NCBI GenBank assembly: GCA_963762145.1
Contig: CAVXJS010000008.1
Span: forward strand, 1-64,000
DNA from: an uncultured Candidatus Rokubacteria bacterium
Lineage (GTDB): Bacteria > Methylomirabilota > Methylomirabilia > Rokubacteriales > CSP1-6
Direction of reading: 5' to 3'
DNA length: 64,000 bases
Of this stretch, positions 1 through 64,000 are shown piece by piece. A program made the position numbers and the translations under genes. Below the pieces are notes generated by a model. The model was not told the origin of the DNA. It did not search any database and saw only the letters and a program-made list of their open reading frames with translations. Each line of letters starts with the position of its first letter. The stretch's first letter is position 1.

Positions 1-1208
1 GGTCAAACTGTAGCCTCGCCCGAGCACCGCGAGCGGGGACAGGCTCTGGGAGCTGTCCGACCGCGGCGGCGAAGCGATGCCGGCGAACTTCGCGCGATGC
101 GACGCCGCGGCGGTGAGCCGCCCGCAGCTGGCCGAGCACGTCGACCGTGTGAAATCCTAGCCACCGGGTTGAGTGAACTCAAGGCGTTTGTGGCCAGAGC
201 CACCCGATGGGCGGCTCCTGCCGCCGCCCCCGCGCCGCGCCGGCGAGCCGGGCGCTCAGCTCGTCCAGGCGCCGGTGGAGATCGCGAAGCGCGCGCGAGG
301 CGTCGGTGAGCACGCGGCGCCGCGCGAGCGCGTCGACCCGCTCGCGGTGTCGCTCGATATGCTCGGCCATCGCCTGGCTGAGCGCGCGTTGATGTCGCAC
401 AGCGCGCGGAGCACCGCGAGCTTCTCCCGCACCACCAGCTCGGCGGCCGCCGACGGCGTGGGCGCGCGCAGGTCGGCCACGAAGTCCGCGATGGTGAAGT
501 CGGTCTCGTGGCCCACCGCCGAGATCACCGGCACCCGGCAGGCGGCGATCGCCCGCGCGACGCGCTCGTCGTTGAAGGCCCAGAGATCCTCGATGGAGCC
601 GCCGCCGCGGCCGACGATCACCACGTCGAGCCGCGACCTCCTGGGCGCGGCGATCGCCCGCACGATCTCGGCGGGGGCCTCCTCGCCCTGCACCCGCACC
701 GGGCAGACGACGATGCGGAGGTCCGCGAAGCGGCGCGCGATGACGTGCAGGATGTCCCGGATGGCCGCGCCGGTGGGCGAGGTGACGATGCCGATGGTGC
801 GCGGGAACGGGGGCAGCGGCCGCTTGCGCGCCGCGTCGAACAGGCCCTCGGCCTCGAGCCGCCGCTTGAGCTGCTCGAAGGCGAGCTGGAGCGCGCCGAC
901 GCCCTTGGGCTCCAGCAGCTCGACGACCAACTGGTACTCACCGCGCGCGAGATAGACGTCGAGGCCGCCGAAGGCGAGCACCTGCATGCCGTCCTCGGGC
1001 TGGAAGGCCACGCGCCGGCCGCGCCCGCGGAAGAGCACGCAGCGGAGCTGGGCGCTGTCGTCCTTCAGCGTGAAGTAGGCGTGGCCCGAGGAGGGCGTGC
1101 GCAGGTTCGAGATCTCGCCCTCCACCCACACCGTCGGAAACTGATCCTCGAGCGACGACTTGATCCGCCTCGTCAGCTCGCTCACGGTGCAGACACCCGC
1201 TCGCTCAT
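1..1208 (-). CDS. xseA: Exodeoxyribonuclease VII large subunit, frameshifted, 3' end runs off the window
   Basis: [68 protein letters not shown]; C-terminal [14 protein letters not shown] at 1-45; ATG at 1208. Confidence 0.95.
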
Positions 1209-1603
1209 GACCCCCTCACCCTACCTTCTCCCCCTTCGGGGGCGAGGGACGATCCTCCCCCTCTCCCCTCTGGGGAGAGGGCCGGGGTGAGGGGCGCGCA
1301 GAGCTCAGCGCTTCGGCAATCCAGCAGAACCATACCGTCGGTATTCGCGAGCGCTTCGTTGTCCCAGAATCGCAGGACACGAAAGCCCAGCGCCTGGAGA
1401 AGCGCAGTCCGCTCCGCGTCGTAGTCGGCGCGCGCCGCATGCTGACCCCCATCGAGCTCGACAATCAGCTTTCGCTCACGGCAGCAGAAGTCCACCACGT
1501 ACGGGCCGATCGGCACCTGACGCGCGAACTTCACGCCGAGGAGACGGCGATCACGGAAGCCCGCCCAGATCCGGCGCTCGGCGTCGGTCTGGCGGCGTCG
1601 CAA
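1205..1603 (-). CDS. DUF559-family (Vsr-like PD-(D/E)xK) endonuclease
   Basis: QTDAERRIW...[15 protein letters not shown]...[11 protein letters not shown]...[11 protein letters not shown]; 3' end uncertain (possible indel, runs through repeats). Confidence 0.88.
1211..1294. repeat. Inverted doublet of REP-like palindrome (CCCTCACCCT..CTCTCCCC-loop-GGGG(A/C)GAGGG)
   Basis: Units at about 1211-1249 and 1257-1294 in opposite orientation, each with an internal hairpin. Confidence 0.85.
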
Positions 1604-1654
1604 CCCCGCGCGAAGCCGCGCGGGGATTCGCAGACAACGCGCAACTCGACTTTG

Positions 1655-1688
1655 CCCTCACCCTGCCCTCTCCCCAGAGGGGAGAGGG
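1655..1688. repeat. REP-like palindrome, single copy upstream of the DUF559 gene
   Basis: ccctcaccctgccctctccccagaggggagaggg. Confidence 0.85.
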
Positions 1689-1711
1689 TATGTAGGCCGC
1701 CAGTGTCTCGC

Positions 1712-2557
1712 TCATGGGGCGAGCTGGTGCTGCGCGGCCCGGTGCGTGTTGCGCATGAGCATCGCGATCGTCGTCGGGCCCACCCCGCCGGGGACCGGCG
1801 TGATCGCCCGGGCCTTCGGGCTCACGGAGGCGAAGTCCACGTCGCCCACGACCTTGCCGGTGTCCAGCCGGTTGACGCCGACGTCGATCACCACCACGCC
1901 CTCGCGGACCATGTCGCCGGTGACCACGCCCGGGCGCCCGGCGGCCACGCACAGCATCTCGGCGCGCCGGCAGTGCGCGGCGAGGTCGCGCGTGCGCGTG
2001 TGGCACATCGTCACGGTGGCGTGGCGAGCGAGCAGGAGCTGCGCCAGCGGCTTGCCCACCAGGCGCGAGCGGCCGATCACCACCGCCTCGGCGCCCTCGA
2101 TCTGGATCCCGTAGTGATCGAGGATCTCCAGGCAGCCCGCGGGCGTGCACGGGACGGCGTGCGGCGCGCCGGCGAGCAGGTCGCCCGAGGTTCATCGGGT
2201 GCAGGCCGTCGACATCCTTGGCCGGGGCGATCGCGGCGACCGCCTCGTCCTCGTCGAGCCCTTGGGCAGCGGGAGCTGGAGGAGGATGCCGTGGACGGCC
2301 CGGTCCGCGTTGATCCCCGGATGGTCGCCAGCAGCTCCTCGTGCGTGCAGCCCTGCGGGAAGAGGAAGTCGCGCGACGCGATGCCGGCCTCGTCGGCTGC
2401 GCGCTTCTTGCTGCGCACGTAGATCTGGAGGGCGCGTAGTCGCCGACGAGCACGACGGCGAGCGTGGGGGCGGCCGGTCGCCCGGAGAGGGCGCGACGCC
2501 GGCCTTGACCTCGGCCAGCACCTTCGCCGCGACCGCCCGGCCGTCGAGGATCTGCAA
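1712..2557 (-). CDS. folD: Bifunctional methylene-THF dehydrogenase/cyclohydrolase, frameshifted
   Basis: [65 protein letters not shown] spread over several frames. Confidence 0.95.
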
Positions 2558-2562
2558 GCCGG

Positions 2563-3357
2563 TCAGGCGGGAAGAGGGACGCGGAGGCGCTCGATCGACA
2601 GCCCGCGGCCGGTTTCGGGATCGATCCGGATCACCGCGCCGTGGAGCGCGGCCGGGCCCTTGGCGGGCTCGAACCGGTTCGGCATCTGCGAGACGAAGCG
2701 GCCGATGGCCAGCTCCGGGTCCACGCCGATCACGGAGTTCATCGGCCCGGTCATGCCGAGGTCGGTGATGTACGCGGTGCCCTTCGGCAGCAAGCGCTCG
2801 TCGGCGGTTTGCACGTGGCGATGCGTCCCGACCACCGCGCTCACCTTGCCGTCCAGGTACCAGCCCATCGCCTGGGACTCGGACGTGGCCTCGCAGTGCA
2901 TGTCGACGACGATGATCGGTGTCTCCTCTCGAAGGCGCGGGATCTCCTCGTCCGCCTTGCGGAACGGGCAGTCGAGCGCGTGCATGAACACGCGGCCCAT
3001 CAGGTTCAGCACCGCCACCTTGTGCGGCCCGGCCTTGACCACGGCGGAGCCCACGCCCGGCGTGCCCGACGGGAAGTTGGCCGGCCGCAGGAGCAGGTTC
3101 TCCTTGACGATGTACTCGATGATCTCCTTCTTGTCCCAGATGTGGTTGCCGGACGTCATGACGTCCACGCCCTGGTCCAGGAAGGTCTTCGCGATCACCG
3201 GCGTCACCCCGAAGCCGGCGGCCGAGTTCTCGACGTTGACGATGGCGACGTCGGCGTCGTGCTGCTTGCTGAGCTTGGGCAGCAGCACCTGAACGGCGCG
3301 GCGGCCGGGCTCGCCGAACACGTCGCCCACACAGATGACGGTGATGGGTTTGGTCAC
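2563..3357 (-). CDS. ymdB: YmdB/TIGR00282-family metallophosphoesterase
   Basis: [54 protein letters not shown]; GTG start overlaps the rny stop. Confidence 0.93.
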
Positions 3358-4969
3358 TTCGCCACCTCGACTGCGCGCGTCTCGCGGATCACCACGACCT
3401 TGATGTGGCCGGGGTACTGCATCTCGGCCTCGATGCGCTTGGTGATGTCCTTGGCGAGCTGGTGGGCGTCGAGGTCGGAGATCTGCTCGGCCTTGGTCAT
3501 GATCCGCAGCTCGCGACCGGCCTGGATCGCGTAGCACATCTCCACGCCCTTGTAGGACATGGCGATCTCTTCCAGCTTGGCCAGCCGCTTGATGTAGCTC
3601 TCGAGCACATCGCGCCGGGCGCCCGGGCGCGCCGCGGAGATGCCGTCGGCGGCCTCGGTCAGCACCGCCTCGATCGTCTCCGGCTCGACGTTCTCGTGCC
3701 CGCAGAGCGCGGCGTTGATCACCTGCGGCGACTCGTTGTACTTGGTCAGCACCTGCAGCGAGAGCTCGGGGTGGCTGCCCTCCTGCTCGTGGGTGAGCGC
3801 CTTGCCGATGTCGTGGAGCAGTCCCATCCGCTTGGCGAGCTTGACGTCGGCCTTGATCTCGGCCGCCATCATGCCGGCGAGCCAGGCGACCTCCTTGGAG
3901 TGCTGCAGGCAGTTCTGGCCGTAGGAGGTCCGGAACTTCATTCGGCCCACCAGCTTGACCAGCTCGGGGTGCAGCCCGTGGACCCCGACCTCGAAGCAGG
4001 CCTTCTCGCCCTCCTCCCTCAGGTGCTGCTCCATCTCCTTCTTGACCTTCTCGACGACTTCCTCGATGCGGGCCGGGTGGATGCGCCCGTCGGCGATCAG
4101 CTTCTGGAGCGCCAGGCGCGCGATCTCCCGGCGGTACGGGTCGTACGCCGAGATCAGCACGGCCTCCGGGCGTGTCGTCGACGATCAGGTCGACGCCGGT
4201 GTGCCGCTCGAGCGCGCGGATGTTGCGGCCCTCGCGACCGATGATCCGGCCCTTCATGTCGTCCGAGGGCAGGTCGACGATCGAGACCGCGGTCTCCACG
4301 GTGTAGTCCGGGGCCAGGCGCTGGATCGTGGTGGCCAGGACCTCCTTGGCCTTGACGTGCGCCGTCTCGCGGGCCTCCTCCTCCAGGCGCATGCCGAGGA
4401 GCTGGGCCTCGCGGCGGGCTTCGACCTCGATCTGCGCCATGAGCTGGCGCTTGGCCTCCTCGGCGGTGAGTCCGGCGATCGACTCGAGCTTGCGCCGATG
4501 CTCCTCGAGCGCGTGGCCAGGCGCCCTTCCTTCTCGGCCGATGTTGCGCTCGCGCTCGGAGAAGGTCCGCTCGCGCCGCTGGATCGTGATCGCGCCGGTC
4601 GAGCTGGTCGAGGCGGCGGCTGAGCTGCTCCTCGTGCTGGGAGACGCGGCGCTCGATCTCCTGGATCTCCTTCTGGCGGGACGGGACTCCTGCTCCAGCT
4701 CGGCCCGGGCCCGGAGCGAGATCTCCTTGGCCTCGAGGTCGGCGGCCCGGATCTTGGCCTCGGCCTCGCGGGCCCGGGCCTCGGCCTCGCGCATGTTGCC
4801 CTCGGCGTCGCCGCGCGCCTGCTCGGCCAGCCGCTTCGCGTCGTCCAGGATGCGGTTGGCGGCCTGCGCATCGGCGAGCGTGGTCCGGACGGTCGGGATC
4901 AAGTGTCCCCCGAGATACCCGACGGCGCGAGAAGGGCGACGAGCGGCAACACCAAATCGGCCAGATCAT
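3354..4969 (-). CDS. rny: Ribonuclease Y, frameshifted
   Basis: Coiled coil, KH motif [18 protein letters not shown] motif [36 protein letters not shown]. Confidence 0.96.
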
Positions 4970-5060
4970 GGCGTCATCGGTCACTCCATTCCGGGTCGTG
5001 ACCCGGTCCGGATCATGTGCACTTGGGTATCGGGCGGCAAATAGCCGCGAAATTTGCCGA

Positions 5061-5089
5061 ATTATAGGCCCGGGGAGGAGGAAAGTCAA
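5061..5089 (-). promoter_or_regulatory. Near-consensus sigma70 promoter for rny
   Basis: TTGACT (5089-5084), 17 bp spacer, TATAAT (5066-5061). Confidence 0.85.
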
Positions 5090-5117
5090 CGAACGCGGGA
5101 GAGAGCTACGGAGACGG

Positions 5118-5301
5118 AGAGCGCCCCACCTCTGCCGTGTGCCGACGGTGTTTCGAACCTGGTATTAACCAGGTGGGCGCCAAATGGAGGGCTTCAGGCT
5201 TCCCCTACTAGAGGGGCATGCGCACCACCCTCGTGCACGGCTCCCAATCTGTTAACGAGGTTGAAACTTCCCCCCGGCATCACGTACAGCGTAGGGCCTC
5301 T
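5118..5301 (-). ncRNA. ssrS: 6S RNA
   Basis: About 184 nt between zapA and rny; ends pair (AGAGGCCCUAC / GUGGGGCGCUCU); internal GGGAGCC and CCCACCUGG..CCAGGUUCGAA segments resemble 6S RNAs; classic zapA-ssrS synteny. Confidence 0.85.
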
Positions 5302-5303
5302 AC

Positions 5304-5333
5304 TGTGTACCCCCGGCCCCGCCGACGGGTCAA
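5304..5333 (-). promoter_or_regulatory. Putative sigma70 promoter for 6S RNA
   Basis: TTGACC, 18 bp spacer, TACACA immediately upstream of the predicted 5' end. Confidence 0.5.
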
Positions 5334-5334
5334 G

Positions 5335-5633
5335 CTACTTTTCCGGCGCGACCACGTCCAGGAGTTGCCGCGGCGCCGAGGCGGGCGGTGACGTCTTGTG
5401 GTCGGCGTCCTGATCCTTGCGCTCCTCGCGGAGGCGGAACAGCTCGTCGGCCACGTCCAGGGCGGTGAGGGCCAGGACCCGGGCGGGATCCCCTCCCGCG
5501 GCGTCCCCGCGGATCTCCCGGGCGCGGCCGTCCACGAAGGTCGCGAGCTTGCGGACGTACTCGGGTGTCGCCTCGCTGCGGATGGCGTACTCTGGCCCAG
5601 GATCTCGATGTCGACCCGCTGCTTCTCCGCCAT
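5335..5633 (-). CDS. zapA: Cell division protein ZapA, frameshifted
   Basis: MAEKQRVDIEILGQ / EYAIRSEATPEYVRKLATFVD...VLALTALDVADELF. Confidence 0.88.
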
Positions 5634-5678
5634 GTAAAACCCCTCTTTTCTGTTCGTACATCTCGCGGCGCCACTGCG

Positions 5679-5761
5679 CCCCCTCACCCTACCCTCTCCC
5701 CCTCCGGGGGCGAGGGCTTCAAAAACCCTCTCCCCTCGGGGGAGAGGGCAGGGTGAGAGGG
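5679..5761. repeat. Inverted doublet of the same REP-like palindrome
   Basis: ccctcaccctaccctctccccctccgggggcgaggg followed by ccctctcccctcgggggagagggcagggtgagagg. Confidence 0.85.
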
Positions 5762-5768
5762 CGACCCG

Positions 5769-6030
5769 CTACTGGATGTCGAGCCGGTCCAGCTCCTTGA
5801 TGATGCCGTCCACCTGGGCCAGCACTTCCTTGCGCTCCTGCCGCAGGCTCGTCGAGCTCGGCGCGCTCCCCTTCGGCGTGCTGCAGCTTGGCCTCGAGAC
5901 CGGCCACCTTGCCCTGCAGGTTGTCGCGCTCCTTGCGCAGGCGGGTGATCGTCTCCGCGGCGCGGCGCACCGACTTCTCGAGCTGCTCGAGCCGTTCCGT
6001 CAGCCCCTCGGCCATCCGGTCCTCCGTCAC
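5769..6030 (-). CDS. ZapB-like coiled-coil protein, frameshifted
   Basis: LEQLEKSVRRAAETITRLRKERDNLQ...ERKEVLAQVDGIIKELDRLDIQ; position between pheT and zapA. Confidence 0.65.
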
Positions 6031-8460
6031 GCGCCGCGAACTTCGGCGCGGAAGCGCTTGGCGATCTCCGCGACGACGCGCTCGTACAGCCGGTTCACCT
6101 CGGCGTCGGTGAGGGTGCGGTCGGGCGCCTGGAAGGTGAGGCTCCAGGCGAGACTGCGCCGGCCCGCGCCCACCTGGCCGCCAGTGTACACGTCGAACAG
6201 GGTGACGCGCGTGAGCAGGTCGATGGCCAGCGCGCGGATGGCCGCCTCCACCTCGCCCGCGGTCACCTCGCTGCCCACCACGATCGCCAGGTCGCGCTGG
6301 ACGGCGGGGAAGCGGGCAGCGGCTCGTACTTCGCGACCGGGATCGGCAGGCCGGCGAGCGCGGTCACCGAGAGCTCGGCCACGAAGACCGGTCCGGGCAG
6401 GTCGAACACCTCGCGGGCCGCCAACGCCACCTCGCCGAACCAGCCGAGCTCGAGCGAGCCGCGTACCAGGCGGGCCGCGCGCCCGGGCTCGAGGTACGCG
6501 GGGGCCTGCTCCGCGGGCCAGACGCTCGTCTCGGCGTCGGTCACGCCCGCGGCCTGGAGCGCCAGCTCGGCCAGTCCCTTGGCGTCGTAGACGTCGACGC
6601 GATCGCGGGCGCCGGTGAACCAGGCGCGGGGCGCGCGCAAACCGGTCAGCGCGATGCCGAGGCGGAGGTCCTCGTGCGCGGGCCGATCGCCGTCCTCGGG
6701 CCGATGCGGCGCGAAGACATTGCCCACCTCGAAGACCCGGGCGTCCGGCATCTGCCGGTTCGCGTTGATCGCGAGCACGTCCAGCAGCCCCGGGATCAGC
6801 GAGGGGCGCAGCACCGATCGCTCGATCGAGGAGGGGTTCTGCAGCGTGATCAGGCCGGCGGGATCGTCCCAGCCCATGCGCTTGAGCCGGTCCGGATCGA
6901 GGAAGCTCCAGCTCACGCACTCGAAGAGGCCGGCCGCGTTCGAGCCCGGCTCATCACGCGCGCCACCCGCAGGCCGGCCGGGCGCTTGACCGGCACGATC
7001 TCGCCGCCGCCCGCCCGCGTCAGCGGGATCTGGTCGTAGCCCCAGATGCGGACGACCTCCTCGACCAGGTCGTCCTCCTGGTACACGTCGCGCCGGAAGC
7101 TCGGCACCACCACCTGCAGGTCGTCGCTCGAGTCGTCCACCGCGAAGCCCAGCGTTTGTAAGATCCGGACGGCGTCCGCGCGCGGCGGGCACGCGCCCAC
7201 GACCCGCGTCACCCGGTCGAGACGGAGGGTGATACGCCGGTGCGGGCGCGGATCCGGGTAGACGTCGAGCACGCCGCGGGCCACCGTGCCGCCGCCCAGG
7301 TCGGCCATGAGCTGCGCGGCGCGGGCCAGCACGTCGGGCGGCGCCTCGATATCCCCGCCGCGCTCGAATCGGTAGGCCGCGTCGGTCGACAGCCCGAGCG
7401 CCCTTGATGTCCGCCGGATCGAGCCCGGATCCCAGTAGGCGGCCTCGAGCAGCACGCTGGTGGTGGACGCGGTCACCTCGCTGTCCGCGCCGCCCATGAC
7501 GCCGCCGATGCCGACCGCGTGCTCGGGATCGCAGACCAGCGCGGTGTCGGGGCCGATCGCGCGCTCCTGGCCGTCCAGCGTCTTCATGCGCTCACCGGGC
7601 CGGGCGCGCCGCACCACCACCGTGTGCTGGGCCAGCGTGTCCCGGTCGAAGGCGTGGAGCGGCTGGCCCATCTCCCACATGATGTAGTTCGTCACGTCCA
7701 CCAGGTTGTTGATGGGCCGCAGCCCTACCGCGCGCAGGCGCTGGGCCAGCCACGGCGGCGACGGCTTCACGGTCAGCCCGGTGATCACGCGCGCGCAGAA
7801 GCGCGGGCACAGGTCGGGCGCCTGGATGTCGAGCGCGGCGAGCGCGGAGGCCTCCGGCTCGCCCTCGGTGACCAGCACCTTGGGGAAGCGGAACGGGGCG
7901 CCGGTGAGCGCGGCGACCTCGCGGGCCACCCCGACCACCGAGAGCGCGTCGGGCCGGTTCGGGGTGATCTCGACGTCGAGGATCCAGTCGTCCAGCCCCA
8001 GGTAGCGCACGACATCGGCGCCGAGCGGCGCTTCCGCGGGCAGCAGCAGGAGACCACTGTGATCGTCGCTGATCCCCAGCTCCTTCTCCGAGCACAGGAT
8101 CCCTTCCGAGACGACTCCGCGGATCTTGGCCGCCTTCACCTCGCCGAGCCCGGGCAGCCGGGCGCCCGGCGGCGCGAAGGCCGCGCGCGCCCCCGCCGCC
8201 GCGTTGGGCGCGCCGCAGACCACCGAGTAGCGGCGGTCGGGCAGCGCCACGCGCACGAGCTGGTTGTGGTGGCCGGCCGCGCTCACGCCCAGATCCCGCT
8301 CGATCGCCTCGATCTCGCCCACCACCACGCCGGCGAGCCCTTCCACCACCGGGGCGATCTGCTCGACGCCGATCCCGGCATTGGTCAGGCGATCGGCGAC
8401 CTCGCGCGCGCCGAGCTCGGTCTCCACGAACTCCTTCAGCCACGAGAACGAGATCTTCAT
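6027..8460 (-). CDS. pheT: Phenylalanine-tRNA ligase beta subunit, frameshifted
   Basis: [65 protein letters not shown]. Confidence 0.97.
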
Positions 8461-9504
8461 CGTCCGGGCAGGCCGGCGAACTGCTGCAGGAAGCGCAGAT
8501 CATTGTCGAAGAAGAGCCGGATGTCGTCGATCTCGTACTTGAGCATGCGCGATGCGGTCGATGCCCATGCCGAAGGCCCAGCCCGGTGACTTCCTCGGGG
8601 TCGTAGCCCACGTTGCGGAGCACGTTGGGGTGCACCATGCCCGAGCCCAGGATCTCGAGCCAGCCCGACGTCCCGGCAGAAGCGGCAGCCCGCCCCGCCG
8701 CACTTGAAGCAGCGCACGTCCACCTCGGCGGAGGGCTCGGTGAACGGGAAGAACGAGGGGCGGAAGCGCACGGTGCGACCTGGGCCCGAACATCTCGCGC
8801 GCGAAGAGCTGGAGCGTGGCCTTGAGATCCGCCATCGTGATGTGCTTGTCCACCGCGAGGCCTTCCACCTGGTGGAACATCGGCGAGTGGGTCGCGTCGA
8901 GGATGTCGCGCCGGTAGACCTTGCCCAGGCAGATGATCCGCACCGGCGGCGGCTGCGCCTTCATGGTGCGGATCTGCACCGGCGAGGTGTGCGTGCGCAG
9001 GAGCGTGTCGCGGCCGATGTGGAAGGTGTCCTGCATGTCCCGCGCGGGGTGATCGTCGGGGAAGTTGAGCGCCGCGAAGTTGTAGTAGTCCGACTCCACC
9101 TCGGGCCCTTCCGCCACCGAGAAGCCCAGTCCCTCGAAGACCTCGATGATCTCCTCGGTGACGCGGGTGATCGGATGCACCGGGCCCGGCGCGGGGCGAC
9201 GGCCGGGCAGCGTCAGATCGGGGCGATCGCCCTGGCGCGTGAGGCGGCGCTCGTCCGCCTTGAGCGCCTCGAGGCGCTCCGCGATGGCGGCCTCGACGCT
9301 GGCCTTGGCGCGATTGGTCTGCTCGCCGATCCTCGGGCGCTCCGCGGCCGGGACGGCGCCCAGCGAGCGCAGCAGCGTGGTGAGCTGGCCCGAGCGGCCG
9401 AGCACGCGCACCCGCACCTGCTCGAGGTCGGACGTGGAGCGGGCCCCGGCGACCTCCGCCAGGGCCCGGTCGAGGACTTCCTGGACCCGCGGGTCCCCCG
9501 CCAC
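8457..9504 (-). CDS. pheS: Phenylalanine-tRNA ligase alpha subunit, frameshifted
   Basis: [57 protein letters not shown]. Confidence 0.97.
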
Positions 9505-9506
9505 GC

Positions 9507-9863
9507 TCAGGCGCGCTGGGCGCGAGCCGTCTCGGCCAGCTTGGCGAAGGCCGTGGGATCGGATACGGCCAGCTCGGCGAGGATCTTGCGGTCCAGCGCG
9601 ATGCCGGCCTTCTTGAGCCCCGCCATGAACACGGAGTACGAGAGCCCGACCTGCCGGCACGCCGCGTTCACCCGGATGATCCAGAGCGCGCGCGCCCGCC
9701 GCTTCTTCTGCTTGCGTCCCTTGTAGGCGAAGGCACCGGCCCGCAGCACCGTCTCCGAGGCCGGGCGGAAGAGCTTGCGCCGTCCGCCGAAATATCCCTT
9801 CGCCTGCTTGAGGACCTTCTTCCTGCGCTGGCGGGTCTTGGCCCCGCCCTTTGCCCGTGGCAT
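9507..9863 (-). CDS. rplT: 50S ribosomal protein L20
   Basis: [32 protein letters not shown]. Confidence 0.98.
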
Positions 9864-9875
9864 GAGTTCTTCTCC

Positions 9876-10073
9876 TTAGAGGTACGGAACCAGACGCTTG
9901 AGGCGCGGCTCGTCCACCTTCGCGACCAGGACCTGCTTCCCCAGACGCCGCCTGCGCTTGGGCGGCTTGGCCTCCAGCTTGTGCCGCTTCCAGCCGCGAT
10001 TGCGCTTGAGCCGGCCGGTGCCGGTGATCTTGAACCGCTTGGCGGCGGCCCGCTTCGTCTTCATCTTCGGCAT
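9876..10073 (-). CDS. rpmI: 50S ribosomal protein L35
   Basis: MPKMKTKRAAAKRFKITGTG. Confidence 0.98.
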   Translation of the reverse strand: MPKMKTKRAAAKRFKITGTGRLKRNRGWKRHKLEAKPPKRRRRLGKQVLVAKVDEPRLKRLVPYL

Positions 10074-10097
10074 ATGGTCTGCTGTTCCTTCCTCATT

Positions 10098-10134
10098 CCC
10101 CTCTCCCCTCAGGGGAGAGGGCGAGGGTGAGGGG
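10098..10134. repeat. REP-like palindrome between infC and rpmI
   Basis: cccctctcccctcaggggagagggcgagggtgagggg. Confidence 0.85.
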
Positions 10135-10153
10135 TGGTCACGGTTGTCCGCCG

Positions 10154-10669
10154 CTAGTGCGGCTTCGGCGACAGGATCATGCTGAGCATGCGGCCTTCCA
10201 TCCGGGGATGGTTCTCGATGACCGCGATGTCCTGCATGCCTTCCACCATCTTGTTGAGCATCTTCCAGCCGAGCTCGGTGTGCGCCATCTCGCGGCCCTT
10301 GAAGCGCACCGTGACCTTGGCCTTGTTGCCTTCCTCCAGGAACCGCCGCACGTGCTTGGCCTTGAAGTCGAAGTCGTGCGTGTCGGTCTTGGGGCCGAGC
10401 TTCACTTCCTTCACCTGGATGATCGTCTGCTTCTTCCGCGCGTCCTTCTGCCGCCGCGCCTGCATGTACTTGTACTTGCCGAAATCCATGATCCGGCAGA
10501 CCGGCGGCTGCGCCTCCGCGGCCACTTCCACCAGGTCCATTTCCCGCTGACGGGCCAGCTCCAGGGCCTGCGCGATCGGCAGGATCCCGAGCTGCTCGCC
10601 GTCGGCCGACACCACCCGCACTTCCCTCACCCGAATGCCTTCATTGATCCGGATGTCCTTTGACTGGAT
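10154..10669 (-). CDS. infC: Translation initiation factor IF-3 with probable non-canonical ATC start
   Basis: IRINEGIRVREVRVV, PPVCRIMDFGKYKY, KVTVRFKGRE; AAGGAG 6 nt before in-frame ATC at 10669. Confidence 0.95.
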   Translation of the reverse strand: MQSKDIRINEGIRVREVRVVSADGEQLGILPIAQALELARQREMDLVEVAAEAQPPVCRIMDFGKYKYMQARRQKDARKKQTIIQVKEVKLGPKTDTHDFDFKAKHVRRFLEEGNKAKVTVRFKGREMAHTELGWKMLNKMVEGMQDIAVIENHPRMEGRMLSMILSPKPH

Positions 10670-10697
10670 GGCGCGCTCCTTGGGGTGCGGGGCCGGC

Positions 10698-12497
10698 TCA
10701 GCCGGCGTGACCCACGGTGAGGGTGGCGGAACGACTTCCGATCTCGGCGGTGAGCTCGGCCACGATGCGCTCTACCGGCACCGCGCCGACGTCTTCGCCG
10801 GTGCGCCGGCGCAGGCTCGCCGCGCCGCTCTGGGCCTCGCGCTCGCCCACGACCAGCATGTACGGCACCTTGCGCACCTGGGCGTCGCGGATGCGGTAGC
10901 CCAGCTTCTCGTTGCGATCGTCGAGCTCGGCGCGGATGCGCGCAGCGCGCAGGGCCGCGAAGACCTTCCGCCCGTACTCGGCGTGCTTCTCGCTGATCGG
11001 CAGGACCCGCGCCTGCACCGGGGCCAGCCACGTCGGAAAGGCGCCCGCAAAGTGCTCGGTGAGGATCGCCACGAAGCGCTCGTAGGAGCCGAAGATCGCG
11101 CGGTGGATCACCACCGGCCGCTTCGCCTGGCCGTCCGTGTCGATGTACTCGCACTGCATGCGCTCGGGCAGCATCGTGAGGTCCACCTGGATGGTGGCGA
11201 GCTGCCACTGCCGCCCCAGGGCGTCCTCCACGTCGATGTCGATCTTGGGCCCGTAGAAGGCTCCGCCGCCCTTGTCCAGATCGGAGACGAGGTCGTTCGC
11301 GCGCAGGGCCTGGTGGAGCGCGTCCTCCGCCTGGTCCCACTGCTGCTCGGTGCCGAGCTTGTCGGGCGGCCGCGTGGCGAGCCGGTACGAGGGCTGCAGG
11401 TTGAAGGTGGCGTACCACTCTCGCACCAGCTGGAGGAGATCCGTGATCTCGGACTGGACCTGTTCCGGCCGGCAGTAGAGGTGCGCGTCGTCCTGGGTGA
11501 ACTGGCGCACCCGCACCAGCCCGGACAGCGCGCCCGAGCGCTCGTTGCGGTGGCAGCGCCCCATCTCCGAGTAGCGGATGGGGAGGTCCCGGTAGGAGCG
11601 CAGCGCGCGCTTGTAGACGTAGGCCGACTCCGGGCAGTTCATGGGCTTGAGGCTGAAGACCTCGTCCTCGACCTCGAACTTGAACATGTTGTCCTGGTAG
11701 AGATCCCAGTGACCCGACTGCATCCAGAGCTTCTTGTTCACGAGCAGCGGGGTGGCGATCTCCTGGTAGCCGCGCGCGTCGAGCGACTCCCGGGCGAACT
11801 TCTCCAGCTCGCGGACCAGGGTCATCCCTCCGGGCAGCCAGAACGGCGCCCCCGGCGCGATGTCGAAGAAGTCGAACAGGTCGAGCTCGCGCCCGAGCTT
11901 GCGGTGATCGCGCTTCTTGGCCTCCTCGAGCCGCCAGACGTGCTTGTCCAGCTCCTCCTGCGTGAGCCAGGCCGTCCCGTAGATCCGCTGCAGCATCGGG
12001 TTCTTCTCGTCCCCGCGCCAGTAGGCGCCGGAGCTCGAGAGCAGCTTGAAGGCCTTGAGCTGACCGGTCGACGTGACGTGGGGCCCGCGGCAGAGGTCGA
12101 GGAAATCGCCCTGCCGGTAGATCGAGACCGTCGGCACGTCGAGCCCGCGCAGGATCTCGACCTTGAACGGCTCGCCCCGCTCCTCGAAGAAGGTGATCGC
12201 CTTCTCCCGCGGCATCTCCTCACGCATGAACGGATAGTCCGCCTTCACGATCTCCCGCATCACCTGCTCGATGCGCTCGAGATCCTCCGGCGTGAACGGG
12301 GTCGACTTCAGGAAGTCGTAGTAGAACCCGTCCTCGATGGCGGGACCGATCGCCACCTTCACCTCGGGGAACAGCCGCTTCACCGCCTGGGCCATCACGT
12401 GGGACGTGGAGTGGCGCAGGGTGGGCAGAGGCTCGGGGAGGCAGTCGAACTCCCCCGCGAACTCCAGGTGCCGCGCTTCTTCGGACGACTCGGCCAT
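10698..12497 (-). CDS. thrS: Threonine-tRNA ligase, short form without N-terminal TGS domain
   Basis: LRHSTSHVMAQAV, DLCRGPH, RDHRKLG, LKPMNCP, RVRQFTQDDAH, FYGPKID, IHRAIFGSYERF. Confidence 0.98.
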   Translation of the reverse strand: MAESSEEARHLEFAGEFDCLPEPLPTLRHSTSHVMAQAVKRLFPEVKVAIGPAIEDGFYYDFLKSTPFTPEDLERIEQVMREIVKADYPFMREEMPREKAITFFEERGEPFKVEILRGLDVPTVSIYRQGDFLDLCRGPHVTSTGQLKAFKLLSSSGAYWRGDEKNPMLQRIYGTAWLTQEELDKHVWRLEEAKKRDHRKLGRELDLFDFFDIAPGAPFWLPGGMTLVRELEKFARESLDARGYQEIATPLLVNKKLWMQSGHWDLYQDNMFKFEVEDEVFSLKPMNCPESAYVYKRALRSYRDLPIRYSEMGRCHRNERSGALSGLVRVRQFTQDDAHLYCRPEQVQSEITDLLQLVREWYATFNLQPSYRLATRPPDKLGTEQQWDQAEDALHQALRANDLVSDLDKGGGAFYGPKIDIDVEDALGRQWQLATIQVDLTMLPERMQCEYIDTDGQAKRPVVIHRAIFGSYERFVAILTEHFAGAFPTWLAPVQARVLPISEKHAEYGRKVFAALRAARIRAELDDRNEKLGYRIRDAQVRKVPYMLVVGEREAQSGAASLRRRTGEDVGAVPVERIVAELTAEIGSRSATLTVGHAG

Positions 12498-12514
12498 GGT
12501 TCCCCTGTTTCAGA

Positions 12515-12551
12515 GACAACAAAGCATCACTGGGCTGCGCCCGGTGATGCT
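12515..12551 (-). terminator. Terminator-like hairpin between tRNA-Val and thrS
   Basis: AGCATCACCGGGC-GCA-GCCCAGTGATGCT followed by TTGTTGT on the minus strand. Confidence 0.5.
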
Positions 12552-12622
12552 CGCAACTCCCTCACTCGCTCACGCGCGACCAGCTAGCGATGCGCACCCC
12601 CAAAGGGCTGCCGTGAAACGAA

Positions 12623-12698
12623 ATGGTAGGCTCGGGCGGTTTCGAACCGCCGACCTCTACCGTGTCAAGGTAGCGCTCTCCCACTGAGCTACGAGCCT
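12623..12698 (-). tRNA. tRNA-Val(GAC)
   Basis: AGGCTCG acceptor, TAGCTCAGTGGGAGAGC D arm, CTACC-TTGACAC-GGTAG anticodon arm, GGTTCGAAACC T arm, encoded CCA; one extra C in the acceptor 3' strand. Confidence 0.96.
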
Positions 12699-12718
12699 AC
12701 GCCCCGAAAGCATTGAAT

Positions 12719-12747
12719 ACACTACCGGCCGCGGCCTCCCCCGTCAA
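12719..12747 (-). promoter_or_regulatory. sigma70-type promoter for tRNA-Val/thrS
   Basis: TTGACG, 17 bp spacer, TAGTGT. Confidence 0.6.
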
Positions 12748-14207
12748 GGGAAACGGCCCGCCGCCAGCCCGTCCAGAACCGTCTCGATGAGGCCGGGGCC
12801 ATCTTCCGGCGCCAGGAGCACCCGGGAGGCCGCCAGCATCGGGTAGCCGTCCTGCCCCCGGGCCAGGTAGTCGGGCACCGCGACCCGATAAAGCCCCGCC
12901 GGGTCGAGCGGCCGCCCCTCGATCACGATCGCCCCGACCCGCTGGCCGGGTGGCCGGGCCGGATCCACGGTCATCTGGATTCCGGCGGTCTGAAGAAAAT
13001 GCCCGGTGGGACGCGGGAGCTCGTCCACCGAGCGCTCGAGCGCAGCCCGGAGGGCCGCCCCCGTCACCTCGAGCAGCGTCACGGTGTTGCTGAAGGGTAG
13101 CAGCTCGCGGACGTCCTTCTTCGTGATGGCGCCCGGCGGGATCACCCGGTTGCCGCGCATGGCGCCGCTGTTGAGCAGCCCCACCTGGGCGCCCACGCGA
13201 TCGCGCAGGAGCCCCGCGACGAACCGGCCGAGCGGCGTCTCCTCGCGGCGCGTCTGGCTCTCGCGCGCATCGAGAGCCACCGCGGTGCGACCCACCTCCA
13301 CGTCGAGCTCGCGCGCCAGCAGCGCGGCCTGCCCCCGCACGAACGCGACGATGTCGGCGGCCTCGGCCAGGCGCTCGTCCACCGGGATGAGGCGCTGACG
13401 GCGGGCGATGACGGCGCCGCAGCGGATCTCGTACTCGACCTGCCCCACGTTGAGCGCATCTGAGCCGGCCTTGACGATCACCGTCCGCCCTTCCTCGTGG
13501 AGCATGGCATCGTGGTCGTGCCCGCCCAGGATCGCGTCCACCGCCGTCGCGGCGGCCAGCTCCCGATCCTGGCGGAGCGGGAGATGGGTCACCGCCACGC
13601 GCAGATCCACCGGCTCCAGCGCGGCGAAGGCGGCGCGGCCCGCCGTGAGCGGGTCCTCGAACCGCAGGCCCGGGCCGGGATTGGACGTGCGCGCCGCCTC
13701 GGGCGTGGTGAGCCCGACCACGCCGACGCGTACGCCGCCGAGCTCCCACACGCGCCCGCGCCCGGCGCCGGCGGCCGGCTGGCCGGTGGCGCGGTCGAGC
13801 ACGTTGGCCGACAGCCACGCGAAGCGCGACTCCCGCACGCGCTCGGCCAGCACCGCGGCGCCGAAATCGAACTCGTGGTTCCCGAAGGTGGCGACGTCGA
13901 GGCCCACCGCATTCCAGCCCTCGATCATCTGCGCCCCCTGCCGCAGCGTCGAGAGCAGCGACGGCGAGAGCGTGTCCCCGGCGAGGACGAAGAGCGTGTG
14001 AGGAGTCCGGCCGCGCAGCTCGCGCACCAGCGTCGCCACGCGCGCGAGCCCGCCGCGGCCGGCCACCGGCTCGAGCACGTAGACGTCGTTGACGAGGAGG
14101 AGCTGGACGCGGACCGGCGGGCGATCCGCGCAGCGGGTCTCCGCGCAGCCCGTACACGCGATCGCGGCCAGCAGGGCCAGCCGGAGGAAGCGGGCGGCGG
14201 GCTTCAG
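12744..14207 (-). CDS. Bifunctional metallophosphatase/5'-nucleotidase, probable lipoprotein; start uncertain
   Basis: VNDVY, AGDTLSPS, FGNHEFDFG, LGGHDH, LLNSGAMRG, LLPFSN; in-frame upstream extension gives RFLRLALLAAIACTGC signal/lipobox. Confidence 0.88.
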   Translation of the reverse strand: MKPAARFLRLALLAAIACTGCAETRCADRPPVRVQLLLVNDVYVLEPVAGRGGLARVATLVRELRGRTPHTLFVLAGDTLSPSLLSTLRQGAQMIEGWNAVGLDVATFGNHEFDFGAAVLAERVRESRFAWLSANVLDRATGQPAAGAGRGRVWELGGVRVGVVGLTTPEAARTSNPGPGLRFEDPLTAGRAAFAALEPVDLRVAVTHLPLRQDRELAAATAVDAILGGHDHDAMLHEEGRTVIVKAGSDALNVGQVEYEIRCGAVIARRQRLIPVDERLAEAADIVAFVRGQAALLARELDVEVGRTAVALDARESQTRREETPLGRFVAGLLRDRVGAQVGLLNSGAMRGNRVIPPGAITKKDVRELLPFSNTVTLLEVTGAALRAALERSVDELPRPTGHFLQTAGIQMTVDPARPPGQRVGAIVIEGRPLDPAGLYRVAVPDYLARGQDGYPMLAASRVLLAPEDGPGLIETVLDGLAAGRFP

Positions 14208-14211
14208 GGAG

Positions 14212-15210
14212 CTAGCGGAGGAACTGGTTCACGAGACCGCTCACGATCTGGTACTTGAACTGCCCGTTGATCGCGAGGGTTTGCTTGGCGATGTCGTCGG
14301 GCACCGGCGGGAACGGCTGCGCCAGCTTGACGGCGGTGAGGGCGGCATCGTCGAGGATGGTGGTGCCCGAGGAATGGCGCAGCTCGATGTGCGAGAGGCG
14401 GCCGTCCTTGGCGATGTGGAACTCGATCAGCAGCTCCCCCTCGATACCGCGGTCGCCCGCCTGGCGCGGATAGATCCAGTTGGCCTTGATCCGCTCCCGG
14501 ATCTTGTTGAAGTAGTCCTGATACTTCGGCTCCGGCGTATCGAGCGGGATCGGGTCGCCCTCGACGCCGCCCCGGCCGCCGCCGGTGAGTCCCCCGCCGC
14601 CGCCGGGCTGCCGCCGCATGCTGTCCAGCGGACGGGCCACGGCCACCTGGGGCGGCGCCGGAGGCGCGGACACGCTGGGCTGGCTCGGGCTCGGCGCGGC
14701 CTGCGAGGGCGACGGGTCGGGCGCGGTCGGCCGCGGCTCCGGCGTCTTGACCATGGGATCGGGCGCGGGCTCCGCCTTGGCGACGGCCTGGGGCGGCGCG
14801 GGCGCCGTCGGCCGGGGCGGAGGCGGTGTCGGCCTGGGCGCGGGCGCCCGGGGCGCCTCGACCGCGCGGGCCGGCGGGCTGGGCGGACGTTCACGCGCCG
14901 CTGGAGGATCCACCGGGCGTGCCGGGTTGCCGAGCGGGGCCTTCTCCTCCGGCCGATCGGGGGCGATGTCCACCATCAACGGCTCGCCACGCTTGGCGAG
15001 CTGCGCGGGCCGCAAGAAGCCGGGGATCACGATGAAGGGCACGACGAGGAAGAGATGGAATAGCACCGATGTCACGATGGCCAGAGCCAGCGTGCGGCGG
15101 GCCGGGTCCTTGGGGAGCCGAATCCTCCACTTCACATGCGTGATTATGATCTGCTTCTCGCGGCCGTGCAACGTAACTGTGCGGGTTAGCGCGCTAAAAT
15201 ACGCAGACAC
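14212..15210 (-). CDS. TonB-family energy transducer (true start may be near 15137)
   Basis: TM helix with SVLFH, Pro-rich linker, TonB_C domain (WIYP...IEFHIAKDG...SSG...LDDAALTAV...PFPP). Confidence 0.85.
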   Translation of the reverse strand: MSAYFSALTRTVTLHGREKQIIITHVKWRIRLPKDPARRTLALAIVTSVLFHLFLVVPFIVIPGFLRPAQLAKRGEPLMVDIAPDRPEEKAPLGNPARPVDPPAARERPPSPPARAVEAPRAPAPRPTPPPPRPTAPAPPQAVAKAEPAPDPMVKTPEPRPTAPDPSPSQAAPSPSQPSVSAPPAPPQVAVARPLDSMRRQPGGGGGLTGGGRGGVEGDPIPLDTPEPKYQDYFNKIRERIKANWIYPRQAGDRGIEGELLIEFHIAKDGRLSHIELRHSSGTTILDDAALTAVKLAQPFPPVPDDIAKQTLAINGQFKYQIVSGLVNQFLR

Positions 15211-15563
15211 TGCGCGGGCCGGATTTCACGAAACAAGTGCGCGATCTGCATCCTGCTGCTCACCCGGAATCACTACGGCGTGATGCTCAGCGACCTGCCG
15301 AGTCCGGCGAATACGCGACGTGTCTGCGCCGGACCACCGAGTCGATGCCGAGGTCGTTGAACGAGCAGAGGCGTAGCTATTGCCCCCAGGTAGGCCACCC
15401 CGTTGTGGCGAATTTCATGACGAATTCTGTCCGTCTGGTGACATGGGGCGGCGGCTTTTCCGGCCCTCTCTACGCAATCGTCACGGCTTTACGCAAGAAT
15501 TTCACGCCTTTGCGAAGTCCATGAGTTGGCACGACCTTGGAAAGCAAGAGGACCCCCAACGCC

Positions 15564-16385
15564 ATGAGACTCCTGACCAAACTACTCGTCGCGGTGCCTG
15601 TCCTGCTCCTGATCGCCACCTCTCCCTCCGCGCAGCAGCAGCCACCGCCGCTCGCGTTCGGGGTGCTGAATCAGCAGAGCCCCGCGCTGACCGCGGAGCG
15701 CTGGAACCCGATCCTGTCCTACGTGAGCACCGCGAGCAGTGTGCCGCTGCAGCTCAAGATGGGCCGGACGGTGCAGGACACCAACGCGATGATGGCGCGC
15801 GGGGAGCTGGACTTCGTCTTCACGAATCACAATTTCCAGACCGAGTTCGACACCATCGGCTTCAAGGTGATCGCCCGCTGGGCGGGCGAGCCGATCCGCG
15901 CGGTCATCGCGGTGCCGGCGGACAGCCCGATCAAGCATCTCCACGAGCTGAACGGCAAGCGCGTGTCGTTTCCGTCGACGGACGCCTTCGCCGGCTACGC
16001 GGTCCCGCTGATGGCGCTCAAGCGGGCGGGCGTGCAGGTCGAGGAGATGTTCGGCGGCAACCAGGAAGGCACGCTCGCGCAGGTCAAGGCGAAGCGGGTC
16101 GAGGCCGGGGCGGTCAACTCACGGTTCCTCAGCCAGTACGCGGAGCGCGAGCACGTGCAGTTCCGCGAGATCTACGTGTCCGAAGGCTTTCCCGATCTGG
16201 CGGTGATCGCGCATCCGCGCGTGCCCGCGGCCACGGTGGAGCGTGTCCGCCGCGCGCTGCTCGCGATGACCAGCGACCCCGCCGCCGCGCCGGTGCTGGC
16301 CGCGGCCAAGTCCAAGGGCTTCGAGCCCGCGGGCGAGCGCGACTACGACGGCGTCCGCCGCGTGTATCGGCTCATCGGCCAGTGA
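15564..16385 (+). CDS. PhnD-like phosphate/phosphonate-type solute-binding protein
   Basis: Signal peptide; [50 protein letters not shown]. Confidence 0.8.
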
Positions 16386-18774
16386 AGTCCAGCCTCCGCA
16401 CCCTTCTGCTCGGCTTCTCCAGCGTGGCGATCGTCATCGTCACGCTGAGCGGCCTCGCGGTCAACCTCCGCGATCGGAGCAACGCGGCCCGGGTGCGGCT
16501 GAGCGAACAGACGGAGCGACTCGCCGCCGCGGCGGGGCCATTGCTGCTCGACTCGCTGGTGGTCGGCGACCTCGCGCGCGCCGAGCAGACGCTGCGGAAC
16601 CTGAACGCGGATTCGGTGTGGAGCCTCGTGACCCTCTACGAGGCCGACGGCCGGCTCATCTTCGACGCCTCCCCGGACAATCTCCGCCGCTCCGAGGCGC
16701 CCCGCTGGGTCAGACACCTGGTGCCGCTGACGCTCGAGGAGCATCGCGTGCCGATCGCGGCGGCGCCGGTCGTCTACGGGGTCCTCGCGGTCACTCCCTC
16801 GGTGCAGAGTCTCGAGAGCGAGCTCTGGGCCGAGATCCGCACCATGATCGCGGTCACCGGCGTGCTCCTGGTGACCCTGCTCGGTCTCACCCACGTGATC
16901 CTGCTCGTCGGCCTTCGCCCGGTGCGCGCCCTCGCGGAGAGCGCAGCGCGGCTCGGGAGCGGCGATCTCACCACCCGGATGCCCGAGACCCGGCTGAGCG
17001 AGATGGCACCCACCGTGCGCGCGTTCAACTCGATGGCGGCCAGCCTCGAGCAGGCCCTGCACGACGCGCGCACCCGTGAGACGCGGCTGGAGAGCCTCGT
17101 CGAGATCAGCGGCGACCTCTCCCGGATGCAGGAGCTCGACTCCCTCCTCGGGCGCATCGCCGACGCGTGCGGGCGCCTCGTCAACACCGACTGGGTGGGC
17201 TTCCGACTCGTGGACGGCGACGAGCTGGTCGTCGCGGGCACGCTCGGCGCCGGCAAGAACATGGCCGTGAAGCCGCGGATCAAGATCGGCGAGAGCCTCG
17301 ACGGCCAGGTCGCGAGTACCGGCCGCGCCCTGATGCTCCGGGATCCGGCCAACCATCCCGACCTGGACCCCGAGCACGGGGCCTCGATGCGGCGCTTCGG
17401 CTATCGCGGGCTCCTGACGGTGCCGGCCAAGATCGGCGACCGCGTGGTCGGGGTGCTGAGCTTCCTCACCACCCGCGAGGAGGGCTTCACCGCGGAGGAC
17501 ATGGCGATCGCCACCGCCTTCGCCTCCCACGCCGCGATCGCGCTCGAGAACAGCCGCCTGCTGATCGAGTCCCGGCGCGCCTACGACGAGCTGGCCGAGA
17601 CCCAGGGCCAGCTCGAGCAGGCCCAGAAGATGGAGGCGATCGGCCGCCTCGCGGGCGGCGTCGCGCACGACTTCAACAACCTGCTCACCGTCATCCTCGG
17701 ATGCACCGACATCCTGCTGCACCCCTTGAAGCCCGAGGACCCGCATGCGCCGCGGCATCGAGCTGATCCAGCGCAGCCGCCGGCCGCGCGGCCGACCTCA
17801 CCCGGCAGCTCCTGGCCTTCAGCCGCAAGCAGGTCCTCGAGCCCGTCGTGCTCGACCTGAACGCGGTGGTCACCGACATGAAGGACCTGCTCGCGGCGGC
17901 TGATCGGCGAGGACATCGCGCTCCTGACCAACCCGACGCCCGGGCTCGGCCGCGTGAAGGCCGACCGCGGCCAGATCGAGCAGGTGATCATGAACCTGGC
18001 GGTCAACGCGCGCGACGCCATGCCCCAGGGCGGCCGCCTCACCATCGAGACCGCGAACGTGGATCTCGACGACGAGTACGTGCGCCGGCACGTGGGCGCG
18101 CGGCCGGGCCCGCACGTCATGCTCGCGGTCACCGACACCGGCGTCGGCATGGACCGCGCGAGATCCAGGCCCAGATCTTCGAGCCGTTCTTCACGACCAA
18201 GGAGCAGGGCAAGGGCACCGGGCTCGGCCTGGCCACCGTGTACGGGATCGTCAAGCAGAGCGGCGGCTACATCGAGGTGGACAGCGAGCCGGGTCAGGGC
18301 ACCACCTTCCGCATCTACCTGCCGCGTCTCGACGCGGCGGCGACGACGGTGGACCGCACCGCGCGGCCGACCGCGGCCGCGGGCGGCACCGAGACGATCC
18401 TCCTGGTCGAGGACGAGGAAGGCGTGCGCGAGCTCGCGCGCGACATCCTCCGGGCCAGCGGCTACACCGTGCTCGAGGCGCGCAACGGCCCCGAGGCCCT
18501 CCTGCTCTGCGAGCGGCACCAGGGCCCGCTCGACCTGCTGCTCACCGACGTGGTCATGCCCCGCATGAGCGGCCGCGAGCTGGCCGAGCGCCTGGCCCCG
18601 CTGCGGCCCGAGCTGAGCGTGCTGTACATGTCCGGCTACACCGACGACGCGGTCATCCGCCACGGGGTGCTGGCCGCGGGCACCGCCTTCCTGCAGAAGC
18701 CGTTCACCCCCGCCGCCCTGGTCCAGCGCGTCCGCGAGACGCTCGACCTCACCGCGGCGGCGAACGCCGCCTGA
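16382..18774 (+). CDS. Membrane hybrid sensor histidine kinase (HAMP-GAF-HisKA-HATPase-REC), frameshifted
   Basis: Two TMs, [69 protein letters not shown]. Confidence 0.93.
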
Positions 18775-18781
18775 TCGTCCC

Positions 18782-19798
18782 CTAGAGGCTCCGGCCCACC
18801 GCTTCCGCCACCGGCCGCAGCTCGCGCATCAGCTGGGCGAACTTCGACGGCTTGAGCGACTGCGGCCCGTCCGACAGCGCCTCCTCCGGGCGCGGGTGCA
18901 CCTCGATGATCAGCCCGTCCGCGCCGCACGCTACCGAGGCCTTGGCCATCGGGGCCACCAGGTCCCAGTGCCCGGTGCCGTGCGAGGGATCCACCACGAC
19001 CGGCAGGTGGCAGAGCTTCTTGAGCACCGGCACCGCGTTCAGATCCAGCGTGAACCGGGTGGCGGGCTCGAAGGTGCGGATGCCGCGCTCGCAGAGAATC
19101 ACGTTGGGATTGCCGGCCGCGAGGATGTATTCGGCCGAAAGCAGGAACTCCTGGATCGTGGTCGCCATGCCCCGCTTGAGCAGGACCGGCTTGCCGATCT
19201 CCCCTACCCGGCGCAGCAGGGAGAAGTTCTGGATGTTCCGCGCCCCGATCTGGAGGATGTCGCTGTACTCCGCCACCACCTCCACGCTCTCGGTCTCGAG
19301 CACCTCGGTGACCACCGGAAGACCGGTGCGCTTGCGCGCCTCCGCCAGGTACCGGAGCCCCTGCTCCTTCAGCCCCTGGAAGGCGTAGGGCGAGGTGCGC
19401 GGCTTGTAGGCCCCGCCCCGCAGGATCCGCGCCCCCGATGCCTTGACCGCCTCCGCCACCTCGAGCACCTGCGCCTCCGACTCGACCGAGCAGGGCCCCG
19501 CCATCACCACCACGTCGCGGCCGCCCACCGTGACCCCATTGATGCGCACCTCGCTCGACTCGCGGCGCACCTCGCGGCTGGCCAGCTTGAACGGCTGCTG
19601 CACCGGCATGACCGACTCGACGGTCTCCAGCGCCTCGAGCAGGCGCAGGTCGGGGCGGCCGCGCTCCTCGCCGACCGCGGCCACGATGGTCTTGAACTCG
19701 CCCCGGATGACGTGGGGCCCGTAGCCCATCTCGGTGATGCGGCGGCACACGTCGCTCACGTCGGCGTCGCTGATACCGGACTTCAGCACGATGATCAT
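18782..19798 (-). CDS. aroF: DAHP synthase, type I-beta with N-terminal ACT-like regulatory domain
   Basis: [56 protein letters not shown]. Confidence 0.96.
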
Positions 19799-19828
19799 CG
19801 TTCTCTCCTGTTGGGCGTCTTGCTGTGG

Positions 19829-19864
19829 AAACAGAAACGCCGCGGGCCGGTTGGCCCGCGGCGT
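19829..19864 (-). terminator. Intrinsic terminator of the aroF attenuator
   Basis: Perfect 12-bp stem ACGCCGCGGGCC-AACC-GGCCCGCGGCGT then TTCTGTTT, about 30 nt before the aroF ATG. Confidence 0.85.
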
Positions 19865-19917
19865 CTATCGTTTGTCTGGCGCCACGGGCTGTTCGTCCGC
19901 CCGCGGCTCCCTTTCGC

Positions 19918-19995
19918 TCAGCTCATGGGAGCCAGTAGGCGGACGGTGGGAAAGTAAAAATACGCCCGCCACGCGTGGTGTCCGCGCGTCGTCAT
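19918..19995 (-). CDS. Aromatic amino-acid attenuator leader peptide MTTRGHHAWRAYFYFPTVRLLAPMS
   Basis: Hand-translated 25-codon ORF with a TGG CGG GCG TAT TTT TAC TTT cluster, between a promoter and the terminator upstream of aroF. Confidence 0.8.
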   Translation of the reverse strand: MTTRGHHAWRAYFYFPTVRLLAPMS

Positions 19996-20043
19996 CCCGG
20001 GGCCCGTCGTGCGCACTGGCTCGAAGTCCTCCAAAGTGGGGCG

Positions 20044-20072
20044 AGTCTACGAGTCTCGCTTCTCTCTGTCAA
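20044..20072 (-). promoter_or_regulatory. sigma70 promoter for the aroF leader
   Basis: TTGACA, 17 bp spacer, TAGACT; overlaps the end of the upstream gene. Confidence 0.75.
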
Positions 20073-20790
20073 GCTCCTGGTTGGGTCCCCCGCCGCGGGC
20101 CACGCTTCGTCCGTGGAACCAGGCCATGATCCGGTGGCGGTAGTAGTAGAGCGGCAGGGCCACCGCCACCGCGACCGCGGTGACCAGGATGGCGTGCATG
20201 TAGTCCCCCGCCGCGGTATGCGCCCCCTGGGCCGAGAGAACCCAGGTTCCGGGGATCCGGCCGAGCCCCGAGACCAGCGCGAACACCCAGAGCGGCATCG
20301 GGCTGATCCCGAAGAGATAGCACACGATGTCCTTCGGCAATCCCGGGATCAGGTAGACGATGAAGCACAGCACCGCCCCCTCGGCCTCGACGATGAAGCC
20401 GAGGCGGTTCCAGGTCTCTGCGCTCACCAGGTTCTTCACGTAGTGGGCACCGAGCCAGCGGCCGATGGCGAAGGCTCCGATGGAGCCCAGGGTGAGGCCG
20501 ATACTGGAGTAGAGCAGCCCCAGCCACTGCCCGAAGAGATAGCCGCCCAGGATGCCGGTCGCCTCGCCCGGGATCGGCGACAGGATCACCTGCAGCGCCT
20601 GGAGCACGATGAAGATGACCGGCGCGAGAACGCCCCACTCGCGCAGCGTCTTCTTCAGGAAGATCTTGTCCGCGTACAGCCGGACGACGAACTGGTAGAT
20701 GGGCGCGTTCGTCATCACGAGCCAGGCGCAGCCGCCGATGAGCAGCCCGACGACGCCGATGATGATGCCCCAGCGTAAGCGCCGGCTCAT
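20047..20790 (-). CDS. TVP38/TMEM64 (DedA/VTT) membrane protein
   Basis: LQVILSPIPGE..GGYLFG..GLLYS, YLIPGLPKD, GRIPGT. Confidence 0.88.
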   Translation of the reverse strand: MSRRLRWGIIIGVVGLLIGGCAWLVMTNAPIYQFVVRLYADKIFLKKTLREWGVLAPVIFIVLQALQVILSPIPGEATGILGGYLFGQWLGLLYSSIGLTLGSIGAFAIGRWLGAHYVKNLVSAETWNRLGFIVEAEGAVLCFIVYLIPGLPKDIVCYLFGISPMPLWVFALVSGLGRIPGTWVLSAQGAHTAAGDYMHAILVTAVAVAVALPLYYYRHRIMAWFHGRSVARGGGPNQELDREKRDS

Positions 20791-20835
20791 CCGAGCGTCC
20801 CCGTTGACACCCCCGCCACCCCCTCGGGCTCCCGG

Positions 20836-21888
20836 TCAGGTGACCGCGGGCACGCCGGACGAGCCGGACCGTCCGAACCGGCCGTAGCGCGGCCACCAGC
20901 GCGGGAGGAGCGGCTGCATCGCCGCGAGCTGGGTCAGCATCGCGAACCAGCGCGTGGGCGTATGGGCGGCCATCCACTGGGCGAGCTGGAGCACGCGGTA
21001 GGGACGGCGGTAGCGCGCGACGAGCCGCTGGTATGCCTCGAGACCGGCCTCGAGGGACAGGGCCCCGTCGAGCACCCGCTGGACGATGCGGCCGCACTCG
21101 CCGCCGAAGTAGAGCGCGGGGCGGATGCCTTCCGCGGTGAGCGGCAGGCACTGCCCGGCCGCGTCGCCGACCGCGAACACCCGGCCCACCGTGGAGCGGA
21201 GCGGGCGGTTCGGGAAGAAGGTCCCGTGATAGGAGCCGGCCGCCGTGCCGTGATCCTTCAGCAGCCGGTCGAGCGCGGGCTTGAGCTTCGACCGGCCCGC
21301 GTAGGATCCGAGGCCGATCAGGCTGCCGTGGCCGACGGGAAAGATCCAGCCCAGGCCCTGCGGGATCAGGCGGCGATCGAGCAGGAAGGTCAGGCCTTCG
21401 TCCTGCAGCGCGGTGTGGGTCTCGAGCCCGAAGGAGTGCCGCGCGGGCTCGGCGTCGGCGCCGCCGACCAGCGCGCGCCGCCAGCCCGAGCAGTCCACGA
21501 TCACGGGCGCGGTGAACCGTCCCGCGGTGGTGACGACCGTCCCGTCCTCGATGCCGGTCACCGAGGTGCGCAGAAAGCGCGCCCGGCACTGCGCCAGCAG
21601 CCCCTCGCAGAAGGCCCGGTAGTCGAACGTGCAGAATGGGACCGCGGAGAGGTCGTAGCGAACGGTGCGGGTGGGCGTGCGGATCTCGAGCCGGTCGTGC
21701 ACCTGCAGGACGCTGCCGGATACGCCCAGGGCCTCGGGCACCCAGAGCGGGGTGCCGCACGCGGAGGTCTGAACGCTACCGACCTCGTTGCGATCCAGGA
21801 GCAGAACCTCTCCCTTGAGCTGTCGGGCAACGGCGAGGCCGCCGAAGCTGGCCCCGACGACGATGGCATCGTAATCTCGGGCGGGCAT
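20836..21888 (-). CDS. FAD-dependent oxidoreductase, geranylgeranyl-reductase-like
   Basis: DAIVVGASFGG, GWIFP, VGDAAGQCLPLTAEGIRPA. Confidence 0.8.
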   Translation of the reverse strand: MPARDYDAIVVGASFGGLAVARQLKGEVLLLDRNEVGSVQTSACGTPLWVPEALGVSGSVLQVHDRLEIRTPTRTVRYDLSAVPFCTFDYRAFCEGLLAQCRARFLRTSVTGIEDGTVVTTAGRFTAPVIVDCSGWRRALVGGADAEPARHSFGLETHTALQDEGLTFLLDRRLIPQGLGWIFPVGHGSLIGLGSYAGRSKLKPALDRLLKDHGTAAGSYHGTFFPNRPLRSTVGRVFAVGDAAGQCLPLTAEGIRPALYFGGECGRIVQRVLDGALSLEAGLEAYQRLVARYRRPYRVLQLAQWMAAHTPTRWFAMLTQLAAMQPLLPRWWPRYGRFGRSGSSGVPAVT

Positions 21889-21964
21889 TCTCGCTCACAG
21901 CATACCCTAAAACCCCGTCGAGAAAGGCGGTCACGCCTCCGGGGCTGCGGGTCCGGCGCGGGCG

Positions 21965-22819
21965 CTAGGTCCTCTTGAGGAAGGCGCGGAGGGCGTTCTT
22001 CACCTTCGGGTGCTGCCCGAGTAGCACCGTGTAGTGGTTGGTGCCGGGCACCACGACCAGCTTGGCGCGCGAGATGGCGCGGGCCATCGCCTCCGCCTCG
22101 TCCTGTGTCATCAGGCAATCGGTGGGCGTGAGCAGGCCGTCGGGCGCACGGAAGATCAGGGTGGGCGCCTTGATCCGGTGGTGGTGGACCCAGAGTCGCT
22201 CCCGCTCGAGGTTGCCGATCTCCTCCTCGATCGCGTGGCGGGCCGCCTTCCCGCGTACGGTGCCCGCGGGCAGTACCTCGACGTCGTAGCGGAAGTAGCG
22301 CTCGAGGTAGTCGTTCCAGCGCCCCTCGAACATCGGCAACATGCGCACGAAGCCCAGGAACATGTCGAGCGACGGGAACTCGACCCCGAGACGATCGATG
22401 GCGGGCCGCAGCGACTCGAGCACCTCGTACCGCACGTCGATGCCCCCGTCCACCAGCACGAGCTTCGCGACCTGCTCCGGATGCGTGGCCGCGAAGCGGA
22501 CCGCGATGTGGGCGCCCAGGGAGTGGCCGATCAGCACCACCTTCTTGAGGCCAAAGTGATCGAGGAGCCCGAGCAGGTCCTCGTTGTGGTGCGTGAGGCT
22601 GTAGCCGTGCTCGGGCTTGTCGCTCTCCCCGCGTCCCCGGAGATCGTAGGCGATCAACCGGTGGGCGGGCGAGAGCACGTCGGCCACGCTCGCCCAGCAG
22701 GTGTGGTTGGCGGTCAGCCCATGGATGCAGACGACGGCCGGACCCTTGGCGGGCCCGGGCCACTCGCCGACCGCGATCGAGACGCCGTGCTTGAGCGCAA
22801 CGCGCGTGACATCCGTCAT
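21965..22819 (-). CDS. Alpha/beta hydrolase
   Basis: IHGLT, DLRGRGES, GHSLG nucleophile elbow, C-terminal NHY. Confidence 0.9.
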   Translation of the reverse strand: MTDVTRVALKHGVSIAVGEWPGPAKGPAVVCIHGLTANHTCWASVADVLSPAHRLIAYDLRGRGESDKPEHGYSLTHHNEDLLGLLDHFGLKKVVLIGHSLGAHIAVRFAATHPEQVAKLVLVDGGIDVRYEVLESLRPAIDRLGVEFPSLDMFLGFVRMLPMFEGRWNDYLERYFRYDVEVLPAGTVRGKAARHAIEEEIGNLERERLWVHHHRIKAPTLIFRAPDGLLTPTDCLMTQDEAEAMARAISRAKLVVVPGTNHYTVLLGQHPKVKNALRAFLKRT

Positions 22820-22911
22820 CGCGTGCTCCCGCTCATCGCTCGGTCGGCGGTGTGGTCGGCATGCGGCGGGGCTACGCTAGCAAGCGGCCGGGTGAGGGTC
22901 AAGCGTCCGAC

Positions 22912-23284
22912 CTACTCGCCGAGATACCAGCGCCGGCGCGCCCGGGGCCCGCAGGTGAGGCCGAAGCGACGCATCGCCACTCCCGCCACCAGATCCGCCG
23001 CTTCCTCGGGAGAATCGGTCACCTGCAGCCGCTGCTCGTCGCCAGGATCGATCGTGCCCTCCACCAGGAGCGAATCCTCGCCGCGTGACGCAGGGCCCGA
23101 CGAAGTGGAGCGCGCGGAAGCCGCGGAGGAACTCGCAGAAGATCCGGATGGCGCGGGCCAGCTCGAAGGTGCGCGGCTGGGGGCCCTGCAGGAAGCGGAT
23201 CTCTTCGGGGGCCGCAGTCTCCTTGCCCCACCGGGATCGGTCGGAGGCGGGCGGAGCTCCCGAGACCGGCTGCTCCGCGCTCAG
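22912..23284 (-). pseudogene. Internally deleted LOG/TIGR00730-family gene
   Basis: N-terminus ..IFCEFLRGFRALHFVGPCVT joined out of frame near 23083 to C-terminus DSLLVEGTIDPGDEQRLQVTDSPEEA..WYLGE*; central PGGxGT core missing. Confidence 0.65.
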
Positions 23285-23289
23285 GCGCG

Positions 23290-23670
23290 CTACTCGGGGC
23301 CGTGCGCCGACTGCACCGCGACGACGGAGATGCTGTCGGGCGCCGCGTCGTCCCGCGGCCGGTAGCTGCCCGTGTAGCCGAGCGTCAGCGAGAACTGCCC
23401 GGTGCGCGACTCGTCGGCCCCGGCGGCCCCGGATGCGCGGGCCGCCACCCCGGACTCCGCCAGCGCGTTGAGCTGGGCCAGCAGCGGGCCGGGATCCATG
23501 CCGTTCTGGCGCGCGAAATCGCCGACGCTCAGGCCCGGAAAGCGTGCGTAGAGGTCGTTCCGCTGATCCACGTAGAGCCGACGGCCTTGCGTGAACACCG
23601 GCGCGGTGTCGGGATGCTTCGCCAGCACGTCGTTGATCTTCGAGTCGGCGGTGATGTCCACCGCAGTCAC
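23290..23670 (-). CDS. Small protein with DUF1858/ScdA_N-like N-terminal domain
   Basis: ITADSKINDVLAKHPDTAPVF...SVGDFARQNGMDPGPLLAQLN. Confidence 0.6.
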   Translation of the reverse strand: MTAVDITADSKINDVLAKHPDTAPVFTQGRRLYVDQRNDLYARFPGLSVGDFARQNGMDPGPLLAQLNALAESGVAARASGAAGADESRTGQFSLTLGYTGSYRPRDDAAPDSISVVAVQSAHGPE

Positions 23671-24116
23671 CGGCCGCGCACGGTCAGCACCGGGCACGGC
23701 GCGCTGGCGACCAGCCGCGTCGCCACGCTGCCCAGGAAGAACTTTGCGAGCCCGGTACGGCCGTGGGTGCCGATCACGAGCAGGCCGGCCCGCTTGGCCC
23801 GGGCCGCCCGCGCGATGCGCTCGTGCGGCACGCCCTCCAGGAGGAGCCCGGTGGCGCGCGCCCCCGCCTTCTTCGCCCGCGCCACGATCGCGCCGAGGCG
23901 CTTCTGCGCCTGGGTGCGCGCCGACGCCTCGATGTCCTCGTAGAGGCTCGGCGAGATGTAGCCCTCGCCCGGCAGCGCCAGCGAGGGGGGCGTCATGACG
24001 TGCGCGATGATGAGCTGGGCCCGATCGGCCTTGGCCATCTCGACTGCGTGCTTGAGGGCCACGGTGGACGCGCGCGAGAAGTCCGTGGCATGCAGGATCC
24101 GTCGCCAGCGTGGCAT
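23667..24116 (-). CDS. Universal stress protein
   Basis: ILHATDFS, LLVIGTHGRTGLAKFFLGSVA, PCPVLTV. Confidence 0.93.
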   Translation of the reverse strand: MPRWRRILHATDFSRASTVALKHAVEMAKADRAQLIIAHVMTPPSLALPGEGYISPSLYEDIEASARTQAQKRLGAIVARAKKAGARATGLLLEGVPHERIARAARAKRAGLLVIGTHGRTGLAKFFLGSVATRLVASAPCPVLTVRGR

Positions 24117-24137
24117 GCCGGTATCTTACAATGCGCC

Positions 24138-24641
24138 ATGCCCACCGTCGAGGCGCTGCGCCGAATCCTCGGCCTGGTCCCGCACCCGGTGGAGGGCGGC
24201 TACTTCGCCGAGACCTACCGGAGCGCCGACCACATCCCCGCGAGCGCCCTGCCCTCGCGCTACGGCGCCCCTCGCGCGGCCAGCACCGCGATCTACTACC
24301 TGCTCACCCCCGATACCTTCTCCGCCATGCATCGCCTCGCCTCCGACGAGATCTTTCACTTCTACCTGGGCGATCCGGTCGAGATGCTGCACCTCCATCC
24401 CGGCGGCACTCATCGGATCATGGTGATGGGCCCCGACCTCGAGGCCGGCCAGCGACCCCAGGTGCTCGTCCCCCGTGACACGTGGCAAGGCGCCCGCCTC
24501 ATCCCCGGCGGCCGGTACGCCCTCCTCGGCACCACCGTCGCCCCCGGCTTCGACTACACCGACTACGAGACCGCCTCCCGCGCCACCCTCCTCGCCACTC
24601 ACCCCACCGCCAAACCCCTAATCCTCGCCCTCACCCGCTAA
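24138..24641 (+). CDS. Cupin, DUF985/Cupin_5 family
   Basis: LGLVPHPVEGGYFAETYRS, STAIYYLL, HRLASDEIFHFYLG, VAPGFDY. Confidence 0.9.
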   Translation: MPTVEALRRILGLVPHPVEGGYFAETYRSADHIPASALPSRYGAPRAASTAIYYLLTPDTFSAMHRLASDEIFHFYLGDPVEMLHLHPGGTHRIMVMGPDLEAGQRPQVLVPRDTWQGARLIPGGRYALLGTTVAPGFDYTDYETASRATLLATHPTAKPLILALTR

Positions 24642-24737
24642 CAACCAGACAAAGCAAGGAGACCGGCGGACATAAGGGAAGGACGAAGGAGACTGTGCCG
24701 GGGCGTGAACCAGTCAGCGCGAGTCGCCAAGCGATTC

Positions 24738-24902
24738 CGCCGGGCGGGCGGGGCTCGCGGGGGGCGGGGGTGGTCGGGTGCCCCGTTCCCCACCAAGGGA
24801 AAGCCCGGAACCTCCCCGTCCCGGATTGGGAACTCCCCGAGCAGGAAAACGAAACAGCCGGTCGTGGGCAGAGACCCACCCCCACCCCCCGCCCGCCCGG
24901 CG
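24738..24902. repeat. Intergenic segment bounded by a 16-bp inverted repeat
   Basis: cgccgggcgggcgggg (24738-24753) and ccccgcccgcccggcg (24887-24902) between convergent genes. Confidence 0.6.
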
Positions 24903-24918
24903 TCACCCGCCCGTACAG

Positions 24919-26016
24919 TTAGAAATGGAAGTGGGCGCCGATACCGAGGTACTCGACGCGCCGCTTGTAGAACTGCCCATCCGGCGAGTTCCCATTGAAG
25001 TACTCGAGGAGCACCTGCAAGTTCCGCTCGAGCACCCGCACGTTCTCGAACTGGAGGCCCCCGCGCACCGAGACGTCGACGTTCCAGTTGTTCTCCTCGC
25101 GGCTCTGCAGGTCCACCGCCATCACCGGTCGGACGTAGCCGCGCGCGAACGTCCGCGGGCTGCGGAACTCCACCCCACCCTGCACGCTCCACGGCTTGAG
25201 GTTCTCCGGCTCCTGGTCGAACAGGAACCCGCCCCCGCCGTAGACCCGGAATCCCCACGGCAGATCATAGGAGAGCTTCAGATCCACGGCCTCGTAGGAG
25301 AGGTTGATGCGCTCGAGCCGCGTGCGGAGCAGCAGCTCGTCTCCCAGATGCGAGCTCTGGTGGTACAGGCGGCCGAGCGCGGCGAACTCGCCGCGCCGCC
25401 AGGTGCCGAACAGCGCGCCGAAATAGTCGGCGTTGAGCAGGTCCTTCGACGCCGCGTCCATGTCGAAGAGCGCGAATACCCCGGCCTGGATGCCCACCTC
25501 CCACTGGCTGTCCGCAAACGCATTGCCCCGGAAGAGCGGGATCGTCTCGCCGAAGGACACCGCGCCCACGTTCCCCAGGTCCGCGTTGTTCAGGTAGTAC
25601 CGATAGGCGGCCGAGAAATGCGGCCAGCGCGGATCGGCCAGCAGCGGCTGGAACAGGTGCCCGGTCGGCAGGAACCCGGTGGGCAGAGCCGACACCGCGG
25701 CCGGGGCCACCTCGGGCACGACCGCGGGCGGCCGGGCCGCGGGGTCGCGCACCACGACCCGGACCACGCCCGGCAGGTTCGACAGCGTCTTCACCACCGC
25801 GTCGCGATCGGCGCCCCCGAGCTCGGCGGCGTCGAGCGTGAGCACGCCCTTGTCGACCGTCACCGCACGGGAGGGCACCTTGAACTCGCGCTCGAGCACC
25901 GCGCCCGCATAGCCCGCCAGGTACGGATCCTCCGGCGTGGGCGCCGCGCCGGCCACCGCCGGCGCTCCCCACAGCATGAACCACACAGTCAGTGGGAGCA
26001 GTCGAAAGCTCGTCAT
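24919..26016 (-). CDS. DUF1207-like putative outer-membrane beta-barrel protein
   Basis: Signal peptide, LFQPLLADPRWPHFS, LLNADY, RLYHQSSHLGDE, C-terminal Phe (GAHFHF). Confidence 0.75.
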   Translation of the reverse strand: MTSFRLLPLTVWFMLWGAPAVAGAAPTPEDPYLAGYAGAVLEREFKVPSRAVTVDKGVLTLDAAELGGADRDAVVKTLSNLPGVVRVVVRDPAARPPAVVPEVAPAAVSALPTGFLPTGHLFQPLLADPRWPHFSAAYRYYLNNADLGNVGAVSFGETIPLFRGNAFADSQWEVGIQAGVFALFDMDAASKDLLNADYFGALFGTWRRGEFAALGRLYHQSSHLGDELLLRTRLERINLSYEAVDLKLSYDLPWGFRVYGGGGFLFDQEPENLKPWSVQGGVEFRSPRTFARGYVRPVMAVDLQSREENNWNVDVSVRGGLQFENVRVLERNLQVLLEYFNGNSPDGQFYKRRVEYLGIGAHFHF

Positions 26017-26023
26017 GGATCCT

Positions 26024-26413
26024 CTAGCCTCCCCCGGCGCCGTACGCCCGCCATGTGAATGACGCGATCGTGACCCGATAACTCGCCGCCTTCGCGGGAG
26101 CCTTGATCTCGAAGTAGGAGCGACTCGATGGCGGCACGTCGCCGAGCACGTACCCGGTGGTCGAGCCCGCCACCTGGCCCGTGCCGTCGAGCGCTTCCAC
26201 CAGGAGCCGGACGCTCACCGCGTAGGTGCCCGCCCGCTGGTTGTAGACGTACCCGCTCACCACCGGACGGCCGCGACGGTCCTCCGAGCCGGTGCCCTCC
26301 ACGCGCAGATCGCCGTCCACCGACCGCGGGTTTACCTGCGCGATCGCGGGGGCCGCGCAGATCAGCAGCGCGGCCAGGACCGCGGTGCTCGTGCCTCGCG
26401 CGGGTCGTCGCAT
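26024..26413 (-). CDS. Secreted FxLYD-like Ig-fold protein
   Basis: Signal peptide; VSGYVYN...VRLLVEALD..GQV...GDVPP..RSYFEI. Confidence 0.6.
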   Translation of the reverse strand: MRRPARGTSTAVLAALLICAAPAIAQVNPRSVDGDLRVEGTGSEDRRGRPVVSGYVYNQRAGTYAVSVRLLVEALDGTGQVAGSTTGYVLGDVPPSSRSYFEIKAPAKAASYRVTIASFTWRAYGAGGG

Positions 26414-26505
26414 CGTCCCGTCATTGTCCCCCAGGCGCGAGCGCGCCACACGCGAATTCACGACCGGGAGGCGCTTGCCGGGAGGCGTTTGCTATGATGC
26501 CGGTC

Positions 26506-26724
26506 ATGACGCGTGAGTCGGTCCGCGCCCGCCGGGTCTTCCAGGCCCTGATCCTCGTCGTCGCGATGGCGGTGGCGTTCCTGGGCGGGATGCTCGCGGA
26601 GCGGCTGCAATTCCACGCCGAACGGGATGCGATGCTGCAGCGGTACGATCAGGCGCTCCGCGAGCACCGCGCCCGCGTGATGGACGCGGAGAAGCGGGGG
26701 GAAGAAATTACCCGGAAGCCCTAG
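26506..26724 (+). CDS. Small single-TM hypothetical protein
   Basis: MTRES..VFQALILVVAMAVAFLGGMLAERL followed by a charged helix. Confidence 0.55.
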   Translation: MTRESVRARRVFQALILVVAMAVAFLGGMLAERLQFHAERDAMLQRYDQALREHRARVMDAEKRGEEITRKP

Positions 26725-27098
26725 CCCGCCACCAGCCGGGCCGCCCCGATGCCCAGCAAGCAGGCCGCGAAGCACAGCGCGGTGGTGAGCCCGACGTAGA
26801 GCATCGCCGCGCTCCACGAGCCGGCCGCCGCCAGCCGCAGCGATTCGTGCGCGAACGCCGAGTAGGTGGTGAAGCCGCCCAGCACACCGACCGCCAGCAC
26901 CACGCGCACGTTCTCGGGCACCACCGCCGCGCCGACCGCCAGCTCCTGGACGAGGCCGATGAGGAACGATCCGATCACGTTGACGAGCAGGGTGCCGTAG
27001 GGGAATTCGCCGCCGAGCCAGCGGACGGCCAGGCCACCCAGGAGATAACGGGCCCCCGTCCCCACCGCGCCGCCCAGGCAGACGAGGGCGAAGTGCAC
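26721..27098 (-). CDS. crcB: Fluoride efflux channel CrcB/Fluc
   Basis: GGAVGTGARY, FPYGTLLVNVIGSF, GVLGGFTTYSAF. Confidence 0.93.
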   Translation of the reverse strand: MHFALVCLGGAVGTGARYLLGGLAVRWLGGEFPYGTLLVNVIGSFLIGLVQELAVGAAVVPENVRVVLAVGVLGGFTTYSAFAHESLRLAAAGSWSAAMLYVGLTTALCFAACLLGIGAARLVAG

Positions 27099-27105
27099 GG
27101 CGCGA

Positions 27106-28518
27106 TCAGTCGATGGGCGGCCGGCGATCCGCCCAGGGCTGCGCGGCCTCGAAGGCGGCGGACGCGGCCAGGACGGTGTGATCGGCGTGGCGGCGCCCGA
27201 CGATCTGCAGCCCCACCGGCAGCCCCGCGCTCGTGAAGCCGACCGGGACGGTGGCCGCGGGCTGGCCGGTGAGGTTGAACGGGAAGCAGAAGGGCGTCCA
27301 GCCGAGCGGCGAGGAGGGCTCGCCGTTGACCTCGTTGAGCCCGGGCTTGCCGACCTCGAAGGCGGGCACCGCAACGGTGGGCGTGATCAGGAGGTCGAAG
27401 CGCGCCAGGAACCGCTGCACCTCCGTCCAGAACTCCCCGCGGCGTCGCACCGCACGGAGATACTGCGCGGCGGTGACCTCGGAGCCGAAGCGCAGCAGGG
27501 CGCGGAGCGAGCGGTCCATCTGCGCGCCGTCGGCTTCGACCCGGTCGCCCCACGCGCTCCATATCTCGGCGCCGACCGTGGTGCGGAAGGTCTCCTCCGG
27601 ATCATCCCAGTAGGGCGACACCACTTCCACGTGCCCGCCGAAGCTCTCGAAGCGCTCGGCCGCCGCCGCGCACAGGTCGGCCACCTCCGGGTCCACGCGC
27701 GCGTAGCCCAGATCGGGCGACCAGGCGACGCTGAGTCCCGCGATGCCGCCCTCGCAGGCGGCCAGGAACGAGGGCGCGCCGCCGGGCAGCGAATGCCGAT
27801 CGCGGTCGTCCGGCCCCGCGATCGCATCCAGCATCAGGGCCGCATCGCGCACGGTCCGGGTCATCGGCCCGGTGTGCGAGAGCGTCTCCCAGCCCGGGAA
27901 CCCGGGATTCTGCGGCACGCGGCCGAAGGACGGCTTGAGCCCGTAGATCCCGCAGAACGACGCGGGAATCCGGATGGAGCCGCCGGCGTCGGTGCCGACC
28001 GCGAGGGGCCCGAGCCCGGCGGCCACCGCCGCGCCCGCGCCGCCGCTCGAGCCGCCCGGCGTGAGCGCCGGGTTCCAGGGATTGCGCGTGATCCCGAAGA
28101 GCGGGCTCTCGGTCACCGCCTTGTGGCCGAACTCCGGCGTCGTGGTCTTGCCGATGAGGATGGCGCCCACGCCCTTCAGGCGCTCCACGCTGACCGCGTC
28201 CTCCTCGGGCACGTGATCGGTGAACAGCCGCGAGCCCCCGGTGGTCGGCACTCGCCGCATGAAGAGCAGGTCCTTGATCGACACCGGCACGCCGTGCAGC
28301 GGGCCGAGCTCCTCGCCGGTCATCACCGCGACCTCGGCCGACAGCGCGGCGTCGCGCGCTTCCTCCGCGGTCACCGCCGCGAAGCAGTTGAGCGTCGGAT
28401 TGAGGCGCTCGACGCGGGCCAGCACCGCGTCCACCACCTCGACCGGCGAGACCTTCTTGGACCGGATCAGCGCGGCCAGCTCGGTGGCCGGGATCCAGAC
28501 GAGGTCGGGCGTGGCCAT
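27106..28518 (-). CDS. Amidase-signature family enzyme
   Basis: GVPVSIKD, GKTTTPEFG, PGGSSGG, GTDAGGSIRIPAS, GLPVGLQIVG. Confidence 0.93.
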   Translation of the reverse strand: MATPDLVWIPATELAALIRSKKVSPVEVVDAVLARVERLNPTLNCFAAVTAEEARDAALSAEVAVMTGEELGPLHGVPVSIKDLLFMRRVPTTGGSRLFTDHVPEEDAVSVERLKGVGAILIGKTTTPEFGHKAVTESPLFGITRNPWNPALTPGGSSGGAGAAVAAGLGPLAVGTDAGGSIRIPASFCGIYGLKPSFGRVPQNPGFPGWETLSHTGPMTRTVRDAALMLDAIAGPDDRDRHSLPGGAPSFLAACEGGIAGLSVAWSPDLGYARVDPEVADLCAAAAERFESFGGHVEVVSPYWDDPEETFRTTVGAEIWSAWGDRVEADGAQMDRSLRALLRFGSEVTAAQYLRAVRRRGEFWTEVQRFLARFDLLITPTVAVPAFEVGKPGLNEVNGEPSSPLGWTPFCFPFNLTGQPAATVPVGFTSAGLPVGLQIVGRRHADHTVLAASAAFEAAQPWADRRPPID

Positions 28519-28931
28519 CAGGAGCCCGGGTTCACGCGGGCGAGGGTGTAGTCCACGTGGGTCGCGCCCGTGCCCTCGATGACGGTCAGCCGGCAGAGAT
28601 CGTCCCCCTTGAAGAACTCGACCCAGACCCCGGGGAACTTCTCCGCGTTGACGAAGCGGTCGCTGCGCGCCTCCTGCCAGCCCGCGTTGGCGAGCAGGCG
28701 GCGCGCGGTGGCCAGCGTCGTCTCCACGCTGTTCGGCGTGAAGTAGATGAGGCGGGCCGCGGTGACCTTCTGGGTCCGGATGATCGCCCAGTCGTCGGAG
28801 TAGGGCGTCCACTCGGCGGGCACCGGCACGTCCGGAAACGGCTGGAGCTGGATGGGCACCGCGATCGGCGAGCACGCGCCGAGCGACAGCGCGAGCCCCA
28901 TCACCGTCGGCAAGAGCTTCACGCGCCGCAT
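28518..28931 (-). CDS. Hypothetical lipoprotein
   Basis: MRRVKLLPTVMGLALSLGA-C lipobox; stop overlaps the amidase start. Confidence 0.65.
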   Translation of the reverse strand: MRRVKLLPTVMGLALSLGACSPIAVPIQLQPFPDVPVPAEWTPYSDDWAIIRTQKVTAARLIYFTPNSVETTLATARRLLANAGWQEARSDRFVNAEKFPGVWVEFFKGDDLCRLTVIEGTGATHVDYTLARVNPGS

Positions 28932-28973
28932 TGTATCCGTCCGTCCGCGGTCCGGCAACCGCGGCCCGCGGCG

Positions 28974-30338
28974 GTGATAGAGTATCGAGCCATATTGGAC
29001 CGCGCCGTGCTGCCCCGCCTGCGCGCCTCGCTCGCGCGCCCCGACGTCGTCGCCCTCGACCCCGACGGCGTGGCGCAGCTCGCGGCCGCGCTCGACGACG
29101 CGGATCCGCCGGTAGCGGCGGGACGCGCGGGCTCGCTCGTCGCCTACGCGCCGGGTCGCGCGCGGCGCCGGCTGCTCCAGTTCGACCGCCGCGGGCATCT
29201 CGTCGCCGCGTGTCGCTGGCGCGAGGACGGCGGCCTCGCGTGGGCCAAGTGCCTGCTGCCCGACGGGCGCTGGCTCGGGATCGAGCCGCGCGCGGACACG
29301 CATCCCGCGTGGGGCGCCTCGGATCGCGTCTGGCTGATGGAGCCCGACGCGCCGTGGGCTCCCCGCGAGGCGCTGACCCTCTTCCAGTCGCTCGACTACG
29401 CGCGGCCCGACTTCATCCCTCCGCTCTTCGAGCCGCGACGGCTCCCGCCCGGCGGCGGCACCACCCTGCTCAACCTGATCGCGGGGCTCATGAAGGACCA
29501 CGGGGTCGCCACCGTGCGCTACCGCGGGCCCTACCCGACCGAGCAGCTCTTCACCGCCCTGCTCGAGTGCTTTCGCTACGCGGCGGGCGAGGGGCTGCCG
29601 CTCGAGCGCTTCCTCGCCGACGGGGCCCTCGACTGGCATCCCGCGCCGTTCGAGGCGCAGCACGTGCGGCCCGGCGTCGTCGTGCAGCTCCGCCACGAGA
29701 TCGAGAAGGTCACGCTCAACGGCGAAGCCTTCTACCGCAGAGACTGGCAGGACGTCCGGCGGCGCGAGCCGCGCGTGGTCCGGAGCGACGGCGACCGCGT
29801 GATCTGCTCGCTCTGGGCCCTGGGCGGACCGCTGGAGGACCGCCTGGTGCTGGACCGCACCGGCGAGATCCTCGAATCGCCCGCGCCGGCGCCGGACGCG
29901 TCGGCGCCCGCGCCGTTGCCCCCGATCTGGCGCGGCGCGCTCGCCGAGCTGATCTCGCGCGAGAGCGCGCCCGCGCTGGCCCCCGCCATCGCGGCGGTGA
30001 CGGACGATCTGGGGCTCGAGTGGGGCCCGGTGCCCGGCGACCTCCTCCACGTGCACGGCCAGCGCGTGCGTCTGAGCCGGCGGCTCCGCGAGGCCGGCGC
30101 GGCGGCGCGGGCCGGCGCCGCCTCCCCGCAGGAGCGCGCCGAGCAGGCGCTCCGCTTCGTGCTCGAGATCGCGCGCCTGCTCGGCCCCGAGGTGCGCCAG
30201 CGCGCCCAGGCGCGCCTCGAAGCGCTCAGCGAGGAGGAGCAGCGCCGGGTGCTCGAGGCGGCGCCCGACGAGCTGCCGGAGGCGCTCGGCGAGGCGGTGG
30301 GGCGGCTGATCGCGCTGGTGATTCGCGGCGGGGGCTAG
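28974..30338 (+). CDS. Hypothetical protein (about 454 aa) with a possible GNAT-like segment
   Basis: Long GC3-rich ORF; RRLPPGGGTTLLNLIAGLMKDHGVATVRY. Confidence 0.7.
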   Translation: MIEYRAILDRAVLPRLRASLARPDVVALDPDGVAQLAAALDDADPPVAAGRAGSLVAYAPGRARRRLLQFDRRGHLVAACRWREDGGLAWAKCLLPDGRWLGIEPRADTHPAWGASDRVWLMEPDAPWAPREALTLFQSLDYARPDFIPPLFEPRRLPPGGGTTLLNLIAGLMKDHGVATVRYRGPYPTEQLFTALLECFRYAAGEGLPLERFLADGALDWHPAPFEAQHVRPGVVVQLRHEIEKVTLNGEAFYRRDWQDVRRREPRVVRSDGDRVICSLWALGGPLEDRLVLDRTGEILESPAPAPDASAPAPLPPIWRGALAELISRESAPALAPAIAAVTDDLGLEWGPVPGDLLHVHGQRVRLSRRLREAGAAARAGAASPQERAEQALRFVLEIARLLGPEVRQRAQARLEALSEEEQRRVLEAAPDELPEALGEAVGRLIALVIRGGG

Positions 30339-30342
30339 CGCG

Positions 30343-31596
30343 CTACGATTTGCCCGCGCTCGAGAGCAGCCAGACGTTCAGGAACACGAACCCGGCGATC
30401 GACACCACCGACAGCACGAAATACGCGAGGCAGATCGTCTCCTGGCGGGTCAGGAGCGTCGCGGTGCGGATGCGGCGCCAGAGCGACTCGCGCACGAAGC
30501 GCACCGAGTCGTGGTTCAGGGTGGGCACCCCGACCATCTCGACCAGGATGTGGTAGCCGTCCATCTCCAGGAAGCAGAACGGGTAGAGGCTGATGAAGAA
30601 CGACTGGATCTGGAGGATGGCGGAGGCCGCGATGAAGCCCTGCATCAGGCCGGGCTCGAGCAGGGTGGCGATCCAGAAGCAGAAGCCGCCCAGGAAGAGA
30701 TGGAACAGCGGCCCCGCCACCGCGTTGACGACCCGGGCCCGGCGGCTCGCCATGAAGATGTCGGTGACGTCGGCGTAGAAGGTCGGAATGAAGCCGTGCA
30801 GGATCGTGAACCCGAACTCGCGCACCCGCCGCTTGTAGTGGATGCAGGCGAGCGCGTGGATGATCTGGTGGTTGATCACGGTGAGCCAGAACACGACCTT
30901 CACGAGCAGGATCGCGACGAGGGGGTGGCTGGCCAGCCCGTGCGTCACCTCGCTCAGGTTGTTCCAGATCTTGATCCCGCTGTGGATGCCCAGCCCCATC
31001 ATGAGCACGAGCGCGGCGATGGCCCACGGCGAGAAGAGCAGGAAGCCCCCGTAGCGGTACATGCGCTCGAAGAACTGGTGCGAGCGCCGGCTCGTCACGG
31101 TCAGGCGCTCGAGCGCGTGGAGCGTGCCCTCCATCGCCCGGGCCGCCGGGTTGCGCCGGTTGCGGGCGAGCACCGCGCGCAGGCGCGAGACCGGCCGCAT
31201 CGTCAGCAGGTCGGCCCGCAGCAGCTTGACGATCAGGGTCGGGATGATCTCGAAATCGAAGGAGCCGTAGCGGAGCAGGTACGAGGTCGCGATCTCCTGG
31301 AGCGAGGCCCGCCCGTCCATCTGCCCCCACAGGAACTTCTCGGCCTCGGTGATCTGGATGATCTGCTCGGTGCGGCGGTTCTTGAGCGCGTAGGTGACGA
31401 CGCCCTGGGGCGCGTAGGGCAGCCGCGCCATCTCCCAGTCCGCGTCGGGGATGCGCTGGGGGCGGCTGTGGAGATAGGCGACCGCGCTCGAGATCTCCTG
31501 CGTGGCGAAGCCGCCGCCGTCCTGGTCGCGGACCAGCAGCTCGATGCGCGTCCGCTTGGGCCTGCTCTCCGCGGTCTTGTCGCCGGCCTCACTCAC
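30343..31596 (-). CDS. PqqD/RRE-like domain fused to an M50 (YydH-like) membrane peptidase homologue with HQxxH
   Basis: YALKNRRTEQIIQITEAEKFLWGQMDGRASLQEI; HQIIHALAC, FYADVTD, AGPL, PFCFLEMDGYHIL. Confidence 0.8.
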   Translation of the reverse strand: MSEAGDKTAESRPKRTRIELLVRDQDGGGFATQEISSAVAYLHSRPQRIPDADWEMARLPYAPQGVVTYALKNRRTEQIIQITEAEKFLWGQMDGRASLQEIATSYLLRYGSFDFEIIPTLIVKLLRADLLTMRPVSRLRAVLARNRRNPAARAMEGTLHALERLTVTSRRSHQFFERMYRYGGFLLFSPWAIAALVLMMGLGIHSGIKIWNNLSEVTHGLASHPLVAILLVKVVFWLTVINHQIIHALACIHYKRRVREFGFTILHGFIPTFYADVTDIFMASRRARVVNAVAGPLFHLFLGGFCFWIATLLEPGLMQGFIAASAILQIQSFFISLYPFCFLEMDGYHILVEMVGVPTLNHDSVRFVRESLWRRIRTATLLTRQETICLAYFVLSVVSIAGFVFLNVWLLSSAGKS

Positions 31597-32096
31597 TACT
31601 TGTGCTCGATGTCGAGGCCCGTCGCCTCCAGCCCCCAGCGCGTGACCTCGGCGACCAGATCGGACGAGTCGCGCAACCGCTGGAAGGCGACCTGCGCCAT
31701 CTGCTGGAAGAACTTGGCCGCCGCGAGCGGGCTGCCCGTCACGAAGCGGTTGAGGCTGTCGCGGTCGAGGCTGTAGAGCATGGTGTCGAGCTCGGCCTGG
31801 CAGGTGGCGGAGCGGCGCCGCTCGTCGCCGAAGACGCTCATCTCGCCGAAGACCTCGCCGGAGGCGAGCCGCGAGAGCACCTGCTCCACCCGGCCGGTGA
31901 CCGGCTTGGAGACCACGATGCTGCCGTCCCGGATCAGGTAGAGCTCCTCGCCGGGATCGCCCGCGCGGAACAGGACGTCACCCTTCTTGAGGCGACGCTC
32001 GCGGAAGCTGGGCCAGAGCGCGAGGAGGACCGGCTCCTCGACGTCCTTGAAATACAGGACCCGGCGGAGGAAGCCGATCTCGGGAAGGCTGGCCAC
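31596..32096 (-). CDS. Stand-alone cyclic-nucleotide-binding domain protein (no HTH)
   Basis: KGDVLFRAGDPGEELYLIRDG, GEVFGEMS, RRSAT. Confidence 0.88.
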   Translation of the reverse strand: MASLPEIGFLRRVLYFKDVEEPVLLALWPSFRERRLKKGDVLFRAGDPGEELYLIRDGSIVVSKPVTGRVEQVLSRLASGEVFGEMSVFGDERRRSATCQAELDTMLYSLDRDSLNRFVTGSPLAAAKFFQQMAQVAFQRLRDSSDLVAEVTRWGLEATGLDIEHK

Positions 32097-32123
32097 TCAG
32101 ATCCGTCCGGCGGGCACCCGCAA

Positions 32124-32345
32124 TCAGGTCGCCCAGCGCTTGAGCATGACGTTCTGCAGCGCGCGCGCCCGATCCCGGTCCGAGACATTGCTGGTGCTGC
32201 CCAGGGCGTGCTCGATCGCGGCCCGCTCGTCCGGGGTGAGCTCGAAGCCGGCCAGCACCCGCGCGGGCTCCCGCACGAGCTCGGCGAGGAACTCCTTGTC
32301 GATCATCACCTGTCCGACCAGGTCCTGGATGCCCTTGCTCGCCAC
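32124..32345 (-). CDS. NHLP/Nif11-clan (Os1348/Franean1_4349-like) leader-type small protein
   Basis: IQDLVGQVMIDKEFLAELVREPARVLAGFELTPDERAAI fits the G+..D.eFr..l..dP...l..y.Lt.eE pattern. Confidence 0.7.
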   Translation of the reverse strand: MASKGIQDLVGQVMIDKEFLAELVREPARVLAGFELTPDERAAIEHALGSTSNVSDRDRARALQNVMLKRWAT

Positions 32346-32461
32346 GACCGACCTCGACTTTTCCAGCCCCTCAGAAGATGGCTAGAAGCCCAATTTAGCA
32401 TGCACGGCGCGGTTTTAATACCGCCGATCCTCCCTCGGCGCGGCGATCGACGCCCCGGCGG

Positions 32462-32489
32462 TGTCAACGCCTTGCCGATTTCGTTCGTC
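32462..32489 (+). promoter_or_regulatory. Putative ECF-type promoter upstream of the ECF sigma gene
   Basis: TGTCAAC, 17 bp spacer, CGTC. Confidence 0.4.
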
Positions 32490-32528
32490 AGGTCTGATGA
32501 GAGGGGACGGAACGCCCGTCAGAGGGAC

Positions 32529-33041
32529 GTGGAGCCCGCACCCCGGCCGGATCTGCTGGTCGCCGCCCACTACGGGCGGCTCCAACGCCTGTGTCGCCTG
32601 CTCCTGGGCGACGCGCAGGAGGCCGACGACGTGGTGCAGGAGGTGTTCCTGAAGGCGCACGAGGCCGAGCGGCTCGGCCAGGTCCCGGCGAGCTGGGGCG
32701 CCTGGCTCACCCGGGTCGCGGTCAACGCCTGCCGCGACCGCCGGCGGGCCGGCGGCTGGATGCGCTTCCACCTGCGCGGCGTCCGGCTCGACGAGGTCCC
32801 GCTGGTGGCGCTGACGCCCGCGCCCAGCGACGTCGCGATCGGCGAGGAGACCCGCCGACGGATCTGGTTGGCCTTCCGCGCGCTGCCGCGGCGTCAGCAG
32901 GAGGTGTTCGCGCTCCGCCACATCGACGAGCAGCCCACGGTGGCGGTCGCGGCGGCCCTCGGGCTGAGCCCCGGGAGCGTGAAGCGGCATCTGTTCCGCG
33001 CGGTGCGCGCGCTGCGCCGGAGCCTGGAGGACACGCGATGA
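32529..33041 (+). CDS. ECF RNA polymerase sigma factor
   Basis: EADDVVQEVFLKA, WLTRVAVNACRD, LPRRQQEVFAL, GSVKRHLFRA. Confidence 0.9.
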   Translation: MEPAPRPDLLVAAHYGRLQRLCRLLLGDAQEADDVVQEVFLKAHEAERLGQVPASWGAWLTRVAVNACRDRRRAGGWMRFHLRGVRLDEVPLVALTPAPSDVAIGEETRRRIWLAFRALPRRQQEVFALRHIDEQPTVAVAAALGLSPGSVKRHLFRAVRALRRSLEDTR

Positions 33042-33508
33042 GCCCGTGCCTGTCCGACGAGGCGCTCGAGCGCGTCGAAGCGGAGCTCGCCTCGGTGGCC
33101 GAGCGGGCCCATCTGGCCGGCTGTGCGGCGTGCGCGGCGCGCCACCGGCGCATCCGCGGCGAGCTGGCCCTGATCACCGGTGTCCTGCGCGACACGGCCG
33201 AGCCCCGGACGCGGCCGCTCGCCACCCGGCGACGGCGCTGGATGCCCGCCACCGCTGGGCTCGCCGCCGTCGCGGCCGCGCTGCTGATCTGGGTCGAGGT
33301 CGCGGTGTGGCGCGCGGTGACCCCGGTGCCGCCCACCATGCAGCCGCACGAGGTGGCCGCGATCCTGGCCGACGTCTCCGCCGCGCTGTTCTCGGTGAGC
33401 GGCGATCCCGCCACCGCGACGACGGGTGCGACGGCGGACGATCCGGCCGCGAGCCTGGAGCTGATGGCGCAGGAGCTCGACCATGCGCTCACCGGAGGAG
33501 AACCATGA
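33038..33508 (+). CDS. Zinc-binding (ZAS) membrane anti-sigma factor
   Basis: HLAGCAAC (HxxxCxxC) followed by one TM helix; start overlaps the sigma stop. Confidence 0.8.
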   Translation: MSPCLSDEALERVEAELASVAERAHLAGCAACAARHRRIRGELALITGVLRDTAEPRTRPLATRRRRWMPATAGLAAVAAALLIWVEVAVWRAVTPVPPTMQPHEVAAILADVSAALFSVSGDPATATTGATADDPAASLELMAQELDHALTGGEP

Positions 33509-34011
33509 CGAGCCCGTTGACGATCCGAACGATCCTGGCCGCCGCGCTCCTGATCGCCTGGCCCGCCACGGCGACCTTCGCCCAGGCGCCGCCGACCGAC
33601 CCCGGCGCTGCGCTCGGCGGCATGCACGGGTCCACGGGCCGGATGGACGGCGAGCTGTGGCTGATGATCCGCGGCGCGGCCCTGACGCCGGAGCAGCAGG
33701 CGAAGGTGCGCGGGATCCTGTCCACGCACCGCGCCACCACGCGGCCGCTCGTCGAGCAGCTCCGCCAGGCGCAGCAGGAGCTGGGCGCCAAGCTGCTCGC
33801 GCCCGGGCCGCTGCAGCCCGCCGACCTGCAGCCGCAGCTCGGGCGCATCGGCCAGCTCCGCGACCAGCTCGCGCAGGACGGCGCGCAGGCCGCGCTCGAG
33901 GTCCGCGCGGTCCTCACGCCCGAGCAGCTCGCGCGGGCCGCCCAGACCAAGGAGCGGCTGACCCAGCTCCGCGAGGAGATGCGCCAGCTCGTGCAGCCAC
34001 CGCGCCCCTAG
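33505..34011 (+). CDS. Spy/CpxP-family periplasmic protein
   Basis: Signal peptide; two LTPEQ motifs. Confidence 0.82.
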   Translation: MTSPLTIRTILAAALLIAWPATATFAQAPPTDPGAALGGMHGSTGRMDGELWLMIRGAALTPEQQAKVRGILSTHRATTRPLVEQLRQAQQELGAKLLAPGPLQPADLQPQLGRIGQLRDQLAQDGAQAALEVRAVLTPEQLARAAQTKERLTQLREEMRQLVQPPRP

Positions 34012-34012
34012 C

Positions 34013-34297
34013 ATGAAGCGCCTGCTCGTCATCCTGCTGCTGCTCGCCATCGCGCTGCCCGGGCTCGCCCACGCGAGCCCGCCGGATCCTGCCTGGATCC
34101 CGGGCATCTACGACGATGACGACGGCGACGCGATCGGCGCGCTGATCGGCTCCGGGGCCGGAGCCGCGCCGCCGGCCGCGCCCGGCGCCGGCCCGCTCTT
34201 CCTCCCGCTGATCGCCCGCCTGGCCCCGACCCGGGAGCGGCCACCGCTCCAGGTGTGGGCCTCCGCGGCCCCGTCCCGCGCTCCACCCGCTCGCTAA
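34013..34297 (+). CDS. Small secretory peptide with C-terminal RAPP motif (candidate arrest peptide)
   Basis: MKRLLVILLLLAIALPGLAHA-SPPDPAWIPGIYDDDDGD...SRAPPAR*. Confidence 0.65.
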   Translation: MKRLLVILLLLAIALPGLAHASPPDPAWIPGIYDDDDGDAIGALIGSGAGAAPPAAPGAGPLFLPLIARLAPTRERPPLQVWASAAPSRAPPAR

Positions 34298-34354
34298 CCC
34301 CGCCTCGATCCCGTCGTCTCCGATCACCTCACACCCAACGGAGGAGGACTGTTC

Positions 34355-34804
34355 ATGCTCAGGATCGTCAAGCTGCTCGTGGCGAGCTTTGCGGTGGCCG
34401 CGCTCGGCGTGGCCGGACTCGACGCGCACGTGGCGCGCGCCGACTGGCGCGCGATCGCGGTGGACTGGGACGAGTCGGCGCCCGTGGTCAAGACCCTCGA
34501 CCCGGACGACGAGGGCGCCCTCGCCGACCACTTCTTCCACGTCGAGTGGACGGCCGGGCCGGGCGCAACCGGCCGCACCCGGATCACCGGCTACGTCTAC
34601 AACGACTATGGCGATTCCGCGATCCACGTCGCGCTGCGCATCCACGAGATCGACGCGAGCGGCAACGACGTCGCCAGCGTGGTCGCGCCGATCGGCGAAG
34701 CCGTCCCGGGTCACGGTCGGACCTACTTCGACGTCGCGGTCCCAAGTAGCCGCTTCTACCGGGTGGACGTGGCGTCCTTCGACTTCGTCGAGCTCCCCGG
34801 CTAA
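34355..34804 (+). CDS. Secreted FxLYD-like protein, paralogue of 26024-26413
   Basis: GGAGGA RBS; ITGYVYN...VALRIHEID..G....VPGHGRTYFDV. Confidence 0.65.
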   Translation: MLRIVKLLVASFAVAALGVAGLDAHVARADWRAIAVDWDESAPVVKTLDPDDEGALADHFFHVEWTAGPGATGRTRITGYVYNDYGDSAIHVALRIHEIDASGNDVASVVAPIGEAVPGHGRTYFDVAVPSSRFYRVDVASFDFVELPG

Positions 34805-34817
34805 GGAGGCAGACACC

Positions 34818-35384
34818 ATGCTCGATCGGGAGCCCGGGGCCGTGGTCGCGGTGTTCCCCACCAACCACTTCATCATCGAGGAATCGCACTTCACGAGCCA
34901 CGTCGCCGAGGCCGCCGCCTACGTGCGGACGCATCCCGGGTGGCTGCTGCTGCTGGGCGTGCCCCCGACGGAGGCGGCGCCCGCGCACGGGTGGATCGAG
35001 CCCGGCGAGCCGGTGGGCTCGACGGGCCGCCGCGCGGTCCATCGCGTTCGTGCGTTCCACGACGAGCCGCCCGCGGGGCGTGCCCTGTGCAACACCCTCG
35101 TCTTCACCGCCACCGTCACCGCCCTCGTGGAGGCCGGCCGGGCATGCCTGCCCCTGCTCCACGACCGGCTCACCCGCTTCGATCTGTTCACCGGCACGCG
35201 CTACGAGGCCATCGCGCTCCAGCAGGCCTATCTCTTCGCGCCCACCGCGGATTTCTCCCGCGCGGTCCTCGCGTCGGCCGACGTCCCGCTGGCGGTCGTG
35301 GAGATCCCGGCGCTGACCTGGTGGGACCTGGGCACGCCGGAGCGCGTGTCCCGCAGCGTCGGGATGGGGAGTCCCCGCGAATGA
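34818..35384 (+). pseudogene. N-terminally truncated sugar-phosphate nucleotidyltransferase (mannose-1-P guanylyltransferase-like)
   Basis: [39 protein letters not shown]; lacks the N-terminal LAGGxGxRL motif. Confidence 0.6.
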
Positions 35385-35447
35385 TGCGTCCGGGCTCCCC
35401 GTCGAAATATGCTACAAGCGAAGCCACACAGAGGGGAGGCGACCGAC

Positions 35448-35829
35448 ATGGCGGGGCGGGCCCGGAGGTTCTGGGTGATCTGCGTCATCCTGTCGGTGGT
35501 CATCGCGGCCGGCGCGTACTACGCGGTGGCCCGGCCCAAGCGTCCTCAGCCGGTGGCGCCCGCGGCCCGATCCTCATGACGACGATGGCCGCCCTGCTGG
35601 GCGCCCTGCCCCTGGCGCTCGGTACCGGCACCGGCTCCGAGCTGCGCCGCCCGCTGGGCGTCAGCATCGTGGGGGCCTGCTGCTGAGCCAGCTCCTCACC
35701 CTCTACACGACGCCCGTCGTGTACCTGTTCCTCGAGCGCTGGCGCTTGCGCACGGTGAGCGGCTGGCGCAAGCTCTCCGGGCGGCTCGGCGGGCGACGGC
35801 CCATCGAGCAGATCAGCGGCGGCAAGTAA
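35448..35829 (+). pseudogene. RND efflux remnant: TM-anchored N-terminus joined to the C-terminal helices of an MdtB/C-type permease
   Basis: [25 protein letters not shown].. then [51 protein letters not shown]. Confidence 0.75.
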
Positions 35830-35857
35830 CCCCTCATCCCAGGAGACGACGATCGTC

Positions 35858-36475
35858 ATGGAGCTCGATCCCAAGACCCTCAAGGCCGAGTCCACCTACA
35901 AGCTGCTGATCGGATGCGTGGTGCCGCGGCCGATCGCGTGGGTCTCCACGGTGGGCTCCGACGGCGTGAACAACCTCGCCCCCTTCAGCTTCTTCATGGG
36001 GGTCTGCGGGGACCCGCCGACCATCGCGTTCTCCTCGGGCCCGCGCTCGAAGGATCACAAGGACACGGTGCGCAACGCCGAGCACACCGGTGACTTCGTG
36101 GTGAACATCGTGGACGACGACCGCGCCGAGCAGATGAACCTGAGCTCGGGCGAGTACCCGCCCGAGGTGGACGAGTTCACGCTCACCGGCCTCACCGCCG
36201 CCCCCGGGGTGCGGGTGCGCTCGCCCCGCGTGGTCCAGGCGCCGGTCAGCCTCGAGTGCCGCGTGGCCCAGGTCATCCCGGTCGGGCGCGGGCCCCACAG
36301 CCTGGTGCTGGGCGAGATCGTGTACTTCCACGTGCGCGACGACGTCTACGACGCGGCCACCGGGCGCATCGACGTGGGCCGCCTCAAGCCGATCGGCCGC
36401 CTCGCCGGCCACCAGTACTCCTACATCCACGACATCTTCGAGATGAAGCGCCCGAACGAGAACTACAAGGGGTAG
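35858..36475 (+). CDS. Flavin reductase-like FMN-binding protein
   Basis: VVPRPIAWVST, NLAPFSFF, KDTVRNA, PIGRLAG. Confidence 0.9.
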   Translation: MELDPKTLKAESTYKLLIGCVVPRPIAWVSTVGSDGVNNLAPFSFFMGVCGDPPTIAFSSGPRSKDHKDTVRNAEHTGDFVVNIVDDDRAEQMNLSSGEYPPEVDEFTLTGLTAAPGVRVRSPRVVQAPVSLECRVAQVIPVGRGPHSLVLGEIVYFHVRDDVYDAATGRIDVGRLKPIGRLAGHQYSYIHDIFEMKRPNENYKG

Positions 36476-36508
36476 CCGCGGCCCCCGGCCAGCGGGGCCG
36501 GTGACGGA

Positions 36509-38041
36509 TCAGGCCAGCGCGCGGGCAACCTTCTCCAGCAGGCCGTCGGGCGAGAACTTCCGGTGGACGAGCCACTCCTCGGGCGCGTGCAGGACGAGGC
36601 GCGGATCGGGCTCGCCGACGTCGCCGACCACGAACAGGGTCCGGAGCGAGGGCCGCGTCTGGCGCAGGCGCGCGGCCAGCTCGGCGCCGTTCAGCCGCTC
36701 GAGCATCACGTCGGCGATCAGCAGGTCGATGGCGCCCGGGTGCAGGGAGGCGACGGCCAGCGCCTCCTCCGCGCCCGGGGCGGCGAGGACCGTGTACCCA
36801 CAGCCGCCCAGCGCCTCGACGAGACGATTCGCGGTCGCGCGGTCTTCCTCGACCACGAGCACGGTGGCGTCCGACGCGGGCCGGACCGGAGCGGCCGGTG
36901 CCACGGGCAGGTGGATGCGCACCGTGGTTCCCACCCCGATCACGCTGTCCATCTCGACGTGGCCGCCGTGCTGCTGCACGGAACCGTAGACCATCGCGAG
37001 CCCGAGCCCGGTGCCCGAGCCGACGTCCTTCGTGGTGAAGAACGGCTCGAAGGCGCGCGCCCGCACCTCCTCGCTCATCCCGTGGCCGGTGTCGGCGACC
37101 GAGAGCGTGACCGACGCCGCGGCGCCGCGCCCGCCGGTGACCGCGGTCGCGACGATGATCCGCCCGCCCTCCGGCATCGCGTCGGCGGCGTTCCCCAGGA
37201 GCTGCTGGACCACGTGCTCGAGCTGGGTGCGGTCCGCGTCGAGCGGCGGCAGCCCGTCGCGGAGCCGGGTGACGAGGTCGACGCCGGGCGGCAGCCCGCG
37301 TTGCAGCGCGGGCAGCGCACCGCGCAGGACGTCGTTGAGCTCGAGCCGCCGCGGCGCGAAGGCCTGCCGCCGGCAGAAGGCCACGAGCTGCGCGGTGAGG
37401 TGGGTCGCGCGCTGGCCCGCGCGCTCCACGATCTCGAGCTGGCCGCGCAGGGTCGCGTCGTCGCGGTACTGGGTGAGCAGCCACTGCGCGCGCCCCAGGA
37501 TCACGGTCATGAGGTTGTTGAACTCGTGGGCCACCCCGCCCGCGAGCCGCCCCACCGCCTCGAGCTTCTGCGCCTCGCGGAGCCGGGTCTGGCTCTCCCC
37601 GAGCGCCGCCTCCGCGCGCTTGCGCGCGGTGATGTCGCGGGTCACGCTGAGGATGCCGGTGGGCCGCCCGCTCTCGTCCCGCACCCAGGTGAAGGTCGAT
37701 TCCACCCACACCGTCGATCCGTCCTTGCACGGCTGCTCGAGCTCGAGGCGCCGGAAGGAGTTCGGCGGGGTCTGGCCCGCCTGCTCGACCGCCATCACCT
37801 CCACGAAGGCCTGGTTCACCACCTCCTGCGAGTGCGGGGTGAGCCGCTCCGCCGGCCCCTGGAGGAGACACTCCTCGGGCGTGTAGCCGCGCAGCTGGTA
37901 CACGGAGGGACTCACGTAGATCGCGCGCCCCTCGAGGTCGAAGACCGCGAAGACGTCGGCGGAGTGAGTGGCCAGCAGCCGGTAGAGGCGCTCGCCCTCC
38001 TCGGCCAGACGGGCCGGGGTCTGCGGGGCGGGATCGGTCAT
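36509..38041 (-). CDS. Cytoplasmic PAS hybrid histidine kinase
   Basis: PAS/PAC (KDGSTVWVE..RDITARK), AHEFNNLM, FFTTKDVGSGTGLGL, REC domain. Confidence 0.92.
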   Translation of the reverse strand: MTDPAPQTPARLAEEGERLYRLLATHSADVFAVFDLEGRAIYVSPSVYQLRGYTPEECLLQGPAERLTPHSQEVVNQAFVEVMAVEQAGQTPPNSFRRLELEQPCKDGSTVWVESTFTWVRDESGRPTGILSVTRDITARKRAEAALGESQTRLREAQKLEAVGRLAGGVAHEFNNLMTVILGRAQWLLTQYRDDATLRGQLEIVERAGQRATHLTAQLVAFCRRQAFAPRRLELNDVLRGALPALQRGLPPGVDLVTRLRDGLPPLDADRTQLEHVVQQLLGNAADAMPEGGRIIVATAVTGGRGAAASVTLSVADTGHGMSEEVRARAFEPFFTTKDVGSGTGLGLAMVYGSVQQHGGHVEMDSVIGVGTTVRIHLPVAPAAPVRPASDATVLVVEEDRATANRLVEALGGCGYTVLAAPGAEEALAVASLHPGAIDLLIADVMLERLNGAELAARLRQTRPSLRTLFVVGDVGEPDPRLVLHAPEEWLVHRKFSPDGLLEKVARALA

Positions 38042-38084
38042 GATCGATTCACGATATCACGGGGCCCAAAGGGCCCGGCCATCC

Positions 38085-39146
38085 TCACGCCCTCTCGCGC
38101 CGGATCTCCTGGACGAGCTCGCGGAGGATCCCCTGCTCGGCGGCAGTGGCCGCGGGGATGCTGAACTCCACGTCGGTGACGAGACCGCGATAGCGCTCCA
38201 CGAGCTTCCGCCCGATCTCGGCGTAGGTGCCCACCACCGCGTAGGTGTGGAGGACCTCGTCGTCGATGCGGGCGGGCATCTCCTCCCAGCGCTGGGCGCG
38301 CGAGAGCACCGCCAGCTCGGCGGCCAGGTCGCCGAGACCGTGCAGCTCGAAGGCGGCGCGATAGCCCGGGGTGGATGCGTAGAAGGCCACGCGCGCCCGC
38401 ACGTCCCGCACCCGCGCCACGAGCGTGGCCTCGTCGGGCGCGGCGCAGACCAGCGGCTTCATCGCGACCGCGAGCGCGGGGCTCCGTCCCGCCGCGGCCG
38501 CGCCCGCCCGCATCGCGGGCAGCATCACGTCGCGGATGTAGCGCGGCGTGCACACCGGATGCGGGCGCAGCCCGTCGGCCACCTCGCCCACGAAGCGGCA
38601 CATGGTGGGATTCACCGCGGCCACGTGGATCGGGATGTCGGGGTGCTCGATCGGTCCCGGATCGAAGAGCGGGACCATCAGGCTCAGGTTGTAGTGCGGG
38701 CTCTCGAAGGCGAGCGGCGCGCCCTGCTGCCACGCCGCCCACACCGCGCGCACCGCCCGCACATAGTCGCGCATCCACGGCCCGGGCGGCCGGTACGTCA
38801 GGCCGAAGCGCCGCGTGATGTGGCCTCGCACCTGGCTGCCGAGCCCGAGCACGAAGCGCCCGCGCGAGAGCTTCTGGATGCTCCACGCCGACATCGCGGT
38901 CACGGTCGGGCTGCGCGGGAACGCCATCGCCACCGCGGTGGTGAGGCGGAGGCGCGTGGTGCCCGCCGCGGCGAGCGCCATGACCACGTACGGGTCCACC
39001 TTGGTCTCCTCCACCGCGAGGCCGTCGTAGCCGAGCGATTCCACGAGCCGCGCGTCGTCGACGACGCGGCCGAGGTCGAGCGGCGTCTCGGCGGCCCGGA
39101 GGCCGGGATCGAGCTTGCCGAGCGGCAGGAGCGTCTCGACGCGCAT
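38085..39146 (-). CDS. LLM-class, probably F420-dependent oxidoreductase (TIGR03617-like)
   Basis: AFPRSP, GRFVLGLGSQVRGHITRRFG, VAFYASTPGY. Confidence 0.85.
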   Translation of the reverse strand: MRVETLLPLGKLDPGLRAAETPLDLGRVVDDARLVESLGYDGLAVEETKVDPYVVMALAAAGTTRLRLTTAVAMAFPRSPTVTAMSAWSIQKLSRGRFVLGLGSQVRGHITRRFGLTYRPPGPWMRDYVRAVRAVWAAWQQGAPLAFESPHYNLSLMVPLFDPGPIEHPDIPIHVAAVNPTMCRFVGEVADGLRPHPVCTPRYIRDVMLPAMRAGAAAAGRSPALAVAMKPLVCAAPDEATLVARVRDVRARVAFYASTPGYRAAFELHGLGDLAAELAVLSRAQRWEEMPARIDDEVLHTYAVVGTYAEIGRKLVERYRGLVTDVEFSIPAATAAEQGILRELVQEIRRERA

Positions 39147-39212
39147 GGGGCGTCATGCTAGCGGATGCATTTGCACCTGACAACGGGCGCGAGACGGGCT
39201 ATCGTTACCGCC

Positions 39213-39986
39213 GTGATCCAACTCTTCGCGCTCTGCGGCGGGTACATCGAGCTGGACCGGGCCAGCATGCTGGACGACCTCCCGGCGGGACAGCCCTGGA
39301 CGGTGCCGGTGATGACCTTCCTGGTCGCCCACCCGCGCGGGCGGCTTCTCTTCGACACCGGCATTCACGCCCAGGCCCGCCTGGATCCGATCGGGCGCAT
39401 GGGCGCCGAGCGGGCCAAGCGGCTCGCGGTGAAGTCGAAGGAGGGAGAGGACGTGGTGCCCCAGCTCGCGCTCCTCGGGCTCCGGCCCGACGACGTCACC
39501 TACGTGGCCAACTCGCACCTGCACTTCGACCACTGCGGCGGCAACGAGTTCTTCCCGCGCGCGACCTTCCTGGTGCAGAAGGCGGAGATGGACGCGGCGC
39601 GGCGGCCCGGCTTCGCCCCCGGCTACAACCCGAGCCCGATCGATTTCGACCATCCCCTCGACTACCGGCTCATCGACGGCGAGCACGACGTCTTCGGTGA
39701 CGGCAGCGTGATCCTCTTCCCCACCTTCGGCCACACGCCCGGGCACCAGTCCCTCCGCGTGCGCCTGGGCAAGGGGGCGGACATGGTCTGCGCCGCCGAC
39801 GCGTGCTACACGCGGGAGAACATGGATCGGGACGTGCTGCCGCGCATCCTCTGGAACGGCCCGATCATGCGGGAGTCGCTCGCCGCCCTCCGGCGCCTGC
39901 GGGACCAGGCGGGCGCCACCGTGTTCTTCGGTCACGATCCCGCGCAGTGGCAGGCGACGCCGCAGGCGCCTGCCGCCATCGCCTAG
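39213..39986 (+). CDS. N-acyl-homoserine-lactonase-like metallo-beta-lactamase
   Basis: LFDTG, SHLHFDHCGG, GHTPGHQS, AD, FGHD. Confidence 0.85.
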   Translation: MIQLFALCGGYIELDRASMLDDLPAGQPWTVPVMTFLVAHPRGRLLFDTGIHAQARLDPIGRMGAERAKRLAVKSKEGEDVVPQLALLGLRPDDVTYVANSHLHFDHCGGNEFFPRATFLVQKAEMDAARRPGFAPGYNPSPIDFDHPLDYRLIDGEHDVFGDGSVILFPTFGHTPGHQSLRVRLGKGADMVCAADACYTRENMDRDVLPRILWNGPIMRESLAALRRLRDQAGATVFFGHDPAQWQATPQAPAAIA

Positions 39987-39999
39987 CCCGACGCCGCCG

Positions 40000-40839
40000 G
40001 TGCTCGCCACCCTGCTCGACGGGCTCACGTTCCCCGAGGGGCCCCGCTGGCACGACGGCCGCCTCTGGTTCTCGGACTTCTACACCCACCGAGTGCTGGC
40101 TGTCTCGCCTGACGGGACCGTAGAAACCATTCTGGAAATCCCGCAGCGCCCGTCGGGCCTCGGCTGGACGCCGGACGGGGCCCTGCTCGTGGTGTCCATG
40201 CTCGACCGCCGCGTGCTGCGCGTGGAGAACGGCGCGACGCGCGTGCTCGCCGATCTCTCCGCGGTCGCGACCGGGCCGTGCAACGACATGGTGGTGGACG
40301 GCCGGGGCCGGGCCTACGTCGGCAACTTCGGCTACGACCGGCACAAGGGTGAGCCGCCGCGGACCACGTGCCTGGCGCGGGTGGATCCGGACGGCCGCGT
40401 CACCCGCGCGGCCGAGGACCTCTTCTTCCCCAACGGCACCGTCATCACCCCCGACGGCCGCACCATGATCGTCGGCGAGACGCAGGGGCACCGCCTCACC
40501 GCCTTCGACGTGGCGCCCGACGGCACGCTGAGCAACCGGCGCGTGTGGGCGCAATTCGAGGACGCGGTCTTCCCCGACGGCATCTGCCTCGACGCCGAGG
40601 GGGCGATCTGGGTCTCCGACGCGCGCGGATCGGCGCTGCTGCGGGTGCGCGAGGGCGGGAAGATCGACGGCACCGTCTCCACCGGAAGCCGGTACGCCTT
40701 CGCCTGCATGCTCGGCGGCGCCGACCGGCGCACCCTGTTCGTCTGTACCAGCACCGGCAGCGGGCCGGGGATGGCCGACAAGCGCGACGGCGCGATCGAG
40801 ACCGTCCGCGTGGACGTGCCCGGCGCGGGGCGCCCCTGA
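40000..40839 (+). CDS. SMP-30/gluconolactonase-family protein
   Basis: FPEGPRW, NDMVVD..G..Y, FPNG, PDGICLDAEG. Confidence 0.9.
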   Translation: MLATLLDGLTFPEGPRWHDGRLWFSDFYTHRVLAVSPDGTVETILEIPQRPSGLGWTPDGALLVVSMLDRRVLRVENGATRVLADLSAVATGPCNDMVVDGRGRAYVGNFGYDRHKGEPPRTTCLARVDPDGRVTRAAEDLFFPNGTVITPDGRTMIVGETQGHRLTAFDVAPDGTLSNRRVWAQFEDAVFPDGICLDAEGAIWVSDARGSALLRVREGGKIDGTVSTGSRYAFACMLGGADRRTLFVCTSTGSGPGMADKRDGAIETVRVDVPGAGRP

Positions 40840-40864
40840 CCTCCTCACGAAAGGCTGGCCTGCC

Positions 40865-41698
40865 ATGACCACGACAACCGCAGCGACGCGGCCCGACGAC
40901 GATCCGGGACTGACGGGACGGGTGGCCATCGTCACCGGCGGCGGGGCCGCCGGCGACGGCATCGGCAATGGCCGCGCGGCCTGCATCCTGCTGGCCCGTA
41001 GTGGGACCAACGTTTTGGTCGTCGACCGCGACGAGGGCCTCGCCAAGCGCACCGTCGAGATGATCGGCGCCGAGGGCGGGAAGGCCTCCGCGCTCTCGGT
41101 GGACGTCACCGACGAGGCGCAGTGCGCGGCGATGGCGCGCGAGGCGGTCGCCCGCTACGGCCGGCTCGACTTCCTGATCAACAACGTGGGCATCGGCAGC
41201 AAGGGGAGCGTGGTGGAGGAGAAGCCCGACACCTGGCGGCGGGTGATGCAGGTCAACGTCGAGACCATGTTCCTCGCCTCCAAGGCCGCGATCCCCGAGA
41301 TGATCCGCACCGCCCAGGGCGGCGCCATCGTGAACATCTCGTCGATCTCGGCGCTCCGTCCGCGCGGTCTCACCACCTACTCGGCCTCGAAGGGCGCGGT
41401 GATCGCGTTGAGCCGAGCCATGGCGGTGGACCACGGCCCCGACGGCATCCGGGTCAACTGCATCGCCCCCGGCCCGGTCTACACCCCGATGGTCTACGCG
41501 CGCGGCATGAGCCCGGAGGCGCGCGATCAGCGGCGCCGCGCCTCCGTCCTCGCCCGCGAGGGCACCGGCTGGGACATCGGCCAGGCCGCGCGCTTCCTGC
41601 TGTCGGGCCACGCCCGCTACATCACCGGCCATGTGCTGGTGGTGGACGGCGGCGCCACCCTGGTCGGGCCCGCCCGCGAGTCCCAGACCGAGCACTGA
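40865..41698 (+). CDS. Short-chain dehydrogenase/reductase
   Basis: VTGG....GIG, NNVG, YSASK, IRVNCIAPG. Confidence 0.92.
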   Translation: MTTTTAATRPDDDPGLTGRVAIVTGGGAAGDGIGNGRAACILLARSGTNVLVVDRDEGLAKRTVEMIGAEGGKASALSVDVTDEAQCAAMAREAVARYGRLDFLINNVGIGSKGSVVEEKPDTWRRVMQVNVETMFLASKAAIPEMIRTAQGGAIVNISSISALRPRGLTTYSASKGAVIALSRAMAVDHGPDGIRVNCIAPGPVYTPMVYARGMSPEARDQRRRASVLAREGTGWDIGQAARFLLSGHARYITGHVLVVDGGATLVGPARESQTEH

Positions 41699-41712
41699 GC
41701 AAGGAGATCACG

Positions 41713-42648
41713 ATGCGCTTCGGCATGTTCACGAGCATGGGCAACCAGACGTGGCCGGCGGTGCTGGAGATGTGGAAGCACGCGGAGGCCACGAAGTGGG
41801 ACGTGGCCTGCGTGACCGACCACTTCATGCCGAACACGAAAGAGCGCGAGGGCGCGATGCTGGAGGGCTGGAGCACGCTCACCGCGCTCTCCACGCTGGT
41901 CCCGCGCATCCAGGTCGGCACGATCGTGCTCGGCAACACCTATCGTCACCCCGCGGTGGTGGCCAAGATGGCCGCGCAGGTGGATATCATCTCGGGCGGG
42001 CGGCTCCTGCTCGGGCTCGGCGCGGGCTGGCAGGAGAACGAGCACGAGGCCTACGGCATCCCGTTCTACACGATGCGCGAGCGCCTGGAGCGTCTCGACG
42101 AGGCCTGCCAGGTGATGAAGTCGCTGTGGACGCAGGACCGCAGCAACTTCAAGGGCCGCTACTACACGCTCTCCGACGCCCCGCTCCAGCCCAAGGCGGT
42201 GCAGAAGCCGCACCCCGAGCTGATGATCGGCGGCGGCGGCGAGAAGGTGACGCTCCTCACGGTGGCCCGCCACGCGGATCACTGGAACGTCTGGGGCGGG
42301 CCCAAGGTGCTGGCCCACAAGGGCCGCATCCTGGACGAGCACTGCGGCCGCGTGGGCCGCGACCCGAAGACCATCCGCCGCTCGGCCAACATGGCGCTGC
42401 TGATCACCGACAAGAAGGCGGAGGTGGACGCGCTCGCCGAGACGATCGGCACCCGCATGGGCCGCCACGCCGCGGACGCGCGCGACACCTGCCTGGCCGG
42501 CACCCCCGAGCAGATCCGGGCCACGCTGGCCGAGCTGCGGGCCGCCAAGGTGGACACCCTGTTCGTCCCGACCCTGTTCCGGCCCCTGCCCGAGCTGCGC
42601 CGGGACCTGGACCGCTTCATCGCGGAGATCGCGCCCGCGTTTCGCTGA
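41713..42648 (+). CDS. LLM-class, probably F420-dependent oxidoreductase (TIGR03560-like)
   Basis: DHFMP, NTYRHPAVVAKMAAQVDIISGGRLLLGLGAGW, IGGGGEK. Confidence 0.88.
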   Translation: MRFGMFTSMGNQTWPAVLEMWKHAEATKWDVACVTDHFMPNTKEREGAMLEGWSTLTALSTLVPRIQVGTIVLGNTYRHPAVVAKMAAQVDIISGGRLLLGLGAGWQENEHEAYGIPFYTMRERLERLDEACQVMKSLWTQDRSNFKGRYYTLSDAPLQPKAVQKPHPELMIGGGGEKVTLLTVARHADHWNVWGGPKVLAHKGRILDEHCGRVGRDPKTIRRSANMALLITDKKAEVDALAETIGTRMGRHAADARDTCLAGTPEQIRATLAELRAAKVDTLFVPTLFRPLPELRRDLDRFIAEIAPAFR

Positions 42649-42708
42649 GCCTCCAGGTAGGCTGCCCTGCAGGTAGGCTGAGGGCCGGGGCCGAGGCATA
42701 CTGAGCTC

Positions 42709-45700
42709 GTGACCCGACGCCGTCTGCTCGTCTCCGTCGCGGTCGTCCTGCTCGCCACGCTCGTGGTGACGGCGACCGCGCTCTGGCTCGCGCTGCCGAG
42801 CCTGGCCCGCTGGGCGCTGGTCCGGCAGGTCGCGGCCCAGGCCGGCCGCACGCTCACGATGCGGGAGTTCACCCTCGACCTGCGCGGCGGCCACCTGCGC
42901 ATCACCGGTCTCCGGCTCGACGACCGCGAGCCCGGCCCGCCGCTCGCCGAGCTCGACCGGCTCGAGGTCCGCTTCCGCCCGAGCACGCTGCTGCGCGGCC
43001 ACCTCTGGATCGAGGAGCTCGCGCTCGACAATCCCCGCGTGCGTATCGTTCGGACCGCGCGCGGAGTCCTGAACATCTCCGATCTCCTGGAGCCGTCCGG
43101 GCCCCGGAAGAGGACGGCCGCCGTCACCCTCGATCGCTTGGCGTTGACCGGTGGCGCGATCGTGTTCGAGGACCGCACGCTGACTCCGCCCCGCACCTGG
43201 CGGGCCGAGGCGCTGGCCGTCGAGGCGGCTCTGCTCTCCACCGTGAACCCCGAGCCGCGCGGCCACGGCCGGCTCACCACGAAGGTGGCGGGCGCCCCGC
43301 TGTTGGTCGAGATGTCCGAGGTGCGCCTCGCCCCGATGCACGGGCGCGTGCGGGTCAACTTGAGCAACATGGACGCGACCCTCGCCAACCTGTACCTGTC
43401 GGCCGACACCGCGGTCGTGCTCGAGCGCGCCCTCGTCTCGGCCGGGCTCACCATCACTGCGGACGCGCAGGACGGGCTTCGGCTCGACGGCCAGGCCCGG
43501 CTCGACAACGTGACGGTGCGCCGCCGCGGCGCGGACACCTCGCTGGTAACCGTGCCGTCGCTGACCTTCGTGCTGACCACCGTGAACGGCGCGGACGGGC
43601 GGCCGCGCGGCCACGTCGAGGTCGTCGGCCGTGCCACCGTGCACGATCCGCGGCCCGGCCAGACCAATCGCTTCGAGCTGGACCGCATCAAGCTGGTGAT
43701 GGACGGCCTGGACGCTTCGGGGCGGGCGCCCGCCCAGGTCGCGCTCACCGCGACGCTGCCGGGCGGCGGCGCGCTCGACGTGCAGGGCACCGCGCGCTCC
43801 ACCCCCCTCGGGTCGACCCTGCGCGCGCGGATCAGCCGCGTGGACCTGGCCTTCTGGGCGCCCTATCTCGACCTGCCGCTTCAGTTCAACGGCATGATCG
43901 AGACCGACCTCACGGTGGACGTCACCGGCCCGGCCGCCGGAGCGGCAGGCGGCGTCACGACACGCGTCCGCGGGCGCGCCACCCTCAACGACGCCACCGT
44001 CTTCGGGCCCCGGGGCATCGACGCACCGACTCCCGACGCCGCCCCCGCCGGCGTCGCGCCGGCGGACCGGACGCGCGAGGGCCGACGCCGGCTCCTCGCC
44101 GCCGAGCGGATGGAGCTGACCGGGCTCGACGCGCAGTGGCCCAAGGTGCGCATCGAGCGCCTCCGTCTGGCCCGGCCGCGGGTGACCATCGAGCGGGACC
44201 GCACGGGGCACTTCCCGATCGTGGACGTGGTGCAAGCGCTCCGGCCCAGGCCGGCGGCCACGCCGTCGGCCGCCCCCGCCGCCAGGCCGCCGGGAGCGAC
44301 CACCGGCGCGCTCGCGCTCGAGATCGGCGAGGTCGCGGTCGAGCAGGGCCGGGTCCGCTTCGACGATGCCACGGTCGCGCCCATCGCGCGCCTGCGGATC
44401 GAGCCGATCGCGCTCACCGCGAACGCCGTCACCTGGCCGGAGGGCCGGCCCGGCCGGGTCAAGCTCACCGCCGGCACGCCCGAGGCCGGCACGGTCGATG
44501 CCGAGGGCACCGTCGCGCTCGACCCCGTCCGCTTCGAGCTCCGCGCGCGCGCCACCGGCGTCGCGCTCGCGCCGTACCGCGCCTACGTGCCGCTGAGCGC
44601 GCGCCTGCAGGGCCGGCTCGAGGCGGACCTGACGCTCAAGGGCCAGCTCGGCGAGCCGATGCAGCTCAACGCCCGCGGCACCACCGCGCTCGTCGACGTC
44701 TCCTTCTCCGACGGTGATCGGCCCGTGCTCACCGTCGGCCGGATCGAGACGAGCGGCGTCGACTACACCTGGCCCGCCACCGCCGTCATCGAGCGCGTGC
44801 ACATGAAGAAGTCGTGGGTGCACATCGAGCGGCGGCCCGACGGTACCCTGCCGATCACGACCCTGTTCGCCCCGCCGCGCCCGGCGGCGGGCGCGGGCCC
44901 GGCCGCCCCCGCGCCCGCCGCGGCCCCGCCGCCCGGAGCGGCGCCCACCCCGCCGGCGACCGCCGACGCGATCAAGCCGGCCGTGACCGTACGGGAGACC
45001 ATCTTCGAGGACGGCAGCGCGACGATCACGGACGCGGCGGTGAGCCCGGTCGCGCGCCTCGAGGTGACCGGCGCGCGCCTGTCCTCGCGCGATTTCCAGT
45101 GGCCTGCCCGCGGGCCGATCCCGGTGCAGCTCGACATGTCCGCGCCGGGGTCCGGAACGATCAGCTCGAAGGGGCAGCTCGACCTCACGACCCGGACGAT
45201 CGAGGCCCAGGTCACGCCGCGCGGCGTGGATCTCTCGCCGGCGCGGCCCTACCTGCCGCTGCGTGGGCGGATCGCGGGCAAGGCGAGCGGGGACCTACTC
45301 GTGAAGGCGACGCTCGAGCCGCTCGCGATCACCGCGCGCGGCACGGCCACGCTGGCCGACCTGGCCGTGGCCGACGGCGACCGGCCGGTGGCCACCGCGG
45401 CCCGGCTCGAGACCACCGGGATCGACTACACGTGGCCGGCGACCGTGGTGGTGGAGGCCGTGCGGCTGCAGAAGCCGTGGGCCCAGATCGAGCGCGCGGC
45501 CGACGGAAGCTTCCCCATCGCCGCGCTGCTCACCCCGCCGCCCGCCCCGTCGGCGCCGAAGACGCCCCAGCCCAAGCCGGAGCCGAAGGTCGACGTCCGC
45601 GTGCGCCGCGCCGCGATCGAGGACGGCGTGATCGCGATCGTGGATGGCGCGGTGAGCCCGCCGGGCCGCATCCAGCTCCAGGGCGCGAGCCTTCAGATCG

Positions 45701-47400
45701 AGAACATCGGCTGGCCGGCGCGCGAGGCCTCCCAGGTGAAGCTGCGCACGCAGACCGCCACCGGCGGACATCTCGAGGCCCAGGGGCAGCTTCGCGTGGA
45801 CACCCAGACGGTGGACATGCAGATCGCGGCCAAGCAGCTCGACCTGGCGACGATGCAGGCCTTCCTGCCCTCGCGCGGCACCATCGAGGGCAAGATGGAC
45901 GCCGACCTGCGCGTGCGGGGCACGCTGGCGCCCCTGTCCGTCGCGGCCACCGGCCGGCTCGCCTTCGACGACCCCACCTTCGGTGACGGGCAGCGCATGC
46001 TCGCCTACATCAAGCGGGTGGACGTGGCCCGTCTCGACGCGGACTGGCCGCGCCGCGTGACGGTCGAGCGCGTCGCCGTCGACAAGCCGTGGCTCCTCCT
46101 CGAGCGCGAGACCGACGGCACGGTGCCGCTGCTCGGCCTCCTGGTGGCGAGCCCGTCCACCCCGAAGACCGCGCCAGCGCCGCCCGGTCCGGCGGCGCCC
46201 GCGCCACGCGACCGGGTCGCGGCCGCGCCGGGCGCCCCGACGGGCGCCGCCACGCCGCCACCCGTGGTCAGGGTCGGCGCGCTCGCGGTGGAGGAGGGCT
46301 TCGTGCGGTTCGTGGATCGCTCCACCACGCCGGCCTTCGTCGAGGAGGCCTCCCGCATTGCGCTGACCGGCCGTGGGCTCGGGACCGCGCCCGACAGCCG
46401 CGGCCAGGTGGCCATGAACGGGCGGCTCACCGGCGGCGCGCCCTTCGAGATCAAGGGCACGCTGGGCGCGATCGGCGGCCCGCTCAACCTCGAGCTCGAC
46501 GGCAAGCTGAGCGACTTCCCGCTCACGCGCGTGAATCCCTACAGCAACAAGCTCATCGGCTGGGTCGCGCGGCGCGGCGCGTTCGGCGCCACCGTGCACT
46601 ATCGGGTGGTGAACGACCGGATCGAGGCCACCAACGACCTGCTCATCGGCCAGCCCGAGTACGCCCCGTCGCGCAGCGGTGACGAGGTTCGCGACCGGGT
46701 CGGGGTGCCCTTCGGCATGCTCGTCTCCCTGCTCAAGAACGTGCGCGGGGAGATCAAGCTCGAGGTGCCGCTCTCGGGCGACCTCGCGTCGGGCCAGTTC
46801 GATCTGAGCGACGCGTTCTGGGCCGCGATGCGCAAGACCGCGGTCAGCGTGATGGCCCTGCCGCTCAGCTGGGTGGGCAAGATCTTCTACACCGAGGACG
46901 CGCGGATCGAGACGGTGCAGATCTGGCCGGTCTACTTCGAGGCGGGCACCACCCGCATCACGCGCGACTTCGAGCAGCACGCCGAGCGGCTCGCCGGCTT
47001 CCTGCGGGAGGCGCCAGGGGTGACGCTGGCCATGAAGCCCGTCCACACCGTGGAGGACATCGTGGCGCTCAAGCGCGCGGCGGTGCGCCAGCGCATCGAC
47101 GCGGGCGCCCGCGAGCCGGGGCAGACCGCGGAGGCGGTCACGGCGCGGCTCTTCGCGGAGCGCTATCCCGGTCAGCCCGCGCCGTCGGGGCTGGAGGCGC
47201 TCGTGACCGAGCTGGTGAAGGCCGAGCCGAATCCGGACGCGGCGGCCCGCACCCTCGCGACCCAGCGCATGGAGATCACCCGCACCCGCCTGCAGGCCGC
47301 CAAGGGAAGCGCCAACGCCGAGCGCCTGCGCGCCACCGAGGGCGTGGTCCCGGTCGAAGCCTCCGGCCAGGGCCGAGTCGAATTCGAGATCGTCCCCTGA
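42709..47400 (+). CDS. Large DUF748/AsmA-like envelope protein (1563 aa)
   Basis: N-terminal TM anchor, repeated beta-rich modules, VPFGMLVSLLKNVRGEIKLEVPLSGDL, OmpA-like tail. Confidence 0.85.
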   Translation: MTRRRLLVSVAVVLLATLVVTATALWLALPSLARWALVRQVAAQAGRTLTMREFTLDLRGGHLRITGLRLDDREPGPPLAELDRLEVRFRPSTLLRGHLWIEELALDNPRVRIVRTARGVLNISDLLEPSGPRKRTAAVTLDRLALTGGAIVFEDRTLTPPRTWRAEALAVEAALLSTVNPEPRGHGRLTTKVAGAPLLVEMSEVRLAPMHGRVRVNLSNMDATLANLYLSADTAVVLERALVSAGLTITADAQDGLRLDGQARLDNVTVRRRGADTSLVTVPSLTFVLTTVNGADGRPRGHVEVVGRATVHDPRPGQTNRFELDRIKLVMDGLDASGRAPAQVALTATLPGGGALDVQGTARSTPLGSTLRARISRVDLAFWAPYLDLPLQFNGMIETDLTVDVTGPAAGAAGGVTTRVRGRATLNDATVFGPRGIDAPTPDAAPAGVAPADRTREGRRRLLAAERMELTGLDAQWPKVRIERLRLARPRVTIERDRTGHFPIVDVVQALRPRPAATPSAAPAARPPGATTGALALEIGEVAVEQGRVRFDDATVAPIARLRIEPIALTANAVTWPEGRPGRVKLTAGTPEAGTVDAEGTVALDPVRFELRARATGVALAPYRAYVPLSARLQGRLEADLTLKGQLGEPMQLNARGTTALVDVSFSDGDRPVLTVGRIETSGVDYTWPATAVIERVHMKKSWVHIERRPDGTLPITTLFAPPRPAAGAGPAAPAPAAAPPPGAAPTPPATADAIKPAVTVRETIFEDGSATITDAAVSPVARLEVTGARLSSRDFQWPARGPIPVQLDMSAPGSGTISSKGQLDLTTRTIEAQVTPRGVDLSPARPYLPLRGRIAGKASGDLLVKATLEPLAITARGTATLADLAVADGDRPVATAARLETTGIDYTWPATVVVEAVRLQKPWAQIERAADGSFPIAALLTPPPAPSAPKTPQPKPEPKVDVRVRRAAIEDGVIAIVDGAVSPPGRIQLQGASLQIENIGWPAREASQVKLRTQTATGGHLEAQGQLRVDTQTVDMQIAAKQLDLATMQAFLPSRGTIEGKMDADLRVRGTLAPLSVAATGRLAFDDPTFGDGQRMLAYIKRVDVARLDADWPRRVTVERVAVDKPWLLLERETDGTVPLLGLLVASPSTPKTAPAPPGPAAPAPRDRVAAAPGAPTGAATPPPVVRVGALAVEEGFVRFVDRSTTPAFVEEASRIALTGRGLGTAPDSRGQVAMNGRLTGGAPFEIKGTLGAIGGPLNLELDGKLSDFPLTRVNPYSNKLIGWVARRGAFGATVHYRVVNDRIEATNDLLIGQPEYAPSRSGDEVRDRVGVPFGMLVSLLKNVRGEIKLEVPLSGDLASGQFDLSDAFWAAMRKTAVSVMALPLSWVGKIFYTEDARIETVQIWPVYFEAGTTRITRDFEQHAERLAGFLREAPGVTLAMKPVHTVEDIVALKRAAVRQRIDAGAREPGQTAEAVTARLFAERYPGQPAPSGLEALVTELVKAEPNPDAAARTLATQRMEITRTRLQAAKGSANAERLRATEGVVPVEASGQGRVEFEIVP

Positions 47401-47402
47401 TC

Positions 47403-47486
47403 GGGGTCAGGTCTTGAATTACGACATTTCAACCCGGCCCGGCCCCACGTCTCCTCAGGGAATGTCGTAATTCAAGACCTGACCCC
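47403..47486. repeat. Perfect 26-bp inverted repeat, second REP-like family
   Basis: ggggtcaggtcttgaattacgacatt (47403-47428), 32 nt spacer, aatgtcgtaattcaagacctgacccc (47461-47486). Confidence 0.92.
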
Positions 47487-48077
47487 AAACTGCGGGTTGT
47501 CGGTGCGGTCGATGAGGGACTCGGGGCCCTCGGTGGGCAGGGCCTCGGCGTAGTTCTGGGCCGCGTCGATGTCCTGCTCCCAGACGTCGCGCGGCAGCTC
47601 GTAGAGGACCTCGATCCCGTGGCCGTCCGGGTCCGAGATGTACACGCTGTGGGTCATGCCGTGGTTGATACGCCGGTGAAACGTGACGCCCTTGGCCTGC
47701 AGGAACTCGAGCTGCTTGAGCCACGACTCGCGATCGGGCCAGGCGATGGCCACGTGGTTGAGGCCGACCTTGGGCCCCATCAGGCTCCACGTCTCGGGCG
47801 CGCCCTCCGCCACCGCCCCGTCCTTGCGCGGCACCTCGGCGAGGGCCAGGTCGTGGTGCGAGACATCGCCGTTGTCGGCGACGCCGCTGTAGAAGCGCAT
47901 CTTCGGCCGGACCTTCCCGGGCTGGGGCTTGAGCTCCGCCACGCACCGGAAGCCCACGATCTCGGTCCAGAAGCGGTGCGAGACCTCGATATCCCGCACG
48001 TTGAGCACGATGTGGTTCACGCCGCGCGGCGTCTGGGCGCTCCCGGCGGCACGAACGTCCGATTCGGTCTTGGCCAT
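47472..48077 (-). CDS. VOC/glyoxalase-family protein
   Basis: GVNHIVLNVRD, HHDLAL, GLNHVAI, HGMTHSVYISDPDGHGIEV. Confidence 0.88.
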   Translation of the reverse strand: MAKTESDVRAAGSAQTPRGVNHIVLNVRDIEVSHRFWTEIVGFRCVAELKPQPGKVRPKMRFYSGVADNGDVSHHDLALAEVPRKDGAVAEGAPETWSLMGPKVGLNHVAIAWPDRESWLKQLEFLQAKGVTFHRRINHGMTHSVYISDPDGHGIEVLYELPRDVWEQDIDAAQNYAEALPTEGPESLIDRTDNPQFGVRS

Positions 48078-48141
48078 GGCTCTCTCCTCGGCGGCGACTA
48101 TCGCCTGCCCGCCGATGATACCGTGCCGGGGCGCCCCTGCG

Positions 48142-49023
48142 CTAGGCGCGCAGCCGGGGGTCGAGCGCGTCGCGGATGGCGTCGCCCACGAAGTTGAGGC
48201 CGACCACGGTGATGAACAGCGCGGCGCCCGGCCCGAAGACGATCCAGGGCGCCTGCTGGAGATACCCCCGCCCCGCGTTGATCATGCTGCCCCAGGAGGC
48301 GGCCGGCGGCTGGATGCCCAGGCCCAGGAAGGACAGCGAGGCCTCGGCGAGGATCGCGAAGGCCACGCTCAGCGAGGCCTGGACCACGATGGGCGCGGTC
48401 GCGTTCGGCAGCACGTGCGACCAGGCGATGCGCCAGCCGGGCGCCCCGAGCGCGCGGGCCGCGTCCACGTAATCGCGCGCCATGATCGACAGCACCTGCC
48501 CGCGCATGAGCCGGGCGAACGTGGGCGTGTAGACCACGCCGAGCGCGATGACCACGCCGGTGAGCCCGGCCCCGAGCACCGCGCCCAGGGCCAGCGCCAG
48601 CACCAGCGGCGGGAACGAGAGCACCGCGTCCATCACCCGCATGACCAGGTTGTCCACCCGGCCGCCCGCGTAGCCGGCGAGCAGGCCGAGCAGCGCGCCG
48701 GCCAGCACCGCGATGGCCACCGAGCCGAAGCCGGCGACCAGCGAGACGCGCGTGCCCCAGATCACCCGCGAGAGCACGTCGCGGCCGACGTTGTCGGTGC
48801 CGAGGAAGTGCGTCCGGTCGGGGCGGGCGAGCGTGTTGTTGAGGTTCTGCTTGAGCGGATCGTAGGGCGCCACCAGCGGCGCGAGCAGCGCCGCCATGAT
48901 CGCCAGCAGCATCACCGCGGCGCCGAACGGGGCCAGGCGCGCCCGGGCCGCGCGGCGCAGGGTCTCCCAGCGCCGGTCACGGACCGAGCGGGACGGCGCG
49001 GACGCCACGAGGATGGTGGCCAC
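48142..49023 (-). CDS. Peptide/nickel ABC permease (DppC-like)
   Basis: LGTDNVGRDVLSR, DYVDAARALGA, EASLSFLGLG, GDAIRDALDPR. Confidence 0.93.
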   Translation of the reverse strand: MATILVASAPSRSVRDRRWETLRRAARARLAPFGAAVMLLAIMAALLAPLVAPYDPLKQNLNNTLARPDRTHFLGTDNVGRDVLSRVIWGTRVSLVAGFGSVAIAVLAGALLGLLAGYAGGRVDNLVMRVMDAVLSFPPLVLALALGAVLGAGLTGVVIALGVVYTPTFARLMRGQVLSIMARDYVDAARALGAPGWRIAWSHVLPNATAPIVVQASLSVAFAILAEASLSFLGLGIQPPAASWGSMINAGRGYLQQAPWIVFGPGAALFITVVGLNFVGDAIRDALDPRLRA

Positions 49024-49027
49024 GGCG

Positions 49028-49973
49028 TCAGCGATGCCGGATCCGCGGGTCGATCCAGCCGTAGAGCAGGTCGACCATCAGGTTGCTCAGGATGAAGCCC
49101 ACCGCGATCAGCAGCACCACGCCCTGCACCAGCGGGTAGTCGCGCGCGAACACCGCGTCCACCACCAGGCGTCCCACGCCGGGCAGCGCGAACACGTACT
49201 CGGTGATGACCGCGCCGCCGATCAGGGTGCCGAGCTGCAGGCCGAGCACGGTGACCACCGGGATCAGCGCGTTCTTGAGCGCGTGCCGCCGGATCACCGC
49301 GCCGTCCGAGAGGCCCTTGGCGCGCGCGGTGCGGACGTAGTCCTCGGAGAGCGCCTCGAGCATGCTCGAGCGCAGCGTGCGCGTGATCACCGCGGCCAGG
49401 GCCAGGCCGAGCGTGATCGCGGGCAGCGCGAGCGAGCGAATCCCGTCCCAGGGCTCCTCCATCGGATCCACGTAGCCCGAGATCGGCAGCCAGCGGAGGG
49501 TGACGCCGAAGAGGAAGATCAGCAGCAGCGCGATCAGGAAGTTCGGCATGCAGATGCCGAAGAGGGCGAACGAGGTGCCGAAGCGGTCGAGCGGCGAGTT
49601 GCGGCGCGCCGCCGAGAGGATGCCGATCGGGATGGCCACCAGCAGCGAGATGGCCATCGCGAAGCCCGGCGAGCTGAAGGCTCGGCTTGATGCGCCGGCC
49701 CACGTTCTCGATCACCGGCTCCTGATTGCGGATGGACCGGCCGAGGTCGCCCTGGAGCAGGCGCCCCATCCACGTCGCGTACTGCAGGTAGAGCGGCCGG
49801 TCGAGGCCCAGGTCGCTCCGGAGCTGCCGCTTGACGCTGTCGTCTACCGACTCCGCCATCATCGCGTCGATCGGGTCGCCGGGCGTGAGGTGGATGAGCG
49901 CGAAGACCCCCGCGGTGACCAGCAGCAGCACCGGGATCGTCGCGAGCAGCCGGCGGAGGATCAGCAGGCCCAC
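49028..49973 (-). CDS. Peptide/nickel ABC permease (DppB-like), frameshifted
   Basis: PGDP, LGLDRPL, EDYVRTARAKGL, RDYPLVQG, IDPRIR. Confidence 0.92.
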
Positions 49974-49980
49974 CGCCGGG

Positions 49981-51562
49981 CTACTTCAGCCAGACGTCCT
50001 TGAAGCGCATCATGCCGTCCGGGATCGGGTCGTAGCCCTGCACCCGCGGGCTGAAGGCCTTGGGCTCGATCGGGTGGACGATGAAGATCATCGGCAGCTC
50101 GTCCTGCAGGATGCGCACGAGCTGGCTGAAGAGCTTCTTGCGCTCGGCCTGGCTCGAGAGCTCGCGCGACTTGTCGAGCAGGGCGTCGATCTGCGGGTTC
50201 GAGATGCCCGACCAGTTGAGCGAGGTGCCCGGCGTGGTCTTGATAGAACTGGTAGGTGTTGCCGTCGGGATCCGGCCGGCCGCTCCACTGGTAGCTGACC
50301 ATCTCGAAGTTCTTGCCGTTGCCGTCCGAGAGCAGCGTGGCCGAGTCCACCAGCTTGATCTTCATGGTGATCCCGGCCTCCGCGAGCTGGGCCTGGATCA
50401 CCTCGGCCTCCTGGACGTTGATCGGGATGTTGTTGGTGGTGACCGTGAAGGTGAAGCCGCCGGGCTTGCCGCCCTCCGCGAGCTTGGCCTTGGCCTTCGC
50501 GAGGTCGCGCTTGATGAACGGAATCGAGCGGTCGTAGGCCCAGCTCGTCGGCGGGATCGGCCCGTTGGCGGGCACGCCCACGTTGAGCCACACGCCCTTG
50601 ACGATCTGCTCGAGGTCGAGCGAGTAGGCCACCGCCTGACGGAGCGGCCTTGTTGTCGAACGGCGGCTTGGTGTGGTTGAGCTGGTAGGCGAAGTCGGCG
50701 AGCGACGGCACGTCGAGTACCACCACGTTCCGGTCGGCCTTCACGGCGGCCACGTCGCGCGGCTGCGACGTAGTCCATCACGTGGATCTCGCCCGCCTGG
50801 AGGCTCTGCAGCTTGACGGTGTCGTCCGGGATGGGCCGGTAGCGGATCTGCTCGAGGTAGGGCCCGCCCTGCTTGTTCCAGTAGTTGTCGTTCGCGTCGG
50901 ATGATGAGCCGGTCGTCCTTCACCCACTCCACGAACACGAAGGGCCCGGTGCCCGCGCCCCGGGCGTTGCGCTCGAGCTCGGCCCCCCGCTCCTGCGCCG
51001 TCTTGGGCGAGACCATCATGCCCGCGCGGTCGGTCAGAGTGGCGAGCAGCGCCGCGTCGGGCCGCTTCAGGTTCAGCCGCACCGTGTAGTCGTCCACCAC
51101 GTCCACCGTGTCGATGCTCGCCGTCTCACCCTTGCGCACCGACTTGGGCTCGGTCTTCATGCGGTTGAAGTTCCACTTCACCACCTCGGCGTTGAAGTCG
51201 GTCCCGTCGTGGAACTTCACCCCGCGGCGCAGCTTGAAGATGAGGGTCTTGGGGTCGGGCTGCTGCCAGGACTCGGCGAGCCCCGGCTTGATGCCGAGGT
51301 TGGCGTCGAGCACCACGAGCGGCTCGTAGATGTTGTGGTAGACCTGCCGGTCGATCTTGCTCCCCGACAGATGCGGGTCCATGGTGGCCGCCTCGACGTA
51401 GAAGCCGACGCGCAGGGTGCCGCCCTTCTTGGGGGTCTCCTGGGCCCACGCCCGCCCGGCGGCGCCGGGCGCGAGCGCGCTCGTCGCCCCCGCGAGCGCG
51501 GCGAGCCGGAGAAAGTCACGGCGAGATTCCGAGTGGGTCGCGTCGGGCTGCCTGGCCGCCAT
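49981..51562 (-). CDS. Family-5 ABC substrate-binding protein with Tat signal, frameshifted
   Basis: SRRDFLRLAALAG; PGLAESW, LRRGVKFHDGTDF, GTGPF. Confidence 0.9.
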
Positions 51563-51575
51563 ACCGTGTCCTCCT

Positions 51576-51630
51576 GAAGAGTGGGCCGAAGAGTGGGCTG
51601 AAGAGTGGGCCGAAGAGTGGGCCGAAGAGT
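51576..51630. repeat. 12-bp tandem repeat, four full units plus a partial
   Basis: GAAGAGTGGGC(C/T) x4 + GAAGAGT, intergenic, abutting the RBS of the SBP gene. Confidence 0.92.
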
Positions 51631-51645
51631 CGGTTGTCGGGTCGC

Positions 51646-52800
51646 CTACAGCCGGCTCTCGTCGATCTTGAGGCCGAGCCAGTGGCGGCCGACGAGCTCG
51701 TAGTGGGCCAGCCGGGCCTGCAGGTGCTGGCTCATCACGTGGACGTCCTGGAAATGGCGCTGGATCGGGCTCGACTCGTAGGCCGCGGTGGCGCCCGCCA
51801 TGTTGTAGACCATGTCCACCACCGAGACCGCGGTGCGGATGCCGTCGGTGGTGGCCAGGCGCAGCACCGCGCGCTGCTCGAGCGTGACCGCCCCGTGGGT
51901 GACCACCGCGTCCCAGATCCCGCCCACCGCCTCCCGGAGAAAGGCGAGGCCCGACCGCACCCGTGCCTCGGCGCGGCCCACCTCGTTCTGGATCATCGGC
52001 TGGTCGCGCAGCAGCGCGTCCATGGCCCGCGGGGTCTTGGTGGTGGCCAGCTCCATGAACGCGTCCAGGCAGCTCCGGGCGGTGCCGAGCGCCACCGCCG
52101 CGTCCCCGGAGGCGAAGACCAGCGTGCGCGGCAGCCGGTAGAGCGGGCCCGGCTCGACCAGCGGCGCGGTCACCGACTTCACCGTCCGGTCCTCGGGCAC
52201 GAACACGTCGTCCACCTGGAAGTGGTTCGTGCCGGTGCCGCGCATGCCGCGGACCTGCCAGGTGTCGAGGATCTGGGCCTCCGCGCGCGGCACGAAGCAG
52301 TAGCGCATCTCGGGCTGGCCGTCGTCGAGCCGGGGGCGGCCCTGCTCGGTGACGGTGGTGTGGGCGGCCAGCCACGAGGCGTGCCGGCTGCCGGTGCTGA
52401 AGCCCTGGCGGCCGGTGACCCGGTAGCCGCCCGGCACCACGATGGCCTGCGCGCTGGCCTGCGGCGTGTTGGCCACCACGCTGCGCGGGGTGTCGATCCA
52501 GATGGCCCGCGCGGCCGAGGGCTCCATTCGCGCCGCGTAGGTCGCGAAGACCGAGACCTGGTTGGTCACCCATGCGGTGCTCGCGTCGGCCCGCCCGAGC
52601 TCCTCGATCACCTGGATGTAGCTCGGCAGGTCCATCTCGAAGCCGCCGAGCGTCCGCGGCAACACGAGCCGGAAGAGGCCCGCGTCGGCCATCGCCTCGA
52701 AGAGCGGACGCGGCAGCTCGCGCAGCGCGTCCGTCTCCGGGGCCGACGACCGGATCAGCGGCGCGAGCTTCCGCGCCGTCTCGAGCGGCGACGGGGTCAC
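51646..52800 (-). CDS. Acyl-CoA-dehydrogenase-fold flavin monooxygenase (HsaA/C2-like)
   Basis: LGRADASTAW, GGYRVTG..FSTG, DTWQVRGMRGTGT, IQRHFQDVHV..QH. Confidence 0.88.
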   Translation of the reverse strand: MTPSPLETARKLAPLIRSSAPETDALRELPRPLFEAMADAGLFRLVLPRTLGGFEMDLPSYIQVIEELGRADASTAWVTNQVSVFATYAARMEPSAARAIWIDTPRSVVANTPQASAQAIVVPGGYRVTGRQGFSTGSRHASWLAAHTTVTEQGRPRLDDGQPEMRYCFVPRAEAQILDTWQVRGMRGTGTNHFQVDDVFVPEDRTVKSVTAPLVEPGPLYRLPRTLVFASGDAAVALGTARSCLDAFMELATTKTPRAMDALLRDQPMIQNEVGRAEARVRSGLAFLREAVGGIWDAVVTHGAVTLEQRAVLRLATTDGIRTAVSVVDMVYNMAGATAAYESSPIQRHFQDVHVMSQHLQARLAHYELVGRHWLGLKIDESRL

Positions 52801-53117
52801 TGGATCGGCGAGTGCGGCGTCGCGGTCAGGCGGGTCACCTTGATCTGCTCGCGGTCGATCATGGTGCCGACCCGCGCGGAGATCTCGTTCTTCCAGTAGT
52901 CGCTCTGGTAGACCGCGTCGTAGAGCCGCTTCCGCTCCGCCTCGCTGTCGAAGCGGCGGATCCAGACGTAGACCGACTGGTCCTCCTCGCCGACGAAGCT
53001 GCCGAGGATGACCATGCCCATCTTGACCTGGAACGGGATGATCTCCTCCTCCATGCACTTGACCCACTTCTCCTGCTGCCCGGGACGGATGTGGTACTGC
53101 CTGAGCTCGAAGAACAT
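52797..53117 (-). CDS. NIPSNAP-family protein
   Basis: MFFELRQYHIRPG, YVWIRRFDS, LTATPHSPIQ. Confidence 0.85.
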   Translation of the reverse strand: MFFELRQYHIRPGQQEKWVKCMEEEIIPFQVKMGMVILGSFVGEEDQSVYVWIRRFDSEAERKRLYDAVYQSDYWKNEISARVGTMIDREQIKVTRLTATPHSPIQ

Positions 53118-54290
53118 CACGGCCTCCTCGGTTCGAGTGCACTCCCCGCCAGCCAGTCCGCCACCGCCCCGCACCCGGCGTGATCCGGGCGCTCCCGGGC
53201 CAGATCCAGCGCCGTCTTGCCGTCCCCGTTCCGCCGGGCCGGATCCGCGCCCGCGTCCAGCAGCAGCTTCACCGTCTCCAGGGCCCCCGCGCGCGCCGCC
53301 TCGTGCAGCGGGCCGCCGCGCGCGCTCGTCGCCTGGGCCAGGCGTCGGTCCTCGACCAGCCGCTGCCGCACCTTCGACACCCACCCCCAGCTCGCGGCCA
53401 CGCAGATCCCGAACGCCTCAGGCGTGCAGCCTAGCACGGGATCGCGAAGCGTGGGATCCGCGCCCGCGGCGCGCAGGAGGGCCACCACCGGGGCCGCTCC
53501 CGCGAAGTACGCCCAGTGGAGCGCCGTGCCGCCCGCGAAGGCACGGAAGGCCAGGTCGGGGCCGTGCGCGAGGAGCTCCCGCACCGCCCCCTCGTGGCCG
53601 GCACGACAGGCGATGTAGAGGGCGTCGGCCACGATCTCGGGGACGGAGTCGGGCGGGCACGGCAGCCGGGTGCCGTCCGGAGCGAAGCGCGTGCTCCCGG
53701 TCTTCGAGGCGCCGGTCTTCGGACGGCCGTCGGGGCCGAAGAAGGCGCGGATCCGCTCGACGTCGCCCAGGCCGGCGGCGCAGAAGAGGTCGGGCTCCAC
53801 GCCGGCCCGCACCAGCGCCCGCGCCGCGTCGAAGGACTCTGCGGTCACCGCCCAGGACAGCGGGGTGTGCGCGGAGTGTGCGTAGGCCCGGCCCGGGTCC
53901 GCGCCGCGGCTCAGCAGCACCGGGACCAGGCCGGCGCGGTTCGCATCGACGGCGGCCAGCAGCGGCGTCTGGCCATCGGCGTCGCGCGCGTTGGCCAGGC
54001 CGGGATCGGCGTCGAGCAGCCGGCCCACGGTGCCCTCGTCGCCGACGCTTGATCGCGTCGAAGAGCTCGCTCGACCGGTCGGGCGGCGCGATCCGGCGGC
54101 AGCGCCGATCGAGCCGGGCGCGCAGCGCGCGCCAGCTCGTGAAGCCGTGCTCCCGCGCGTACCGCGAGCTGGGCGGTCGGCCAGACGCGCGTGCCGGGTT
54201 GCACGCGAAGCAGCGTCGGGTGAGTCGACCCTTCACGCGGACCGTCAGCCGCCTGGTCGGCTGGGACAAGTCTACGACGGGTCGCCGCCA
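53117..54290 (-). CDS. Ankyrin-repeat protein, frameshifted, start uncertain
   Basis: DGQTPLLAA, HTPLSWA, GGTALHWA, GPLHEAA, DGKTALDLA; N-terminal AREHGFTSW motif in another frame. Confidence 0.82.
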
Positions 54291-54321
54291 GGTCAAGGCC
54301 TCGTGTAGAATCCCGAGGGTC

Positions 54322-55359
54322 ATGACCCACCTCGTCTGCGGCTGCTGCCATGTGCGCGCGGCCGCCCCGGTCGCGCTCGCGGCGCCGCGCGGACCGCGCC
54401 GTCCGGCCCCGGCCTCCCACGGCCGCCCCGCCGCGGCCGCCCCGCGCGCCGCCGCCAACCCCGGCGTCCAGGGCTATTCCCCGCCGCCGCCCCCGGTCAG
54501 CCCGATCAAGGGGCTGATCGACTTCCACACCCACGCGGCGCCCGACATCTTCGGCCGGGCCCTCGACGACGACGAGCTCGCCACGCTGGCCGCCACGCGC
54601 CAGATGGAGGCGGTGGTCTTCAAGAACCACGTGACCCACACCGCCGACCGGGCCTTCCTCGTCCGCAAGCACGTACCGGGCATCAAGGTGTTCGGCGGCA
54701 TCACCCTCAACCACGCGGTCGGCGGGCTCAATCCGCAAGCGGTCGAGTGGATGTGGCGGATGCAGGGCGGCTTCGGCCGCGTGGTCTGGTTCCCGACGTT
54801 CGACGCCGATAACCACGTGAAGCGCGCAGGCACCGCGCCGGCCGGGATCCGCGTGCTGGACGAGCGCGGCCAGGTCCTGCCCGCGGCGCGCGCGGTGCTG
54901 AAGGTCTGCGCGGCCCAGCGCCTCGTGGTGCAGACCGGGCACGCCTCGCCCGACGAGGCGCTGGCCCTCATCGCGGCCGCGCGCGAGGAAGGCTGCGAGC
55001 GGATCGTGGTCACCCACGCCCAGTTCGACGTGGTGGGCATGAGCCTGGCGCACATGAAGAAGGCGGCGGCCCTCGGGGCCAAGCTCGAGCTCTGCGCCCT
55101 GCTCATGCTGTCCGGGCCGACCTCCCCGCTCGAGTTCATGCACCACACCGCGCGGGTGGAAGTCTCGGACACCGCGGCCCGCATCAAGGCGGTGGGCGCC
55201 CAGCACTTCGTGCTCGGCACCGACCTGGGCCAGGCCGGCAACCCCACCCCCGCCGACGGCCTCCAGATGCTGGTGGGCGGCCTCATGAAGGAAGGCATCA
55301 CCCGCGACCAGATCCAGACCATGGGGCGCGAGATTCCGGGCGCGCTCTTGATGGGCTGA
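54322..55359 (+). CDS. Amidohydrolase-fold protein (DUF6282-like), N-terminus frameshifted
   Basis: IDFHTHAAPD, FKNH, GGLNPQAVE, VWFPT, TGH, VTHA, GTDLGQ. Confidence 0.75.
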   Translation: MTHLVCGCCHVRAAAPVALAAPRGPRRPAPASHGRPAAAAPRAAANPGVQGYSPPPPPVSPIKGLIDFHTHAAPDIFGRALDDDELATLAATRQMEAVVFKNHVTHTADRAFLVRKHVPGIKVFGGITLNHAVGGLNPQAVEWMWRMQGGFGRVVWFPTFDADNHVKRAGTAPAGIRVLDERGQVLPAARAVLKVCAAQRLVVQTGHASPDEALALIAAAREEGCERIVVTHAQFDVVGMSLAHMKKAAALGAKLELCALLMLSGPTSPLEFMHHTARVEVSDTAARIKAVGAQHFVLGTDLGQAGNPTPADGLQMLVGGLMKEGITRDQIQTMGREIPGALLMG

Positions 55360-55373
55360 CGGAGACCCGCGCC

Positions 55374-56652
55374 ATGGCACTGCACATCGAAGTCATCTGC
55401 ACGGGGGACGAGGTGCTGACCGGCAAGATCGTCAACACCAACTTCAGCTACATCACCCAGAAGCTGGAGGACGTCGGGCTCTCCGTGCAGTGGGAGACCA
55501 CGGTCGGCGACGACCGGGAGAACCTGCTGCGGGCCTTCCAGCTCGCGGGCGAGCGCGCGGACGCGGTCATCGTCAACGGCGGCCTCGGGCCCACCGTGGA
55601 CGATCTCTCGCAGGAGATCGCGGCCAAGGCGGCCGGGGTCGAGCTCGCGCTGAACGAGGACTGGCTCAAGCGCATGGAGGACTTCTTCCAGCGCCGCAGC
55701 CGGGTGATGCCGCCCAACAACCGCAAGCAGGCCATGCTACCGACCACCTCAGAGGTCATCGACAACCCGATCGGCACCGCGTGCGGCTTCGCGGTGGACA
55801 TCGGCCGGGCGCGCTTCTACTTCACGCCCGGCGTCCCGCGGGAGCTGCGGCGCATGCTGGAGGAGCAGATCGTGCCGCGCCTGCTCGCCAAGGCCGGCCT
55901 GCCCGGGGCCATCTTCCTCAAGCGCTTCCACTCCTACGGGCTCGGCGAGTCGCACGTGGACTCCCTCCTGGCCGGCGTGGAGGACCTCGTGCCGGACGGC
56001 AGCGTGAAGCTCGGCTTCCGCGCCCACTACCCGCAGCTCGAGACCAAGCTGACCGCGCGCGGCCGCGACATGGACGACATCCGCCGCAAGCTCGAGCCGG
56101 TGGAGCGCGAGGTGCGCAAGCGCGTCGGCAACTTCATCCTGGGCGAGGACGACCAGACCCTCGAGGGCGTCATCCTGAAAGAGCTCCAGGGCCAGGCGGG
56201 CACGCTCTCGCTGGTCGAGACGTTCACGAGCGGACAGATGGCCGCGCGGCTCGCCCACCTGCCCGGCGCCGACGCGGTGTTCCGGCGCGGCGTCATCGCG
56301 CGCGCCCTGCCCGAGGTGTGGGCCGCGGTCGGGCTCACCGGCCCCGCGCCGGACGGCCCGCTGACCCCGACAGGTCGCGGAGACGGTGGCACGCGCGGCG
56401 CGGAGCCAGACCGGCGCCACCCACGCCCTCGCGGTGCTGATCGATCTCGACGACGGCCCCGACCGGATCGAGTTCGGCGGCACCATCTGCCTCGCGATCG
56501 CCACCGCGGGCGACGTGGCCTCGCGCAAGGCCCGCATCCTGGGCGGGCGCGACTGGGTGCGCCTCGGCGCGGTCGAGATGGGGCTCGACTGCCTGCGCCG
56601 CTACCTGCAGAAGCTGCCCGTGTACGAGCGGATCGACTTCGAGAAGACGTAG
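55374..56652 (+). CDS. cinA: CinA-family protein (MoCF-like domain plus divergent PncC-like domain), frameshifted
   Basis: GDEVLTGKIVNTN, VGDD, GGLGPTVDDL, NRKQA, GTACG, PGVPREL. Confidence 0.85.
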
Positions 56653-56663
56653 GAGGCTCCCTC

Positions 56664-57499
56664 ATGAAGACCCCGGTGGAGAAGGCGGCCGCCTTCCGCG
56701 CGCTGCACGAGCGGCCCGGCGCCTTCGTGATCCCGAACCCCTGGGACGCGGGTACCGCGCGGCTCCTCGCCTCGCTCGGCTTCGAGGCCCTCGCCACCAC
56801 CAGCCTCGGGCTCGCCAACTCGCTCGGGCGGCGTGGACGGCACCAACGGGGTGAGCCGCGCCCAGGTGATCGAGAACTGCCGGGTGATCGCGGCGGCGAC
56901 CGACCTGCCGGTGAACGCGGACCTGGAGAACGGCTACGCCCACGAGCCGCGCGCCGCGGCCGAGATCATCCGGCTCGCCGCGGCGGCCGGCATCTCGGGC
57001 GGCTCGATCGAGGACGCCACCGGCGAGCCCGAGAAGCCGATCTACGACTTCCATCTCGCGGTCGAGCGCGTGCAGGCCGCGGTCGAGGTGGCGCGCGCCC
57101 TGCCCGTGCCCTTCATGCTGACCGCGCGCGCCGAGAACCTCCTGCACGGGCGCCTCGATCTCGACGACACCATCCGGCGCCTGCAGGCCTTCGAGAAGGC
57201 GGGCGCCGACGTGCTCTATGCGCCCGGCGTGCCGGGACCTCGCCACCATCCGCACCGTGGTGTCGGCGGTGAGCAAGCCGGTCAACGTGGTGATGAGCGC
57301 GGCGGATCCCGATCTCACGGTGGCCCAGCTCGCCGGCGTCGGCGTGAAGCGCATCAGCGTGGGCGGCGCGCTCTCCCGCCTGGCCCTGGCCGCCTTCATG
57401 AAGGGCGCCCGCGAGATGGCGGAGCGCGGCGGCTTCACCTGGATGCGCGACACCGTGCCGACCAAGGAGCTGAAGGACGTGTTCCGGAGGTGGCCGTAG
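56664..57499 (+). CDS. Isocitrate lyase/PEP mutase-family protein, frameshifted
   Basis: FRALH..IPNPWDAG, ATTS, NADLENGY, GSIED, LTARAEN, AGADVLYAPG. Confidence 0.88.
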
Positions 57500-57503
57500 G
57501 CCC

Positions 57504-58376
57504 ATGATGCCGATCACGGTCACCTGCCTCACGCCCGCCTTCGCCGCGCGGATCGACGGCGTCGACATCAGCCGCCCGCTCGACGAGCCCAGTGGGCCGG
57601 CCATCCGCGCCGCCTTCGACGAGCACTCCGTGCTCCTCTTCCGCGGCGCCGCGCTGGACGACGAGACGCAGGTCGCCTTCAGCCTGCGCTTCGGCGCGCT
57701 CGAGGTGACCCGGAGCATGAACCCGGCCGCGGGCACGCCCTTCGCGCGCCAGTCGAACCTCGACATCAAGACCGGCGAGGTCATCCCCGCCGAGGACCGG
57801 CGGATGGTCTACCAGCTCGCCAACATGCTCTGGCACAGCGATAGCTCCTTCAAGCCGGTGCCCTCGCTCTGCTCGCTCCTCACCGGGCGGATCGTGCCGC
57901 CCGAGGGCGGCGCCACCGAGTTCGCGAGCGCGCGCGCCGCCTACCCTCGCTGCCGGAGGACCTGGAAGCGACGCGCGGAGGCACGCCGTCGCCGTCCACG
58001 ACTTCGCGTGGTCGCGCGACCAGGTCCGGCCGGGCTTCTTCACCGCCGAGGAGCGCGCCTGTACTCCCCGGTGCGCCACCGGCTCGTGCGCGCCAATCCG
58101 GTGAACGGCCGCCGCGCGCCCTCTTCCTGGGCGCGCACGCCTCCCACCTCGAGGGTCTGCCGATCGACGAGGGCCGCGCGCTCCTCCGGGGCCCGCTCGA
58201 TTACGTCACCCAGCCCGAGTTCTGTACCGGCACGAGTGGGAGGCGGGCGACCTCGTGGATCTGGGACAACCGCTGCGTGCTCCACCGCGCCACTCCGTAC
58301 GACACCGAGCGCCACCAGCGCCTCATGCAGCGGACCACCATCGTCGGGCGACCCCGCGGAGCCCGTGGCGCGATGA
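57504..58376 (+). CDS. TauD/TfdA-family Fe(II)/2-oxoglutarate dioxygenase, frameshifted
   Basis: NMLWHSDSSF, PPEGGATEFAS, WDNR..LHRA. Confidence 0.88.
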   Translation: MMPITVTCLTPAFAARIDGVDISRPLDEPSGPAIRAAFDEHSVLLFRGAALDDETQVAFSLRFGALEVTRSMNPAAGTPFARQSNLDIKTGEVIPAEDRRMVYQLANMLWHSDSSFKPVPSLCSLLTGRIVPPEGGATEFASARAAYPRCRRTWKRRAEARRRRPRLRVVARPGPAGLLHRRGARLYSPVRHRLVRANPVNGRRAPSSWARTPPTSRVCRSTRAARSSGARSITSPSPSSVPARVGGGRPRGSGTTAACSTAPLRTTPSATSASCSGPPSSGDPAEPVAR

Positions 58377-59376
58377 AGCAGGTCGTGCTCGATCGCTACG
58401 GCGCGCCGGAAGACGTGCCGCGTGCGCCGAGGTTCCCGACGTCGGCGCGCCCGCGGCGGGCGAAGTCGTGTTCGACGTGCTCCTCTTCCCGATCAATCCC
58501 GGCGGATGTCTCGTTCTGCCAAGGGACTCTATCGCCTGCAGGCCGGCCCTGCCCGCGGCACCGGGCGCCGAGTGCGTCGGGCGCGTCACCGCGGTCGGCG
58601 CCGGCGTCTCGCACGTGAAGCCGGGCGATCTCGTCATCAACCTGCAGCGCGAGAACTGGACCCAGCGGCGCCGTGTCGACGCCGACGACGTGATCGCGGT
58701 GCCGGCCGCGCTCGACCTCCGCCAGGCCGCCATGCTGCGCATCAACCCGCCGACGGCGCTCCTGCTCCTGACCGACATCGTCGAGTTGAAGCCGGGCGAC
58801 TGGGTGATCCAGAACGTCGCCAACTCGGCCGTCGGCCGGCTTCTCATCCGCCTGCGCAGGCGCGCGGGCTGCGCACGCTGAACGTGGTGCGGCGCCCCTC
58901 GCTGTTCGCCGAGCTCGAGGCACTCGGCGCCGACGCCTGCGCCGTCGACGGGCCCGACCTCGCCGAAACCGTGAGGGCCGGACCGGCGGCGCCTCGATTC
59001 GCCTCGGCATCGACGCGGTCTCCGGCCGCGCGACGACCCGCCTCTCCTCGTGCCTCGGCGAGGGCGGCGTCGTGTGCAACTACGGGTCGATGTCCGGCGA
59101 GGATCCGGTGATGTCGCGCGGCGCGCTGACCTCCGGGGGCCAGAAGCTGGTGGGCTTCGTCCTCGGGCGAGGGCTCGCCACGCGCTCGCTCACGCAGATC
59201 CGCGCCCTCTACGCCGACCTCGCCCAGCAGCTTCTCGACGGACGCCTCTCCGCGCCCGTCGAGAAGATCTACCCGATCGAGGAGATCAAGACGGCCCTGG
59301 CCCACGCCCAGCAGGGCGAGCGCACGGGCAAGATCCTGGTCGCCCCAACGGGCCGATCCAGGGAGGCCCGGCATGA
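58373..59376 (+). CDS. MDR-family enoyl-thioester-reductase-like oxidoreductase, frameshifted
   Basis: PINP.D, PGAECVG, AAMLRINPPTA, IQNVANSAVG, NYGSMSG, GKIL. Confidence 0.85.
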
Positions 59377-59777
59377 TCAGGCCCAATCTGCTCGCGTGGC
59401 AATGGAACGACTACGCGGCCAAGCATCGCGACCGCGTGAACCTGCTGGTCCACCTGGTGGCGGTGCCTCTGTTCCAGGTCGGCACGCTGCTCCTTCTGGC
59501 CGGCATGGGCGCCCGGTCCGTCCCCGGAATCGGCATCGGCCTGGCCTGCCTCGCGGCCGGAGTCCTGATCGAAGGCCGAGGGCACGCGCGGAGCGGCGAA
59601 GCGCCCGTACCGTTCGATGGACCGATCGACTTCGCGAGCCGCTTCGTCGTCGAGCAGTGGATCACGTTTCCGCGCTTCGTCCTGAGCGGAGCGTGGCGGC
59701 GCAACTTCCGGGCGGCGGCGGCGCCGCGGGTAGGGGCCCGGGCTCGCCGGGGTCAGGCCCGCAGCACCTTCGCGTAG
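59373..59777 (+). CDS. DUF962/Mpo1-like membrane protein
   Basis: Y...HRDRVNLLVHLVAVPLF; GRGH. Confidence 0.6.
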   Translation: MIRPNLLAWQWNDYAAKHRDRVNLLVHLVAVPLFQVGTLLLLAGMGARSVPGIGIGLACLAAGVLIEGRGHARSGEAPVPFDGPIDFASRFVVEQWITFPRFVLSGAWRRNFRAAAAPRVGARARRGQARSTFA

Positions 59778-60590
59778 CGCGTCGAGCCGCGGCAGCACGG
59801 TCGCGCGGCTCCGACGGCAGCCCGAAGATCGCGCGCTGGACACCCGCCGCCGCGAGCGCGTCGAGCGCCTCCCTCTTGGGCGGCGCGAAGAAGATCGAGA
59901 CCGGCGCCGACTTCGGATCGCGGCCCGCCTGCTTCAGGCGCTCCCGCAGCTCGGGGATCTGCTCCACCGGGTTCTGGTGCGGGCGCATGATCGGCATCCA
60001 GCCGTCGCCGTACTCGACCACGCGGTCGAACGTCGTCGCGCCGTCGCCGCCGATGATGACCGGCGGGTGCGGCTTCTGCGCCGGCTTGGGATCGGACCAG
60101 ATCTTGTCGAAGTTCACGAACTCGCCGTGGAACTCGCCTCGCGCTTGGTCCAGATCTCCTTCATGGCGAGCACGCGCTCGCGGAGCAGCGCCAGCGCGTC
60201 TTGAACGCGGTGCCGTGGTTCTCCATCTCCTCGGCGTTCCAGCCGCCGCCGATGCCGAAGAGGACGCGGCCGCCCGAGAGCCGGTCGAGCGTGGCGACCT
60301 CCTTGGCGGTGATGATCGGGTCGCGCTCGATGACGAGGCAGATGCCGGTGCCGAGCTTGAGCCGCTTCGTCGCGCCCGCCGCCGCCATCAGCGCGACGAA
60401 CGGATCGTAGGCGGACCAGTACTCCTTGGGCAGCTCGCCGCCGCCCGGCCACGGGCTCCGCCGGCTCGCCGGGATGTGCGTGTGCTCCGGGAACCACAGC
60501 GACTCGAAGCCGCGCTCCTCGAGCGCGCGCGCCAGCTCGTCCGGGCGCGATCGCGTAGTCGGTGGGGAACATGACGACGCCGTAGTCCAT
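59753..60590 (-). CDS. LLM-class, probably F420-dependent oxidoreductase (TIGR03619-like), frameshifted
   Basis: MDYGVVMFPTDY, PEHTHIP, AKEVATLDRLSGGRVLFGIGGGWN, PKPAQKPHPP. Confidence 0.85.
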
Positions 60591-60670
60591 GAGACGCCCT
60601 CCTTCTATCGGGTCGGCGATTGGGCTGGGGGTTCGCGGGCGATTGTACTACCCTGTGCGGCGGACCGGCC

Positions 60671-61772
60671 ATGACCCTCGCCTCGTCACGTCGTGGTGTG
60701 CGGCGCCGGCGTCATGGGCGCCGCGGTGGCCTACTTCCTCGCCCGCCGCGGCGTCGCGCGTCACGCTGGTCGAGCGCTCGGGGGTCGCCTGCGCGGCGTC
60801 GGGCAAGTCGGGCGGCTTCCTCGCGCTCGACTGGTGCGACGGCTCGCCGGTCGGCCCGCTGGCGCGGCTGAGCTTCGCGCTCCACGCCGAGCTGGCGCAC
60901 CGAGCTCGGCGGCGACTACGGCTACCGCCGCATGGACACGTTCATGATGCGGGCGCGCGAGCGGGGCAGCGGTGGCGGGCGGCCCCCGCGTCCCGCGGCG
61001 CCCGCCTGGATCGACGGGCCGGCCGTCGTGGCCGAGCTGCTCGGCTCCACCGAGACCACGGCCCAGATCCATCCCGCGCGCTTCACCGCCGCGCTGTGGA
61101 CGCGGCGCGCGCGCGCGGAGCCGCGCTGCGCATCGGCGTCGTCGAGGGCTGACAGCGGGACGGCGCCGCGACGCGGGGTGAGGGTGGACGGCGAGGCCTC
61201 GCGGCCGACGCCGTCGTGCTCGCCGTGGGCCCGTGGACGGGCCGCGTCGCGCGGCGCTCGCCTGCCGCGGTCCACGGCCTCAAGGGCTACAGCGTGACGC
61301 TCGACGCGGCGGGCGTGCCGGCCCACGCGCTGTTCATGGACTACCGCACTGGCCGACGGCCGCGCGCTCGAGCCCGAGATCTTCCCGCGGCCCGACGGCG
61401 AGGTCTACATCTGCGGGATGGCCGATCCGCCGCCGCTGCCCGACTCGCCGGAGGGCGTGGAGGTGAGCGACGCGGCGTGCGCCGTCCTCGCCCGCGCCGC
61501 CGGGCGCGTCTCCGCCGGCGCTGGCCGCCGCGCCGATCGCGCGCCGCCAGGCCTGCTACCGTCCCGTGACCGACGACGGCCTCCCGCTGATCGGCCGCGT
61601 GCCCGGCGCGCCGGGCGCCTACGTGGCGACCGGCCACGGGCCGTGGGGCATGCTGAACGCGCCCGGCACCGGCCTGGCCCTGGCCGAGCTGATCGCCGAC
61701 GGGCCGCCGCCCTCGTCGACCTCGGCCGTTCGACCCCGCGCGCCTGCCCCCCGGCCATCTGGACTACCATAG
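60671..61772 (+). CDS. FAD-dependent oxidoreductase, DAO/glycine-oxidase family, frameshifted
   Basis: VCGAGVMG, AASGKSGGF, DDGLPLIG, ATGHGPWGMLNAPGTG. Confidence 0.85.
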
Positions 61773-61799
61773 CGGGCCAAACACCGAAACGGAGGCGCC

Positions 61800-63348
61800 A
61801 TGATCGCGTTCGCCCGTCGCTCCGGCCTCGCTACCCTGCTCGCCCTCCTGCTGGTTCTGCCCTCACCGCCCCGGCGGCGGCCGCGCCGGAGGGCACGATG
61901 ACGTGGGGCATCCACGTCACGCTGGCTCCCCGGTGGCTCGACCCGAGCGACACCGAGGCGTTCATCACGCCGTACATGGTGCTGTACGCCATCCACGACG
62001 CGCTGGTGAAGCCGATGCCCGGCGGGCGACAACACGCCGAGCCTGGCCGAGTCGTGGACGGTCGTCGAAGGATGGCCTCACCTACGAGTTCGTGCTCCGC
62101 AAGGGCGTGAAGTTCCAGAACGGCGACCCGGTCACCGCCGAGGACGTCAAGTTCTCCTTCGACCGCTACAAGGGCACCGCGGCCAAGCTGCTCAAGGACC
62201 GCGTGCGCGAGGTGCAGATCGTCGACGCCAGCCGCGTCCGCATTCACTTGAAGGAGCCGTGGCCGGACTTCATGACCTTCTACGGCACCTCGGCCACCGG
62301 CGCGGCGTGGATCGTGCCGAAGAAGTACGTGGAGCAGGTCGGCGAGGACGGCTTCAAGAAGGCGCCGATCGGCGCGGGGCCGTACAAGTTCGTGAGCACC
62401 AACCCCGGCGTGGACCTGGTCATGGAGGCGTGGGAGGGCTACTGGCGCAAGGTGCCGTCGGTGAAACGGCTGGTGTTCAAGAGCATGCCCGACGAGACGA
62501 CGCGCGCCGCCGCGCTCAAGGCGGGCGAGGTCGACATCGTGTACCTCTTGAGCGGGCCCACCGCGGCGGAGGTCAAGCGGACGCCGGGGCTGCGCCTCGC
62601 CGCGGCGGTGCCGCCGGGCGTGCCGTTCCTCGACCTGCCCGAGCAGTGGGACGCGAAGTCGCCGTGGCCGACCGGCGCGTGCGTCTGGCCGCGAGCTACG
62701 CCCTCGACCGCAAGGCGCTCAACGAGGCCGAGACGCTCGGCATGTCGCGGCCGACCGGTGGGCTCATCCCGCGCTCGCTCGAGTTCGCGAGGGTGTTCGA
62801 GCCGCCGGCCCACGATCCCGCGCGGGCCAAGAAGCTCCTCGCCGAGGCGGGCTACCCGAACGGGTTCGACGCCGGCGCGCTGACGCCGTTTCCTCCGTTC
62901 TTCTCGCTCGCCGAGGGCCTGGGCAACTACCTGCAGGCCGTCGGGCATCAAGACCCGGATGCGCACGATGGAGCGCGCGGCATTCCTCACCGAGTGGCGG
63001 GACAAGAAGCTCAAGAACGTGATCATGGGACTGGGCGCGCCCGCCGGCAACGCCGCGACGCGCATCGAGGCCTACGTGCTCAAGAACGGGATCTACGCCA
63101 ACGGCGTGGTGCCGGAGATCGAGGATCTCTACGCGCGGCAGGCGCGCGAGATCGACCGGAAGAAGCGCGAGGCGCTGGTGCACCAGATGCAGGACATCAT
63201 GCACGAGCGCGTGCTCCACGTGCCGATCTACGAGCTGGCCTTCCTGTGGGGCGTCGGCCCGCGGGTGGAGGAGGCGTGCGTGGACCACATCAAGGGCTTC
63301 TCGTACTCCGCGCCCTACGAGGACCTGAAGCTCAAGGCCCCGCGGTAA
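61800..63348 (+). CDS. Family-5 ABC substrate-binding protein, frameshifted
   Basis: LRKGVKFQNGDPVTAEDVKFSF, PIGAGPYKF, LLAEAGYPNGF. Confidence 0.88.
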
Positions 63349-63372
63349 ACCCGCTTCACAGGAGAGGTCCCC

Positions 63373-64000
63373 ATGGACATCGTCGACTCGCAGGTCCACA
63401 TCTGGGCCGCGGATACGCCGGAGCGGCCGTGGCCGGCGGGCCGCGCGGCCGAAGCGCAGAAGCCGTACCCGATCCGCAAGGAGACGCTGCTGTTCCAGAT
63501 GGACCTGGCCGGGGTGCGCCGCATGGTGCTGGTGCCGCCGTCCTGGGAGGGCGACCGCAACGACCTGGCGCTGGAGGCGGCGCGCACGTACCCCGACCGG
63601 TTCGCCGTCATGGGCCGCCTGGCGCTGCAGGACCCGGAGAGCCGCGCGCTGCGTGGCCGACTGGCGGAAGCAGCCGGGCATGCTCGGCATGCGCTTCACC
63701 TTCCACAACGAGCACAATCGCCACTTCCTCACCGACGGCACCGCCGACTGGCTGTGGCCGGCCGCGGAGAAGGCGGGCATCCCGCTGATGGTGCTGGTGC
63801 CGGGCGCGCTCGACCACCTCGACCGGATCGCCGAGCAGCATCCCGGCCTCAAGCTCGTGATCGATCACGTGGGCTCAGCCGTGCGCGGCAAGGCGCCAAG
63901 GTCTGGGACGAGCTGCCGAGGTCTGCGCGCTGGCCAAGCACCCGAACGTGGCGGTGAAGGCCTCGGGCATGCCGTCGCTGTCGAGCGAGCCCTACCCGTT
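63373..64000 (+). CDS. Amidohydrolase_2-family protein, partial and frameshifted
   Basis: IVDSQVHIW, AGVRRMVLVPPS, YPDRF, LVIDH. Confidence 0.85.

Follow-up and report, generated by a model that had tools for sequence, protein, structure and literature searches.

A compact three-gene module of Rokubacteria, best read as a self-contained operon, encodes a small and probably helical protein, a stand-alone cyclic-nucleotide (cNMP)-binding protein, and a membrane protein of the M50 (site-2 protease, S2P) type in which the glutamate of the HExxH motif is replaced by glutamine. The order of the genes and the altered motif are kept among related loci, and all three genes are under purifying selection. 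As the best explanation we propose, with slightly less than even confidence, that a cNMP-responsive pseudo-protease captures the small protein without cutting it.

Layout and conservation of the module

In the window, by which we mean the whole stretch of 64,000 nucleotides that was analysed, an ORF check returned three co-directional genes on the minus strand at the coordinates of the original prediction (Table 1). The peptide and cNMP genes are separated by 27 nt and the cNMP and M50 genes overlap by 1 nt, which confirms the tight unit that had been proposed. GC3 of the module genes is 0.95–0.98, as expected of real genes in a genome of 70–72% GC.

Table 1. Features of the module and its immediate surroundings (positions in the window)
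Feature	Position	Strand	Basis or remark
73-aa Os1348/NHLP-clan small-protein gene	32124..32345	-	ORF, NCBIfam/Pfam profiles, and orthologue alignment
166-aa stand-alone cNMP-binding protein gene, without HTH	31596..32096	-	ORF, profiles, and alignment
417-aa RRE-like + M50 (site-2-protease-like) membrane protein gene	30343..31596	-	ORF, profiles, and model
HQIIH codons (H243-H247)	30856..30870	-	CAG = Q244 at 30865-30867, catalytic Glu position of HExxH
SLYPFCFLEMDGY codons, residues 336-348, counterpart of NxxPxxxxDG	30553..30591	-	Asp346 (zinc ligand), Gly347, and Glu344 kept
TGCTAAATT, sigma-70-like extended -10 element	32392..32400	-	55 nt upstream of peptide start codon; upstream-region comparison
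447-aa conserved hypothetical gene, convergent	28995..30338	+	stop 4 nt from M50 stop; frequent neighbour

Fifty related loci, nearly all titled Rokubacteria or Methylomirabilota, were retrieved by a search of genome contigs with the M50-like protein of the window. The two comparisons with other genomes that had been suggested both came out in favour of the original prediction: the trio keeps its gene order in every one of the 50 loci, and HQxxH, which departs from the HExxH that defines the M50 family, is found in all 49 loci that cover the motif, where the two His and the Asp of DG are unaltered, without any reversion to Glu, so that the pattern is not due to chance. The flanking genes vary by lineage, and none of the 12 neighbouring window genes that served as queries recurs in L016, L021–L025, L049, or L050; judging from these sequence comparisons, the trio has moved between genomic contexts as a unit. 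Apparent frameshifts were seen in five loci, all in assemblies titled "uncultured Candidatus Rokubacteria"; the window and most loci carry all three genes in intact form. The dN/dS ratio of all three genes was 0.04–0.22 in the three closest pairs (L001, L005, and L007), indicating purifying selection; in distant pairs it climbs to 0.5–0.9, probably owing to saturated, GC3-constrained synonymous sites, and only the close pairs were relied on. The motifs are invariant down to 48% identity.

The peptide gene is preceded by a sigma-70-like -10 element. The pattern TGnTAnnnT occurs in 20 of 30 upstream regions of this gene (mean of 1.4 and maximum of 5 in shuffled sequences), a count that is inflated by relatedness, and the element is also present in lineages with other neighbours. 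A link to the divergent ECF sigma module, which had been regarded as possible, was rejected on the strength of this element and because that module adjoins the trio in only 14 of 50 loci. A generic scan for promoters and terminators returned no promoter; its two terminator-like sites, which overlap within the M50 gene, are near the chance level. No Rfam family matched at E ≤ 0.1 between positions 28000 and 35000.

No rSAM, YcaO, or lanthipeptide enzyme and no C39 exporter is encoded among the 47 ORFs of the window, as the immediate neighbourhood had suggested. A RiPP maturase was likewise not found among these ORFs, nor did the 52 flanking proteins scanned in 12 diverse loci include one, which leaves the module outside the definition of a RiPP cluster. 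The lack of an exporter is true of the window, but not of all relatives: in 12 of 50 loci the gene immediately upstream of the peptide gene encodes a permease of the MacB/FtsX type, which is absent from the other 38. The flanks scanned, those of the window and of the 12 diverse loci mentioned above, contained neither HlyD nor an ABC ATPase.

A 447-aa gene adjoins the module in 34 of 50 loci and is possibly associated with it. The model of its product is confident (pLDDT 89.9), with no significant fold match in the PDB, and no recognizable family was found in Pfam, NCBIfam, PADLOC, PDB sequences, or the Atlas. An identity as a GNAT protein was considered and is unsupported, the best Foldseek match being an acyltransferase domain (E = 0.037, prob 0.35).

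The three proteins

The 73-aa protein reached 39.7 bits (E = 3.8e-10) against NCBIfam NF038399 (Os1348 family NHLP clan), just under the cut-off of 40, a near match to the NHLP-clan assignment first made; this was its sole NCBIfam match at E ≤ 0.1, and Pfam Frankia_peptide scored 24.7 bits (cut-off 48). Two of the orthologues listed carry the NCBI name "Os1348 family NHLP clan protein," and a profile of 31 orthologues matches PDB 6lk7 (E = 1e-3, residues 6–31 vs. 10–35). A conserved N-terminal helical part is followed by a variable linker (approximately residues 48–58) and a near-invariant C-terminus, KRWAT, and the protein is probably folded and helical. In the 50 sequences compared (the window and 49 loci, with L029 left out as frameshifted), the last five residues are KRWAT in 43, KRWST in four, KRLAT in two, and RRVAT in one. 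Only one of these sequences contains GG and only three contain Cys, one residue apiece, which bears out the description of a peptide with neither a double-Gly site nor a Cys-rich core; the classical features of NHLP/Nif11 precursors are thus missing. Os1348 of Pseudomonas sp. Os17 (PDB 6lk7), the prototype of the family that the 73-aa protein nearly reaches, is also a small all-helical protein whose gene lies ahead of a metallopeptidase-like gene (PMC7726476). Os1348 has 85 aa, however, and its cluster, as given in the part of that report available to us, includes a GNAT, a soluble HEXXH peptidase, and a SagB-type dehydrogenase, whereas in Rokubacteria the small protein is accompanied by a cNMP receptor and an M50 look-alike in the membrane.

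The 166-aa protein matches PF00027 at 74.3 bits (cut-off 27.5) over residues 34–119, while no HTH model of Pfam matched it at E ≤ 0.1. CRP/FNR models were matched in their N-terminal parts only and far under the cut-off, with no C-terminal HTH, so the free cNMP domain without an HTH that had been described is indeed present. The phosphate-binding cassette of such domains has the consensus Gly-Glu ... Arg-Ser/Thr-Ala. It is intact here (G84, E85, R95, S96, A97, and T98), with G84, E85, R95, and A97 unchanged in all of 31 sequences and S96 and T98 in nearly all; a C-terminal segment (...EVTRWGLEATG...) is invariant as well. The best NCBIfam match is TIGR03896, "bacteriocin-type transport-associated protein" (E = 4.3e-12, 46 bits vs. 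a cut-off of 161), likewise a cNMP-binding protein, which NCBIfam ties to bacteriocin-type systems. TIGR03896 proteins have two cNMP domains and belong to NHLP/Nif11 transport clusters, whereas the Rokubacteria sensor has one domain and no C39-ABC transporter nearby. In the portion of the 2010 NHLP paper accessible to us, no mention of cyclic nucleotides or M50 was found (PMC2887384).

The 417-aa protein consists of an RRE/PqqD-like cytoplasmic domain (approximately residues 45–135) and an M50/S2P-like core (approximately residues 170–417). Through its motif the minus strand reads AAC CAC CAG ATC ATC CAC, which confirms the reading of HExxH as HQIIH: the zinc ligands H243, H247, and D346, which are the two His and the Asp of DG, are all kept, and Gln occupies the position of the general-base Glu. 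H243, H247, D346, and G347 are invariant in 42 aligned sequences, and so is Pro339. Residues 336–339 read SLYP, as had been seen, followed by LEMDGYH. The Asn position of NxxP is Ser, Cys, or Ala in the loci; because Asn is also missing in many HExxH relatives (10 of 29 short HExxH representatives have it and 19 do not), SLYP is a trait of the subfamily and was rejected as a second sign of inactivation.

By sequence, this protein is a relative, and not a member, of two curated equivalogs, namely the daptide M50 protease NF041824 (81.6 bits, cut-off 300, E = 5.7e-23, residues 76–407) and YydH/LiaK NF058609 (33.6 bits, cut-off 225, E = 3e-8), the second of which is in line with the YydH-like relationship proposed originally; it lies under the gathering score of Pfam M50 PF02163 (12.8 vs. 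27.2 bits). These best curated sequence relatives, daptide MpaP (NF041824) and YydH/EpeP/LiaK (NF058609), likewise combine a membrane M50 core with a small peptide gene beside it. The Rokubacteria protein differs from them in having Gln for the HExxH Glu, no adjoining modifying enzymes, and a cNMP receptor as its partner.

In the AF2 model (pLDDT 80, pTM 0.72) the core has an S2P fold: Foldseek matched it to mjS2P (3b4r_A, E = 7.9e-3, prob 1.0) and also to the SpoIVFB(E44Q):pro-sigmaK complex (8vjm_A, prob 0.99), and the alignment profile found 3b4r_A among PDB sequences (E = 0.0059). The N-terminal domain is modelled with strands 54–59, 68–73, and 79–83 followed by helices 84–92, 99–110, and 117–127, that is, as a winged-helix RRE fold, and it matches the leader-bound lasso-peptide RRE TbiB1 (5v1u_A and 5v1v_A; TM 0.64–0.65 normalised to the target, prob 0.99). 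The predicted PqqD/RRE-like domain therefore stands by its fold, but not by its Pfam score, since the match to PF05402 is not significant (12.5 bits and E 0.2 in the window, 17.8 bits in the L031 orthologue, cut-off 23.4).

Family tree and cNMP-fused relatives

The HQ clade is monophyletic, forming one branch (SH-aLRT 99) whose sisters are an HV clade and an HE protein, and its nearest relatives carry HExxH or HVxxH. The sister clade has Val in place of Glu, and one representative is without the His residues too.

In 34 of 64 long HExxH relatives, cNMP-binding domains, usually two, are fused to the M50 protein itself. These fused relatives (e.g., P0157, P0173, P0200, and P0217; unnamed in NCBIfam) belong to the same M50 family at 27–32% identity, are 590–1160 aa long, mostly contain two cNMP domains and in some cases FHA domains too, and have a PqqD-like domain before the core, which is over the Pfam cut-off in P0217 and P0224. 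The domains are those of the Rokubacteria module, but they are fused and accompanied by HExxH in the relatives, and encoded by separate genes and accompanied by HQxxH here. Because such fusions occur in more than half of the long relatives, the free sensor is best read as a split form of this widespread and apparently undescribed architecture. The reading draws on architecture rather than on a specific sequence kinship: the free protein scores up to ~48 bits against the fused cNMP domains, no closer than its 45–46 bits against the generic CRP/TIGR03896 models. That the fused relatives sit in the other main branch of the tree, and that the PqqD score in Pfam is not significant for the window protein (E 0.2), count against the capture reading proposed here.

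The fusions back the functional tie between the cNMP domain and the M50 family that the original prediction had supposed. Its idea that RiPP parts were repurposed fares worse, since the pairing of cNMP domains with RRE-M50 proteins is widespread among relatives that keep HExxH, and only the loss of Glu and the gene split are special to the module. What remains of the proposed RiPP-derived signalling device is the syntenic trio, with HQxxH fixed in a monophyletic clade under purifying selection and no maturase nearby.

A tblastn search of plasmids with the window M50 protein gave no match, and with the fused relative P0173 it gave partial matches only (≤29% of the query), to daptide mpaP and to an HlyD-linked site-2 protease. 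Two of the plasmid regions were viewed, and one of them, L052, carries no annotation.

Capture, cleavage, and other readings

Capture without cleavage would involve a small, probably folded, helical protein, a cytoplasmic cyclic-nucleotide receptor, and an inner-membrane protein with an RRE/PqqD-like docking domain and an S2P-like core. The membrane protein would dock the small protein via the RRE domain, the active-site cleft, or both, and the invariant KRWAT tail is the obvious candidate for entry into the cleft. We infer that hydrolysis has been lost together with the base and that the three proteins bind one another; the small protein would then be held uncut, as a natural version of the laboratory E-to-Q substrate-trap mutants. 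The cNMP protein, as the putative counterpart of the fused cNMP domains of distant relatives, would gate capture or release on cAMP or cGMP, and the second messenger would be read out in the amount of small protein left free, or in that of the complex.

In all characterised zincins the Glu of HExxH serves as general base, and the E-to-Q exchange is the standard inactive trap. The Rokubacteria clade naturally carries the very exchange that was made in the laboratory for the trapped complex 8vjm of SpoIVFB from Bacillus subtilis, with which it shares the core fold. SpoIVFB presumably senses ATP through a cytoplasmic CBS domain; the parallel lies in the concept of an S2P that is regulated through a cytoplasmic domain able to bind nucleotides. 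In Rokubacteria, by contrast, the sensor is a separate cNMP protein, the docking domain is RRE-like, and the partner is a soluble 73-aa protein instead of a membrane-associated pro-sigma. Natural HQxxH variants of zincins (ACE3 and some ADAMs) are regarded as inactive in the parts of the reports available to us (PMC1925091, PMC3650047), and EGY3 is described, again in an accessible part, as a plant S2P pseudoprotease that misses the whole of HExxH (PMC10978774). EGY3, iRhoms, ACE3, and ADAMs are comparable in that they have lost catalytic residues, yet are conserved and functional, and ACE3 and some ADAMs show the same Glu-to-Gln change; none of them is bacterial, RRE-fused, or linked to cyclic nucleotides.

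It is possible, though we rather doubt it, that the M50 protein is still a working protease with another acidic base, in which case the module would be a minimal RiPP-like or small-protein processing unit under cNMP control. The zinc ligands and the neighbouring motifs are all invariant, and this strict retention also fits a still-active enzyme and counts against capture. All 49 loci have Glu344, which precedes the zinc-binding Asp by two positions, and so do 12 of 14 Glu-less representatives, compared with 61 of 100 that carry HExxH; being kept more strictly in the Glu-less clades, this residue could act as a substitute base. Other candidates are Asp276 and Asp279 of the conserved YADVTD loop, which are near-universal in the family. 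However, Glu344, D276, and D279 are also found in most HExxH relatives and are thus not new compensations. An active enzyme might trim the 73-aa protein, for example at its C-terminal tail, in the manner of pearlin TglG and TmoG; the relatives are RiPP proteases, and the invariant C-terminus of the peptide fits the C-terminal-acting M50 enzymes treated in the available part of a review (PMC10885120). Against this, the HExxH Glu is missing and the E-to-Q exchange inactivates, 8vjm being titled as the E44Q variant, and the sister clade with Val for Glu, together with the one representative without His, suggests that catalysis became dispensable in this subfamily.

We think it unlikely that the M50-like protein, having lost cleavage, mainly provides a passage through the membrane or works as an export adaptor for the small protein, which would act outside the cell, for example as a bacteriocin-like agent such as Os1348. 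The MacB-type permease encoded ahead of the peptide in 12 loci does hint at export and is an observation against capture, and a relative on a Pseudosulfitobacter plasmid adjoins an HlyD adaptor and a giant LEPR-XLL protein. In addition, EpeP is thought to cleave and export its peptide, according to the accessible part of the same review (PMC10885120), and Pseudomonas sp. Os17 showed less antibiotic activity once Os1348 was lost, according to the available part of that report (PMC7726476). Yet the window and 38 of the loci have no such permease, the scanned flanks showed neither HlyD nor an ABC ATPase, and a cytoplasmic cNMP receptor is better suited to regulation than to secretion. We also know of no precedent for the export of a folded helical protein of 73 aa through an S2P fold. 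A cyclic-nucleotide-triggered anti-phage effector of the Pycsar/CBASS kind, with the membrane protein as its killing part, is very improbable: the cNMP protein does score 31–36 bits against PADLOC models of Pycsar effectors and cyclases, over their cNMP-binding part, but these matches reflect generic cNMP-domain similarity, and PADLOC has no match for the peptide or the M50 protein, nor for the 447-aa neighbour. The Pfam-scanned flanks (window and 12 of 50 loci) hold no nucleotide cyclase except one of class III, ~2 kb upstream in L050, and the surroundings are housekeeping genes in conserved synteny, with no defence island. Hardly credible is a decaying relic of a RiPP cluster without present function, which would account for the lost Glu and for the lack of a maturase and of a typical core peptide, but not for genes that are intact in the window and most loci, the low dN/dS of close pairs (0.04–0.22), motifs that hold down to 48% identity, and the apparent movement of the trio as a unit.

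A broader proposal can be built on capture, namely a natural substrate-trap S2P in which a cyclic nucleotide, through a detachable receptor, would cause a dead intramembrane protease to capture or release a folded protein at the membrane, within a much larger undescribed family of cNMP-gated RRE-M50 proteases that would connect cyclic-nucleotide signals with peptide processing in many bacteria; we put it forward as a speculation that may well not hold in full. If true, it would be a new kind of second-messenger output. Bacterial stand-alone cNMP-binding proteins are mostly without known outputs, and the module offers a testable one. S2Ps have been studied as irreversible switches, and a lineage-wide natural Glu-to-Gln form with its zinc site kept would show that the fold is reusable as a reversible binding device and would be a ready-made trapped complex for structural work. 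Independently of this proposal, the fused cNMP-binding domains on 34 of 64 long relatives suggest that cyclic-nucleotide signalling is broadly connected with peptide processing of the RiPP type, a connection that no paper found in the library searched describes. The hosts of the module are uncultured soil and groundwater Rokubacteria.

Gene order and the HQxxH motif

The minus strand carries the three genes of the trio in tandem, spaced by 27 nt and then by a 1-nt overlap, and their third-position GC (0.95-0.98, in a window of ~70-72% GC) matches that of the surrounding housekeeping genes. Positions 30885-30850 (-) translate to L-T-V-I-N-H-Q-I-I-H-A-L, with the codon CAG for Gln244 of the 417-aa M50-like protein at 30865-30867, and the second metalloprotease motif of this protein reads SLYPFCFLEMDGYH. 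These ORFs, family matches and motif readings therefore bear out the original prediction in its description of the trio, including HQIIH in place of HExxH.

Features around the trio in the window
Feature	Position	Strand	Remark
Conserved hypothetical protein gene, 447 aa	28995-30338	+	Convergent; its stop codon is 4 nt from that of the M50-like gene
M50-like protein ORF, 417 aa	30343-31596	-	ORF call
cNMP-protein ORF, 166 aa	31596-32096	-	ORF call
Small-protein ORF, 73 aa	32124-32345	-	ORF call
Sigma-70-like extended -10 element TGCTAAATT	32392-32400	-	55 nt upstream of the first codon of the small-protein gene
ECF sigma, putative anti-sigma, Spy/LTXXQ-like periplasmic, small secreted and FxLYD-like genes	33038-34804	+	Divergent from the trio

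A scan of one genome per species with the 417-aa protein yielded 50 loci (L001-L050; 49-95% identity), the record titles of which are nearly all Rokubacteria, Rokuibacteriota or Methylomirabilota; a few records bearing other names are probably mis-binned contigs, judging from their 86-95% identity. The original prediction had proposed looking for gene order and HQxxH in other genomes. Order and orientation of the three genes were kept in all 50 loci, with intergenic gaps mostly <65 nt or short overlaps, and HQxxH was found in all 49 loci covering the motif (L018 stops short of it), Glu in none. The pattern [S/C/A]LYP....EMDG was likewise present in 49/49 loci (43 S, 5 C, and 1 A). Apparent single-gene frameshifts in five loci (L015, L024, L029, L038, and L046), all from assemblies titled 'uncultured Candidatus Rokubacteria', are presumably assembly errors. 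Pairwise dN/dS between the window and the three closest relatives compared (L001, L005, and L007) was 0.04-0.22 per trio gene, the higher values of distant pairs being attributed to saturated synonymous sites. Eight loci (L016, L021-L025, L049, and L050; 74-81% identity) contained none of the 12 window-neighbour queries, and Pfam scans of six of them identified unrelated metabolic genes; the trio has therefore moved between contexts as a unit.

Fold of the M50-like protein and loss of the catalytic Glu

The best NCBIfam matches of the M50-like protein were the daptide intramembrane metalloprotease (E 5.7e-23, residues 76-407) and YydH/LiaK (E 3e-8) models, both with scores far under cut-off. 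An AlphaFold2 model built from a 42-sequence alignment (mean pLDDT 80, pTM 0.72) matched the Methanocaldococcus site-2 protease (3b4r; E 7.9e-3, probability 1.0) and the SpoIVFB(E44Q):pro-sigmaK complex (8vjm; probability 0.99) in Foldseek searches of the PDB. Its N-terminal domain, modelled as three strands followed by three helices, matched the lasso-peptide RRE TbiB1 with leader (5v1u and 5v1v; target-normalised TM 0.64-0.65, probability 0.99), and Pfam PqqD gave E 0.2 for the window domain, 0.0042 for one orthologue, and scores over cut-off in some distant relatives. Because no E-value reached 0.001, we regard this predicted fold as supportive evidence, not strong evidence.

A search of 1.84 billion representatives returned 4684 relatives at E<=0.001, and motifs were counted in 115 of the best 150 of these, those with an alignment spanning both motifs: 100 have HE, 10 HQ, and 4 HV (P0130, P0168, P0196, and P0254), and one (P0155) lacks both His residues as well. 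The tree (IQ-TREE quick search) is limited to 57 sequences, namely the window protein, 14 loci proteins, 34 mid-length representatives, and eight long ones trimmed to the M50 region, and leaves out other representatives and loci. The 17 HQ sequences formed one branch (SH-aLRT 99), nested in a supported group (97) with an HV pair and one HE protein. It follows from this grouping that loss of the catalytic Glu occurred a minimum of two or three times in the ~400-aa subfamily, in which the protein was kept after every loss, and the HV sister clade, together with the representative without both His, shows that such loss recurred in this short subfamily. The zinc ligands H243, H247, and D346 were invariant among the 42 aligned sequences. 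The NxxP Asn is uninformative, since no more than 10 of the 29 short HExxH relatives have it.

These patterns fit a module in which the membrane protein would no longer hydrolyse but would still bind. Four points bear on this reading: the catalytic base is missing in an entire clade in which all else is retained, the sister clade has Val at the Glu position, Glu-to-Gln is the exchange used in the laboratory to trap SpoIVFB (8vjm, by its title), and this exchange is also found in ACE3 and some ADAMs, which are regarded as inactive in passages of the respective papers (PMC1925091; PMC3650047). Site-2 pseudoproteases exist, as a passage on plant EGY3 indicates (PMC10978774). The main caveat on loss of hydrolysis is Glu344, which might supply a substitute base, so that the membrane protein would still hydrolyse: this residue is kept in 49/49 loci, in 12 of the 14 representatives without the catalytic Glu, and in only 61 of the 100 with HExxH. 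Whether the M50-like protein hydrolyses or, as we favour, only binds, it would plausibly engage the small protein at the invariant KRWAT tail, since pearlin M50 enzymes TglG and TmoG act on peptide C-termini according to an excerpt of PMC10885120.

The small protein, the sensor, and their fused relatives

The small protein scored 39.7 bits against NCBIfam NF038399, 'Os1348 family NHLP clan protein' (cut-off 40), and matched Pfam Frankia_peptide weakly; none of the classical NHLP or Nif11 models of NCBIfam matched the window protein. Its length in 50 sequences (L029 excluded) is 72-74 aa, apart from one copy truncated at 61 aa, and it is conserved over the N-terminal 47 and the last ~15 residues and variable between them; GG occurs in 1/50 and Cys in 3/50, and the C-termini are KRWAT (43), KRWST (4), KRLAT (2), and RRVAT (1). 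The family profile matched PDB 6lk7 (E 1e-3, residues 6-31), which is Os1348 of Pseudomonas sp. Os17. The sections of that report consulted describe Os1348 as an 85-aa all-helical dimer, loss of which reduced antibiotic activity, and place its gene before those of a GNAT, a soluble HEXXH peptidase, and a SagB-type protein (PMC7726476). The original prediction had called this product a leader-only peptide; 'small folded protein' is a more apt description than 'leader without core'. In P0407, a single member, the small protein and the cNMP protein are joined by a 12-residue read-through at the stop-codon position, which could represent a natural fusion or stem from a sequencing error.

The cNMP protein matched PF00027 (74.3 bits, residues 34-119), and no HTH was found in it by Pfam. 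The window sensor has the residues of the phosphate-binding cassette (G84, E85, R95, S96, A97, and T98); of these, S96 and T98 are nearly invariant and the other four fully so. The invariant C-terminal stretch ...EVTRWGLEATG... is a likely contact surface. An R-W...A-T pattern is common to the segment ...TRWGLEATG... (31599-31670, -) and the small-protein KRWAT (32127-32141, -), which could reflect competition for one site, or chance.

The Pfam scan covered 64 of the 72 representatives of >=430 aa; the eight others include P0262, P0264, and P0269, which match the window's cNMP protein. cNMP-binding domains, usually two and ranging from one to three, were fused to the M50 core in 34 of the 64 (e.g., P0157, P0171, P0173, P0200, and P0217, and 29 more). 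This cNMP-M50 fusion link is the main new result of our analysis, and given these 34 relatives, the separate cNMP gene beside the RRE-M50 gene is best read as a split form of a common fused architecture. All of the cNMP-fused proteins keep HExxH, they sit on the main branch of the tree that does not hold the HQ clade, and no NCBIfam model names any of them above cut-off. P0171 adds FHA domains to its cNMP domains and P0257 an AhpC/TSA domain; P0218 and P0224 have FHA but no cNMP domains. The window sensor is no closer in sequence to the fused cNMP domains than to generic cNMP models. Among the 12 loci with Pfam-scanned flanks, one, L050, has a gene for a class III adenylate/guanylate cyclase-AAA-TPR protein (43-2916) ~2 kb upstream of the trio.

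We group the trio with RiPP-type RRE-M50 protease modules, which are already known. In the literature searched, we found no link of site-2/M50 proteases with cNMP-binding domains, no HQxxH M50 protein, and no cNMP-fused RRE-M50 architecture, and the searched parts of the 2010 NHLP paper (PMC2887384) mention neither M50 nor cyclic nucleotides. An earlier description of an HQxxH M50 protein or a cNMP-M50 link is possible because subscription journals and bioRxiv supplements lay outside the search.

Genomic surroundings

A Pfam scan of the 47 window ORFs detected no RiPP maturase, the genes identified serving translation, transport, and metabolism, and no rSAM, YcaO, lanthipeptide enzyme, C39-ABC exporter, or HlyD was found among 52 flanking proteins from 12 diverse loci, in agreement with the original prediction that no RiPP modifying enzyme is adjacent. 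The convergent 447-aa gene is present in 34/50 loci and the amidase in 28/50. The 447-aa protein, a possible part of the module, is strongly conserved in a motif at about residues 141-194 and has a confident AlphaFold2 model (pLDDT 89.9, pTM 0.85); it obtained no family assignment from Pfam, NCBIfam, or PADLOC scans and no significant PDB fold match by Foldseek (best E 0.037, probability 0.35).

A link to the divergent, envelope-stress-type ECF module, whose sigma gene begins 132 nt from the peptide gene in the window, had been raised as possible; it is disfavoured, the sigma and anti-sigma pair adjoining the trio in only 14/50 loci and the promoter-like element looking housekeeping-type rather than ECF-type by sequence. 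TGnTAnnnT occurs upstream of the peptide gene in 20/30 regions (shuffle mean 1.4), a count inflated by relatedness, and plain TATAAT in four further upstream regions. In 12/50 loci, not including the window, a MacB/FtsX-type permease gene (~410 aa) with no ATPase gene beside it separates the ECF module from the peptide gene, being co-directional with the latter and directly upstream of it (L001, 3912-5143; L002, L003, L008-L013, L017, L018, and L020).

On a Pseudosulfitobacter plasmid (L051, 4098-8112), the gene for a related 715-aa site-2 protease family protein follows one for an HlyD adaptor and neighbours one for a giant LEPR-XLL domain protein, a context suggestive of a role in secretion for some relatives. 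A tRNA-Glu(UUC) gene stops ~20-25 nt short of the peptide gene in L027 (5161-5239), L035 (5127-5205), and L048 (5133-5211), and lies ~2 kb upstream of it in L026.
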